NCBI GenBank assembly: GCA_964234715.1
Contig: OZ174286.1
Length of the DNA stretch: 64,000 bases
Strand: one strand, 5' to 3'
Source of the DNA: Podarcis melisellensis
Lineage: Eukaryota
The notes below the pieces were generated by a model. It was given only the letters and a program-made list of their open reading frames with translations. It had not been told where the DNA came from and did no database searches. Positions 1-64,000 of the stretch are shown here, piece by piece (position 1 is the stretch's first letter; each line of letters begins with the position of its first letter). The position numbers and the translations under genes were made by a program.

Positions 1-260
1 CACAACGACCCAGAAGTTATAAAAAAGGGCCCGTGGCAAAACAAGATCTCCACGCATTCCAGGAAAAGACTCCAATTCCAAATAACATTGTGACAGGACC
101 AGAGTGTGCCATTTGTTTCTGTTTTGTTTTCTTGAGTTTATACACATGTACTTGTGATGTAGAACTGTAGATAATTTGAAAGGGGTGTTATACCAGTTGC
201 CAAGAGCAGAGCTTAAGTGGAAACTGTACTCCATAGCTAGCAAATTTCTTTGGCCTCTCA

Positions 261-305
261 TACACACACACAAACACACACACACACACAAACATATATA
301 TATAT
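261..305. repeat. (CA)n/(TA)n microsatellite
   Basis: Direct reading. Confidence 0.9.
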
Positions 306-2377
306 GAGAAAGAGAGAACGATATGTATTGTGTTGTGTATCCCTGCACTTTTGTTGTTGACAATGCTTTCCCCCTCTTACTCAAGAAACACAGTTTTGTT
401 TTGTTTTGTTTTAAAAAAGCATCCTATGGATGCAGTTTTATTAAAACACATTATTGACAGGAAGCAAATAGTTTCCTTTACCACCATCTTCTTGCGCATC
501 TTCAATAACCACTTGGGCCTGATGGTTATATGGAAAAACAAACCAGGGCTGTCTAGTGCGTGGAGCCAGTTAAGGACATTCAGGGATCATAAGAGTCTGT
601 TTGCATCTTTCTTATCACCTAACACGAGCAAAAGACTTGGATTCTCATATTGGCCATAGTTCGGTATCTGGCCATGCAGTTATCTTGCAAAGTAATCCTG
701 GCGAGGCATCGCGGAGCATGTTTGGGAAGATGCATTTTCATCTAGCCTGCCTCTTTATGGGGAAAGATGAAGGCTGAACTTCTTTGCTGGGGCATGAAAA
801 CATTCTCCTCCCAGTTTGGCTAGGCCAGTCCCCATGTGAGGTAACTTAACAGTAGAGACAAGCTAGTCATGAAAATAGTGGTTAATTGTGACGTTTTAGT
901 TGCTATAATAAAGGCATTGTTGCCCTAATATGGAATTCGGAAGTTTTCTTATTGGCCAACACAATTACCTTTTATATTAATAACCACACAATTCCATCCC
1001 TTCGGATTTTGAGCCGTAACACGGAATTATCCTGAAGTTCAAAGCCAGCCCAAGGCATTTAGTTGCCAAAAGCAGACAATCCAAGTGACACGCTCTGCTT
1101 CCCACTAAGTAACGTGGAGCACAGTCCACTGGGAACTCATTGGCATGAATGAAAACTGTGCCCTGCCATGCTCTTGCTCATTTCCTGTCCATTCCAATGG
1201 GGAAATGGCTCAGATCTGTCCAGTTTTCCACCCTTAGTGACACCCTTAATCCTCCATCTGGGGCTGCAGCCTCTCCCTAAATTTGTTTTACAGCTCTTAA
1301 CAAATTCTAGGCGATCACTAAGTAAATACTATTAACTTCTGGGAGCCAATTGACATTGATAGGGGAATTTTAACATGCTTGCTTATTAACAGGTAATAAC
1401 AGGACTACTAAAATACTGGGTTTTTCTTTTTTTAAACATAGGTCTTTAAATCTGTACACAGTGGAGTTGCAATGACTGTGGAAAGCAATAAAGTGCTCTA
1501 GCTGAAAGCCAGCCAGCAGCTATTTAGCCAATACCTGCAGCAAATCTGGCCTGCTAAGGAGCTTTCAGTGGCTGCCAGTTGTAGAAAATGTTTCCAGCCT
1601 TTTTCTTCTTCCAGCTCAGATAGCTAATTCTCCAAGCATTTGGCACCCAGATTGTTGGGGAACCACCGAAAACAAATAAAGTATGTTCCCATAAGGTGTT
1701 TTGGTTTACATAAACACAAAGGTGGCAAAACAGATACCAAGTGTGTGTAATACTTGGTCCCGCTGCTTTGCTTTGCCAAGGGGGGAATTCCAGCTGGAAC
1801 AATGTGTTGCTCGGAACGAGCTCTGGAAACTCTGCACAGAAATGTTATGAGTGAAACAAAATGAGAAGTAAGGGGACTCCGTCAAACACAGTGCAATCTT
1901 TTCTTTCTTTTTGTTTTAAAAGGTTGTCCACCACTGGGGACATCTCCTGGAGGCCCCCACCAGGACCAGGCTAAGGCAATTAGTAGTTGCACCCAAATCT
2001 AGACCTGGAGGGTCTCCAGCTCAGGTTCCAGGTGTGCTGTGGCTTCAGCCAGACTGTAGCCGTCAGAACCTACTACATTTTTGAAATGTCAGGGACAGAA
2101 GACCAATGCAGACATTTGTTTCTGCTTGCCAGGGCTTTTGTTTCATGGCACTATTCACTTTTGGCATTATTTAGTTGACAACCTTCTTGCCTTGTACATG
2201 GAGATCATAGTCAACTGTTTTTGTTGACTGTGTTGCTGAGTCTACAGGAGAGGAGCAGAAGTGCGTAGAACTAATTGGCTTCTGAGGCAGAAAGAGAAGG
2301 AAACCACACCTCTCTGAGACAAAATGAAAATGGAGGGGAAACCTGTCTCAAATATTATAATAGTCATCTCCATCCTA

Positions 2378-2496
2378 GTATCCCCCAGATGCTTTGGCCT
2401 TCACTCCCACCAGCCCCAGCTTGCATGGCCAACCATCAGAGATAATGGAAGGTTGTTGTCTCAAATGTCTGGAGGGTACCAAGTTGGGGAAAGCTG
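2378..2496. mobile_element. Degraded short palindromic hAT-type MITE
   Basis: Similar to the 38733-38868 copy (cagatgctttgg...catctggagggtaccaagttggggaaagctg-like ends). Confidence 0.6.
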
Positions 2497-2593
2497 CACT
2501 CGAGTCATGAGTATTAATAGCAGGAACACGTTTTTGCCCAACTGCTTCTACAGCCCAATGGATAGCTAGTGTGTTTATTGCACATAAAGTCAA

Positions 2594-2683
2594 TGACGAG
2601 ATTGTCATTGACCGGCCTATCTATTTTAAATGTATTCTGAATGTTCTTATGTGACGCCAATAAAGGTTACTTGACTTGACTTG
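2594..2683 (+). mobile_element. 5'-truncated LINE 3' end with (ACTTG)n tail
   Basis: 90-bp insert with AATAAA and an ACTTG tandem tail, flanked by a perfect 12-bp TSD acataaagtcaa (2582-2593 and 2684-2695). Family not identified. Confidence 0.8.
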
Positions 2684-5600
2684 ACATAAAGTCAAAATGG
2701 GCTGCAATCTGGAATAGAGAGGGCACAAACAATATTCCCTTGCCCCATACCATAGGTCCCCAATTACAGCCTGGAGTTGGGGGCACAGTTCAGACAGTGG
2801 CAAAAGGTGTGCACACTGGCATCTTTATGGGCATAGGTAAAGGGCATGTTTCCTCTGATGAGCCCCTCCTGGGGCACACCTCTTATTTTCTCACATATAG
2901 CCGAAACACTGCTTTCTACTCTATGGGGAAAAGCAAAACTGCAGTCATCCTTCTTTGGCAAGATGCCCACAGCCAGCCCCCACTCCAGGCTACCCTTCCT
3001 GCACTGACATGACCTTCACCCTAACACTGGGCAGCCTAACTTCCACTGACAGATGTAGCAGTATGTATCCTCCCCATCACTCCCTGAAAAATGCTTCATC
3101 GTCAAGAGAAGAAACTGAATATTAATTGCCTTTCTCTTTATTTTTTGTTTTTCATGCTAGAATGAAAAAATAGATGTGGCTGAAGTTAGTCAGCTGTTCC
3201 CTAGGACCATGCACATAGTTTATAAAGCACTATGTGAATTTACCAGACCAACTGAACAAGAGACCAATAGGACAAAGCCTTTATGAGAACTGATATTCTA
3301 AGATCATGAAGCAGAATTGCTGAGTTACGCACTAATGGTACATCTTCAGTGTGTTCATATTCTGCACTTCTTATTTCAAAGGAGGGAAGTAATGCTTCAG
3401 GAATGGGTATAGCACTGACTTAGCAGAGACTTCACATTGATGCAAAATGTTGATTACACATATGCAGGTAGACAAGTGATAAATAAGAAAGATACTGGAA
3501 AACCTTTAATGCCTGTCAGAGGACTCCTATTGGTCTGTATTAACCATGCCCTCAGTTCAGCAAGCCTCCCAAGAAGATTGCGTTTGCTTTGATATTTCAA
3601 TAGAAAATGTTATTATCATTAAAGTTTCGCAGGAGATTGTGTTTTATTCATTATGAAGGCAGAATGAAAAGTTTTGCTTTCGAGCCCAAGGGGAATATCT
3701 TGTTTGAGGAAGGGAACAGATGCCTTTCACTTTAAGAAAGAAAAAAACCACAGAAAAAAACCCCTCTCCCAAACCACTGCTCAACTGCCGGAGACAAAAT
3801 CAAGACAGAAAAGAAAGGTGATAGCTGAAAGAAGAGGTCTGTCCTTGGGCTTTGGAGCCAAAGATTTTGAGGACTTGATGGCAGAGTTAACTGTGGTTTC
3901 CTCACCTGGAGTAGTGGTTGGGTTTGTTTCTTCTTGATTCAGCAGCTCCTGGAAGGTATGGCTAGTACTTTTCTCTGTGCTCACCAATATCAGCATCCTT
4001 ATCACTAGTATACCTGTGTTTGAATTGTAGTACTGCTGCAGGTGGAGGCTTACATGACTGAATGTTCCCCTTAGTTGGGGTGGGGAGGAATCCCTTTAGA
4101 GTAAAAGAAGAAAAAGGAGAAATGCTGCCTGTCACAGTTCTCAGCAACCCCCTGGCCCTTTTGAAGTTGTGCTCCTGAAACACCCTGGAGAACTAGAGTC
4201 ATTGGCCTTGTAGAGAAATAGGAAAGGTCATAGAAGCCTCTCATTGCCAGTATTGCTCTGCATTGCCCGTAGCTTGGGAATAACGTAGTCCTTAATTTTG
4301 AAAAAAGAAACTGCTCAGAAACTGTTGATGGGTTCCAGCTCATTTGTGTTATCGTAGCATGACCCATTAAAGAAAAACTTATATCCCACTGTTTGGATTA
4401 GTTAGTCCTGTATATTTCCAGTGTAGCCCTATACACTGACTTTCATTTAAGAGGACTCCACTTCCATAGGCGCTGTTCATATATTTTCCTCTTCTGGCAA
4501 TTTGGGGATCAGACAATCCTTAGTATATTTCTTCACTGGGGAAATATTGGTTAGAGTGAAGGTAGATGAGGCAGATGTCAATTTAAGGACTGATGCCCTT
4601 TCCTTTTCTGGTAAGACTATATAATAAGAAAAATATTGTATTAGGAGGAGCGAGCCAACAGGAAACCAAGCTGGCAGCTATAAAAGCCATACATAGATAA
4701 ATCACATACACACACCAGTTACATATTTATAAGGTCCCCAGTTTGGTTCAAGTCAAGTTCTCTCTGTAGGGGCTCTTTCAAATAAGTATTTGAAGAAGAT
4801 TTCTGTATGAATATTCAAAGCGTTTCTATCCACCTCCCTTTGCACCCACAGGCATGTAGAATTTACTGTTTACCTGTGAGCTGTGTGGAGTTTCAATTCC
4901 TTTGGTGCAATTGATTTCAATGGTTGAGTACATTATCCCCCCTTTCTCCCATTTCACATGTTACTTTTTTGGCAGTAGAGTACACAGCACTTAGCAGCTG
5001 GTTTGTGAAACCATCAGTCAGGAAATTGCATGATAAATAGGGGGTAGCCAGGTTTAGTGGCACTTTATTCTGCTTCAGCAGTTTTAGCTTGACTTTGGAA
5101 AAATCACCATGTGGTATTTTGTCAAGGGTTGCAACAAGAGATGGCTAGAGTGCAGCAACTTAGCATACATCCTGCTTGAGCTATGATGTTCCACAGCTGT
5201 GTTGCTCATGTGTAAGGAATAAACTCTGAGCTGGATAATTATGGTGAATGCCACTTTTTCGGATTTCTTCTCATCATGCTGGTGGCTGTAGACAGCTCTG
5301 TTACAGTGATTGACTGCTTTGTCTCTGCCCTCCCCACACAATGGAAACTGCAAACAAGGTGCAATTAAGAACTGGTGAGGAGCTTAATGCAAGAGGACTC
5401 ACAAAAGGGTCTCTTTAAATTCATGATCAAGTTTCTTGCGGCATAATATTACAGTATTTAAATTGCATACAGTATAATACTATTAGATGCTTAAGAGCAC
5501 TTGCATTGCTTCACAAACTGCATTTTCTTGTATGAGTAAATGTGAAAACATAGGGGCTTTGCAGTTGTGTACAGAAAGCTAACTATCAGCAGGCATGATC

Positions 5601-5808
5601 CTGAAAGTGGCTTCCATGTAGGAATTTAGTCATATGGTCCTCATTCATCTACACATGAATTATATACATCAGGCTGCTAGGATTGATGCTTCTTTGTAAG
5701 TAAGGGTGATCTGAAAGTATCTGGGGGATTGTGCTCCAAGCCTTTTGGTTTCAATGCATGTGGTCCTGCTGCTGAGTTATGGATGCTCCCTATTAGCTAG
5801 GCTTAAGT

Positions 5809-6051
5809 CAGGGGTCAGCAACCTTTTTCAGCCGTGGGCCGGTCCACTGTCCCTGAAACCGTGTGGTGGGCCGGACTATATTTTGAAGAAAAAAAATGAA
5901 CAAATTCCTATGCCCCACAAATAATCCAGAGATGCATTTTAAATAAAAGGACACATTCTACTCATGTAAAAACATTGATTCCTGGACTGTCCGCGGGCCG
6001 GATTGAGAAGACGATTGGGCCGGCCCCTGGACCTTAGGTTGCCTACCCCTG
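5809..6051. mobile_element. Non-autonomous hAT (Charlie-like) element
   Basis: TIRs caggggtcagcaacct / aggttgcctacccctg; 8-bp TSD gcttaagt/gattaagt; gggccgg subterminal motifs. Confidence 0.85.
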
Positions 6052-6963
6052 GATTAAGTGAATGGAGTCTTTAGTTGAGCTGGTATCAAATAGGAATTCT
6101 GCATCTGGAACAGGCTCAGTTTGTTGTGTTGAAGCTCTAGTCAATGTAAACATTTTAGGATTTTGCCTTTGTACCACAGGCAGCTTTCAGCTTCTATATG
6201 CTCCAACATGTCTCTTAACAAAGAAGATAAAGTGTGGGTAGAATTGGTGGCATTATTTCAGGATAGGTGCAAAGGATTGGCCGCTTTTTAAGGATTTCCT
6301 TACTCCAAGAAACCCACACCGAAAGCTGTTTAATGTGCCTGTTTCAGAAATACGATCTTGGCAGCCTGGGGCTTAAGCAATGTGAAGGGATGTTTGTCTT
6401 GGAGGAGATGAATACAAACAATCTTTTATGAGGTATCACAGCATTTATGGTTAATGTTTTCTACTGGAGAATCCAAATGCAAGTTCTTAAGTAAGACTCG
6501 CTGTTTGTCACAGAGGTTGCTCCACATGAACTGAAATGTGTGTCAGCTCCATGCCCCTGTGAGTCCCTATAATTCATGCTAAGCCTTGTGGAAGTTGGTG
6601 GGGGTTGCAGAGAACTTTCCCATACGAATCAAGGCCTATATCTTTGTGTTTAAGAGGGAGGACAGAAGTTGAGGCGCTAGAAATTATTGTTTTAAGTGGT
6701 ACTTTGTCGTTTACATTAGCAATCCATTGCAGTTCCCCAAGGTTCAGGATCAATTCAGACTTGCTGGTAAGAAAGCAATTTAAGAGTCAGAATCTAAAGT
6801 TTTTTTTATGGCAACTGTGATCTGAATATGATCTGATATATGTGAACTTATATGAGGTCTCTGTTCATGTGGATGGTGTCTGAGTAGCTTACTCGTTAGA
6901 TTTCCACATGTTGGGAACCACCCTGAGAACCTTTGATGAAGGGCAGTATAGTAGTAGTAGTAA

Positions 6964-7314
6964 AAGGTAAAAGGACCCCTGACCCATTAGGTCCAGTCAT
7001 GACCCACTCTGGGGTTGCGGCACTCATCTCGCTTTATTGGCTGAGGGAGCCGGCGTACAGCTTCTGGGTCATGTGGGCAGCAAGACTAAGCAGCTTCTGG
7101 CGAACCAGAGCAGCGCACGGAAACGCCGTTTACCTTCCCGCAGCAGCGGTACCTATTTATCTACTTGCACTTTGACGTGCTTTCGAACTGCTAGGTGGGC
7201 AGGAGCAGGGACCGAGCAACGGGAGCTCACCCCGTCACGGGGATTCGAACCGCCGGCCTTCTGATTGGCAAGTCCTAGGCTCTGTGGTTTAACCCACAGC
7301 GCCACCCGTGTCCC
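6964..7314 (-). mobile_element. Sauria SINE (lacertid-type), full length
   Basis: tRNA-like head with a B-box (gggattcgaacc on +), typical body (ttaccttcccgc...ggtacctatttatctacttgcac), (ACCTTT) tail, and a 15-bp TSD tagtagtagtagtaa. Confidence 0.92.
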
Positions 7315-8352
7315 TAGTAGTAGTAGTAATAAACACTTTATCCATTAGGAATGAATTATTATCTGTTTTCCTTACTATAAACAGCTGTCTTTTGTCAGGC
7401 TGCATGTTTTAAATAGTGTACTTACATCGTGGATTTTTCAGCCTTTCTGTATTGTGACCCAAGTTCTGGTTTGCATGTTCTTTGTGGGCCACTGCATATT
7501 TGCTTCTTACAGCTTCCTAAGGGAGGCTGGTGGAAGAACTTCCAAGTGAAACCTCAGTTTCTTCTGCATTCCACTAATGCTGTTGTGAACATGTGAGGGA
7601 GAATGGAAAGAGGAGGAAATGTTCCTCTGTCATTTCACCCAAGACACTGCAACAAATTGTGGCCAACAAGACGTTATGAGAAATAATGTGGCTGCAGCTT
7701 CTCTATATTTCGCCACACTAACATGTGGTAGAATAAACACAGGACGCAGTGAAGTAAACATTCCCCCTCCAGTTAATTGTCTGCTGTTTGCAGGGGGTGG
7801 AGAAGCACTAATCCTGATCATGTTGCATCATGCACTTCATTTATGAAACATTACTAGGGAGGTATGTGGGGGGGGGCAGCTCCAGTAGTACTTTGCAATG
7901 GACTTTGCTACACTATATTTTTACAAGTACTTTAAAAAAAGAAAGAAACACATGCTAATAATAATAAATATTGGGGTGTGCTTATGAAAGGCTAGCTGAT
8001 CTCTTTGATCTGACACTTCACATATGCGCACTGCAATTATTTATTAAAGACTTCTTTATGTAATTTTCCATTAAAGTGATGAAAAGAGAATATTAAAATT
8101 AAGACATGAATATTCATGTGTGCCAAGCAAATTGGATGAGCCAAACTCTGTATCTTACACATTTGGCTTGGGTACATGTAAATGCAAAGGTATATTCAGT
8201 GCTGTGCAATATTATTGTTGCTGTGTGCCTCTTCATGCTTCTTGGCAGGTTTGTGTCTTCAGGGGTGCGGAAAATTTCAAAATGTGGTGTGATTCTCTGA
8301 GAATCTCTGTATTCTTTCTTTTCTTTTTTAAGCCTTATGGCTGCTTGTGATA

Positions 8353-8550
8353 GGCCGTAGCTCAGTGGTAGAGCTCATGCTTTGCATAGCAGAAGGTCTC
8401 CGGTTCAGTACCTGGCACCTCTAGCCAGCCAGAAATACGTAGCAAGTGATATGAAAGAGCCACCTCGGCCACTGCCAGCCAATGTAGAATAAATTGGGCT
8501 AGATGGACAAATAGTCTGGTCAGCTACAAGGCCTCTTGCTGTGTTCCTAA
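8353..8550 (+). mobile_element. tRNA-derived SINE (Squam3-like), degraded
   Basis: A-box gtagctcagtggtagagc, B-box-like ggttcagtacc, CR1-like tail gctagatggac...gtgttccta. Confidence 0.75.
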
Positions 8551-8702
8551 GCCATGCTTGGTAGTGGGCAGTGCACTTCGAAACCAGAAACGTCAACAGG
8601 ATTGCTCAGTGAGTTTTCGGTGGCCAGAGGTTTGACCCCCGAAGGCTCACTCATCCATTGGCTCCCGAGACAGACGGATGCCAACCACAGGCCAGAGGGT
8701 AG

Positions 8703-9113
<411 letters not shown>

Positions 9114-10949
9114 TAAGTATGAACTCTTGCAGCACCTTGGCTTACTAAAGAACAGCTGAAGAAAAACATCATAAGTCACGGCATCTTTTGTGCTGCTTGA
9201 GCAACCTATAGCAGCAGGAGAACAACTTCCTTTAGCAGACCCCTTTAAGAGGTCTCCCCATAGTTTAAAAGCAACACCCTCCTCCTCTAAATGTGGATGG
9301 GTTGATTGCAATGAGCACACTCAGTGCATGTTTAGAGGTGCTCTTGTAATGAAAATTGGCTCCAGATGACGTGATAACTTTGTGGTGTTGGTTCAGTGCC
9401 TTTCACATGACTGGAAGAATCCACACGAAAGCCAAACAATTTTTCTTACGATATGCCTTTTCTGACTCTGGTTCCTATCTGTATTTCATTTCTACTTCGT
9501 TTTGCAAAGTATCCGAGAAATTGGGATTGATAGGCGCAGGGTAGGCAAATTAGTGTCAGACTTGGCTGGACTGAAGCGTGATTACACACACACGTGTATA
9601 ATTCCCCACAGTGGACTCAAGATATCATGCCACCAGGAGGTTTTGGGGTGTCATAGCTTTCCTATCTGTGCTACCAGAAAAACACAGGGAAAGCTGCATG
9701 TGTTTTACAGGAGCCGCCTGTCTGATGGTGTGGAGCCAAAGTGGCAGTGAGGTCAAGGTTATATGGACTCACTCATGGGAATGTTGAGTTGGCTCCATCA
9801 GTGCATCAGCACTAGGATGGCTGTCCTGTTTTGCCACCTGAGACACCCTGTGCCCATCCCCACCAAAGCTTTGTTTACTGGGATTGCAATGTAACCGCTT
9901 CTGGGTTCCAGCAAGACCTTGAGAGCCCCACAAGATTTCACAGGAACCCAGAAGCTATTTATTCTCACTTCTGCAGCAGTGTCCCTTGGATTCCACTGTC
10001 CAAGGCAGCTGCCTCATGGACGGTCCAGCCCTGATCATCACAGCCCTTCCTGATAAACAGCCACATGACTTCTGCACTGATGCTAAATATGACTAATGCT
10101 AAATAGGTTCCCTTTTAAACTCGGTTTGCAAACCTATTGGAACCCCTGATTAAGAGAGGCCAACCTGATTAACAGAATCCATCGTCTGCAGTGTTGCATG
10201 TTGCAAGAAATACATTATGGTTAAGGGAGACAAAGAAAAGCTAGAGAGGGAATGAGAGAGAAAGTGTGCATCCCTGAAGGTGCTTCCTGATTTGCAAACT
10301 GAGGTGCTTAAATGTTCCATTGTACCTTTGGAAAGGTTTTGTGGTGCAGCAAAAGGGCAAGATTTACTCTTGGAATGCCTGGGGTTTATCTGTCTGTGGG
10401 TTCACTGAAGCAAAACAATCCTACTGCCTTAGCAGTGAAACTTGTAATAGGTAGCTACCAACTATTACCTATATATTTTGTTGACATTTATTCTATGAGT
10501 TGTCATTCTATAAATACTAAATCAGTGTTTCCCAACCTTTTTGGGGCAAAGGCACACTAGTTTCATGAAAAAAATCTCGAGGCACACCACCATGCCAGAT
10601 GGGGAAAGGTCACTTTTTACTTATGTAAAAAAAAATAAAAAAAATAGTAACTTCCAACGAATTCTGTAGGTCTTGTTTCTGAATCATTAAAGCTGCATTT
10701 GGGAAGGATTCGTAAGGGCGCACAGCAACTCAGTCCCACCAACTCCACAGCAGGGTTCTCAGGTTCAGTGAAGGGCTCCCTCAGGGGGGCACATATATAC
10801 ACCTGGGCTCCCGAAAAGCTGCCGCAAGAGCCCTTCAGGAGTTCACATAGCGCAGGCCTGAAGGCTGCAGCTTCCCACTTAGCATCCCGCCAGAGGAGGA
10901 AACCTCAAGTGGGCGACCTGTTTTTTCCCCCTCCCGCCTCCCTTTTGGA

Positions 10950-11900
10950 GCGCAGAGTTTTGAAGGCCGGCATCAACTCCGTTTTCCCGGATACTTCCCG
11001 CTCGAACCGAGGGCTGGGTGAAGCAAGGGCGGCGCTGCGCGTTTTACCTCCACGGCGCAGGGGCTCTGGCTCGCCTTCAGCCACCGCACGACAGCGCTGG
11101 CTGCCACTTCGTCCTGCAGCAACAGCTCCATAACAGCCGCCATGCCCACCTCTCTCCTCCTCTAGCACTACCGCGCGTGCGAGCCTCCGGGGCGGGCGCA
11201 CAAGGAGCGTGGGCGCCACCCCTCGACGCCGTCCGAAAAGCCGCCAAAAAGCCCTAAAAAAAGAGGAGCAGCAAAAAAAAAACACCACACACGGGGGGCG
11301 TGTTCTAATTCACTTCTAACTCCGGGTTAGAGCGCAGCACGTGGAGGATGGGTGGGGAAAGAGAGAGGAGGCGCACTGATAGAACGCCAGGCACGGGGGC
11401 CGCCAGGGAGAGCCAGCGCGCGCCCCGCCCCGGACGCTCGCGGCCACCGCCGTCCCTCCCTCCCAGGGAAGGCGGGATTAAAGCAAGCGCCCGGGCAGCA
11501 AGAAGCGCGCGCGCGCGCGCCGGCCCTGCCCTGGATCCCTCAGAACTGCCAGTCTCTGGGAAAGTGGGCGTGGCTTCAGAACTCTCAGGCAGCAGCGCCC
11601 GCCGCCCGGCAAGGCTTCCCATTGGGAGGCGCGAATGCTTTAGTGGACGGGGATTGGTGCAAATATAGGCAGGGCGGGCTGAGAGGAGGAGCCGCCGCCG
11701 AGGAGCAGCGGCACCAGCAGCGTTTCCTCTCCCCCCTCCCCTCCCGTGTCAACAAGCGGGGCGCCTGCGCCGGGGGTTTGCGCGTCAGGCAGGCAGCCAG
11801 GCAGGCAGACGGCGAGAGCCCCGCGCTGGGCGGCCTCTCCTCGCCGCCGCCGCCCCGCCTCTCGCCGCCCGACTCGCCCGCCTCCCTCCCACAGCACACC
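10950..11900. promoter_or_regulatory. CpG island with promoter motifs inside the hAT element
   Basis: Very GC/CpG-rich against an AT-rich, CpG-poor background. GC boxes 11189-11196 and 11423-11431; E2F-like TTTTGGCGGC on - strand 11240-11249; E-box 11338-11343; two ATTGG at 11621 and 11653; TATA-like aaatatag at 11661; NRF1-like gcgcctgcgc 11761-11770; (GC)8 at 11505-11520. Confidence 0.8.
11048..11143 (-). pseudogene. CDAN1: Captured first coding exon of CDAN1 (codanin-1) with intact splice donor
   Basis: 32 codons, MAAVMELLLQDEVAASAVVRWLKASQSPCAVE, followed by GAG|gtaaaa. Aligns with the recalled human codanin-1 N-terminus [30 protein letters not shown]. Strong Kozak context (ggcATGG). No further CDAN1 exons seen in the window. 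Confidence 0.82.
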
Positions 11901-13717
11901 AGGCAACGCCTGGCGGCACACTAGTGTGCCGCGGAACACCGGTTGGGAAACACTGTACTAAATTAAAAAGTACCAAACACTGTAAAATATCACAATAGAA
12001 ACTGGGACTGGGGTGTCCCCTTCCTGGAAGCTCCCCCCCCCCTTTTCAGTTTTTGGATTAGGTTGGAATTCTTTCTTGCTAAAAATATCCCATGGTGTCA
12101 AAAGCTTTTCACAAGTGACTGCTATGAAAGGGGATGAATTTTTTTTTGGGGGGGGGGGTAGATTGTCATAGTCTACAATTGTTGCATGCATGTACACCCA
12201 GTCATTTGATTGATGGATTTGTAATCCAAACAAAATTGCAAGTGTGGCAGTTTACACTAAGTTAACAAAAAATACTAGTGAAAGCATGTATTGGGGTGGG
12301 GGGCTTTATTCAAAATCAAACACTGCTTTATTATGGATGGGAAAGGTATGTCAACATAGAACGGAAGGGCGGGGGGGGGGGGGTTCCAGTGTCTTCTTTT
12401 CAACTATAAAATCCAGAAGAACTACTATAATCCATAAAAACCCAAATCCACAAAGCAGTTTCAGTCCTTTGCTAAAAGGCTTGATATATACATTTAATCA
12501 TCTCTAATAATCTCTCTCACAGTGTGGAAATAAAGGAAGAAAAGCACAAGTAATACTTTGAAGAATAATGCTAGTTGTTTAGATGGCAGATTGCTTCTCC
12601 ATGGCTATTAGTTACAGCTGTGTAATTACATATATACTGCAGGGAAAAAATGAATTTGTTTTAAAACAAGTCGTCTTCTGTGAGCAGAATTAATTGATAT
12701 TAACAATCCTAACTATATGCCCAAGAACATACACAATATTTTACCAGCAGTTATTTTGGATCAGTCTCTTATTAGCCAAATTGTAATTTCAGAAGAAATT
12801 GGCCTGAAGGCTAGCAATAAATCTGTGTTGCATTCTTCCTTGGGCTTGAAAAGCGGGGGACCCTGTATTTACAGTTGGAGTAGTGGGAGGGGAGAGAAGA
12901 CTTCCAGGAACTGTGATTTATTTTTCCATTGAGGTTATTTGCATCTGTTATTATTTGGATTGTACTCGGTTGCGCAGTAAAATGCATTTGAATGGTCTGA
13001 ATTGAACTGGCTCAAAGGCTTTTCTTTCTTTTTTTTGAGGACACCCCCGTGCACTCATTGCTGAAAATTCAACACTCCCTGAGAATAATAGCATGCAGAA
13101 CTGGCTTGGAAAGAAGGCCTATGGATTGCTGTGCCTTTTCTTAACCTTACAACACGAGCCTAACTAATCATGTTTACTTCAGAAATAAGTCCTGTTGGGT
13201 TCAGTGGGACTTAATCCATAGTTGAGGGTTGCAGACTCTTCTTAGGTCTGCAGACCAAAGCGAATGTGTAATGTGGCTTTCATGTTACGCTTAACATTGT
13301 CCTCCAGCTTGGGTGTGACTTGTTAGGTTCTATTCATCTCTGAGACATTCAGACATTCTATCTAACAGTAAAGCTTTTGTTGGGATGTACCCTTTCAGAG
13401 TGAAGGTGGGAGATAACATTTTTTAATATTTCCCCATTGAAAAAACTCCTTTCTAGAAAGCAAATTAGCATCTCAAGGAGAAGTGTTCAGCCTTTTATCT
13501 CACATGCTGTTCTTCTATGTGCAGGGAAGTTTTATTTGGAACAGAGGATGTTCAGATTGCTTTTCCTTACAGTGGTGCATTCCAGGAAAAGTCTTTAACA
13601 TTTTATTCTGCTGAATGTATGCATTGGCCTAAAAGATCTTCTATCTTTGTTTGAAAGTTAATTATTTCCCCTCGTAAAAATAGCAATAAACACACATCAG
13701 AAGTAAAAGGGAAAGGA

Positions 13718-14213
13718 GGGTTGTACCTAATTCTCGTCCTACTCAGAGCAGACCAGTTGGAGTTAATGGGCCTGGCTAACTTAAGACTCATTCATTTCAG
13801 TGGTCTTCTCTGAGTAAGAGTAAAGGTAAAAGAACCTTGGACAGTTAAGTCCAGTCAAAGGCGACTAAGGGGTGTGACGCTCATCTCGCTTCAGACCGAG
13901 GGAGCCAGTGTTTGTCCACAGACAGCTTTCCGGGTCATGTGGCCGGCATGACTAAACGCAACGGAACACTGTGACAGAAGCCAGAGCACACAGAAATGCA
14001 ATTTACCTTCCTGCTGTGATGGTACCTTTTTATCTACTTACACTGGCATGCTTTAGAACTGCTAGATTGGCAGGAGTTGGGACAGAGCAACGGGAGCACA
14101 CACCGTTGTGGGGATTCCAACTGCCAGCCTTCTGATCAGCAAGCCCAAGAGGCTCAGTGGTTTAGACCACAGCACCACCCACATCCTGCTTCTCTGAGCA
14201 TTGGCTATAACCC
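13718..14213. mobile_element. Short palindromic MITE interrupted by a Sauria SINE
   Basis: Ends gggttgtacc.../...ggctataaccc with ctactcagag / ctctgag inverted arms split by the SINE. Confidence 0.6.
13817..14188 (-). mobile_element. Sauria SINE, older subfamily
   Basis: Same architecture as 6964-7314; TSD cttctctgagta / cttctctgagca. Confidence 0.88.
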
Positions 14214-14299
14214 CAGCAAGACTTTTTGCATCTTCTGTCAAGGTCGAAATACCATTTTCTGTCTACTTACTATTACTTCTGCAGTAAGTAGACAGCCTC

Positions 14300-14514
14300 T
14301 GATTCTGAACTGCCCTCTGCCACAGCCTCTTCCTGCTCACTAAACCCTGTCTCCTCTTCTGCTTCTGACACCACCTCCTCCCAGTCTGCTCTCTTCACCC
14401 TCTCACCACTCGTTGTCATTCCACCCCCCATTCCCTGGCTCTGAGTCTTCTTCCCTTGGGGGTTCCCTAGCTGGTGCCTCTCCCCATTCCTTGACATCCA
14501 GCCAGTCCATGACA
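14300..14514 (-). mobile_element. Partial LTR of the family seen at 41448-42043
   Basis: Reverse complement begins TGTCATGGACTGGCTGG and shares the gaagaag-ctcagagcc-ggg motif with the other copies. Confidence 0.65.
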
Positions 14515-15263
14515 TCAAACCACTCCTGGTTAGCATTTGAAACCCTTCTCTGATTCTTGTGCTGAGAAAGGGGAAATAAAAGTGGCAGGTGGGAGAAATT
14601 CTATGTAGAGAAAGGAGCTGGAGTTTTTTGGAGGGAGGCCTTGGCATTTTGTCTTGTGTTCAGTGATAGAGCAGGAGGTTAGGCAAACAAGGCTTGATTG
14701 GTAGTTGTGCTACGAAATTCTTTGTGTCGGCTACGTACCATTTTTTGGTCATTCTCCCAAGTTAATTGTTACTTAGCCAGCTTCTTTCTCTCTTTCTTCT
14801 TTGAATGGATGGTAAGCATTATTGTCAGTGAAACCGGGTGAAGAAATAAATAAAGCCTTAGCATTTCTGGGGATTCAGAAGAGGACAAGAGTGAAAGAAA
14901 AGAAAAATGGAACAAGGGGTTTTCTTAATAGATGTTCCCATTGAGAAAGATAAATGGTATCTTAGTTACTTTAATTACTTGAGGACAGAAATTATTTATC
15001 CCATTTAACTCTGGAGCAAAATTACATACACAAGAGAGTCAAGAAGCCCTTCAGAATAAAGGGTTAGCTTGGCAATGGAATTGCTGTCAGATGCTGTAGT
15101 GTACGTTAGGACAAGCAGCCACTGCTATAATTATGCTATCATATCCTATCATTAAAGATTCCGTTGAAAAAAGGTTTATAAATTACTCCTCTTTCAGATA
15201 AACCACCCCATATTAAGGCATCAACGATATGGTGCAGAATTAAATTAGAACCTCATAAAATGA

Positions 15264-15395
15264 NNNNNNNNNNNNNNNNNNNNNNNNNNNNNNNNNNNNN
15301 NNNNNNNNNNNNNNNNNNNNNNNNNNNNNNNNNNNNNNNNNNNNNNNNNNNNNNNNNNNNNNNNNNNNNNNNNNNNNNNNNNNNNNNNNNNNNNN
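15264..15395. other. Assembly gap (132 N)
   Basis: Run of N. Confidence 0.99.
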
Positions 15396-16978
15396 ATAAC
15401 CCCCTCCCCAACCTTATGAATATGTACTGAAATGTGTCACTTTGAGTTAATGAAACCTGTTTGTTAGGACTTGTTTAGATTTCTTAGTATTCCTATTGTA
15501 CATCTTCAATTTACAGCTTAGCATGAATAAACGTAAAACTTAAACTGTTTTTCAGTAGCAGCATTTAAAGAGCATTAGAATTTGTGCGTGTCTTGCCTTC
15601 TAAAAACAAGACACATTTCTGCTTTGGGATGAGTACTATTAAAACAGCTTGTTTTATTTAAAACATTTATATCCTGCCTTCCTGTGGGCTCATGGCAATC
15701 TGCAATAAGAAATAATTTCACAACATCTGTAGCAGCTCTAAAAACAACAGCTATAAAACAAAATAAATTTAAAGCACAATTATATTAGTAACACAAATAA
15801 ACTAACTTACTCGACATCAGTAATATGCACCAGCTGAACCTTTGCAGCCCCAACATCCTGCAAAATAAGTAAGTTTGGAATGATCTAGTTCTACCATGGG
15901 TGCAATGCCAATGTATAGAAGTTTCTTACAGGACTACAGAGCACTGTTAACCACTTCCTTCTGTGCAATGCAGTTCTGTGTTTGCAAACATGCAGAAGTC
16001 CCACTATGCTTATTGGAGCTTACTCTCAAGTAAGTGAGTGCAGAATTGCAACTTTTGTATGTGTGCAGTATGCACATGCAGGAAGCAAACAGATTGTTTT
16101 CTTAGTTATAGTTATGTTTTAATATTTATTTTATTAAATTTATATTCCACATTTCTTTGATCATGGAAGAAATAATGCAGAAACTATGGGTTAGATTTAA
16201 TTAGATTAAATGTAACGGGGTGGAAGAAAGCAAAAAGAAGATAGTGTATTTTTCAATTCTAATTTCATTGGCCTTAACAGTTAACTCCTTCAGCTATTTT
16301 ATTTCCCAGTTTAGCCCTGTGTAAATTACAGTCTTCTTCTGTTGTTATAAATAACAGCTACTTACCACTGGCTGATTGCATGTACATAAAATATTTGAAT
16401 GCCTTAAATACAAGTAATGCTCAGAGCTTAATATTTAAAATAGTTTTAGTTGCTTAGAAGTAAATCATGTCCATGTTACAGTTTGCATTTGGCATTAGAC
16501 AATTTTGATAAAATAGCTTTCAATAAAATGAATACATTTAAAACAAAACACCTGTAGCATCTCCAGGGAATTTCATTTGTTACAACCTTGCTGTCCACAA
16601 TGAAATGGCTGTAGGCAACCTCAAATACATGGCTACCTGTGAGCAGCAGGATTGAATATTGGGTTTGCAATGAATATGTAGACATTCCATGTAGACAGTC
16701 ATAAACCAGCCATGTGATTCGCACTACCTTGATCATATAATGCATCTTTAGAATGAACACTGTATTGAGCAGAATATAGAACAATGGGATATGGAGCACA
16801 ATGTTAGCAAGCAGTGAATTGGGACTGCTATCCCATCTGTCTAATAAACAAACCCTATTTGTGGGCTGGTTTCAGTTTGTTATTTATAAATATTTGTAAT
16901 TCCACCATGATTGTCTATTATATACATTTTTGTTTCTTTGGCAAAAGAAATTGGGGCTGTATAATAGAATTCATAGTA

Positions 16979-17202
16979 CACGCAAGTCCTGCTACCCAAA
17001 TGCTCATTTATGAAAATTCACTTATCCAAATACAAGGAATTTGTGCCCAAACCTTGCTTATATGCATCACAGATTCAGATATTCAAACAGACAGCGCTGT
17101 GTGTAGTACAGAAAACATGGTGGGACGGAAGAGGGAAAGATCCGACAAATAAAAGAGCATTTTTCCTTCCTTGTTTTTGTGCTCGCTCCGGCAGTCCATA
17201 TG

Positions 17203-17235
<33 letters not shown>

Positions 17236-17430
17236 GGCCCCTGCTTCTTTTGCAGGGTTTTGAAGGGTTTCCATCACTTGGGGGGGGGGGGATCAGCATT
17301 CTGTGCTTGGAAAAAACCATTAAAACTTTTCCCATAGGAATCAGTGGAAATTGTTGACTCATTATGCAAATGCTTGTCTAACAAACGATTTCCTGAGAAC
17401 GCCTTGTGTTCGGATAGCGAGACCTGCATG
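16979..17430. mobile_element. Degraded Tc1/mariner (Tigger-like) MITE hosting the U6 fragment
   Basis: Left end TA-cacgcaagtcctgctaccc versus reverse complement of the right end TA-catgcaggtctcgctatcc; TA flanks. Confidence 0.6.
17179..17244 (+). pseudogene. 3'-truncated U6 snRNA retrocopy (nt 1-66)
   Basis: gtgctcgctccggcagtccatatgctaaaattggaacgatacagagaagattagcatggcccctgc: 4 mismatches to U6 nt 1-66, includes the ACAGAGA box. No 3' half and no PSE/TATA recognised. Confidence 0.93.
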
Positions 17431-17809
17431 TACAGAAAAGTTCTTCCACTGTTAAATCCCAGAGGTCTAGGATAGGATCTATGTGCTTTTGGTATACTTT
17501 ATTAGCATACAGTACAACAGACTGTTATACTATATCCATTACAAGATGTATTTCTACATACTTAAAATAACAATCACTTTTATTTTGCATAACATTTGCT
17601 TCACAGGTCTCTCAGTTCAGTTGTGCTGTTCTGCATTGTCCATGCAGAGATTAACTTAGAAAGTGCGGTATCAAAAAGTGAATGCCTGTGATGGAAAGGC
17701 GTCTGCCAGCAGAATGGTGTAAGAGGAAATTCTCAGCAAACCCAGAGGGAGCAGATAGTTCATAGGGTCTAAGTGGACTGTAGATTTTGTTTCTAAGATA
17801 TATTGAGTC

Positions 17810-18016
17810 AGATTCCGACTAAACATCAGGAAGAACTTTCTGACAGTAAGAGCTGCCTTGGGAAGTGATGGATTCTCCTTCCTTGGAGGTTTCTAAGCAG
17901 AGATTGGATGGCCATCTGTTAGGGATGCTTTAGTTGTGAATCCTCCATTGCAGGGGGTTGGACTGGGTGACCCTGGGGGTCCCTCCCAACTCTACAGCAA
18001 CTCTATGATTCTGTGA
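17810..18016 (+). mobile_element. CR1 LINE 3' end
   Basis: aaacatcaggaagaactttctgacagtaagagc...gcagggggttggact...ggtccctcccaactcta...tctatgattctgtga tail. Confidence 0.85.
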
Positions 18017-19249
18017 AGGCAAAAGAGGCAAACAGGCCCTTCTTACCTTGGACGTTCCAATGCCATTGGTGTGATACATGGAATGAAATCCTGTTTCTGA
18101 TACTGATGCCTCCAGAAGAAGTACAGTAGTACTAAACAAAGAAAATACTAGCATGGAACCCTCGGTAAGAGAAAGAAAATGGTTCTTAGAAAGTGCATTA
18201 TGTCTTGAGTGTAGCTTAGAAGATGTTTTTGCTGGATCAGATGTACATCACTTTGCATCTTACTCTAGGACTGGAAAGTCAGCTGGAAAGAGTTTTTCCA
18301 GTAACTGGCCTCTTACAAGCCAGGAAAGAGGAAGCCTGGAGTCTAGACCAGAGCTGTGGTCTCCTGCTTTAGGTATGGAGTGATATTGCATCATTTATAA
18401 AACTCAATGGGAGTTTTGTATAGATTTAGTGACCTTTTTGGCACTGTATGTGGATCCTTCGATCTGGAATTCATCAATCTTCATTTGGAAATATATCTGC
18501 AAAACTGGTCAAAAATTAGTTTCTGTTCCTGAGACTCAATGAGGGGGTCTGTGAAAAACTTGCAAGTAACCCAGTATAGCATGGTGCGTGCTTCCCCTTG
18601 AGGTGGGATTTCAGCTTCCTCAGATAGAGCAAATAGGGGCAGCCTGATATGTAAGGCAAGGGATTCCCTTAAGGGCAGAATACATTGGACCTGAGGCCAA
18701 ATCAGCCTTCCTTCAAGTCAGGCCAGCAGGTACTAGACTGTTTCATTTTGTAGAGAAGGCAGTGACTTGCCTGAGGCCACCCTGTGAGTTCCATGCCTGA
18801 GTGGGGCTTTCAAGACAGCACTTCCCACTGCAGGTCCTCCGCTGTTTGCTTGCCTGAGTTGTCTGCATCAACTCTCTGAGATACATCTGACTTCAGCTGC
18901 ACAGCATGCCAGATGAAATCCAGGCACAGGCTTAGTTAGAGAAAAAAGGTCTGTGTGGGTGGAGCGTTAGGCCCCTTTTAGAATTTGAAATTTGCAGCTG
19001 AACCACTTCTTCATTCCCCCCCCCCCAAAAAAAAATGTAGCTTATTTTTTATAGAGTGCTTAATTTGGAAAAGCCCAGAGCAGTTCACAAATCAAAATGT
19101 CAAAGACGTAACAAATCAAAAGCCATAAAATCCTCTTCAACCTTAAATAGCCCACTGACTTTCACAGTTACACAAAAAATCCTAAATATAATATAATAGG
19201 CAGCTATTAATACCCCTCCCCAAAAATGAAATGCATACATACTGAAGTA

Positions 19250-19560
19250 TTTTATTTAAAATATTTCTTAACCGCCCTTCTTCAAAAGATTTGAGGGCCA
19301 TGTAGAAAGTACTGAAGAATGTATATCAAATTGTTCTCAGGGCAGAGAACAGTACCACCAATAAAACAGAGCAGATAAAGCAATGATTACCATAATCTTA
19401 AAAAACAAAATGGTGGACTAAGCTGATAAACTACAAAAATAACAATTCTTAAATCTCCGAGAAACAACCAGGTCTTAAACTGGCACTAAAGAGAAACCAC
19501 CGTTGGCGCCAGGCAGACATCAAAGGGAGTTAAACAATTGGTGCTACCACAGAGATGACC
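19250..19560 (-). mobile_element. Degraded L2-type LINE 3' fragment
   Basis: tttatt...aaccgcccttc tail plus ggcgccaggc / ggtgctaccacagag motifs typical of squamate L2 ends. Confidence 0.5.
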
Positions 19561-20898
19561 CCCATAATGTATAGCTCCCATAGGTGGGGTATGGAGCCTA
19601 GTTGCCCTTTCAGTGTAGTCCTCGTGATTATATAAAGTTTGAAATGTGGAGGGAGGATTAGTACACTTGTTGGATAAAATACCGTAATGTTGAACTGAGT
19701 GTGCTTCAATATTTATGTTGTATATAAAATTCAGGACATCATTGACCTATCTGTGGCAAAGAATGAACAAGTGGGATATTTTTTGCTTCTGGAGTTTCTT
19801 GGACAAAGTTCCTGTGCTTTTCTTTGTGCTGTAGTCAGCATTATTAGGCAGTGAGCAGATATTGACTGAGGTATTCAAATTCAGTGAACTGGAAGGAAGG
19901 GAGCTCTATAGAGGCTTCTGTCAAACCTGTTGCACTGGCCTGTGAGGCAGTGGAAGTGTGACAGCCTTTTTTTAAAAAAAGTATAATACTGTACTTCCAT
20001 TCTTGTTAAGTCTTGCTTCAAAGATGACTAAAATTTACACTCTTGGTTTTTATTGTTTTTAAAGAGAACTAAAATTTACAAGCTTAAGGTTGTTGTTGTT
20101 GTTTAATTGTTCAAGACGAATATCAAAATGTCCATGTTGCACAGCAATGGTCTGTGTGAGGATAAAGATAAATCATGCCTTTGTGAAAGTGACACTAATG
20201 TACATATATCGTCTGTGAAACGAAAGTAATGTCTTCCTCAACCATCCTTCAACATAGTGCTCATCCATTTTGATTAGTGCACGTCACCCTCTCACTAAGA
20301 AAAGACAAAACTCTCCCAAATTCAAACTAGAGGCGCCAGGATACTTCACTGGAGTCAGGCATGGAAATGAGCATCAGGAACTTGGTAATGCTCACCTCAG
20401 AGGAGAGGCCAGCATTGAAAATCCACAAATTCTTCCCCAACTAGATTAACTGGAGCTGGAGAAGACCTCCCTGCTGGGAAAACTGGAGCTGGAGGCCAAA
20501 CCCCACCTTCCTAGCAGGGTCAGTGAGCCCAGTGGCATGGTCTCTCCCCACCACTGTCTGAGCTTTGGTAGGGGTCGCTCTTCATATCAGCCCTCCAGCA
20601 AACCATGGCTCTGGGGGAACTGGGAGGAGAGGCAAACATTTCTTCTCACGGGGCTCCCTGTGGGCCATTGGCATTGGCTTTCTCCCCAATTGTTTCAGGG
20701 GCAGCTCCTCCCAAGCGCCTGCTAGCAAAACTGGTGATGCTTTGAAGCTGCTCCTTACTGGTCACCCTCTTGCCTTAGACTTTAGCCCCCACATCTATTT
20801 TTCTAGAGTCAATTGGCCTTTAGCACGGGGTGATCAAATGAGTAGGCTCATGACACTAACGTGGACTGACTGTACGATGCATAGCAGGACATCCTAAT

Positions 20899-21651
20899 CA
20901 GGGCTGGATTTCGATGAAGAGCGGCCCTAGACTGCTCCACTTGTGAGCCCCCCCAACCCCCCACCCTCACGACTAGAAGAAAATGGAAGAGTGTTATAAA
21001 CAAAACTGAGTGAAGCCAAGGATGATGACGGGTATTAAATTTTTTTGCAACTCACAATTTTCTCCTCTAAAGGACATAAAATGTTATTGTTAAATACCAT
21101 GGTGATTTAAAAAAATGCATGAATGTTAAAATTAACACTGAAAAACTTTTGCAGTAACTGAACTTTGTAAACCTTTTGTGGAATAAGCATTACTTTTTAG
21201 AAAAATGAAATTGTAATGTACTTTTTAAAAAACCTTGAGTTTACAAATTATATTGCCTGAGAGGCGTAAACAATATGACCATGATTACCTGACAGTGTGG
21301 CACTTTTAGAATCTACTTTATGTTCTCATTAAACAGTCAGATTTAAAATACATATTAAGAAGTAAACTACAACCATCAAATAAAGTAAGACTACAAATGT
21401 TTTTTTCTAGCCTTCCTCATAGCAAAAATGATCCAAAACTTCGTCAAAATTTGTTTGTCTAAGTTTGTCACTTTCAAAAGGCAATTGGAGCAATTGGGCC
21501 AAATTGGATCCTGCGGGCCACTCCAAGGGCCCCCCCCCCACACCATTGGGTTTGCAATTGGGGGAGAGGGGAGACTACTCACTGGGGAGGCCCCCTAAAT
21601 TTAGAAGCCCTAGGCTGCAGCCTACTTAGCCTATACAGAAACCCGGCCCTG
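20899..21651. mobile_element. Non-autonomous hAT element (Tip100-like ends)
   Basis: TIRs cagggctggattt / aaacccggccctg; 8-bp TSD atcctaat/atcccaat; AT-rich interior. Confidence 0.85.
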
Positions 21652-22960
21652 ATCCCAATGCTTAAACAGAAAGGTGATGGCTGGAGTCACCAGTAACTTT
21701 AAAACACATTTGACATACATTTTGTGTCTGCATAACAACGTTTAATAGGGATCCTGCAGATAGTAAACACAGTTGCTAATCTGTAGCATGGTATAGTGCA
21801 TGTTAGTTTTGAATTTCCAGGGCAGAAATGAAAAGCATGCAGGATAATTAACATTACCAGCCATTATTAAGGACAATTACGAACCTGTAAATGATATTTT
21901 TAAACCACAGCATTATTCACACTTTCAGAATCTTAGCAGTAAATGTATCAGTGATACATTTACTGTTTTGAGAAGTGAATTTGCCTTAAAAATTTACAGT
22001 CACCCTCTCTCATTTATTTTCCTTTAATTCACAAGCTCACGTTACAGCATGTAAAATCGTAATTAAAACAAAAGTCCCAGAGGGTTGTTGCTTAATATTG
22101 CGAACATGACTTATTTTAGGTGTTTGAAATGGAATGGATTTTTTTTCCTTTTAATGATTGAAAATATGTTAGAATCACAACGCAGACATTGAGAACATGG
22201 AGGGTAATCTGAGAGCCTTTGTAGGCAGCTAGCCAGGATAAAGAAGTCCTTCATAGCTGCCAAGAGTACATAGGGCAAGCCAGAGAGGTTGAAACCTGTT
22301 GAAATAATAACCACTCTGGCATTTTCAAAGGATAGCTACTGCTGCTTCTTAATTATCAATGATACAGAGGGAGGAGAGGATTTAGTAATGCACTTAAGGG
22401 GGCAATGCAGTGGAGATAATATCCAAATCTTTTAAAGAAACACAAAATACAAATGGATCAAAGCAGATCTACTTGTTGGGGAGCTGATATACTGCTGTTT
22501 GTGGGCTGATGCCAAAAGTCTTTGCTTTGACAATTGTTGGTTAACATTTCCTGCCAGTCAAAAGTATCACCTGAGGAACTGTTATTAAGCTGGCTTCAGT
22601 GTTTTATTATTTTCTTTTAGCTCAATCTGTCCATACCGTCTTATGTAAAGCCTCCTACACAAACACCAATAGGGGCAAAATCTGAAATTAAGTGTCATCA
22701 GAATTTTGCCTGAGAGAATTAGGATTGAGTCTAAAGTTTGTATAGCACAAGTATGCATACACTTTTTTACCTTTGTGATACGTGGTCAGGACCAGCTAGA
22801 CCCTTCACTCGTCTGCTGGTGTCATTTTTACATGATATATGAAGGACAGAAAAAAGGAAAACCAGAAGTAATTATCAAGACTTGACTTCAGCTTGCTTAT
22901 ATTATAACAATGGCTCACTGTTGGGTTATCTGTGCTCCATCTGGCTCTTGTGCACCCAAA

Positions 22961-22986
22961 CACACACACACACACACACACACACA
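22961..22986. repeat. (CA)n microsatellite
   Basis: Direct reading. Confidence 0.95.
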
Positions 22987-24935
22987 AGCTTTAAACAAAA
23001 ATACCTTGTGGAATTTTTGTGGCTCATTTTTGACCTAGGACATCATTTTTTTGGTGTCTTTGCTCACAGAGAGGTTTGCGTTTGGTGGGGGTTTTGTCAT
23101 AGGCACCCTCTGAAGTTTCAGTGTACTCAAGCACTGGAAAAGCCCTTATTGCAGAGGCTTTGTTTTCTTTGTTGGACTGTTTATTTTGTTTTCTTCCCAC
23201 GCGGTTCCCTAGCCTCACTCTGGCAACTGCTTTTCCGCATGAATTGCATTCCTCGGGGGCCGCAAGTCTCCTAATTCTTCCAGTCGATTTGGTTGCTGCC
23301 TGCCTGATTATGCCTCAACTCCAACTCTCTATTGGTCTGTGCCAAGGAAGCGAACGGCTTCCTTGCACATGAAGACCTAAGTACATTTTTAAACCTCATT
23401 AGTGCACAGGGCTCTACTTTACTCCATTTTAATAGCATGTGAATTTCTTGAACCACCATTTGCTTTAGGAATGGGTTGTAGACTGATTTTACTTATTTCC
23501 CTCCAACCTAGAGAGACTTTAGATCAGTTAACTTAAGACAGGGTCTCTGAAAACCCATGATTGTGAAGGGATTCACCAGGCTAGTAGCTCCACCAACTCT
23601 TACGCTCCCCCCCCCCGCCCAGCCACTTGAAAACAGCAGTTACAGCGGAAGGCTACTCCATATTTCTGCCCCCTCCAGGATCAAAGTGCCATGATGCCGT
23701 TCATCAGCAAGAATGTGTTCTGCATAGATGTGGATTGAGATAAATTAATGTTAGGAAGAATTGCAATGATACATTGAGAAAGTTCATTGAAGTTAAAGAA
23801 AAGGGAGTGAATAGCAACTTCACCCAATTACGGTACATGGTGCATTTAAGGACACGACTGAAATGGATGTTAAATTTGCTTTCTGAAACAGTGACCTTCA
23901 TCTGAGGATCACAGAGCAGTTTAGTCCCACGCTTTCAGAACTCCACCATTGACTTCATTTTTTGGTCATTCTAGAATGATAAATCTTGTTTATTGGCTTT
24001 TATACGTCTAGAAGATTCACAACATCATAATTAAACAGGTTTGAATTTCTGGGTCACCTGGGCAATTAGGTGTAAGGGTGCATGGACGCAGTGAAGCAAA
24101 TTGACATAATGTGAATATTGTTTTAAATATATTTTAGACATGGAGATAAATAGATTAAAAAGGCTTCTGTAGCAGTTCATTTAAACTGAAGTCCCCTGAT
24201 TGTTGATTCCTAGAATAAAGTAATTGAGAGGACTGTGCTTTGCATCTTAACATTCTGATGTCATGGGTGCATTTGTTCATTTTTTTTGGGGGGGGGGGAG
24301 TTAGGGGCACCAAACATGGTGGAATTGAAACCTGATGACAACTCACATATAAGGTCATAGACAATTTAAATGGAGAACATTGGGAAAAATTGGAAAGCTT
24401 TGAATAACTATTGTTCAGCCATGGATATAAAGTGCTTAGAAGCCACCTTGGCATTAAGCGATATAGAATAGAAGAGAATAGAAGCAAATAGATTTGCAAA
24501 CTGATGTGCCGTTTTGCCAGTTAGAATGAAAAATTTGCATGTGGGATGCTACAGTTATTCAGGTCTCTGTCATACTTCTTAGAAAGAGGTGTTTGCTTTT
24601 GATCATGAGCATGAAGCACAATTAAGTCAGTTGCAGATAACAATAACACACACACGATGCTTAGATGAGCCCATTGGAAAAAAACAAACATGTGTGTCTG
24701 CAGATTAGTACCCTAGACATCGGCAGGTGGGGAAGCGGGATATATACACCAGAAAGAAGAAGCGTGCAGATTCCCTAAGCAAACAAGGGGGAGAAGAGCA
24801 AGTAGTTTCATGCCACTTGCAAGGGTGTATTTGTGCAGAGGCAGAGCACAGCCACTCTTGAGGGTGAGACTTTATGATTAATGGTGTTTATTCTTGACAG
24901 AAGCCTCCTTTATTTATCTCCAATACAGTTTAGTG

Positions 24936-25067
24936 NNNNNNNNNNNNNNNNNNNNNNNNNNNNNNNNNNNNNNNNNNNNNNNNNNNNNNNNNNNNNNNNN
25001 NNNNNNNNNNNNNNNNNNNNNNNNNNNNNNNNNNNNNNNNNNNNNNNNNNNNNNNNNNNNNNNNNNN
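24936..25067. other. Assembly gap (132 N)
   Basis: Run of N. Confidence 0.99.
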
Positions 25068-25322
25068 TAGAAAGGCAGGATTTAGCTGTAGTTGACAGAA
25101 AGCCTCTTCAATTTCCCCTAAAAGTTCAGGCTGCTCTTAGAAATGTATGTATTAAAAAAAAAAGCCTCAACTCTTATCCAAGCAATTTCAGGATTTGAAA
25201 GAATAAAGAAGATAAAATGCAGAGACCTGGATATGAGAAATGCTGTTAATTTGGAAGCTTCTAATGGTTGTGAAGTCAACGGTGAAAGGTTCTTTAGCAT
25301 TTAAATATGTGGCTTAGTGTAG

Positions 25323-25323
<1 letters not shown>

Positions 25324-25360
<37 letters not shown>
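25324..25360. repeat. (TG)n microsatellite
   Basis: Direct reading. Confidence 0.95.
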
Positions 25361-25363
<3 letters not shown>

Positions 25364-26719
25364 GCATGGCTACATAGTTCTGCTTTCTTCTAATCAATCA
25401 GCATCCAGGCAGACCCTATCGCCATCCAGGGTGTGATTTCAGAGCAGAGGACTCTAATGACCACATGCAGCTCATCAGTTGCTCAGATAGTGGCCAGGGC
25501 GTCTTCCAAAACTGGTTGGGGTGGAATTTTTTTCTTTCTCTCAGTGCATCAATGAAACAAGAGGGCATCTTAAACAAATGCATATTACGTTAGCTTAGTT
25601 AGGAGCATTAAGTGAGAGAAGGTTAGAGACGTTTCTTTGACCCTCCCTTTTTGGGGGTGGTGGTGGGGGTGTTATACGGATATCTGCACACTAATGTAGT
25701 CTTGACAGGCTGCTTAAATCCAGCAAGAGCTGTCAGCAGGAGAAAACAACGAACACACATATTTCAGAAAAACGCATCACACATATGCACTAATTTCAAC
25801 ATATATTCTGTCATATAAGGTGCCGTTCTTGAACTGGTTAACAAAGAAGCTTTTCAACCCTGATATTGTTGTGATTGAGTCATGGTGAATTGGATAAATA
25901 GTGTAAAGTTTAGCCCACTGGAGGGGGCAAGTGTGAATTATGTCAGTTCTTTTGAGCTCACTGCAGAAGACATTTGAGCCTTTGACACCATATAATTTGT
26001 GGCTGAGTGATTGGAAAGAATTAATAGATACGAATTACTCAGAATCATTTACATATGTGTGCATTTACATATATCATCTCCTATCCAGACATCATATAGC
26101 GTTAGGCCTATTAAGTTTCAGTATCAGTAATGTGTCCTATGCCTTCACATCGTAGGTTAGAAATCAAAAGAGGTATAAAGTGTGAGAGTAATGGGGGGGG
26201 GAGAGGTTCAAAACGAGGTTTGATCATTCATATAAAGACTTTTATCTTGAATTGATTCACCAAAATTTCAGTGCTTTCAAGTCACACTGATTTTATTACA
26301 AGAGTTGAGTCAGGGCAATTCATATGTTTGTGTTTTGGTTGGATGATGCCCCTCTCATAGTTGCTGCCTTACAGTTTGGCTTCTTTAACCCTTTTGCCAG
26401 GACATCATAAACTGACAGAATGACATCTGCTTCACACATACCTCTTCCGGTGTGATTGGCACATTTCAGTGGCTGCTCCTATACAAATCTATCCAAAGAG
26501 TTTTTCAGTATAATTCTTCCTAGTTGCTGTTTACATAATGCTCAAGTGACAGCTGGCCCCTTAAGAAGTTCTTGTGTGTTACATAGACACAATGTCAGGA
26601 TAAATCTCATGTGCGGACGTCTTCACAAGTAGGTGGCTTGATATGACAGCATCCAGTGACACAGGGACAGGTACATGGGAATAGGTTTCTGACACAAAAG
26701 TTTTTATTAAATTTATATA

Positions 26720-26956
26720 CAGTGGTACCTCAGGTTAAGTACTTAATTCGTTCCAGAGGTCCGTTCTTAACCTGAAACTGTTCTTAACCTGAAGCACCAC
26801 TTTAGCTAATGGAGCCTCCCGCTGCCGCCGCACCGCCACTGCATGATTTCTGTTCTTATCCTGAAGCAAAGTTCTTAACCCGAGGTAGTATTTCTGGGTT
26901 AGTCTATAACCTGAAGCGTATGTAACCTGAAGTGTATGTAACCTGAGGTACCACTG
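26720..26956. mobile_element. Tc1/mariner (Tigger-like) MITE
   Basis: TIRs cagtggtacctcaggtta / taacctgaggtaccactg with TA TSD; internal taacctgaa repeats. Confidence 0.92.
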
Positions 26957-26958
26957 TA

Positions 26959-27453
26959 CTGCCCTTCTTCCAAGGATCACAGGGCAGTTTACTGTATAAA
27001 AACAGGAAAAGGACATAGCATAATAACAAACATAACAATAACCACCACCCTGCACCAGTTCTAAATATATTGTTTAATTAGCCAAAAGAGACGGAATGAA
27101 GGTGCCAGGCAAGCCTCCTTGGGGAGATCATTCCCTCACAGAATGGGCCCATTCTCATGTTGCCATCCTCCCGACCTCTTGTGGAGGGGGGACACAAAGA
27201 AGAGCCTCAAATGGAGAGGCCAGGGTCCAGGTCGGTTCATATGGAAAGAGGCAGTCCTTGAGGTATTGCAGTCCTGAACCATTTAAGGCTTTATAGGTCA
27301 AAACCAGTACTTTGAATTGGGCCCAGAAACTAATCAGCAGCCAGGCCAGGTTCGGTGTTATCCGCTCAACCCTTCTTGCCCCAGTGAAGCAATCTGGCTG
27401 CTGAATTCTGCACCGTCTTCAGAAGCAGCCCCATGTATAAAGCATTTCAGTAA
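26959..27453 (-). mobile_element. L2-type LINE 3' fragment (tail at ~26701 split by the MITE)
   Basis: tttatta...tata|ctgcccttcttcc tail; ggctttataggtcaaaaccagtactttgaattgggccc motif. Confidence 0.7.
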
Positions 27454-28939
27454 CCGACAGTTTTAGTTAGTGCTTGTATCTTGGTTCACTTCCTGTCTTG
27501 ACTTGGCTCAATTATTTGAATTATTTCTTCAGCAAAATCATTTTAATGATGCATCTTTATTTACAAACGGTGGTCCTAATCGCCTAGACTGATCTTTAGG
27601 GTGGGTTGAGGCTGTCAGAGAGCTAGGGTGTTAAAATAGATTCTCTTCCTCTGTATTACCTTACTCTGTTGAAAGGAGTTTTTGATAGGAAATTATAGAG
27701 CTTTGCTTCCCAATAAGAGGAAGAGTTAGCTTTGAACCACAGAGGGGGACAGCAGGACCTGAGCCCCATGTTTCATCAAGGAAGGAAAGAATTGATATCT
27801 TCTCTAGTTTGGCTTCAATGATGGTATGGTAGATATTCTCCTGCTACGTTGTTGCCTAAGAGACTTGGGCATTATTGGTCTTCACTCCCATGTGTGAGGT
27901 TATGGAGCCTAGCTGAAGTTAATGGACTGAGAATGTTGGAGGAGGATCATAGAGCAAGTCTTATTCAGGCGTTTGCCCGGGTGTACATGGAAGGAGATGC
28001 AAGACTCTTCTTCTTACCATCCTCTTGGCTGCAGTCTCACATCTTTGTATGCTAATCTGAAGGCCTGGAAAGGGATTCTTTGTGTTTTCTGCTGAATGCA
28101 CTTAGAATCCTCCCTGCATTTGGGAGACCCAGTTGCACAGGATTCCTGATAGTGGGGCAGATTCTGCAGAACTCTCAAAGAAGCCCCCTCAGACTTTCCT
28201 GCTCAACACTTAAAGGTTGGATCTGGAACTAGCAGGGATGGAGATGTTGGGTTTGGGTTGCCCTGCTCCAATTCCTTAATATGTGTGGTGAGAACACTTG
28301 AGTAGGGTTGAGGATCAGAATGACCAGAACAGAGGGTAATGCTAGGGAAGGCAGGAGGTTTGAGAAGAGATAATTTTGCATGTTAGCTGGAGTAGCTAAA
28401 GGGTGGGGGGGGATTACACATACCTTATAATGTCTTGATATACCATTATGCATTTGTGGGAGCTGATGCATTGAATACAACTGAACCAAGTGCTTCCCCA
28501 GACCCAAAAACGCGAGCCACTATTTATTTTTTTTTTTTTATAATAATGTTTTTATTTGCTTTTTTCCAAGGTCAGATACATCGTCAGTTATTCAACAAAG
28601 GCAGTTTTACAGAAAGAAAAGGAAAAAGGTTATAAGCAAAAAAGAGATCTTACTTTACAAAACAATTTTTCATGATCTACTGGACTTCCCCACATCTTCC
28701 ATCCCCTGCATCTTTTTCAATAAAATAAAGTTACAGCAAATTAATACCTTGTTTCCTGTGTTTTGTACTTTCCTCAATTGTATATTAGGTTTAGGGGAAA
28801 TATTGTTAGTTCACAATTCCAACAGTCCTCAATATAGAAACTTTACCCTAGACTTTAGTCATTTCATCATCAGAACTTAAATTCAGCAATATCAAAAATT
28901 TGAAATCTGAAGCTTGTTGTCTAAAAACTTAACAAATTC

Positions 28940-31900
28940 TCAACATTCACATAACTTATAATGTTTTTGTAAATAGTCCTTAAATTTTTTCCAGTCCTCT
29001 TCCACTGCCTCTTCTCCCAGGTCTCGGATTCTGCCAGTCATTTCGGCCAGTTCCATATAGTCCATCAGCTGCGTATGCCACTCTTCCAGCGTGGGTAGCT
29101 CCTGTACCTTCCAATATTTAGCCAATAGAATTCTTGCTGCTGTAGTTGCATATAAAAAGAAAGTTCTATCCTTCTTTGTCACTCTCTGGCCCACAATGCC
29201 CAGGAGAAAGGCCTCTGGTTTCTTAGTAAAGGTATACTTAAATACCTTTTTCAACTCATTATAAACCATTTCCCAGAATGCCTTCACCTTCGGGCATGTC
29301 CACCAGAGGTGAAAGAACGTTCCTTCAGCTTCCTTACACTTCCAACACCTTTTATCAGACAAATGGTAAATCTTTGCAAGTTTGACTGGGGTCATGTACC
29401 ACCTATATATCATTTTCATAATGTTTTCTTTCAAGGCACTACATGCCGTGAATTTCATATCGGTGTTCCATAACCTTTCCCAGTCTTCAAACATGATGTT
29501 GTAACCAATGTCTTGAGCCCATTTAATCATAGCTGATTTAACTAACTCATCTTGTGTATTCCATTTAAGCAGCAAGTTATACATTCTTGAGAGCACTTTC
29601 GTCTTAGGTTCAAGTAGTTCTGTCTCTAATTTTGATTTTTCCACCTGGAAACCAATCTTTTTATCTTTTTTAAACATCTCTTGAATTTGGGCATAGAGAA
29701 ACCAGTCTCGCACCTTGTCCTTTATTTTTTCTAAACTCTGCAGCTTCCAATTATCTCCAACTTTTTCTATTATCTCACAATATTTAGCCCAACCACTCTC
29801 CATGTTAAGTACTTTGGTGGTCTTCGCCTCCGTTGGTGACAACCACCTCGGTGTCTTATTTTCAAATAAGTCCTTGTATCTAGTCCAGACATTAAACAAA
29901 GCTTTCCTGACAATATGGCTCTTGAACAATTTATGTACCTTTACCTTGTCGTACCACAAATATGCATGCCATCCAAAAGCATTGTTAAACCCTTCCAGAT
30001 CTAGGACATCAGTGTTTTCTAGTAGAAACCAATCCTTCAGCCAGCAGAAGGATGCTGCCTCATAGTATAACCTTAAGTCCGGCAGGGCAAACCCCCCTCT
30101 TTCTTTAGCATCTGTTAGTATTTTAAGTTTTATCCGGGGCCTTTTGCCCTGCCAGACAAATTTCGTAATGTCCTTCTGCCACTTTCCAAAACACTCCACT
30201 CTATCCACGATCTGCAGGGTTTGAAACAAGAATAACATCTTTGGCAATACATTCATCTTTACAGCTGCAATTCTTCCCGACAAGGTAAGTTTTAGTCTTG
30301 ACCAGATTTCTAAATCCTTTTTAATTTCAATCCAGCATTTTTCATAATTATCTTTGAATAAATTCAAGTTTTTCCCGGTCAAATTCACCCCCAGGTATTT
30401 CACTTTTTTAGCCACATTTAACTCCGTTTCTTTCTGAAACTCATCTATTTCTAAAGAAGTCAGATTTTTCGCCAAAACCTTTGTTTTTTGTTTGTTCAAC
30501 TTGAATCCTGCCACCTGACCAAACTCATAAATTAATTCTAAAGCTCTTTTAGTACTAGATTCTGGCTCCTGTAGTGTTAAAACCAAATCATCTGCAAAGG
30601 CCTTCAACTTGTATTGTTTACCTCCGACCTGTATTCCTTGTACCTCCCGATCCTTTCTAATCAAGTTCAGCAGTACCTCCAGGACCGAGATAAATAGCAG
30701 GGGTGATAGGGGGCACCCCTGTCGTGTTCCTTTTTCAATTCTGAACTCTTCTGTCACCACATTATTCACTATCAATTTAGCTTTTTGCTCTGAATAGATT
30801 GCTTCTATACCATTTTGAAACGCCCCTCCCACTCCCATCCCTTCCAAATTTCTCTTCATAAATTTCCAAGATATATTGTCAAAGGCCTTCTCTGCATCTA
30901 TAAAAATTAATACAGCTCTTGTGTTCAAATTTGTCTGTAGTAGCTCCAGAACATCTATAATGTTCCTAGTGTTGTCAGACAGATGTCTACCAGGGAGAAA
31001 GCCTGCTTGGTCTTTATGAATTACTTCATTCAGAACTTTTTTAAATCTACTTGCCAGAATGTCAGCAAAAATTTTGTAATCCACATTCAGGAGTGAAATA
31101 GGACGATAATTCTTGAGTTGAGTCTTTTCAGATTCCAATTTTGGTATCAAAGTGATGAATGCTTCTTTCCACGATTCCGGAGCCCCCTTCCCCTCCATAA
31201 TTTGGTTACACACCTCCACTAATGGTTGAATCAAATAATCTTTTAAAACCTTGTAATATTTGGAGGTGAGTCCATCTGGGCCTGGGGATTTCCCCAATTG
31301 CATGTTCTGAATGGCACTTTCTATTTCCTGCTGTGTTATTCTGTAATTCAGGGTTGTTTGTTTATCTTGGGATAATTTTTTCAATCCGTTACTTTTTAAA
31401 AATTGAATAATCTCCTCCTCCGCCTGTGGACCTTGAGTAAACAGTTTTTTGAAATATCTCTGGAAACACTTTCTAATTTCTTCTGGTTTCTGAATACTTT
31501 CTCCATCAACCTCCAAGTTGGTAATAGAATTCAATTTGTGTCTCTTTTTCAGCTGCCATGCTAATAATTTTCCACATTTGTTTGCTGATTCAAAAGATCT
31601 TTGTTTCATTTGTTTAATTTTCCATTCTACTTCTTGGTTTATCAATTTGGCATATTGTGCTTGATGGAACTTAATTTCTCTTAACACTTCTTTTGACTTT
31701 GGGTTAAGTCTAAGTCTTTTTTCACCCTCTCGTATCTTCTCTAAAATCTTATCTCTTTTCCCATTCCAGAGTTTTTTCTTAATAGAATTTTGTTGAATCA
31801 GAAACCCCCTCATTACAGCTTTGCTTGCGTCCCAGATTGTTCTCTTGTCCACCGGGGTATTCATATTGATTTCAAAATAATCCTTCAACGTTTTTTGGGC

Positions 31901-32680
31901 CTTCTTCACAATCTCCTGATCTCTGAACAAAGTGTCATTCATTCTCCATCTGAAGGATCCAGCTGGCACAAGTCTCAGATCCATTTTCAATGCGTTATGG
32001 TCGGAGCAGGTTTTAGGGCAGATCTCTATTTTTTTTGTCTTAGGGGCCAGCCCTCTAGTTATCCAAATTTGGTCAATTCTTGTCCATGATAGGTGAGCCT
32101 CAGAAAAGAAAGTCCCTTCTTTACCTAGTGGGTTTTTGGTCCTCCAAATGTCGATCAAGTCCATATTGTCTGTCAGTTCAAAAAAAGATTTAGGTAGTCT
32201 GCCATCTTTAGTCAAATTTTGGTTTTGTGACTTATCCATATGTGTAGAGACGACTCCATTCATATCTCCCATCAAAATGATGTTAGTGTAGTCTATATGA
32301 TCCAACATTATCTCATGCAGCTTTTTGTAAAATTCCGCTTTCCCCTCATTTGGTGCATATACTCCTACTATCAAAAATTTTTCTCCTTGTGTTTGGATTT
32401 CAATCGCCAAAATTCTTCCTTGTTCATCTTTAAATATCAACTTTGGTGCTAGGTTCTCTTTTGCATAAATCACTACTCCTCTTTTCTTAACTTTGTCTGA
32501 GGAAACAAATTCTTGGCCTAATTTTTTGTTAATTAAAACTCTCCTATGGAGCCTAGTCACATGTGTTTCTTGTAGGCATATGATGTCCAATTGTTCCTTT
32601 CTCAATATGTGAAAAATCTTTTTCCTTTTCTCAGGGGAATTTGCACCATGAATGTTCCAACTAAATAGCTGCAGAGACAT
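28940..32680 (-). CDS. L1 ORF2p (APE endonuclease, reverse transcriptase, CCHC domain), 1246 aa
   Basis: Endonuclease motifs SWNIHG, LQETH, YAPN, GDMN, RIDQIW, SDH. RT motifs KSPGPDG, YRPISLLN, DAEKAFD, GTRQGCPLSP, FADD, KYLG. Zinc knuckle CWKC..H..WTC. Confidence 0.97.
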   Translation of the reverse strand: MSLQLFSWNIHGANSPEKRKKIFHILRKEQLDIICLQETHVTRLHRRVLINKKLGQEFVSSDKVKKRGVVIYAKENLAPKLIFKDEQGRILAIEIQTQGEKFLIVGVYAPNEGKAEFYKKLHEIMLDHIDYTNIILMGDMNGVVSTHMDKSQNQNLTKDGRLPKSFFELTDNMDLIDIWRTKNPLGKEGTFFSEAHLSWTRIDQIWITRGLAPKTKKIEICPKTCSDHNALKMDLRLVPAGSFRWRMNDTLFRDQEIVKKAQKTLKDYFEINMNTPVDKRTIWDASKAVMRGFLIQQNSIKKKLWNGKRDKILEKIREGEKRLRLNPKSKEVLREIKFHQAQYAKLINQEVEWKIKQMKQRSFESANKCGKLLAWQLKKRHKLNSITNLEVDGESIQKPEEIRKCFQRYFKKLFTQGPQAEEEIIQFLKSNGLKKLSQDKQTTLNYRITQQEIESAIQNMQLGKSPGPDGLTSKYYKVLKDYLIQPLVEVCNQIMEGKGAPESWKEAFITLIPKLESEKTQLKNYRPISLLNVDYKIFADILASRFKKVLNEVIHKDQAGFLPGRHLSDNTRNIIDVLELLQTNLNTRAVLIFIDAEKAFDNISWKFMKRNLEGMGVGGAFQNGIEAIYSEQKAKLIVNNVVTEEFRIEKGTRQGCPLSPLLFISVLEVLLNLIRKDREVQGIQVGGKQYKLKAFADDLVLTLQEPESSTKRALELIYEFGQVAGFKLNKQKTKVLAKNLTSLEIDEFQKETELNVAKKVKYLGVNLTGKNLNLFKDNYEKCWIEIKKDLEIWSRLKLTLSGRIAAVKMNVLPKMLFLFQTLQIVDRVECFGKWQKDITKFVWQGKRPRIKLKILTDAKERGGFALPDLRLYYEAASFCWLKDWFLLENTDVLDLEGFNNAFGWHAYLWYDKVKVHKLFKSHIVRKALFNVWTRYKDLFENKTPRWLSPTEAKTTKVLNMESGWAKYCEIIEKVGDNWKLQSLEKIKDKVRDWFLYAQIQEMFKKDKKIGFQVEKSKLETELLEPKTKVLSRMYNLLLKWNTQDELVKSAMIKWAQDIGYNIMFEDWERLWNTDMKFTACSALKENIMKMIYRWYMTPVKLAKIYHLSDKRCWKCKEAEGTFFHLWWTCPKVKAFWEMVYNELKKVFKYTFTKKPEAFLLGIVGQRVTKKDRTFFLYATTAARILLAKYWKVQELPTLEEWHTQLMDYMELAEMTGRIRDLGEEAVEEDWKKFKDYLQKHYKLCEC

Positions 32681-32694
32681 CTTGAATCAAATTG

Positions 32695-33735
32695 TTAGCC
32701 AGTAGGAGTGTCTTTCTTGCTGTCAAGATCTGGAGGTAATGCACCAGGCGGAGGTGGTGGCCAGGCACCTGCTACTCCTTTCCGAAGGTCCTCCCCGTAG
32801 TCGTTCAAAAATTTTTCTTGGTCTTCTGCTGATCTAATTCTCACTTTTTTCCCTTTAATGCTGAAGGATAGTCCTTGAGGGAATTCCCACCTATAAGGGA
32901 TTGTGTTGTTTCTCAGTAGGCTTGCGAGGTCTTTATATGCAATTCTTAAATCCAACAGCTGTTTCGGAATGTCTCTGAAGATTTCTGCAGTTCTTCCCTG
33001 AATCACCAATGTATTTTTAAAATGAAGGCCGAGTATGTTATCTTTTTCTTGCTTAGATCTCAAAATGACCAAGCAATCTCTTGGTTTGTCCTTCTTTGCT
33101 ACTCTTCCCAGCCTGAAGGCGGTGACAATTTTAAAGTCCTTGTCTTCTGCGATACCCCAGAACTTTGATATTTCTGCCGTCAGGTAGCTGATCAAATCTT
33201 CTTTCTCAAGTTCTGGTATATTCCTAATCCTAAGGTTGCTTTCCCGGTTTTTCAATTCTGCCATGGACAGGTAGGCTTGCTGTTCATTAAGCTGTCTGCT
33301 CAGTGGTCTTACTTCTCCTCTTACTTCCTCTATCCTCTTTTTATTTTGGTCTGCCTTTAAATTTGCTTCTTCGGCTAATTTACGATTTTCTGCTGTTGTT
33401 GCCTGCAAATTTCCAATGGCCTCTAAATTTTTAGAAACTTGGTCAGTCAATTTGTTGATTGTGGCTGTCACCTGATCAAACTTAGAGGCCTGCTCATCTG
33501 CCTTTTTATTTAACGCTGCCAGCTGTTCCAAAATTTCCTTAGATACAGGATCTAGTCCTCCTGCAGCCATGTCCCGAAAAGCTGGCTGTTTAATTTCTCC
33601 TTCTTGCAGACCTGTAACTATTGGAACTGATGATCTGCGAGGCTGCACCGGCAAGGTTGTTTGTATTAGCTCAGATTGTTTTGCTTTTTTGGCAGCTCTT
33701 GTTTTTGCGGCTCCACTCATTCCACAGCTGTCCAT
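32695..33735 (-). CDS. L1 ORF1p (coiled coil, RRM, CTD), up to 346 aa
   Basis: Heptad-rich N-terminal half, NRESNLRIRNIPE RRM entry motif, KPRDCLV, IFRDIP, YRWEFP; 14-nt spacer before ORF2. True start Met uncertain. Confidence 0.92.
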   Translation of the reverse strand: MDSCGMSGAAKTRAAKKAKQSELIQTTLPVQPRRSSVPIVTGLQEGEIKQPAFRDMAAGGLDPVSKEILEQLAALNKKADEQASKFDQVTATINKLTDQVSKNLEAIGNLQATTAENRKLAEEANLKADQNKKRIEEVRGEVRPLSRQLNEQQAYLSMAELKNRESNLRIRNIPELEKEDLISYLTAEISKFWGIAEDKDFKIVTAFRLGRVAKKDKPRDCLVILRSKQEKDNILGLHFKNTLVIQGRTAEIFRDIPKQLLDLRIAYKDLASLLRNNTIPYRWEFPQGLSFSIKGKKVRIRSAEDQEKFLNDYGEDLRKGVAGAWPPPPPGALPPDLDSKKDTPTG

Positions 33736-35407
33736 GTAGCAAGGTCAAATTGTAAATCCCATGGGAAAGACAAACCGAAAGGTAAACATCCAGGCAGAAG
33801 CTTTACAAAAAACCCTGCAGTTCCCAGAGACTATATATTCCACAATCCAGTAGGGGGAGCTTCCCAAAAGTTAAGAGAAAAAAAAGGTGAAAAGTTTCCA
33901 CCATTAAATTCCCCTCTTTAAAAGTTCCAAAAAGTTCCAAAAGTTAAAGAAAAACCGAAAACCAAGGGGTAGAACCTTCAAAAGTTCATTTAAACTAGCA
34001 GAGAGTACGTGTTCTTTACAGTGGTGCATGCACAGTTCCTTATTTGTAACCACAAAAGTAGCCCCAAAGTAACTTTAAAGTCTTATATACAGTTACCGCA
34101 GTCTGATGATTTTTGTATCCAGACAGCCCGAGAGCTGTTTTGAAACTTTGTAATCCACACAAAAGAGAAAGGAAGAGGTTGCTGCCTATATCCTCTTGTA
34201 AAAAAGAAATTCTCAACTTTTCTTAACTTTCCATGCACTTTAATTCGAATTTGCAAGGTGTACTCCAACTTCTTAAAAGTCCCTCTCAGCGCTTCAGATT
34301 TATAGCTCTTTGCTTGGTGTTTAAACAGAGCCGGAAGACGGACTTCCTTTTTAACGTCTCCCGCTTTCAGCCAAATTTCAGAAATTTAGAGTCCCAAATC
34401 TCAAAAACCTTACTCACGAGTAAGTTGATTCCAATCGAATGTTCAAGGAAGAAAGGTCAGCGCTCATCAGCAGCAGCCGCGCGGCTTCACTCCCGCGGAA
34501 AGAGCGATGAACTCACAGCACCGCTACCCCCTCCACGTTCCGGAGCCCCTTACGGGGTCCCTTCTTCGTTTCCGAGGTCGCTCTTGGTGCCCGCCGAGTC
34601 CCACGACCACAGGCTCACTCTACCTGTGGTTTTTCTTAACGGGTCTCCGCTTTGCCGTAGCGGACGACCCTTTTCCGCGGAGCCCCTCTTCACAGCGCGA
34701 AGAGGACCGCCATTGCTGTTTCGCGCCGCCTCCGGAAGTCCCAACGCGAGCCACTATTTAGAAGCACACAGCACTTTATCATGTCCCTAGAGACTCTTGA
34801 TAAAATCATGCATATTTCAGCTTTCCTTTAAAAACATTTTGCTCACCTTCGTGTTTGCAGAAAATACCTTGTAAACATGGCACCTGCATATTGCAATAGA
34901 AAACCCCAAATGAAAAATTAGGAGAAAAATAAAATGAATTCCTACTTTAATTATTTATAAAAAATAAGGATTTTGGGAGTCATTCTCATTATTTTCACGA
35001 GCCCGACGTAAATCTCTCAACACAGCAGTTGCAGGAGTCATGGTTAACTTGTCTGAGAGGCAATGGGTACCAGCCTCAACAGAGAACTCCTCCTGTGGTT
35101 TAGCTGTATATGATCCCTGCAGATCTTCGTTTAGTTAATTGGCTACTGCCTTGATAAATGTTTGCGATGACCAGAATATTTAGCATTTCTGTTCTGTTGA
35201 GGAGCTCCTAAGAGTGGTACCCCACCATATGCCACCCCTCAGCCACTGCAAATATGCGCAAATTAAACTGATTTGCATATATGTGAATATATCTGCAAAT
35301 TTCATTTCATTCTAACTATCAGACCACCAAAGACTTTACCATTTTTGGCAAGTGTTGAAATACTATGCCAAGAAGGAGGTGGTCACAGAAGCAGAGAAGA
35401 ATAGACA

Positions 35408-36048
35408 TTTGACTGGCTGGATGATGTGTGGGGGGATGCACCTTCTGGGAAACCCCCAGGGGAAACCCCAGAGGAGGAAGGCTCAGAGCCTGGGGATCGG
35501 TGGTGGGACACCAAGGAGAGATCAGGGGAGAAGGGTGGGGAGGAGTTGTTGCATGCTGAAGGGGCAACAGGATTTAGTGAACAGGGGGAGCGTGTGATGG
35601 AGCAGTTCCAACTTGGAGGCTGAAGCAAAAGAGGATGGACAAGAGACTGCAGAAGGACACAGAGAGCCTGCTTGTCTCCAAGGACACTCAGAGAGATGTG
35701 TAGAGCGGAATAGAGATTAGAGATGCCCAGAGCAGTTTGAAACTGCTTGGCAAACATCGGGCAGAGGAGGAGCCTTTGAGGGGGTTGAAGGTGAGGATAA
35801 GACTTACTTGTATGCCATTTCTTTGAATAAAGAGTTACCATATTTTTCTGTGTATAAGACTAGGTTTTTCCCCTAAAAAATTAGGGGCGTCTTATACATG
35901 AATACATCTTCCCCAATTTTCTTAAATCAGAATCTCCCAAAATAGGGGGCGTCTTATACATGGGGGCGTCATATAGACGGAAAAATACCGTAACTTGTTT
36001 AACAGACTGCTCCTTGCTTGCTGACTGGCATCTGACTCCATCCTTGAC
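35408..36048 (+). mobile_element. Degraded LTR copy (same family as 41448-42043) with nested MITE
   Basis: gactggctgg...gaaggctcagagcctggg start, AATAAA near 35826, ends in ttgaca. Confidence 0.55.
35838..35990. mobile_element. Tc1/mariner-type MITE
   Basis: TA-ccatatttttctgtgtataagac / gtcatatagacggaaaaataccg-TA; internal ggggcgtcttataca repeats. Confidence 0.75.
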
Positions 36049-36488
36049 AGCAAGGAGAGAAACAGGGTGCTGAAATCTGTTGTAAGAAAGTGAAACACCC
36101 GCCCAGCCAATTTTCTTTTTGGAAGTTCTTTGTCCAAAGAGACTGACATATCAGTCATTTTTTACGTGGCATCAGGAACGCACAAGGTTCTGGATGTTGG
36201 TTCTCCATAAACCCGTACACACTTAGCATTGCATGAGGGCATGAGAGGAGCGATGCTTGCCAACATTCCTCCTCACTATTCCAGACCCCCTGCGTTCCAC
36301 ACATTATGGGATGGGGTCGTGTGAGGGGATACTTCAGAAATTGGAAGTTTTTTGTTTTTGTTTGTTACTGTGTTATGTATTGTTGTGTCTTTATATTGTA
36401 AATTGCCCTCAGATGAAGGGCGGTATAGAAATTTATTTATTTATTTAATGAAAAATTCAAAGTGCAGGTTATAATTGCCATTACAGTA

Positions 36489-36670
36489 CCGTATTTACCC
36501 AAGTCTAATGCGCCATTGAGTCTTAATGCACACCTAAATTTTCAGAACCCTGAAACCAAAAAAAGTGTTTGCTGGCGAATGTAAATGTGCCATCAAATCT
36601 AATGCACACCTTAATTTTTGCGATGTAATTTGGCCAAAAAAGTTGAGAATTAGATTCAAGTAAAATAAGG
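36489..36670. mobile_element. Tc1/mariner-type MITE
   Basis: TA-ccgtatttacccaagtctaa / ttagattcaagtaaaataagg-TA; internal taatgcacacct repeats. Confidence 0.7.
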
Positions 36671-38732
36671 TAATTTTTCTTAACCTTTTTGTTTCAACCT
36701 TTTAGTTTATAACCTTTACATTTCACCAACATAACATTGAGTCTGGTGCTTTCTGCTCTAAAGAAAGCAAGACCATATGTCAATGGTCTTTGACCATATG
36801 TCAAAGAAAACAAATTTCTTGCCTGATCATTTTAACAAGTTTACAAAAGCTTCTCTATCCAGCTGCCTGGAGGAAAGTCTAACTCACTATAGATGACCAG
36901 GTGAATGACTCTACCAGGTTGGGTTATCAACTAATGGATTTTATTTTTGCCTCGTCTAGCTACTATACTTTCAGATAGAACTTGTATTCTATTTTAATTG
37001 TACGTACAAACCTAGTTTTGTGGAAGCTGTAAAAACGAATATAATGCTTTTTTCCGAATGGGAGTTGAAGAAAACTCATCCTTAATGCAGCCAGTTTGCT
37101 TGTTGAGTGGTGAGAAACCCACGTTGGGACTCTTCAGTTTCTTTTCAAACTTGTACTTATTTTCTTTTCCTTAGAAATAATACTTAAAGTCAGCAACATC
37201 AAAAGAACTTGCTGCCCTTGGTGGTTCTCTTGGCTGCTGCCTGTGACTCTACTGTGTCTGTCCTAAATTAATTGGGGGAAACTGAGCCAAAAACCGTTTA
37301 GCTGAGGTCAGCCAGTTGGGGTGCTGCACGTTCGTGACAAGCTTAATGACAAGCCTTTGCCAAAGAGCAAGCAAGTTGGCTGATTCAGGCAGCCTAGCAA
37401 AATGGCTTCTCCGTACAGCTTTCCATTTGCTGGCATCCCAGAGTATCCCGTCACTGAAGCATCATGTCAAGGGCCATTGCCAGGCAGGTGGTTTCCTTCT
37501 CGAAATCTTCCTCATTACGTTTGGGCAGCACCTGGGTTTAGGGCTCCTTTCTTGCTTTCTCACAGTTCCATGTTTGCTTTTAGAAATGTCCCATTTCACC
37601 TGGCAATCATTGTGTGGTTAATTAAATTACTGGATTGTCAGTCTGGCTCCACAATGGTTTGCTTTGCCCTGTTGAAGGAAAACAAACATATGGCGCATCT
37701 TTGATCTATTGTCAGCTGGTTGTGAAATTGCCCAATCAAAAAAGCATCCTCAAAAGCTGTCTTGTAATAGTTAGCAAACTCAGGATCAGCTGGATATAAT
37801 TTGTTCCTAATTGAAGTGGGACAGTTGCAATAAGGATGGGCTAGCAAGCCAAGGAAAGAGGTAATAATTGTATTACTGTCATAATAATTTAAACAGTCTG
37901 CCCTTCAACAGAAAAGCAGATTATATTCCATCAATAAAAACAAAATGTTCCAATCAACAGACTTAAAATATGCAGTTATGTAATATGCAACATAGAGGAA
38001 AAAAGAATTAGAAGGGAAGGAAAAAAGCAGTTTCGGCTGCCATTTCTTAAAGTTGCATAGTATTTCTTCTAATGACTAGCTGGAGTGAATTCAGTTCTGA
38101 GAGAGGAGATGCCAAATGGAGCCGATCTCTCCACTGGTCTGATTGAATTATTGTGCTCCCCTTCTCTCCCCCTGCTGCATCCTGATGGAATGCCTCCTCT
38201 CAGGCGGCATTTGACGGGATGGAGATGGCTGCCATCTTTTCCCTTGCAATGCAGTCCTGTTCCATTACTGCCCTGATGAGCAATATCTGCCAGGGACTTC
38301 AGGGCTCAGACCAGGAAGCTAAAGGTTGGCACCTAGCCTAGTGAGCACCTGACCCATAGACTGTGTGCCTCAGAGTCCTTTTGAGGCACAAAAAGAAAAG
38401 GAGTTGTGCAACACTGCTATGATTGGTATGGTCCCCTTGGAGCAGGGCTGAGAAACTCGCCCACTCCCCCTTCTGAAAGAGGCGCCCGCCACCAGCATGA
38501 GCAGCAGAAACCTGAGTGTGCAAGGATAACTCTACCACTCCTTCCTTCCCTCCCCAGCTTTTTTATTTTTATTTTATGTAAGCCCTGACCTGGGGTAAAG
38601 GAGGCACCTCCTCTGGCTAGCAGGCAGCGGTGGCAGCCTGAGCAGAGGTGAATGGTACTCCATTCCGGAATGTTCCACTAGCAAAGAAGCACAAGGTGGG
38701 GTGGGGGAGAGACTCCATCCAAAGCTCTACAT

Positions 38733-38868
38733 CAGGTACCCCCAAACTCAGCCCTCCAGCTGTTTTGGGACTACAACTCCCATCACCCCTAGCTAACAGG
38801 ACCAGTGGTCAGGGATGATGGGAACTGTAGTCCCAAAACAGCTGGAGGGCTGAGTTTGGGGATACTTG
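38733..38868. mobile_element. Short palindromic hAT-type MITE (136 bp)
   Basis: Long near-perfect inverted arms (ccccaaactcagccctccagctgttttgggactaca); perfect 8-bp TSD ctctacat. Confidence 0.92.
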
Positions 38869-39125
38869 CTCTACATGTTGGGACTGGTAGCTCAGAAGGG
38901 TCAAGGTAAACCAAGCTCTGCTCCCTCAGGGAGGCATTTCTCTTCTACAGGCTACTGGGGCTCCTCTCACACTGCTAGTGAATACTTTAATTTTGTTTTT
39001 CTATGTGAGTTAAGCATATGTAAACTGCATTACTACGCAGAATAATGAAATCTGTGATCCGTAATTACTGAGGTGATCCTGCCCTGATCGCAACAGCCAC
39101 CATTAATGTTGCTGTCTCTAATACG

Positions 39126-39302
39126 CTGGTAGAGCGTATGGGTTGCATGCAAAAGGGTGGCGGTTCAGTCCTCAGCCCCTCCTGGTAGAGCTGGAAGGGA
39201 CTTCTGTTTGAAACCCAGAGAGCTGCTGTCATTCAGTGTGTACAGTGCTGAGCTAGATGGATCAGTGATCTGTTTCCGTACCAGCTAGCTTCTTATGTTC
39301 CT
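39126..39302 (+). mobile_element. Squam3-like SINE, degraded
   Basis: tggtagagc head, ctgagctagatgga...gcttcttatgttcct tail. Confidence 0.7.
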
Positions 39303-39333
39303 GTTGGATGTAACTGGGCATAAGTGTTGTGTA

Positions 39334-39574
39334 CAGTGGTACCTCAGTTTACGAACTTCATCCATTCCAGAAGTCCATTCTTAAACCAAAGCCGTTCTTA
39401 AATGGAGGCACGCTTTCCCTAATGAGGCCTCCTGCCGCCGGTGCCCTTCCACCATTAAGCTTCCATTTGTAGACTGAGGTAAAGTTCGCTAACTGGAACA
39501 CTACTTCCGTTTTTGCGGAGCTTGTATACCAAATAGTTTGTAAACAGGGCTGTTCTTAAACCAAGGTACCACTG
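39334..39574. mobile_element. Tc1/mariner (Tigger-like) MITE
   Basis: TA-cagtggtacctcagttta / taaaccaaggtaccactg-TA. Confidence 0.9.
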
Positions 39575-39916
39575 TATTTGTAACTGTCATTAATCATACA
39601 GACTACATAATATACTTGTCATATTCCTTGCAGGCTGCATGATATTTGGGGTTGCAGGGTGCAGGGTGACAAACAGCTTTTTCATTTAAAAGTGTTGGTG
39701 ACACACTCGCTAGCACTTTCAAAGGAGAAGGAAAAACATATTTCCTCCAGCTTTTCTATCTGTGCAATGGGAAATATGCCTTGAGTCAACCAGTTGAACT
39801 TGGGTCCTATAGACAATCTTTGGGACAAATTAGTCACAACCCAACTCAGGTCCCATTGATTTCAACCAGCTTAGTCTGGATTCAACATGGTGTGTGTTGA
39901 TCTTCGTTGTGGATAA

Positions 39917-40546
<630 letters not shown>

Positions 40547-41305
40547 TAAATAAGGAAATAAATTTATTGCTTCTAACTCCTGCCGCCATGGACTGCCTTT
40601 CTTCTTGCTTACCCCAGTGTAAAATAGGCAAGATAGCAATACAATGTGTTGGAATCAGTTCGTGGCATTTAGCCATAGTCTCTTCCCAGAACTTTTTAAA
40701 AGGAGACAAACATTTTGTCTTCATTCCATGGGACTGTGATTGTTTGTATTAAATTTAATTTGGAAAAAAATGTAATTCTTGCCAAATTTTTGGTAGGCAA
40801 AACATTATGAAGACAGATCCCCTTGAATTCAGAGTTATAAACCAAGAGTTTCTTTATGTTTAAAAAGCATAAATTATCTTAATCCATCTAAAGTTAGTCA
40901 TTGCTAGTTTCCATTGAAAGCAGTGGAACAAGTTAGTTGTAAACTAGTTTTCCCCATTGCTTTTAGTTGAAGCATCTTAATTTTAAGCCAGCTTTAAACT
41001 AGAGAGGGGCCCTCTTATCAGCACCGTTTTATTTATCTGAATCAATTAGCCTTGCTTTCAAGGTTTGGATTTTATAATTATGAGTTGTATTTTCGCCCAA
41101 CCCCTGCTTGGATAAGAATACAGAAATCCAGCCTTGAGAATGGTTTCACATATATGCAGATTGATGGGAAAAGCAACACAGGTGAATGCAAGAAAGATTT
41201 TTTTGCAAACCTGTTTTGCAAATTTCACATGTTCTAAAATATGTGTTCATCATCAGGGGCAGCTACGGAAATTACATAAATGTCACAAAACTCCAGAAAC
41301 ATTTA

Positions 41306-41370
41306 ATAATTTCATATAAAAAGTATATGCATATACTTATAATTTCATATAAAAAGTATATGCATCTACT
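41306..41370. repeat. 33-bp tandem duplication
   Basis: ataatttcatataaaaagtatatgcat(a/c)tact, twice. Confidence 0.9.
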
Positions 41371-41447
41371 ATAACCCCAGCTGGTTTTGCCTTTTTGTCT
41401 CCTGCTGTGTGGTGCAACCCTCCTTCCTGTTGCAGGTCCATATATAT

Positions 41448-42043
41448 TGTCATGGACTGGTTAGACACAAGGAGTGGTGGGAGGAACCAGCTGGGGAATC
41501 ACCAAGCAAAGAAGGCTCAAAGCCTGGGCAATAGTGTTGGGATAACGATGAGTGGTCAGAGGGAGAAGACAGGGAAGTGGAGGTGTCAGAAGCTGAAGGC
41601 ATAACAGGGCTCAGTGAGTTGGGAGAGTCTGTGGCAGAGAGAAGTTCGGAATCAGAGGCAGAAGCTGAAGCAGGCAAATAGGAGGGGAGAGGTCAAGAGG
41701 CAGATATGAGTCAGGCTAGCAAAGAGTCACGGGTGCCCCCCACCGCTGCTACAACAAGCTCCTCTCCCTGCCCTGACTTCCAGAAGAGGTATGAAACAGG
41801 AGGAGCAAAGATAGTCTGCATGCAGGCAGCGTCTCCAATTGCTTGCAAGAAGTCCTGAAGAGGAGGAGACCTAGACTGCTTTTAGTCACAGCAATGGATT
41901 TCATAGTGTAGGACCTACGGGGCATGAGCAACTGTGCTCATAGGCCCGAAACTCAGCCAAGGCTGTAAAGATTGTGTTTCACTAATAAAAAGTTAACTCC
42001 AACCTTGAACTGTGGGATTTACAGACCAGCTTGCTCTGTGACA
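41448..42043 (+). mobile_element. Solo LTR (~596 bp)
   Basis: TGTCA...TGACA termini, 5-bp TSD tatat, AATAAA ~55 bp before the 3' end. Confidence 0.8.
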
Positions 42044-42927
42044 TATATGCAAGCTGTGTGCTAGCATGTTCAGAAAGGGCCACCTTGGATAGTTCATGAT
42101 TTGGCCACGTCCTGAGCCATTCACAAGACCAAGAAATCTAGAATAAACATTCTTAACTGACTGAAAAAGTCTACTCATGTTGAGGAAAATAGAAAAATAA
42201 TGATTGTGTGAACCCACCCAAAGTTAATGTTATTAAATAATGCTAACATAGGAACATCTAAAATTCCTATGGAGAGAAAAGAAAACCAAGGTAGGTATTT
42301 CATCTGAGTAAAGGGGGGGTATGTATGCTGGGCTCTGTTAACTGTACAGTAATAATACTGTAATTTGAGTATTTAAAATGGTAATTGCTGCTAAATTGAG
42401 CTATAATGGGTCAAATTAGCTAGCTAGTGTGTATGGAAGACAATTAGAATACTATTTTAATTAAGGGAAAAGTGCTTCCCTCCACATATGAAAATGGCAG
42501 ATTTACAAAACCGACAGTCTGCCTTTAGCTGAATTTGAAAAATGAGCTGTTCTCGCTGCCCAAATGGATAATACCGTAACTAATTAATCCTCACATATAA
42601 GAACATATACCTTTACAGATAATCCATTACTTATGGGTGCTTGTTCTTATGAGAATAAATTTTAATGACCTGTTGTCAATCAGAATTTATATTACATATG
42701 CAGGGCATTTGTAATAGTGAAAAAGAAAGTTTAGCTTTTCGTCTAAAACATTTAGTTAATTCCTCAAAACTTATAGGGCGTGTGTGTATGTCAATACCTT
42801 GGTATTTGTTGAAAAATCCTTTTTGGATATCAGTTATATATTGTTGGTCTCTAGATCTCCCTTGATCTACAGCTTCATATTTATATAGCAAGTATGTAAT
42901 TTCTAATAATTTTTGTAAGAATTGCCA

Positions 42928-43193
42928 TTAGGAACATAGCTCAGTTTGTCTACACCAGGTGTGGGGAACCTTTGACACTCCAGGTGTTGCTGGTCTACAA
43001 TTCCCATCATCCCTGGCCATTGGCCATACTTGCTAGGCTGATGGGAGTTGCAGTTCAGCAACACCTGCAGGGCCAAAAGTTCCCCACACTTTGTGTACAT
43101 TGACTGGCCGCTGCTCTCCAGAGCTTCAGCAAAGGTCCTTCACTGGCCTGCTTGGAGATGCTGGGGATCAAATGTGTACATGCTGGGCAACCA
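42928..43193 (-). mobile_element. Squam3-like SINE split by a MITE
   Basis: taggaacatagctcag tail at left; tgactggccgctgctctccag...ggagatgctggggatcaaa body at right. Confidence 0.6.
42956..43092. mobile_element. Short palindromic hAT-type MITE
   Basis: caggtgtggggaacc / agttccccacactt ends; TSD gtctacac/gtgtacat. Confidence 0.8.
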
Positions 43194-45156
43194 TATTAAA
43201 AAGGACCTTTTCTATGCCCCAGGTGAGAATGAAGAGAAATAACTCCAGTACTACAAAACTTAACTTTCCAAATAATGAAGTTTAGCAAGTTGCATGCTGG
43301 TTTCCTTTTTCACCATCTCCTGATCATTGCCTTTAGGGCAATCAGCTTAGGTTTCCCCTATGATCAGAAGAACACAGTTGCCCCTTCCCTGAGGCTATGG
43401 ATTGCAGGGAAGATTGGTAGTCAGGTCTTTTCAAGAGGGCTTCTCTGAGCTGCTTGCTGTGGAACTCTGGGAAGCATTGTTTGAAAAGCACCTCGCTACA
43501 GAATTCAGCTAGCTCTTACTACAGTAATTCTGTGAATCACCCTGCTCAGTAAAGCTAACTTCTTACCCATGTGCTCCTGTTTGGCTCTGTTCTTTGAGCA
43601 AGAAAGGAAAGTGAAGGCATTTCTTCGTTTCAGAAGTAAAGCATCTTTCAGGGAAAAGAATGCCAGCAGTGTAATTTATCTTTATGTGCTCATTTCATGC
43701 CCTTGCAGGTTCTCCAGACTTGCCTTTTAAAGTTTTCAGCTAATGTTATTGTTAGTTAACCCAGACACTTATGTCAGAAAGCTCAGGAAGTATTTTAAGT
43801 GTGTCTGGAAGGATACTGCTGTTGTCTAATACTGTAAAACTTTAAAATCAATGATTTCCTGGAAGGATTTTTGCCCCACTGTTTTTCTCCAACATTTTAT
43901 GGGTGGTGAAGTGGTATAAGAAGGGTTTTATGCTGAAAATCCAACTAGTAATTCAAAAATACATTAAACATTCTTAGTTTGCTTTTCATTTCTAAGAAGT
44001 ATAAAGTTCTGAAAACTGGATTTTGAATAGATTTACTTTCATAATGTTAAGGCATAATCTCACAATGACATAGGCTGGGGTCCAAAGAAGGGCTGTGTAT
44101 GAGGAAGAACTGTGCACACACTTGGAACGTTGCTTGCTGTTTTTGTTGAACCAGTTCCGATTCCTAAAGAGACAAGCCACATTTAAAATTGCCCTGAGGT
44201 TTGCCTCTTTAGCCTCCTGCTCAGAAACTGCTTTTCGCTCAGCTCCATTCTTTCCAGACACCTTCTTTCTTGTAAGTGGCATCCTTTTTGACATCCTTAG
44301 TAGACCACCTTAGTTTGTGCCTAAGGCAGGAAGCTGAAACCCCGATTCATTGGGCATGTGGCGCTTGGGGTTTCAACAGCTCCACCAGTCTCTGCCTCCC
44401 GATTGGTGCCAGCACCAGTCCTCCAGCACCAAAGGTACGGGTGTGTGGAAGTGTCTGCTAGTGGGACTCCCACCAATAGTGGCCTATGGGAAGTCTCCAA
44501 ATGGAGCAGGAGAGGGAAGGACTGAGCCAGCCTGGGTTTCACTGGATCCCAAGTTGGCCCCTGAGTCGTCAGATGAGGACATTGGGCATGATCACTACAC
44601 CAGATCCAGGCTAGCATTGAGTCTGTCTGGGATTTGCCTGACCTTCTGACCTAGCTTGGGTGAGCGGCAGATGCCAGTGGTACCTCTTGCTGCTGCCCAG
44701 CCAGGTTGAAACTTGCTATTCCAACTTTTCAGTAACAAGCTGAAGGACATTTGTTCCAACTTCTGCTATTCACTCCATTGAAATTCATTTTACAAATGCA
44801 TATAGCAATAAAATTACTGTGTTTGATCCAGAGCAAGATCCACTTAGGTCCTTCTGAAATCAGTGGGAAACGAATTAGACACAGCTAACTTTTCAAATAG
44901 ATTTCAAAAGGACCTAAATGCCAAAAGGACCTGGAACTCTCTTCTACCCTAGGGAGGCTAGACTGGCTCCCTCCTTGTTGTCCTTCTGCCAACGGGCTTT
45001 TGGGAACTGACGGCTTTTAATGAGGGGGCTAGTGCCATGCTGTTTTTGTTGTGAGTGTATGTTTTTTGTAAGTTTTAATTCTTTTAATGTTTAATTGCTT
45101 TTTAATGATTTTTCAATGTTTTTAGCTATTCTTATTTTATCACTAAGCCACTTTGA

Positions 45157-45663
<507 letters not shown>

Positions 45664-47892
45664 TGAACGATGGGGTGGAGCTGTTGTCAGTGGAGACACG
45701 AGACCTGTTAGTATTGTCTCAGAGTACTGGCCTTCAACTGGTGGTTTGAGACCATGGGAGCTCTTCTGCCATGCAAAATACATGGTAAAAGGTTAAGAAA
45801 TGAGCCCCCAAAGACCCTTGGGGGCTCTGGGTCTGAAAAGGCTGAAAATTCCTGGTCTGGAGGTTTAAACAGAAAGCAATTTTGGGGTGACTTCACTATT
45901 TTGGTAGTGGCAGCATATTAGCCTGTGATCCAAAATAGCCAGTGAGAGACCTATCATCACATGCCTGCTCTGATTCTTCCCACTTTTCTTTCTCTTGGCC
46001 CCTGAATCTGTGACACCGTCAATACTATTACAGTAATGTAAATGGCACTCTACCAGGTTTCATGAACGGGGAGCCCCTCCCCCAGGAAGAAAGGAGGGAA
46101 GTCTGTCTCAGAAGAACTTACATTCTGAATTTTTGCAGAGGAGAAGTCCCAACAGTGGCATGTGTGTTAGGACAGAGCCTCTCTCCTGACATTGGCTTTG
46201 CTGCTGCTTGCTTAGACATGGCTGGGGTGTGGCAGGGCAGTGACCAGCGTGGGGCTGTGTGGGTGAACTGGTGGCCACAGTGGGGCACCCACATGACCCC
46301 AACATTGCAACTGCCCTGTTGCTACAACCTCTAGATAAGCGACATCTACACCAATGTCGGGAGGGTGGTTCTGTGGCTCCACCCCACCGCAGGCACTGCT
46401 GCTGAAGAAGACAACAGAGGGTGGGGAGCTTTTACAGTCAGAAACACCCAGACGTGAATTGTCTACATGGAGGTGTTTGTCTGCAACAGCTAGTGCTGGC
46501 CTAAGACATTTTGCTGCCTGAAGCAGAGCACAAGATGACAGCTCTCCCATTCCATGCACAGGACTGGCAGCGGAATCTTATTGCAGCACTGGTGAGGGGA
46601 CTGTATCCTTCACCACACCTGAGGGCCCCAGGTTATCAGACAGGCCATATCACACACAAAGATCTGTTCTTCAACAGCTCAGTGCTGCCCTATACCTCCC
46701 AGCACCTGCTACCGTAGGTGGGTAGAGCCATTCCTGGAATCATAAAAGAGCTCTAAAACATTCTTAATCTTACTCTCATGTGAAAACGTTTGCCGTATGT
46801 AGAATTGTGACCCTTCAAAAGTAAAGATAGAGATTTGGCAAAGTCTTGAAAAGGGAAATCCACAAGAAGCCATTTTTATCTGTGGCTCGATTGGAAAATA
46901 CAAAATGTTCTTCAGTTTGCTGTTTGCCAAATTCATTTTTTACTGACTTAAAGTGAATTTTCCCCAAAGGCAATTTTGTAGCATTTAATTAGTTGTTATT
47001 TGTGCCATTATTCATTTTCCTTGTAAACATTATTTTTAAAGTTCTGTATCATTTTACACATTGCATAGAAGCTACCACAGATAGGCCAGTGGACTTGCTA
47101 TTGAGTTTGTACAGAGAGTTACAGCCATTTCTGCTCTCTGAAGGGTTCATGTCATTGTCATACATTTTTACATGTATACTTACAACATCTTAGGCATATC
47201 CTTGCAATGTAGTTGCTCTCAACTCCTGGAGTAGGAAAGGGTTGAGAAACAATATGGGCATTCTGCTACCATAAGAGCTGGCTCATCTTTAGAGTTGCCA
47301 CTGAAGACTGACCCAGGTATCACCAAAACCGTTATGGAGCTAAAAGAAGACACACATGAATGAGATATGTTTTTGGAACTGAAAGTAACACTGTTTCATT
47401 CAGTCCATGGAGAAGATCCAAGTCTAATTTGGTCTGTTTATATTTAGTTATAATTGCTTTGCTGCTAATGGCTGATGATGAATACAATACTTAAATCTTA
47501 TTTTGAAGGAAGTGGTACTAGACAAGTTCATACAAAGATAAACCGACTATAATATATGGGTATTGCTGAGATTCACAGAAAACCACTTTGTAGGATTTGG
47601 GAGATGGTAGGGGAGTGTGCGTTGCTACTATCAGTCTGCATTGCAGATGTTTTTGTTATATATATGTCAGTATAATGAGAGATTCCAGCCCCTCCCACAC
47701 CTTTCAAATGGCTACTTGAAGGCATGTGTGCTCCAAAGGAAAGGCAAAGGAGGAGATACACAAGCCAGGAGCTCATCTGTGCCTAATAACAATAAGTTCT
47801 TGTGTATTACGTATTTTATATTGCTTGAAAATACTGTTTCAGTTCTGAGAAAATTGCATTGAGCTTCAGAAGAACAGCATACAAATGCCATA

Positions 47893-47953
47893 AGGAAGGA
47901 AGGAAGGAAGGAAGGAAGGAAGGAAGGAAGGAAGGAAGGAAGGAAGGAAGGAA
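47893..47953. repeat. (AAGG)n microsatellite
   Basis: Direct reading. Confidence 0.95.
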
Positions 47954-48139
47954 GGACTGGGATTACATCCAGATTCAATACAATTCATGTTAATGGCTTC
48001 TGGGTAGCTAGTTTGCTTTGTTTGCTATGTTTCATTAGGCACATGTCAGTGACAGCTGGGGTGGCACTTACCAAGGCGACTGTTGCGTGCACTGAATAGA
48101 CTTAGCCCTTGGTGCCTTCTAAGTGAATCCACAGGGACA

Positions 48140-48236
48140 ACCAGAAGCTTGCTTGTTTCCCACAGGGATCTGGTTGGCCACAGTGAGAACAAGATGGCGG
48201 ACTGGATGGGCCATTCTGGCCTTCTTAGGTTCATGA
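48140..48236 (+). mobile_element. CR1-type LINE 3' fragment
   Basis: ctggttggccacagtgagaacaagatggcggactggatgggcca motif. Confidence 0.6.
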
Positions 48237-50136
48237 GTTGGAGGTATAACTTCTAAAGCAGGGACCCTGCTCTACCTGTGCAGCTTCCCAGCGCGTTAGA
48301 ACCCTGGAGCATCTTAATTGTGCAGGGGAGCTACTTGAGTAGGAAAGGTTCCTTGCTGGTGAACTGATCCCTCTAGCTCAGGGACAGGGACAGGGACAGG
48401 GACAGGGAGGAAGCAGAGCTAGCCTGCGCATCCTTGCTCTCCTCCACTGCATGAGGGATTTGGAATGCCTGAATATGGTTTTGGTCTCTTGTGCTTATCA
48501 AGCTCATCATACAAAGCTGTCATTAGGAACCGAATCCACGCATATTAGGGAGTCTAATTTGAAGACCCATGCATCTTGCCCAATCCCTCTCTGGGGCAAT
48601 AGAGGGGCATCTCTGAATGTGTGCATTTCAAAGATGCTAATGTGCCATCCTCCTATCCGTCACAGCAGGACAAATGTCTTAATCCCCATGCTGTGTCCAG
48701 GGCAGGAGGCATGTTCAAAAGGTCTGTGTGTGAGGGAGGGCAGTCTTATGTACAGGAACTCTGCGTAAAGGGGGTGTCCAGGCCCCTTAGCTTCTCTCTT
48801 TCAAGCATCTGTACATATACAATTTGCAGCTCCGGAAGACATCGTTTGAAATATCATGTTAAGGAGCACTTTTTATAACTGGATGGACTTCGCTATACAC
48901 CTGCGTGCCTATATGTGCATATGACTGAAGACGGTTTCTTTCCCCCCTCCTTCTGCAGCAGAGTGATTAGTGTCTGCGGTCAGAGAGCCTAGTGGTAGGA
49001 ACTGGGCCAGGCAGGGAGGTCAGTGTGCAGTGCTTTGCTCCTTCTCCCTCTCCTTTCGCTGAGTGTAGACTTCAGTTTGGGATGCTTCTTAAGGCGATAC
49101 CATTTACTTGAGCTTCATTACAGCATCAACTCTTTATATTGTTATTAACGACTGTTTCCTGTTTTAAAAACGTACACAAATGCACAGCAGCATTATGCAA
49201 ATTGCTTGTTTTTAAACTGTAAATATTGAATTAAATTAAGAGTGAATTGTGGGAAGGTCATATAGCCTCACCTTCCCTATTTGATGAGAATTTGTTTAGT
49301 CAGGCAATAGGTTCTTTTATCTAAACAGAGGATGAAGCTAGCCTTTTACTTTGTAAAAACTAATTAAAACTATCTTAACTTGCATGGGTGTACAATAAAT
49401 TAATTGTCATTAAATAGGAATCTGAATGTCCTACCATTCATCATGCCAAAGAAACTCCTTTCTTCCTTGTCAGAATTTTAGATGAGAAAAGGAAAAACAA
49501 AACAATTAGCAAGAAGCCAAGATTAAGATGCTAAAAACAGCAACGAGAATGCCCATGTTTGCATTTCATAGCTAAGTTCTACAGTCAGGGCTGTGCAGTG
49601 CTGCCTTACAAGTCAGATGCATTCTGCTTCATTTTGTCAAGAAAAATTGCATTTGGTAGTTTTCCTAATTATATGTTTTCAGATTACTGTGAGCCAGCCT
49701 CTTGGATACTCCCTGCTGATCTTGGATAACCCCTGTTGATCACCAAAATTAGGATTGTGAGTGCCTCGTGGCAGAGACTGGTCTCTTTTTGATGCTCCAG
49801 ATGTGTAAATTAGTATTAGTAATCTTCTTTAAGAATGTTCCAGGTGCCCATACATAAATCTGTCTGTCCTGAGCTGCTTCATCATTGTGGACAGGAAAGA
49901 TAACCGGAAGAAATCTGAGAGGGGCAGGAAAGTGGGAAGGGTGAAGCCCCAGCTTCCTCCAGATGCAGAGTCCTCCTCTTGGAACATCATTAAGGGACAA
50001 CACCACAGGGAACAAGAAGTTTATTTTGCAACACCATCGGCCAGGACACTGTCCTCAGCTATCCACTGCCACCTTAACACTTTGCATGCTGAAAATTTGA
50101 GCTCTAGCTGCCAGGAAAAAGTTTCCTTTCCTACTA

Positions 50137-50364
50137 CAGTGGAAAGGAAGTACTACAGTACTTAATTCGTTCTGGAGGTCCGCTCTTAACCTGAAACTGT
50201 TCTTAACCTGAAGCACCACTGTAGCTAATGGGGCCTCCCGCTGCTGCCGCACTGCCCACACGTGATTTTTGTTCTCATCCTGAAGGAAAGTTCTTAACCC
50301 GAGGTACTATTTCTGGGTTAGTGGAGTCTGTGACCTGAAGCGTCTGTAACCCGAGGTACCACTG
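50137..50364. mobile_element. Tigger-like MITE (same family as 26720-26956) with rearranged left TIR
   Basis: Body nearly identical to the 26720 copy; right TIR taacccgaggtaccactg-TA. Confidence 0.88.
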
Positions 50365-51654
50365 TATAGCAGGAAAAGTGTGTAAAGATAAAGAAAGGTG
50401 AAGTAAAGGCAGATAATGACAAAGACAGAAATTTTGGCTGGCATTAACCCACCCAGCCATCAACTTATCCTTCTTAATAGCCTCTGAATAAGAAGAGGAG
50501 GAGGCATAGGTCTGAGGTCGGGGTCTGAAGCAACAGCAAAGATGGATGCAGGGGCTGAGGGAAGGGAAGGTAGAGGGAAAATATGATGGCAATGGAAGAC
50601 ACTTGGTGTGGTGCCTGGTACTTGTTACCAGTAATAGTACCTGCAACAAAAAGTTGCAGTGCTATTTCTAGCGCTTCAGCCCAGAACCTCAGCATTTTAT
50701 ATCAATATAGGAAGGTGTGTAAGGGTATGTGTTGCTTTAAGGGTGTATGTTGCTAGATAGTGCTGGGGGTGGGTGAGTTTTTTAACCTTGTGACACACTT
50801 CCACCAAACATTTAAGTTCAGCATACTTTCGTATAATCAATTCCAATTTAATCATCTTATGGTCCACCAACCATGAACACATAGTGTAATCTGTTAGGAG
50901 CTTGAGTAGGCCCATTTCCATTCTTCCTGCCCCCCCCCCCAAGTTTCCATTCTGCTCCCCAAACTAATCCCGTATCATTCTGTATCTTAGCTGTTCTCAG
51001 TTGTATAGTTAAAATTTACCTGGTTTATGATTCCTTTAGAACCTCTCTGTCTTTCTCGATTCAACAGCCACCACCATTCCTTAAATCCTTGGACCTCAAT
51101 GTTGCTTCTTCGGCTAGGTGTGTTTTTTAAATAAAAAAACCCCAAATCTTTAAATTTATATAGTCTTGCGTGCTTCTACATGTGTAGTGTTCCCGCTGAG
51201 CATGCTAGAACCACTGATGAATTTTGGGTTGGCCCCAGTTCATTTCCAGCCTTATAAGCCATGCTGTAAGGAAGAATAATGCCAGCAGCAGTGGCCTTCA
51301 TGCCTAGGATGGAACACATCAATCTCTCCAACTTTTTATCAAGAAAATTGTTATTTTGTGAGAGATTTACCCCAGATGCTTGGTGCAGCTCCTAACCCAG
51401 AAGTCAAAGGTCCCTTACAAATGCTTCCTAGTTCACATGGAACTCATCTAGTTATATTCACAATAGGAAGCATTTATTTTAGGGTTCAGATCAATATGCT
51501 TAAATGAACTATGCATTTTAAACACACACACCCTTCCGATTTCTGTATTAATACCATTCCAAAATGGTACATACCTGTACCTGATTGAAACAAAACGTAG
51601 CGTTCCCTCCTAAGAATTCTCAGAGCCCTGAATTTATGGTGTTCAGTGAAATAG

Positions 51655-51873
51655 GAAGCCAGTGTGGTCTAGTGGTTAGAGAGTGTCAGAGTATGACCTG
51701 GGAGAGCAGGGTTCGAATCCCCACTCAGCCATGAAGCTCACTGGGCAGTCGCTCACTCTCAGCCTAACCTACCTCACAGGGTTATTGTAAGGATAAAAGG
51801 GGGGGGGGAGAACTGTGTGCCCCCTCCTTGAGTCCCTTGAAGGAAGGGTGGGATGTAAATGCATTAAATAAAT
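51655..51873 (+). mobile_element. tRNA-derived CORE-type SINE (Squam2/MIR-like)
   Basis: A-box gtggtctagtgg, B-box gggttcgaatccc, cctacctcacagggttattg core, L2-like tail ending taaataaat. Confidence 0.82.
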
Positions 51874-52776
51874 TGGCATCAGACATGATCACCCTGCTGC
51901 CACTGGGTGCTCGCTGGAGACTGTTGCTCTCGCTGGCACTGCATGGCAGTGTTGGCATCTTCCTCATTTGTTGTCTATTTAAAAAGAAACTATTTAAATG
52001 TCACTTCTGCACTTCTTTGTGTCCTTAATTAGATGGCCTTTAGTTGTAAGCTTTAATAACTTTTTAAATCCAAGGCAAATAAAAAACACCGCCATTCTCA
52101 AGTATCAAAGCGCTGTATTGAATTGAAGTAGCAGGCAAGCACACAGTAACCGCCAGGCCTGTAAAATAGAGATGAAAAAGGTTAAATTATAAGGAGCCTG
52201 AGGAATAAAAAAAATCTTTACATTCACTTTTAAATGCTGACTCGTCAACGCGGTATCCGGAGCAAGATTGGAACAACATGGAGGCCTGCTGGTTATACAG
52301 ATGTAGAAGAAGCAAGAGGAGAACCACAGTCCAGATGGCAGATAGCTGACACTCTTGCTGGCAGCCTTATCTGTGGGGTTACGGCCAGAGAGAGTCCCAA
52401 AATGAGGCACAGATGGGAACGTAACTAGAGATCAGATCATGTAGTGATAGAAGCAATAAAGCAAGCATTCAAATACCAAGTTTAAGACTTTGAACAAATG
52501 CACAGCAGGGGGAGATCAGGAAACTCAGCACTTTGTTGGTGCTCTGTCATGTTTATGCAGTCGCCGCCCCACAGTCTTCTTGGTCCAGACATCATTAGAG
52601 GCAGCATACTGGGTTGGGGGGGGGCGCGTTATGTCTTCCAACCAATGGGACTAGTCTTCTTTTCTTGAGGTAAGGAGAGGAGTAGTATTAGTAGAAATAT
52701 TAGTGAAGAGTGGAAAAAGTAGAACATTGAAGTGGGGATTTTGAATCCCCTGAATGAAAAGGATTACCAAGGTGGT

Positions 52777-52789
<13 letters not shown>

Positions 52790-52825
<36 letters not shown>

Positions 52826-52884
52826 TTATTATTTATACCCCGCACATCTGGCTGGGCGTCCCCAGCCACTCTGGGCGGCTTCAA
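52790..52884 (-). mobile_element. L2-type 3' end with (AAT)n tail microsatellite
   Basis: (aat)n then tttataccccgc...cccagccactctgggcggctt. Confidence 0.75.
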
Positions 52885-54198
52885 TGATATGCCACTTTGG
52901 GCGTGTCAGCCAAATGTAAATGCAGACCCTCAAAGGTTAACCTCATCCTTGAATCTTCCCCACCGAACTGGACATAAAATCCCTTGGCTGGATCATAACC
53001 TGCATTTATTAGTGGAAAGGGAATTCCACTGTAGTTGCTCTGAGAACTTCCAAGCTTTAATTTTAAAAACCTGCAAGATAGTTTCATATCCACTTTTCAA
53101 ATGGTGGATAATAAAATACCAGAGGTATTTTACAAATTCTGTAATGAAGTCTTATAGCTGATAAGCCCAGTTATGTGAATAAATAGTGAAAGAGCTGTTC
53201 ACAATCAATGAAAGAGCTGGTGTGAAAATAGTGTTTAAAGCAGGGCTACAAAATGCCAGATCTGGGGCGGTGAACGTGGCCCTCCAGGAGAGTCTGTTAG
53301 ACTCCCAGGACTCGCCATAGGTCATGCCTTGTCACCAGCCCTACTCTGCTCCCTCTCTGAGTGATTCTGCCTGACTGGAATGTGTCACTGGACTGAGATA
53401 ATGCAGGAGCCTAGATGGGGATGGGGGGGGGGGAGCCGGGCAAGGAATGGTCTTCTGGCTTTTGTGTGGCTGGAATGAAGCAAATACACCCATTGCTTTG
53501 CTTGCTGTGACTGTTTCCATCCCTGCTATGTGGTGCCTGGAAAACTGCCCATGGCCTTGGGCTGAAAAAGGTCCCCAGTCTGTCCGTTTGGGCTTGGCCA
53601 TGGCTTTGGGAAAATCACTATCCCAGCCTGTCGCTGGGAAACTTTAAAACCACTGGGAGCTCCTGGGAGCAAAGGTGAGACAGATATGTCCTAAATGCTT
53701 TCAAAACGATATTATTTTATTCACGCTTATCTTGAATTCAGCATTGTTCGAACAGAAATTATGAACAAACTGAAAACAGAATCTTGATCTCCATTTGTGT
53801 TTTAGAAGTCCTTGTTGGCTTTTTTCATTAATGTGGTAGGGCTTTGGGTTCGCCGATAGCTCAGATTTGAACCACTCCGTCTCCTTGCTTCTAGTGAATT
53901 AATGATGTGAATGTCTAAGCAGCCATCAGATTCATAAATCACCAGAAATGAGAAGGATAACACATAAAAGTCTTTTCCTTTTGTTTAGCAATTTATCATT
54001 TTGCTTGCACATTAATAAACAGAGCTCCCCTGAGGTAAGCAATGGAAAGATAAATTTTTCTTCCTAATTTTCTTAAATCGTAGCCAGTAGATCATAAGTG
54101 GAAAGAGTGGGCTTGTCAAAAGCACGTCGTACTGCTGTGGCGACTCTTTATATCCATAGCCAGTAGTAATAAATAAAGAGGCTCAGGTACTTGGGTAG

Positions 54199-54426
<228 letters not shown>

Positions 54427-54905
54427 TAAGGGCTGACAACATACAGGGATGATTGATGTATATAAATCGTGCAAGAGTGAAACGCCTTATTTGGTGTTTT
54501 AGATACTTTTATTAACCACTGTTTATCGTGTCCCATCAAAAGGAAATTAAATTAAAATTTCTAAATGAAGTTGCAGTTTTGAAAAGCTTTCTGAGGTGCA
54601 TTTAGTACAACAGAGCTTTCCAGAAAAACAAAAGACCCACAGCAAGCAAAGGTTTTTGGATAAAATGCTTTGGGCACAACTTTTGAAGAGCATTCTAGTT
54701 GTGCAACACATTTCTGGTTATGTTTGCATGGATGCATGTAGCCCTCAGTTCAACAGCATGTACCGCTTACTAACTGCTTTGGAGGTAGTAGTTTTGGTGA
54801 CATATAAGGATGTTGGGAGGCTGCTGGATTTGAAAGGTTAGACTTGACCTGCAAAACCCACTAAAATCGCCTGTTGCAATGGCTTGGTTATCACATAGAG
54901 CTAAA

Positions 54906-54907
<2 letters not shown>

Positions 54908-54951
<44 letters not shown>
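54908..54951. repeat. (TG)n microsatellite
   Basis: Direct reading. Confidence 0.95.
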
Positions 54952-54953
<2 letters not shown>

Positions 54954-55304
54954 CGTATCCCTCTTGTTTTAAATTGTTCTATTGCACAATTTCATAACAA
55001 ATTTTAAAAATGGGGTGGAAGAAATGAACTGCTCTTTCCAATTCTTTTGCTCTTTAGTTTCCTTGGAGGAAATTCCAAAAGGGCTGTTCTGAAATTCAGC
55101 CCCAAAATTATTTCAGTTTGGAATCTTTGCTGGAAATATGGTACAGCATAATATGTGGTAGAATCTGGTTAAGATGGATTCAATAACCATCTGTAGATAA
55201 CCATCCATAGATTATGGTTAATCTAAATATGTCCTGTATTTGACCATATGCTCATTTAATATTGTTAAGTTACAACCTTTATGCATGATCCTCATGTTTT
55301 GATT

Positions 55305-55838
55305 CAGGTAGGTAGCTGTGTTGGTCTGACACAGTCGAAATAAATAAAAAAATAAAAAAATTGTCCAGTGGCACCTTAGAGACCAACTAAGTTTGTTCTA
55401 GGTATAAGCTTTTGTGTGCATGCACACTTCTTCAGATACTCTGAAAGAGAAGTCACCAGACCCTTATATATAGTGGGAGGGTGGGTGGGGTTTTTCTCAG
55501 AAGGGTAGTAGGAGATGGGTGATTGACTCAATGGGTGTGGTAAACCTGTTGACGACTGCAATTAGACCTACAGGAAAAAGCAAGGGACAGTATGCAGATG
55601 ACCAAAAATAGCTTTAGCATATGTAACGAGACGAGAATCCAGTATCTCTGTTCAGGCCAGGTCTCTCCATAGTTTTCAGTTTAGTAATAAGTTGTAATTC
55701 AGCAACTTCTCTTTCAAGTCTATTTCTGAAATTCTTTTGTAATAAGACAGCTGCTTTGAGATCCTGTATTGGATGTCCTGGGAGACTGAAGTGTTCTCCT
55801 ACTGGCTTCTCTGTCTTGTGATTCCTGATGTCATATTT
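55305..55838 (-). mobile_element. Penelope-like element 3' end (GIY-YIG C-terminus plus pLTR)
   Basis: Minus-strand translation KYDIRNHKTEKPVGEHFSLPGHPIQDLKAAVLLQKNFRNRLEREVAELQLITKLKTMERPGLNRDTGF, the typical HF...H...RE..E.....L.T..P.GLN tail, followed by a hammerhead motif. Confidence 0.88.
55402..55439 (-). ncRNA. Minimal type I hammerhead ribozyme motif (core-mutated)
   Basis: Minus strand GTAT-CTGAAGA-AGTGTGCATGCACAC-AAAA-GCTT-ATAC. Stem I GTAT/ATAC, palindromic stem II, GAAA box reads AAAA. Confidence 0.75.
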
Positions 55839-56923
55839 ATTGATTTGTTGGATGTATGGATTATTTGGGTGTCTTCATTCTTTCTATCTGAAAAGTGAAG
55901 GATTTCCACATGCTTGTGTCATGTGTGCCAGTGCAGGTGAAATTCACACACATCCCCTTCGCATATTGCACAGGCAGTGTGAGCTAAGATTTTGCACGAG
56001 TCACACATGTTCTGTTGACTTTTTTGAGGTAGACCTAAAACCATTCTCAAGGTGAAGTTACACATGACACATGGAACCAACCTCACTGTGTTTAATTCCA
56101 ATGTACTTTTCCTAGGATCAAGCTCTGAAAATAACTATCACTTTTTTCTTATATCTTGACCCATTTTGGGCTACCTGAGCAGAAATGTGACATTAATAAG
56201 GTCTTGTTAATTGCAGGCTGATTTTTGCAACATCTAGTTTCTTTCACTTTGCTTCTTGGCTCAGATTAAGCTAAACAAAGTTGGGAAGAGATTAAGCAGT
56301 TGGGGGCCAAGAGGTTGAGGCAAGTTTAAACAGCAGGAGGAAGAACTAGAACACTCACTCCTGAAGGGGTTGGATACAGGGAAAGAAAAACCAACTTGGT
56401 TTGCTTTGCTTTCCTAATACAGTATGCTGTTTATAAGAGGGGGATTGCTACAATTGACTTGTGTTATTGAGAGTGACTCGATTTACATGAAGAAATTGGT
56501 TTACCTTTCTTGGATATTTTTATTCTAGAAAACCATGAAGCTGAGGGATAGCTTCCTATTGCAAGAGCATAGGCCCAAGTCCTTTGCTGGAATCCCAGTG
56601 AAACCAATGGGACCTACTCTCAAGTAAATGGGTTTAGCACACAAGGTGTTGCTCATGGATAACAGAGTGAAAAACTACAAAAATAAAATAAAATGACGGT
56701 ATTACCAGATGAATTCTTTCAGTAACTGTGGTTTTTTAAAATGTCACTTGATCTATATGCACTTAATGTGTAGCAATACATAGTTGGAATAAGATTCAAA
56801 ATGATACCAAAAAATCAAATTGTCCCAACTATAAAAAGGACTGTGGGAGTTAGATACACACACAGAGAGACCCCGTATACTGTGCATGTATAGGAAATCT
56901 GATAGGAAATTGGGCTACACAAA

Positions 56924-57138
56924 CATTGGCTTTAAGTTACAAGAAAGGAGATTCTGACTAAACATCAGGAAGGACAGTGGAGCAGACTTCCTTGGAAGGT
57001 GGTGAACTCTCCTTCATTGAAGGTTTTTAAGCAGATGTTGGATGACTATCTGTCATGGGTGCTTAAGTTGAGATTCCTACATTGCAGGGGGTTGGACTAG
57101 AGGACCTTTGGGGTCCCTTCCAACTCTACAGTTCCATG
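56924..57138 (+). mobile_element. CR1 LINE 3' end
   Basis: Same family as 17810: aaacatcaggaag...gcagggggttggactagaggacctttggggtcccttccaactctaca. Confidence 0.85.
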
Positions 57139-58424
57139 GAAATCTTGTGGGGAATACTGAACAGCAACAAACCAATTTTATCTTCATTCCTATTCTAATA
57201 ACGGAAACTCAGATTTGCCACATTAGGTTTGAGTGGGAAAGGGTGGGTCACACGTTAGAGAAGGGTGACTCATCACAGTATTACAATAGGATGGGCACAT
57301 ACATTTCTTAAAATATGCCTTTAATGAGTAATTTATAATCCTGAACAATATTTATATGCCATAGATCTCCGAGTAATGGGCTTTCCCCTAATTATTCCTA
57401 TTCCCCCCCCTATTTTGGGTTGAAATGTTGCTGAGCCCAAAAGTATTTGGTTGCACTTGTACTAGCATTGAAAACAGTAGTTTTCCATGTGCTCTTTGAG
57501 TTCTCCTTGTACATTTTCTTTCAAATCTTCCATACCAGATGGAGCTATGCAAAAAAAGCCCCCCCCCCAACTTTTAAGGCTTTAGAAAGTCTTGCATTCC
57601 CTCAGCTACCCAAGAAACAACAGGTTATCAATACTTCTGAGACATGGGGGGCAAGAGACTGTGTAGGTCATTGCTGTGTTTTGCTGTGTTTCCATTCACT
57701 GAATATGCAAAATTTTACACAAGCTCTACATATTTAGTAATACTTTGCCCTAGAAATAAGGAATGCAAAATATATAAACAGACAGAAGGGCTGGATTAAG
57801 TTATTGTAGCCATTTAAAAATACAAAGAGCATAAAAAAACCAGATGTCTCTTAGCATCAGATCCCCCCATAAGCCTTAAATAATGCCATATCAACCCATT
57901 GGTTTTGTTCATTTGAAGATTTGAGTTTTCATAGATGCTCCAAACTAAGCTTCATGAGATGAATTCTGTGCATAGGTTGATCTGTGCATTGCACTTCGCA
58001 GTGCGAGTGCGATGTGTGAGAGTGTGAATGCTCTCCTGGTTATCCACATGGGGGATCATTCAAAAGTGTCATCCCCTGTCCGAGTGTGAAAGATCTCAAA
58101 AGAGCTGTGATATGTGAACCTTCTGACTGTGTGTCTCAACTGCAGGTGGCCAGTGATGATCACCAGCAGTGATGCTTGCTCAGCCTTATACAATATGATG
58201 CTATGTCTGCCTGGTGGATAAGGCACCCAGAAAGAGCATGCAATGTCCCCCACCAGAGATACTGCCCCTCCCCTAACACCCCAGCAAAATTCCATTAGAG
58301 CATTACAAATTTTAAAAACACTCTTTATATAAGAGCATACCAATATACAAATAGAGAAAAAGCAGCAATTAAATATATCAGCATGCAGTAAACCATATTT
58401 GCAGATCAGACCAGGTGAGCAGTA

Positions 58425-58613
58425 CGGTCGTACCTTGGAAGTCAAACGGAATCTGTTCCAGAGGTCCGTTCAACTTCCAAAACATTCGGAAACCAAAGTG
58501 CAGCTTCTGCAGCCAATCGGAAGCCGCAGATGTTCAGCTTCCACAAATAGTTTGCAAACTGGAACAGCTGAAACATTCGAGAACTAAGCTGTTCAAAAAC
58601 CAAGGTATGACTG
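58425..58613. mobile_element. Tc1/mariner (Tigger-like) MITE
   Basis: TA-cggtcgtaccttgg / ccaaggtatgactg-TA. Confidence 0.8.
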
Positions 58614-60043
58614 TATTGTTAATAATATTGTTAAGCCAAATCCTACAATAAATTAAATTTAACCACCAAAACTTAATTATAAAAAGCCCAATCAAACAGG
58701 GCATTCTTTACCTGTCTTCCAGTGAAAGTTGTCAGCTAGAACAACCAAAGTGGCTTCTGTTCTCAAACTAGTCTGAAAGTCAGATTAAAATAGGTCTAAA
58801 TCCTCAATGTTATCTAGCAACTTGCTGAGTAAGGGAAGAAAATCAACAGAGAAAACTGGCATGGCGTCACCACCAACTCCTTCAGGGAGGCAGGGAAAAC
58901 TAATAAAAGTGCTTCTGTCATTTCAAAATTATAATCTCTAAAAACTTCTGCTTTAAGGAGATTCTAGTGGTTATAATTTGGAAATGACGAAAGTTCATCC
59001 GTCTTCAGTACTGCACCAGCAACCTGTTTTAACAATGGTTTATGTATAGCAATACTCTTTTTCAGGAAGAGAAATACAGTTTGTTATAAAAGATAAAATA
59101 AAACAGATAATGGGTAAGCACTGGTGGAAATTGTAAAGAAACCATTATTGCCTCTTATTCAGTAAGAAAACTAAAACTACAATGGAAGTGCAATGAAAGG
59201 AAAATTTAAATAAAGTAGAAAACATCAACTTCATCCAATGGAAGTTAGCTAAAGAACACTTCAGGAGTAAAAATAATCTGAGTGTTAAACACAGTGCAAA
59301 CATGATGAGTCAAGAGCACACAATTTTTGTTAATCGTTTAGTAGGAGACTGCCAGAATAAATATTGCATATATAATAGAACAAAGCACATTTCAGAGCTA
59401 TATATTAAATATATTGATGCTACGCAGAATGCCTCTAAATAAATTTGTTGAAATGAAACAAATGTTACAAACTGGTAGGCATTTGTCAAATGAAGCAGCT
59501 GAATAAAACAACGCATGTATCTAAAAACGCAAAGAAATAAAATTTATCCAACTGGAACCTCTGCTTGGCTGATGCTGCCGTGGCATTTGGAAAACTATTA
59601 GACCAGAATTCAGCAGGATGAGCAGATGAAACAAAACATTATGATGCCGATCCCGGTTTAACGTTTTGCTGCATGTGGCTAGAGAACAATGGTGACTGGA
59701 TGAGGATCATGATGCACCTCAACATCAAATGAGCATTCATGTCAACTTCACAGCCGATTCCTTTCCCTTGCTAAGAGAGCTCTACTGGCTGCAGTTCAGC
59801 AGTCGGCACACAAGAGGCAGGCAGTTGCTAGCGCTGGTTAAGGAAAACGAAAGCAGCCCTTAGGCCACTGGAGCTGTCCCTCCCTCGGCTTTGGCTTGCA
59901 GGTGGTTTTTATTCTGAGGCTTCTTGAACTAGGGCAGTTGGTTCTCCAAAGGGTGTGACGCGCCAGCCTGGTGTGGCAGGAGAGGATGGCAAGTGTGGCG
60001 GAAAGATTCAAGGACAAGGAAACATTTAAATATTTCATTGTAG

Positions 60044-60097
60044 TGTGTGTGTGTGTGTGTGCGCGCGCGCGTGTGCATGCGTGTGTGTCACACACAT
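60044..60097. repeat. Mostly alternating purine-pyrimidine tract (TG)n(CG)n
   Basis: Direct reading; Z-DNA-prone composition. Confidence 0.85.
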
Positions 60098-62745
60098 ATG
60101 CAGAATATGGATAGATATTCAGAAGCCCTGGCTGTTCTTCTACAGTTCTCCACGACTTATTGCTATAATCAGGGATTTTCAACTTTGACAAATGTGAAAG
60201 ATCAGAAAAGAGAAAAGCTTCTTGATGCTGATGAGGAGATAAGAGCTTGTCTCAAATTAGACCTAATATAAATGAGATGGCCCAGCAAAAGCCATCTCAC
60301 ACATCTCATTGAGTTTGCATAGATACTTAAGGTACATTTATAATTACGTTTTTGGGAGTGATTCCTGTTCTTATGTAGCTGCATTGTTTAATACTTTCTG
60401 GATGTCCCGTGATCATAAAGTAGCTGTGTTCTGTGTTATAAATCAAGCATTGCTAGGAGTTGTTACTTTTTGTTTTCCACTGTATTTCTTATCAATAAAA
60501 AAATTTGGTGTGGCACGAGCAAATTTTTATACGGAAAGTACGGCCCAGAAAAAGAAGTTTGAGAACCACTGGACCAGGGCATCTAAGCTTTGGAGGAATG
60601 AAATTTTGTGCACAATTATGTACCCACTGGCATTGTTTAAAAAACCTGCACAAATACTTTCATGCGTCCTTGGGCCCCTTGGAGTTGGGTTTCTCAAACA
60701 ACACCCCCCCTCCCAACAAAAATCCATGCTATGTGGGATCTTCTTTTGTAACTAAGAGAGCAGAGAGGAAGTCAGAAGTAACAATAACACAACTAAGCTC
60801 TCAGATACATGTCATATAGTTCTCATGTACAACTGAAATTGAAAAGACTTCAAACTATATGGTGGTGGCTCGCCACCTAAATTTAAAAATAAATGTTAAT
60901 TTAAATAAATTGCAGCTTCTCAAGGAGAATTTGGTAAGGGAAACCTGAACAATTTATCAAAGGATATAAAAATGCCATGGTAGTTTACTATGCTGTAGAA
61001 ATTGAAGTGAATGACTGAGAGATGAAAATCAGAAAGAGGTTCTTCGTTTCCAGCAGCCAGATTTTATGGATCTTTTTTGGTGCTTTCACAGTTTTCTTAA
61101 AACCGGGGCTTGTATATCTGTTATGGACTGTTTTGACAAACGTGCACAAAAGAGAATACTGTATATCTTAACAATTAACAACAGCTGTTTTGAGGTAAAT
61201 TCCACAACTGTGACCAGCAACAATGTGACCTACTTAGGAGGACAGCCACAAAATAGCCACAATGTTTGGTTTTGATTATAAGGTCTGCTTTTCTTCTTCT
61301 TGAAGTCAGTTCCATAAAATATGATGCCCTCATGTAATCGAAATGTAATTTGCTGACCTGCTTTACCTCCAGTTTTAAAATTTTAGAGAATGGGGATTAG
61401 AGGCAAAGAAGGTTGCAGCCGTAGGAGCAGAGAGTTCACGGGAAATGAAAAAAGGAATAAAATATAAAGCCAGTCCATGCTGGCACATTCCTTCTGAAAT
61501 CTGTTACAATATTGGAAATGGAATAAAAAACTGAGTTGTTGTTTTTCGTTAAAACCTTCTAATCTTTGAACACAAACACATTAATGGTGTTCTCCCTTAG
61601 TTTTTAAAACCCCTGGTCTGTTTCTCTTCTTGCAGAGTTTTAGAAACACACTGTAAAATGTGAAACAAACATAAGGACAGATTAATAAGGGTGTGTGTGT
61701 TTGCCTTCCTGGTTTTGCTGTACATAGAACTTCTCTGCAATCCAACAGAATTAGGCCCATGGAGAACAATAGGCACCTAACTCTTCTCTAGTGCATATTA
61801 CCTGGAGTGTTCATGTTGTGAAAGAGTAGTATAAATTATGAGACAGAGCCTCCATGAAAATCCCCAGTTCTGTGGAGCCCCGTTCTTGCATTTTTTTGGG
61901 TGGGGGTCTGTTCCCACCCGCTCCCCAAAACCCATTTTCTAAGGGAGAAAAAACTTGAGTGAAGAATTTCTCTGGGTAATGGGGCATTTAGTCTATTGTA
62001 GCAGACCACCCCGTGGCACAAGCATCTGTAGGCACTTCATTCCAAAAGAAAGAAGAGAGAAAACACAAATTTGCATATACTCAGCAATTGTAGACTTTTT
62101 TTATTTGAAACCCCCTCAATACGGTACATGAGGTGAGCCTGAAATTTCAAATCCATTTGTGTTATAAGCATAAACTGCTCTAATTCTCAGGTTTTCCACA
62201 AGAAGCCCTGGGAATTGAAATGGGCTGTGTGTGAAATACTCTTTTTGCTAGCTAGTCAAGACTGGACAGGTTTATTTACTATCACCTTCTCTTGCTATAC
62301 AGATGTGAGTGGTCTTTACAGCTGGGCCAATGCTGTATGGGTACTGGCCATAGAAATCACTGTATCTGGACTAGCCCTATGGATAATGGCTTTGCAGTTC
62401 AGTTCTGCATTGCTGATCCGCAGGCCCTCTTTGCTCCTTAGCATCAAACAACAGCGCCCTGCACAAGTACACTCTTACACGCATTAGTGTAGCCAATGGA
62501 ATGCCTTCAGAGGTTGCGTGTGTCCAACTCTTATCAGCCCATCCAGCACGGCCAACAGTCAGGGATGCTGGGAGTTGTACTCCAAAAACATGGGCTGCCT
62601 GGTCTCTGCAGATATATTGTTTTTGTTGTTATTTTATTATATTTATTACCTTACCTTCACCAGTGGGTCCCAGGGCAAGTTACAACAATTTAAAATTCAG
62701 TATTAAATACCAATTGGGGTTTAAACACAGAGGTTTGCAGCCATA

Positions 62746-62833
62746 AGGCTGCAGTGTTAGCTTGCTTAAGGAATAAGTCCCATTGATCTTGGTGGGATTT
62801 ATTTCTGAGTAAGCAAGTTTAGGATCCCACTGC
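62746..62833. mobile_element. Short palindromic squamate MITE (similar remnants near 13160-13232 and 15995-16050)
   Basis: taagtcccattga...ggtgggatttatttctgagtaag inverted core. Confidence 0.55.
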
Positions 62834-64000
62834 ATATTGTTGCATTCCATTTTGCACCTGAGAAAAACTATGCCTGCCTCCCGTTATGACTTGTAGGAAT
62901 ATTGCAAGTTAGTCACTTCTGCAAAAGCAAAGAGAAAGCACAATAACAAAAATGGTTTGCTCAGTATTTTTTAAGAGTAGATTGAAACCTGCCTGTACTA
63001 AAATCTGGAAAAGCTGTAGGAAAAGGCAAACTGTTCAATAACAGCTATTTATTGCAATAACAAACTTTAGATAAAGAAAAAGAATGGATGACATGGTGTT
63101 TTACAGTAGTTTTATTGATAATCTTGCAGTGTTATGTTCCTCTGTGTGAAGCAATTTCTTTAATCTTGGCTCATGGTCCACTCTTTCATATGTCTCTAGA
63201 TCTTATTACAAGGGGGAGAGAAAATCAATTGGTTAAATGTGTTTTGAACACCATGCTTGTCATATCACTCATTTGTTTGCAAAGATGGAAAGCTCAGACC
63301 ATCCAGAATGTCACCTAAAGAATTTCTATCAGTGCCGTTTGGTTGCAGAAACTGATGGATTAACCTCTTTCCCCTCTGAAATTAGTGATCAATGAGCCTC
63401 AATGTAGAAATATTCCGGTGGGAAAGCCCTGCTCCCCCTTCCAGTTAAACAACAATAAATGTCTATTAAAGCCCATTATGCATGCTAATACCTGTCATCA
63501 CTTCATTACTCTACTGTATTTCCCAGAGTATGCTCTAGCCTAAACAGCCAGGCTCTGGCAAAATGGTACTGGGAAACTGCTCTCTAGGTCTTGTAATGTA
63601 GAAATGAATAGATTGGATCAAAGCCTCTGAAAAATATAATGGAGCATTGCAAGTTTTTTTTTGCCGGTGGCTTACCATCAAAATTAAGATCCAATGGTCT
63701 TTTTTAAATTTAATAAATTACTGTAATTTATTTAATTGCCTACAAAAATGCACACGTATCATATTTGCAGGAATCAAAGTGCATTGTAATGTCAGTGGTG
63801 GGTTTAATGCAAATTTAGAGTCTGCCATCATAATTATTGTTATGATTAAGCACATTAGCTGAAAACATTACTCTGAAATAGGTGAAAGAATTTGAATTCC
63901 TTCTGAAGAACAATTCTCGCTCCTGACGATGCACTTTTGTCCAATTGACTACAGCTCATAAAGAGGTGTGGAGGAGGTTCGATGCGAATAGGTTACTGTT

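Follow-up and report, generated by a model that had tools for sequence, protein, structure and literature searches.

A probable Pack-hAT transposon carrying the CDAN1 promoter and first exon in a GLI3 intron of Podarcis melisellensis

A total of 208 Pack-hATs are listed in animals (Tan et al. 2021, Nat Commun 12:4280, PMC8277862). Pack-TIRs occur at a frequency of roughly 2 per 10,000 TIR elements, with a median cargo of 224 bp in animals, and one of them, Pack-hAT-N8_XT of Xenopus tropicalis, holds a 291-bp segment of the CAPSL 5'UTR (PMC8277862). An earlier note on the DNA considered here had called such capture "much less documented for vertebrate hATs", which understates the record, given the 208 animal Pack-hATs (PMC8277862). 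Gene-fragment capture by hAT elements is already described in animals, and the locus reported here is a new example, not a new phenomenon.

We analyzed a stretch of 64,000 nucleotides of contig OZ174286.1, hereafter the window. Our reading is that it very probably contains a non-autonomous Pack-hAT that carries the CDAN1 promoter and 5'UTR, exon 1, the GT donor and part of intron 1, together with a second GC-rich piece, and that lies in a GLI3 intron. This element resembles the described Pack-hATs in its hAT ends, its 8-bp target site duplication (TSD), an identifiable parental locus, the GC-rich 5' gene end that it holds and capture at the DNA level (PMC8277862).

Ends, target site and host gene

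The element measures 1,433 bp between two copies of tactaaat (10523-11955). Its TIR, CAGTGTTTCCCAACC at 10523-10537, has its exact complement at 11941-11955; the repeat is 15 bp long and perfect, and when up to two mismatches were allowed, these two sites were the only matches in the 64 kb, against 0.13 expected. The TIRs start with CAGTG, which fits the short TIRs of hAT elements (about 10-25 bp with a YARNG start). Similarly, the two TSD copies (10515-10522 and 11956-11963) are perfect over 8 bp, the length characteristic of hAT insertions. In the target, TACTAAAT, position 7 is an A, and position 2 is an A instead of a T, this being a single site compared to a weak consensus (nTnnnnAn). The left hAT end (10523-10648, plus strand) comprises the TIR, GGCACAC at 10551 and 10581 (both on the plus strand) and an A-rich tract, and the right hAT end (11910-11955, minus strand) comprises a GGCACAC/GTGTGCC palindrome at 11915-11930, with the motif at 11915 (plus) and 11924 (minus), and the TIR. 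Four of the 12 GGCACAC copies in the whole window thus lie no more than about 60 bp from the ends, as is the case for hAT subterminal repeats, and they may represent transposase binding sites. In addition, an 11-nt subterminal inverted repeat pairs 10551-10561 with 11920-11930. The ends bear the hallmarks of the hAT superfamily. The perfect TIRs, the perfect TSD and the GGCACAC repeats listed in the earlier note were all recovered from the sequence.

The left hAT end has no similarity to the native CDAN1 loci, and BLAST against all the DNA compared gave no source for it. A second TIR pair was found neither in the window nor in the four native CDAN1 loci, and across roughly 220 kb of lacertid DNA neither a cargo-less family member nor an autonomous hAT bearing such ends was found.

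GLI3 exons were located in the window's translation by human GLI3 motifs. A coding exon ending in PPLH lies at 9007-9112 on the plus strand, with its donor 1.4 kb upstream of the insertion, and more GLI3 exons were found near 40130-40320, 45440-45590 and 54240-54420. These motifs bear out the proposal that GLI3 is the host gene; the intron following the PPLH exon is taken here to be intron 4 in human numbering. The cargo is oriented antisense to GLI3. Native CDAN1 has a Myb_DNA-bind_5 gene on one side and a STARD9-like gene on the other and is no neighbor of GLI3, as the earlier note had stated for human.

The earlier note had proposed looking for an empty site with a single target copy, and such a site is present in an outgroup. 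Indeed, in a contig of a more distant lizard (L012), the same site is empty and harbors one cACTAAAT between flanks that are 77-80% identical to those of the window. Because the TIRs are perfect, the TSD is 8 bp long and the empty site holds one target copy, we conclude that the insertion arrived by hAT-type cut-and-paste transposition.

Origin of the cargo

Positions 10649-11786 (1,138 bp) are colinear with the native 5' end of CDAN1 in four lacertid genomes, those of L. agilis, P. muralis, P. raffonei and P. lilfordi (L013-L016). Mismatches over 10654-11786 amount to 3.4-6.0% in these genomes, with 3.4% in Podarcis muralis. Positions 10614-10653 were masked with N in the local BLAST, and the left cargo boundary at 10649 was read from the letters. 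All of this DNA has its CDAN1 sense on the minus strand of the window. The 643 bp that precede the CDAN1 start codon (11144-11786) correspond, by alignment to the native loci, to the CpG-island promoter and 5'UTR and represent most of the bidirectional region common to CDAN1 and the Myb_DNA-bind_5 gene. This segment contains two CCAAT boxes and an E2F-like TTTTTGGCGGC; TTTTGGCGGC precedes the ATG by about 100 bp (11241-11250, plus strand). The CpG observed/expected ratio of the cargo (0.82) falls within the range of the native loci (0.81-0.86), as expected from the claim that CpGs had been retained. One block, 11731-11786, is conserved to snakes, and since an Rfam search of 10660-11960 returned nothing near any gathering score, this block is not a known RNA.

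The minus-strand ATG at 11143 opens the reading frame MAAVMELLLQDEVAASAVVRWLKASQSPCAVE, which extends to GAG/gtaaaa, with the donor after 11048, while read-through stops after 56 amino acids. The coding part, 11048-11143 on the minus strand, is CDAN1 coding exon 1 (96 nt, 32 codons) with one change, L5M, and is followed by the native donor GAG/GTAAAACGCGCAGCGCCGCC. The native donor and the window donor are identical over 20/20 nt, and the native exon 2 is located about 3 kb further on. Start codon, codon count, donor, read-through length and E2F-like motif are as the earlier note had given them. Downstream of the donor, the element retains 399 bp from the start of CDAN1 intron 1 (10649-11047, minus strand), and homology to the native loci stops after GGAAGTT. 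At this point, where the window changes to the hAT end, native intron sequence goes on both in contig L001 and at the L. agilis locus (L013). The cargo break points are sharp, and the internal DNA comes from an identifiable non-TE locus, as in Pack-TIRs, namely the native CDAN1 of the four genomes together with the native continuation in L001.

At the protein level, the peptide is identical to residues 1-32 of lacertid codanin-1 (Lacerta, Podarcis) at 31/32 positions, and the native proteins continue into exon 2. It is identical to Zootoca codanin-1 at 28-30/32 positions, and 14 of the first 21 residues match human codanin-1 in the alignment, so that the earlier identification as the codanin-1 N terminus stands. 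The sole matches in a PDB search were codanin-1 residues 1-25 (E = 0.014), and among 1.84 billion proteins, a Varanus codanin-1 was matched with E = 7.5e-5. This partial Varanus protein (P0003) matches human codanin-1 with E = 1.6e-82; a look-up returned no gene on record for it, and three of the window's open reading frames, at the junctions or in the flanks, had no exact match on record. The searches for CDAN1 by reference used exon 1 alone, and no other CDAN1 exon was found in the window, where codanin-1 is represented by residues 1-32 only. The copy is therefore not a functional CDAN1 paralogue, as it lacks the body of codanin-1 with its Codanin-1_C domain, and the 32 codons encode no codanin-1 function.

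The remainder of the cargo has another origin. A second piece, 11787-11909 (right end approximate, about 110-120 bp), has a GC content of 81% and a CpG observed/expected ratio of 0.9; it is absent from the native CDAN1 loci, and BLAST against all the DNA compared found no source for it. A related species has its first 24-32 nt as well, in Logan contigs L001-L008. Thus, the description of the cargo as CDAN1 DNA holds for 10649-11786, but the DNA from 11787 to about 11909 comes from elsewhere, which makes the cargo a mosaic. Host DNA makes up about 87% of the element.

The inner junctions recur outside the window. Of the Logan contigs from a close relative, at least three (L002-L004) clearly pass from cargo to left hAT end, L005-L010 end in the T run, and L001-L008 cross the junction between the second piece and CDAN1. 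The same inner junctions are found in independent assemblies from ten other samples. The window copy carries about 1% private substitutions (about 10), whereas the relative's contigs look like an unchanged consensus. The earlier note had proposed a recent event from the intact ends and retained CpGs; with its private changes, this copy is not very young, and "recent" holds only in a relative sense. An estimate of the divergence between element and source from contig L001 was dropped, as this contig begins in the element-specific second piece and ends in the native intron; judging from its composition, it is probably a collapsed assembly path.

Mode of capture and alternative explanations

The promoter and intron 1 are both colinear with the native loci, and this indicates capture at the DNA level. 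The earlier note had proposed DNA-mediated capture, and the colinearity of promoter, exon 1 and intron 1 in all four lacertid genomes agrees with it. Likeness of a GC-rich open reading frame to codanin-1 by chance could be entertained on the human match, which is weak when taken alone (E = 0.014 against PDB), but the 31/32 residues and the donor conserved at 20/20 nt speak against it. A retrocopy, in turn, is hard to reconcile with the retained upstream DNA (643 bp) and intron 1 sequence (399 bp), with 1.1 kb colinear with the native loci, or with the lack of a poly(A) at the transcript-strand end of the cargo. Both readings have a negligible probability and are refuted by the colinear promoter and intron and by the match of exon 1 and donor. 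We also consider it very unlikely that an assembly error joined the CDAN1 CpG island to a hAT MITE of the GLI3 intron. The outer junctions are known here from assembled sequence alone, and the relatives' short-read contigs are interrupted at the A/T-rich tract and within the GC-rich second piece. However, the junctions of the cargo with the left end and of the second piece with CDAN1 are present in the assemblies of the ten other samples, the element has exact ends and an exact TSD, an outgroup harbors the precise empty site, and sequencing runs of this organism, made in two studies, contain 0.74-0.81 of the stretch's words.

The cargo would have been copied into a hAT by template switching during the repair of a break or of a stalled fork inside the element. 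From the anatomy of the element and the literature, the route may be the gap filling or FoSTeST of Tan et al. 2021 (PMC8277862). This fits the joining of two unrelated pieces end to end. Whether the loaded element then moved as a unit into GLI3 we regard as evenly balanced. In the alternative that most nearly rivals it, a plain hAT was already present in GLI3 intron 4, and a later break in it, such as one left by an aborted excision, was repaired with CDAN1 and other DNA, leaving a single-copy element that never transposed in its loaded form. We find this scenario plausible, though we lean against it. The mosaic cargo is compatible with template switching at the site, and no second TIR-bounded copy with another TSD was found in the window or in the native loci, but the relative's consensus-like contigs, set against the private changes of the window copy, weakly fit several copies or continued activity, and a preference for GC-rich cargo has been reported for multicopy Pack-TIRs (PMC8277862). 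A composite element, in which two hAT copies flanked the CDAN1 5' end and the transposase used their outer ends, would agree with the cargo being a 5' gene end, as hAT elements generally favor the 5' regions of genes. We nevertheless judge it improbable: the cargo borders show neither inner TIRs nor hAT remnants, hAT ends are absent from the break points in all four native loci, and in no native locus does the second piece adjoin CDAN1, so that the cargo is not one contiguous block.

Significance and comparison with described systems

The locus is a cleanly documented reptile case in which a cut-and-paste transposon has moved the complete promoter, first exon and donor of an essential gene into another, developmental gene. 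Such DNA is raw material for exon shuffling, for antisense or chimeric transcripts and for the dispersal of promoters. Since promoter, ATG and donor look intact in the sequence, this copy could give rise to antisense transcripts inside GLI3 intron 4. We also propose, though only tentatively and with some doubt, that a lacertid hAT family repeatedly loads housekeeping CpG-island promoters and first exons and scatters them, still CpG-rich and with their donors, into introns of other genes. If this were true, the family would be a vertebrate counterpart of the Pack-MULEs of rice and would clearly exceed the animal figures in both frequency and cargo size. If more such lacertid elements are real, the acquisition of host DNA by TIR transposons could be studied in a vertebrate system, and lacertids might then help to explain the preference for 5' CpG islands, a question that is open for Pack-MULEs too.

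The Charlie/MER-type amniote hATs (MER5/MER20-type ends) probably have a CAGTG..CAACC-type TIR in common with our element. They also resemble it in the 8-bp TSD, the small size and the lack of a transposase. However, ordinary members hold the family backbone only, unlike the element described here, which consists mostly of host DNA.

Bat Helitrons (vespertilionid, PMC4224331) are likewise vertebrate DNA transposons that pick up and spread promoters and exons at the DNA level, but they are rolling-circle elements without TIRs or TSDs and capture DNA by read-through or end bypass. Pack-MULEs of rice and other plants are, by the accounts cited in PMC8277862, TIR transposons with host gene fragments, often mosaics from several loci, that prefer GC-rich 5' ends. 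They are plant Mutator elements with 9-10 bp TSDs and long TIRs, whereas here an animal hAT has an 8-bp TSD and 15-bp TIRs. Compared to the described Pack-hATs (PMC8277862), finally, the cargo is about five times the median (1,138 versus 224 bp) and includes a whole CpG-island promoter, the first coding exon, its donor and intron sequence plus an unrelated second piece, and the host is a lacertid lizard, while the main text of PMC8277862 contains no lizard.

A hAT-type insertion within GLI3

The element is bounded by a perfect 15-bp terminal inverted repeat (TIR), CAGTGTTTCCCAACC, at 10523-10537 and by its exact complement at 11941-11955. When up to 2 mismatches were allowed, this sequence matched twice in the 64-kb window (0.13 expected), both matches being the element ends. 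Directly outside each TIR lies one copy of tactaaat (10515-10522 and 11956-11963), forming a perfect 8-bp target-site duplication (TSD). Four of the 12 GGCACAC occurrences in the window sit near the element ends (10551, 10581 and 11915, plus strand; 11924, minus strand), and an 11-nt subterminal inverted repeat, GGCACACTAGT, was found at 10551-10561 and 11920-11930. Together, an 8-bp TSD, short TIRs starting with CAGTG and subterminal repeats characterize hAT transposons. Within the element, GC content is 0.6-0.77, compared to about 0.35-0.45 in the flanks. Since it lacks a transposase gene, the element is non-autonomous.

A more distant lizard offers a comparison: in its 6.4-kb Logan contig L012, with flanks 77-80% identical to those of the element, the left flank joins the right flank directly, without insert, and a single target copy, cACTAAAT, is present. 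This junction is the empty site expected for a transposon with an 8-bp TSD. At the sequence level, the insertion is thus real and hAT-like. The TIRs, TSD and subterminal repeats described in the earlier note were all recovered, and so was the single target copy that it had predicted at the orthologous site.

Six-frame translation placed a GLI3 exon (..PPLH) at 9007-9112 and further GLI3 exons near 40130-40320, 45440-45590 and 54240-54420, all on the plus strand; the motifs are those of human GLI3, and their occurrence in the window was computed. The insertion is located 1.4 kb inside the ~31-kb intron that follows exon 9007-9112, and the CDAN1 cargo is antisense to GLI3. The surrounding exons bear out the earlier placement within GLI3; in human numbering, the intron is number 4 (c.473+). 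Elsewhere, the window contains two runs of 132 N (15264-15395 and 24936-25067) and interspersed repeats at 6957-7311, 5809-6057 and 55305-55439, probably a SINE or MITE family. In the L. agilis CDAN1 region, a ~350-bp window repeat recurs three times, 88-90% identical (L013 2198-2540, 17150-17497 and 26647-26996).

The captured 5' end of CDAN1

The minus-strand reading frame starts at an ATG (11143) with MAAVMELLLQDEVAASAVVRWLKASQSPCAVE; the gtaaaa donor comes next, and the frame as a whole extends to 56 codons. Among 177,635 PDB sequences, the 32-residue peptide matched only codanin-1 (residues 1-25, E 0.014). The 56-aa read-through ORF, searched against a library of 1.84 billion representatives, matched a protein of Varanus komodoensis beginning with its residue 1 (E 7.5e-5); this protein is named codanin-1 at its source and matches human codanin-1 with an E value of 1.6e-82. 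In Lacerta agilis, Podarcis muralis, P. raffonei and P. lilfordi, codanin-1 starts with MAAVLELLLQDEVAASAVVRWLKASQSPCAVE followed by E(S/N)QV.PKL, and that of Zootoca vivipara has one further residue unlike the shared MAAVLELLLQDEVAASAVVRWLKASQSPCAVE. The window peptide differs from the shared sequence by a single change, L5M, and tblastn of P. muralis codanin-1 on the window found exon 1 only. This is in good agreement with the ORF, donor and codanin-1 identity proposed previously.

The CDAN1 cargo spans 10649-11786 on the minus strand: 643 bp precede the ATG, and coding exon 1 with its donor leads into 399 bp of intron 1. Its span 10654-11786 is colinear with the native loci, with mismatch distances in the same alignment of 3.4% for P. 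muralis (L014), 4.1% for P. raffonei (L015), 4.3% for P. lilfordi (L016) and 6.0% for L. agilis (L013). Positions 10614-10653 were masked in the scripted comparisons. A snake contig (L011) is alignable across the same span, with conserved promoter blocks. All four lacertid loci have a 96-nt exon 1 with GTAAAACGCGCAGCGCCGCC directly after it, and exon 2 comes ~3 kb downstream; the window donor and the next 20 nt are the same as in these loci. Because promoter and intron sequence are both retained, retroposition of CDAN1 is ruled out and the capture took place at the DNA level, as the earlier note had argued. CpGs were also retained as stated there (93 in the cargo compared to 96-105 in the native loci), and the E2F-like TTTTTGGCGGC it had pointed out, ~100 bp 5' of the ATG, does not vary between the cargo and any of the native loci. 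By sequence, TTTTTGGCGGC is a candidate E2F-like site; PMC8255688, citing Noy-Lotan 2009, reports codanin-1 as a direct E2F1 target.

Native lacertid CDAN1 and a Myb_DNA-bind_5 gene are arranged head to head; a STARD9-like kinesin gene adjoins CDAN1 and is located downstream of it in L. agilis. GLI3 is no neighbour, as the earlier note had stated for human. STARD9 adjoins CDAN1 in human as well. The Myb_DNA-bind_5 (NAIF1-like) gene (minus strand, 368-373 aa) occupies 5986-9196 of the L. agilis locus L013, 1-2198 of the three Podarcis loci L014-L016 and 553-1218 of L011, and shares with CDAN1 an intergenic region of ~800 bp in lacertids and a snake. Two further proteins, P0133 ('codanin-1-like', 185 aa, P. 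muralis) and P0135 (63 aa, Logan), point to a separate gene model that is limited to a C-terminal portion of codanin-1 and clusters with the full protein at 90%. This model may represent a second, partial CDAN1 duplication in Podarcis, unrelated to exon 1.

Break points, mosaic cargo and age

On the intron side, homology to the native loci stops after GGAAGTT (10649), beyond which the native loci and L001 read GCAAATAA.. and the window enters the A-rich hAT left end. On the promoter side, it stops exactly at 11786|11787, where the native sequence is ..GAGAGGAAAA|GACGCGC in snake and lacertids alike and the window has ..GCCTGCCT|GACGCGC. The adjacent segment (11787-~11909; 81% GC, CpG o/e 0.9) was not found in any of the fetched native DNA. 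We read it as a second cargo piece, not from the CDAN1 loci and with an approximate right border, and the cargo is therefore a mosaic: the CDAN1 origin previously assigned to the interior holds for 10649-11786 and fails for 11787-~11909.

A ~56-nt block, GACGCGCAAACCCCCGGCGCAGGCGCCCCGCTTGTTGACA.GGGAGGGGAGGGG, at 11731-11786 (L011 1371-1426; L013 about 9346-9400) is almost invariant from snake to lacertids, the remaining promoter being ~65% alike. It lies ~150 bp from the ATG of the divergent Myb_DNA-bind_5 gene and had no match in Rfam. The promoter-side break coincides exactly with its edge.

The ORF, with L in position 5, also occurs in 12 Logan contigs of a close relative, each from a different sample. 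Among ten of these, L002-L004 pass from the cargo to the left hAT end and reach ..ACATAA, L005-L010 follow the same path and end within its T run, and eight (L001-L008) start at the junction between the second piece and CDAN1. The inner junctions are thus independent of the window's assembly. L005 starts with an Illumina adapter, CAGACGTGTGCTCTTCCGATCT (1-22). L001 (ERR14042001) starts with element-specific sequence of the second piece (1-24) and ends in native CDAN1 intron 1 (1156-1563), where it is 98.3% identical to P. muralis; these mixed ends make it likely that two near-identical copies were collapsed into one de Bruijn path, which calls for caution in reading paralogue divergence from such contigs.

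Divergence between the Logan contigs and the window is 1.1-1.2%. Of the 10 differences that could be polarised, nine are specific to the window copy, the contigs being almost without private change; their body could be conserved native sequence, a consensus of several copies or a gene conversion product. By this polarisation, the window copy has drifted ~1%, comparable in magnitude to the divergence per lineage among these Podarcis-like species (intron, 1.7% pairwise), so the element is not brand new. The recent event suggested earlier is tempered by this drift. Sequencing runs contained 0.74-0.81 of the sequence words for organism A and 0.51-0.58 for organisms B-E; the lower shares would fit an empty site or ~1-2% divergence equally.

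Origin of the cargo and relation to known Pack-TIRs

With hAT-type integration, copying of CDAN1 at the DNA level and a mosaic cargo all read from the sequence, we propose that host DNA entered a hAT copy through template switching in repair or replication (cf. Tan et al. 2021). There is about an even chance that this copy was loaded elsewhere and that the loaded element then transposed into GLI3; loading of a copy already residing at the GLI3 site is a somewhat weaker possibility. Composite transposition of two elements around the CDAN1 5' end is unlikely: inner TIRs are absent, hAT ends are likewise lacking where the capture breaks fall in the four native lacertid loci, and the second piece is not contiguous with CDAN1.

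In 100 animal genomes, 370 Pack-TIRs have been described, 208 of them with hAT ends; their median cargo is 224 bp, and multicopy cases, which are rare, carry GC-rich DNA, e.g., a 5'UTR in Xenopus (Tan et al. 2021, PMC8277862). Our literature search found no paper on Pack-hAT-type elements in lacertids. By its structure, with hAT-like ends around DNA copied from an identifiable host locus, the GLI3-intron element fits the Pack-TIR definition and is a new member of this published class. Compared to the Pack-TIRs of Tan et al. 2021, it stands out by the size of its cargo, by the completeness of this cargo (promoter, exon, donor and intron) and by its lizard host.
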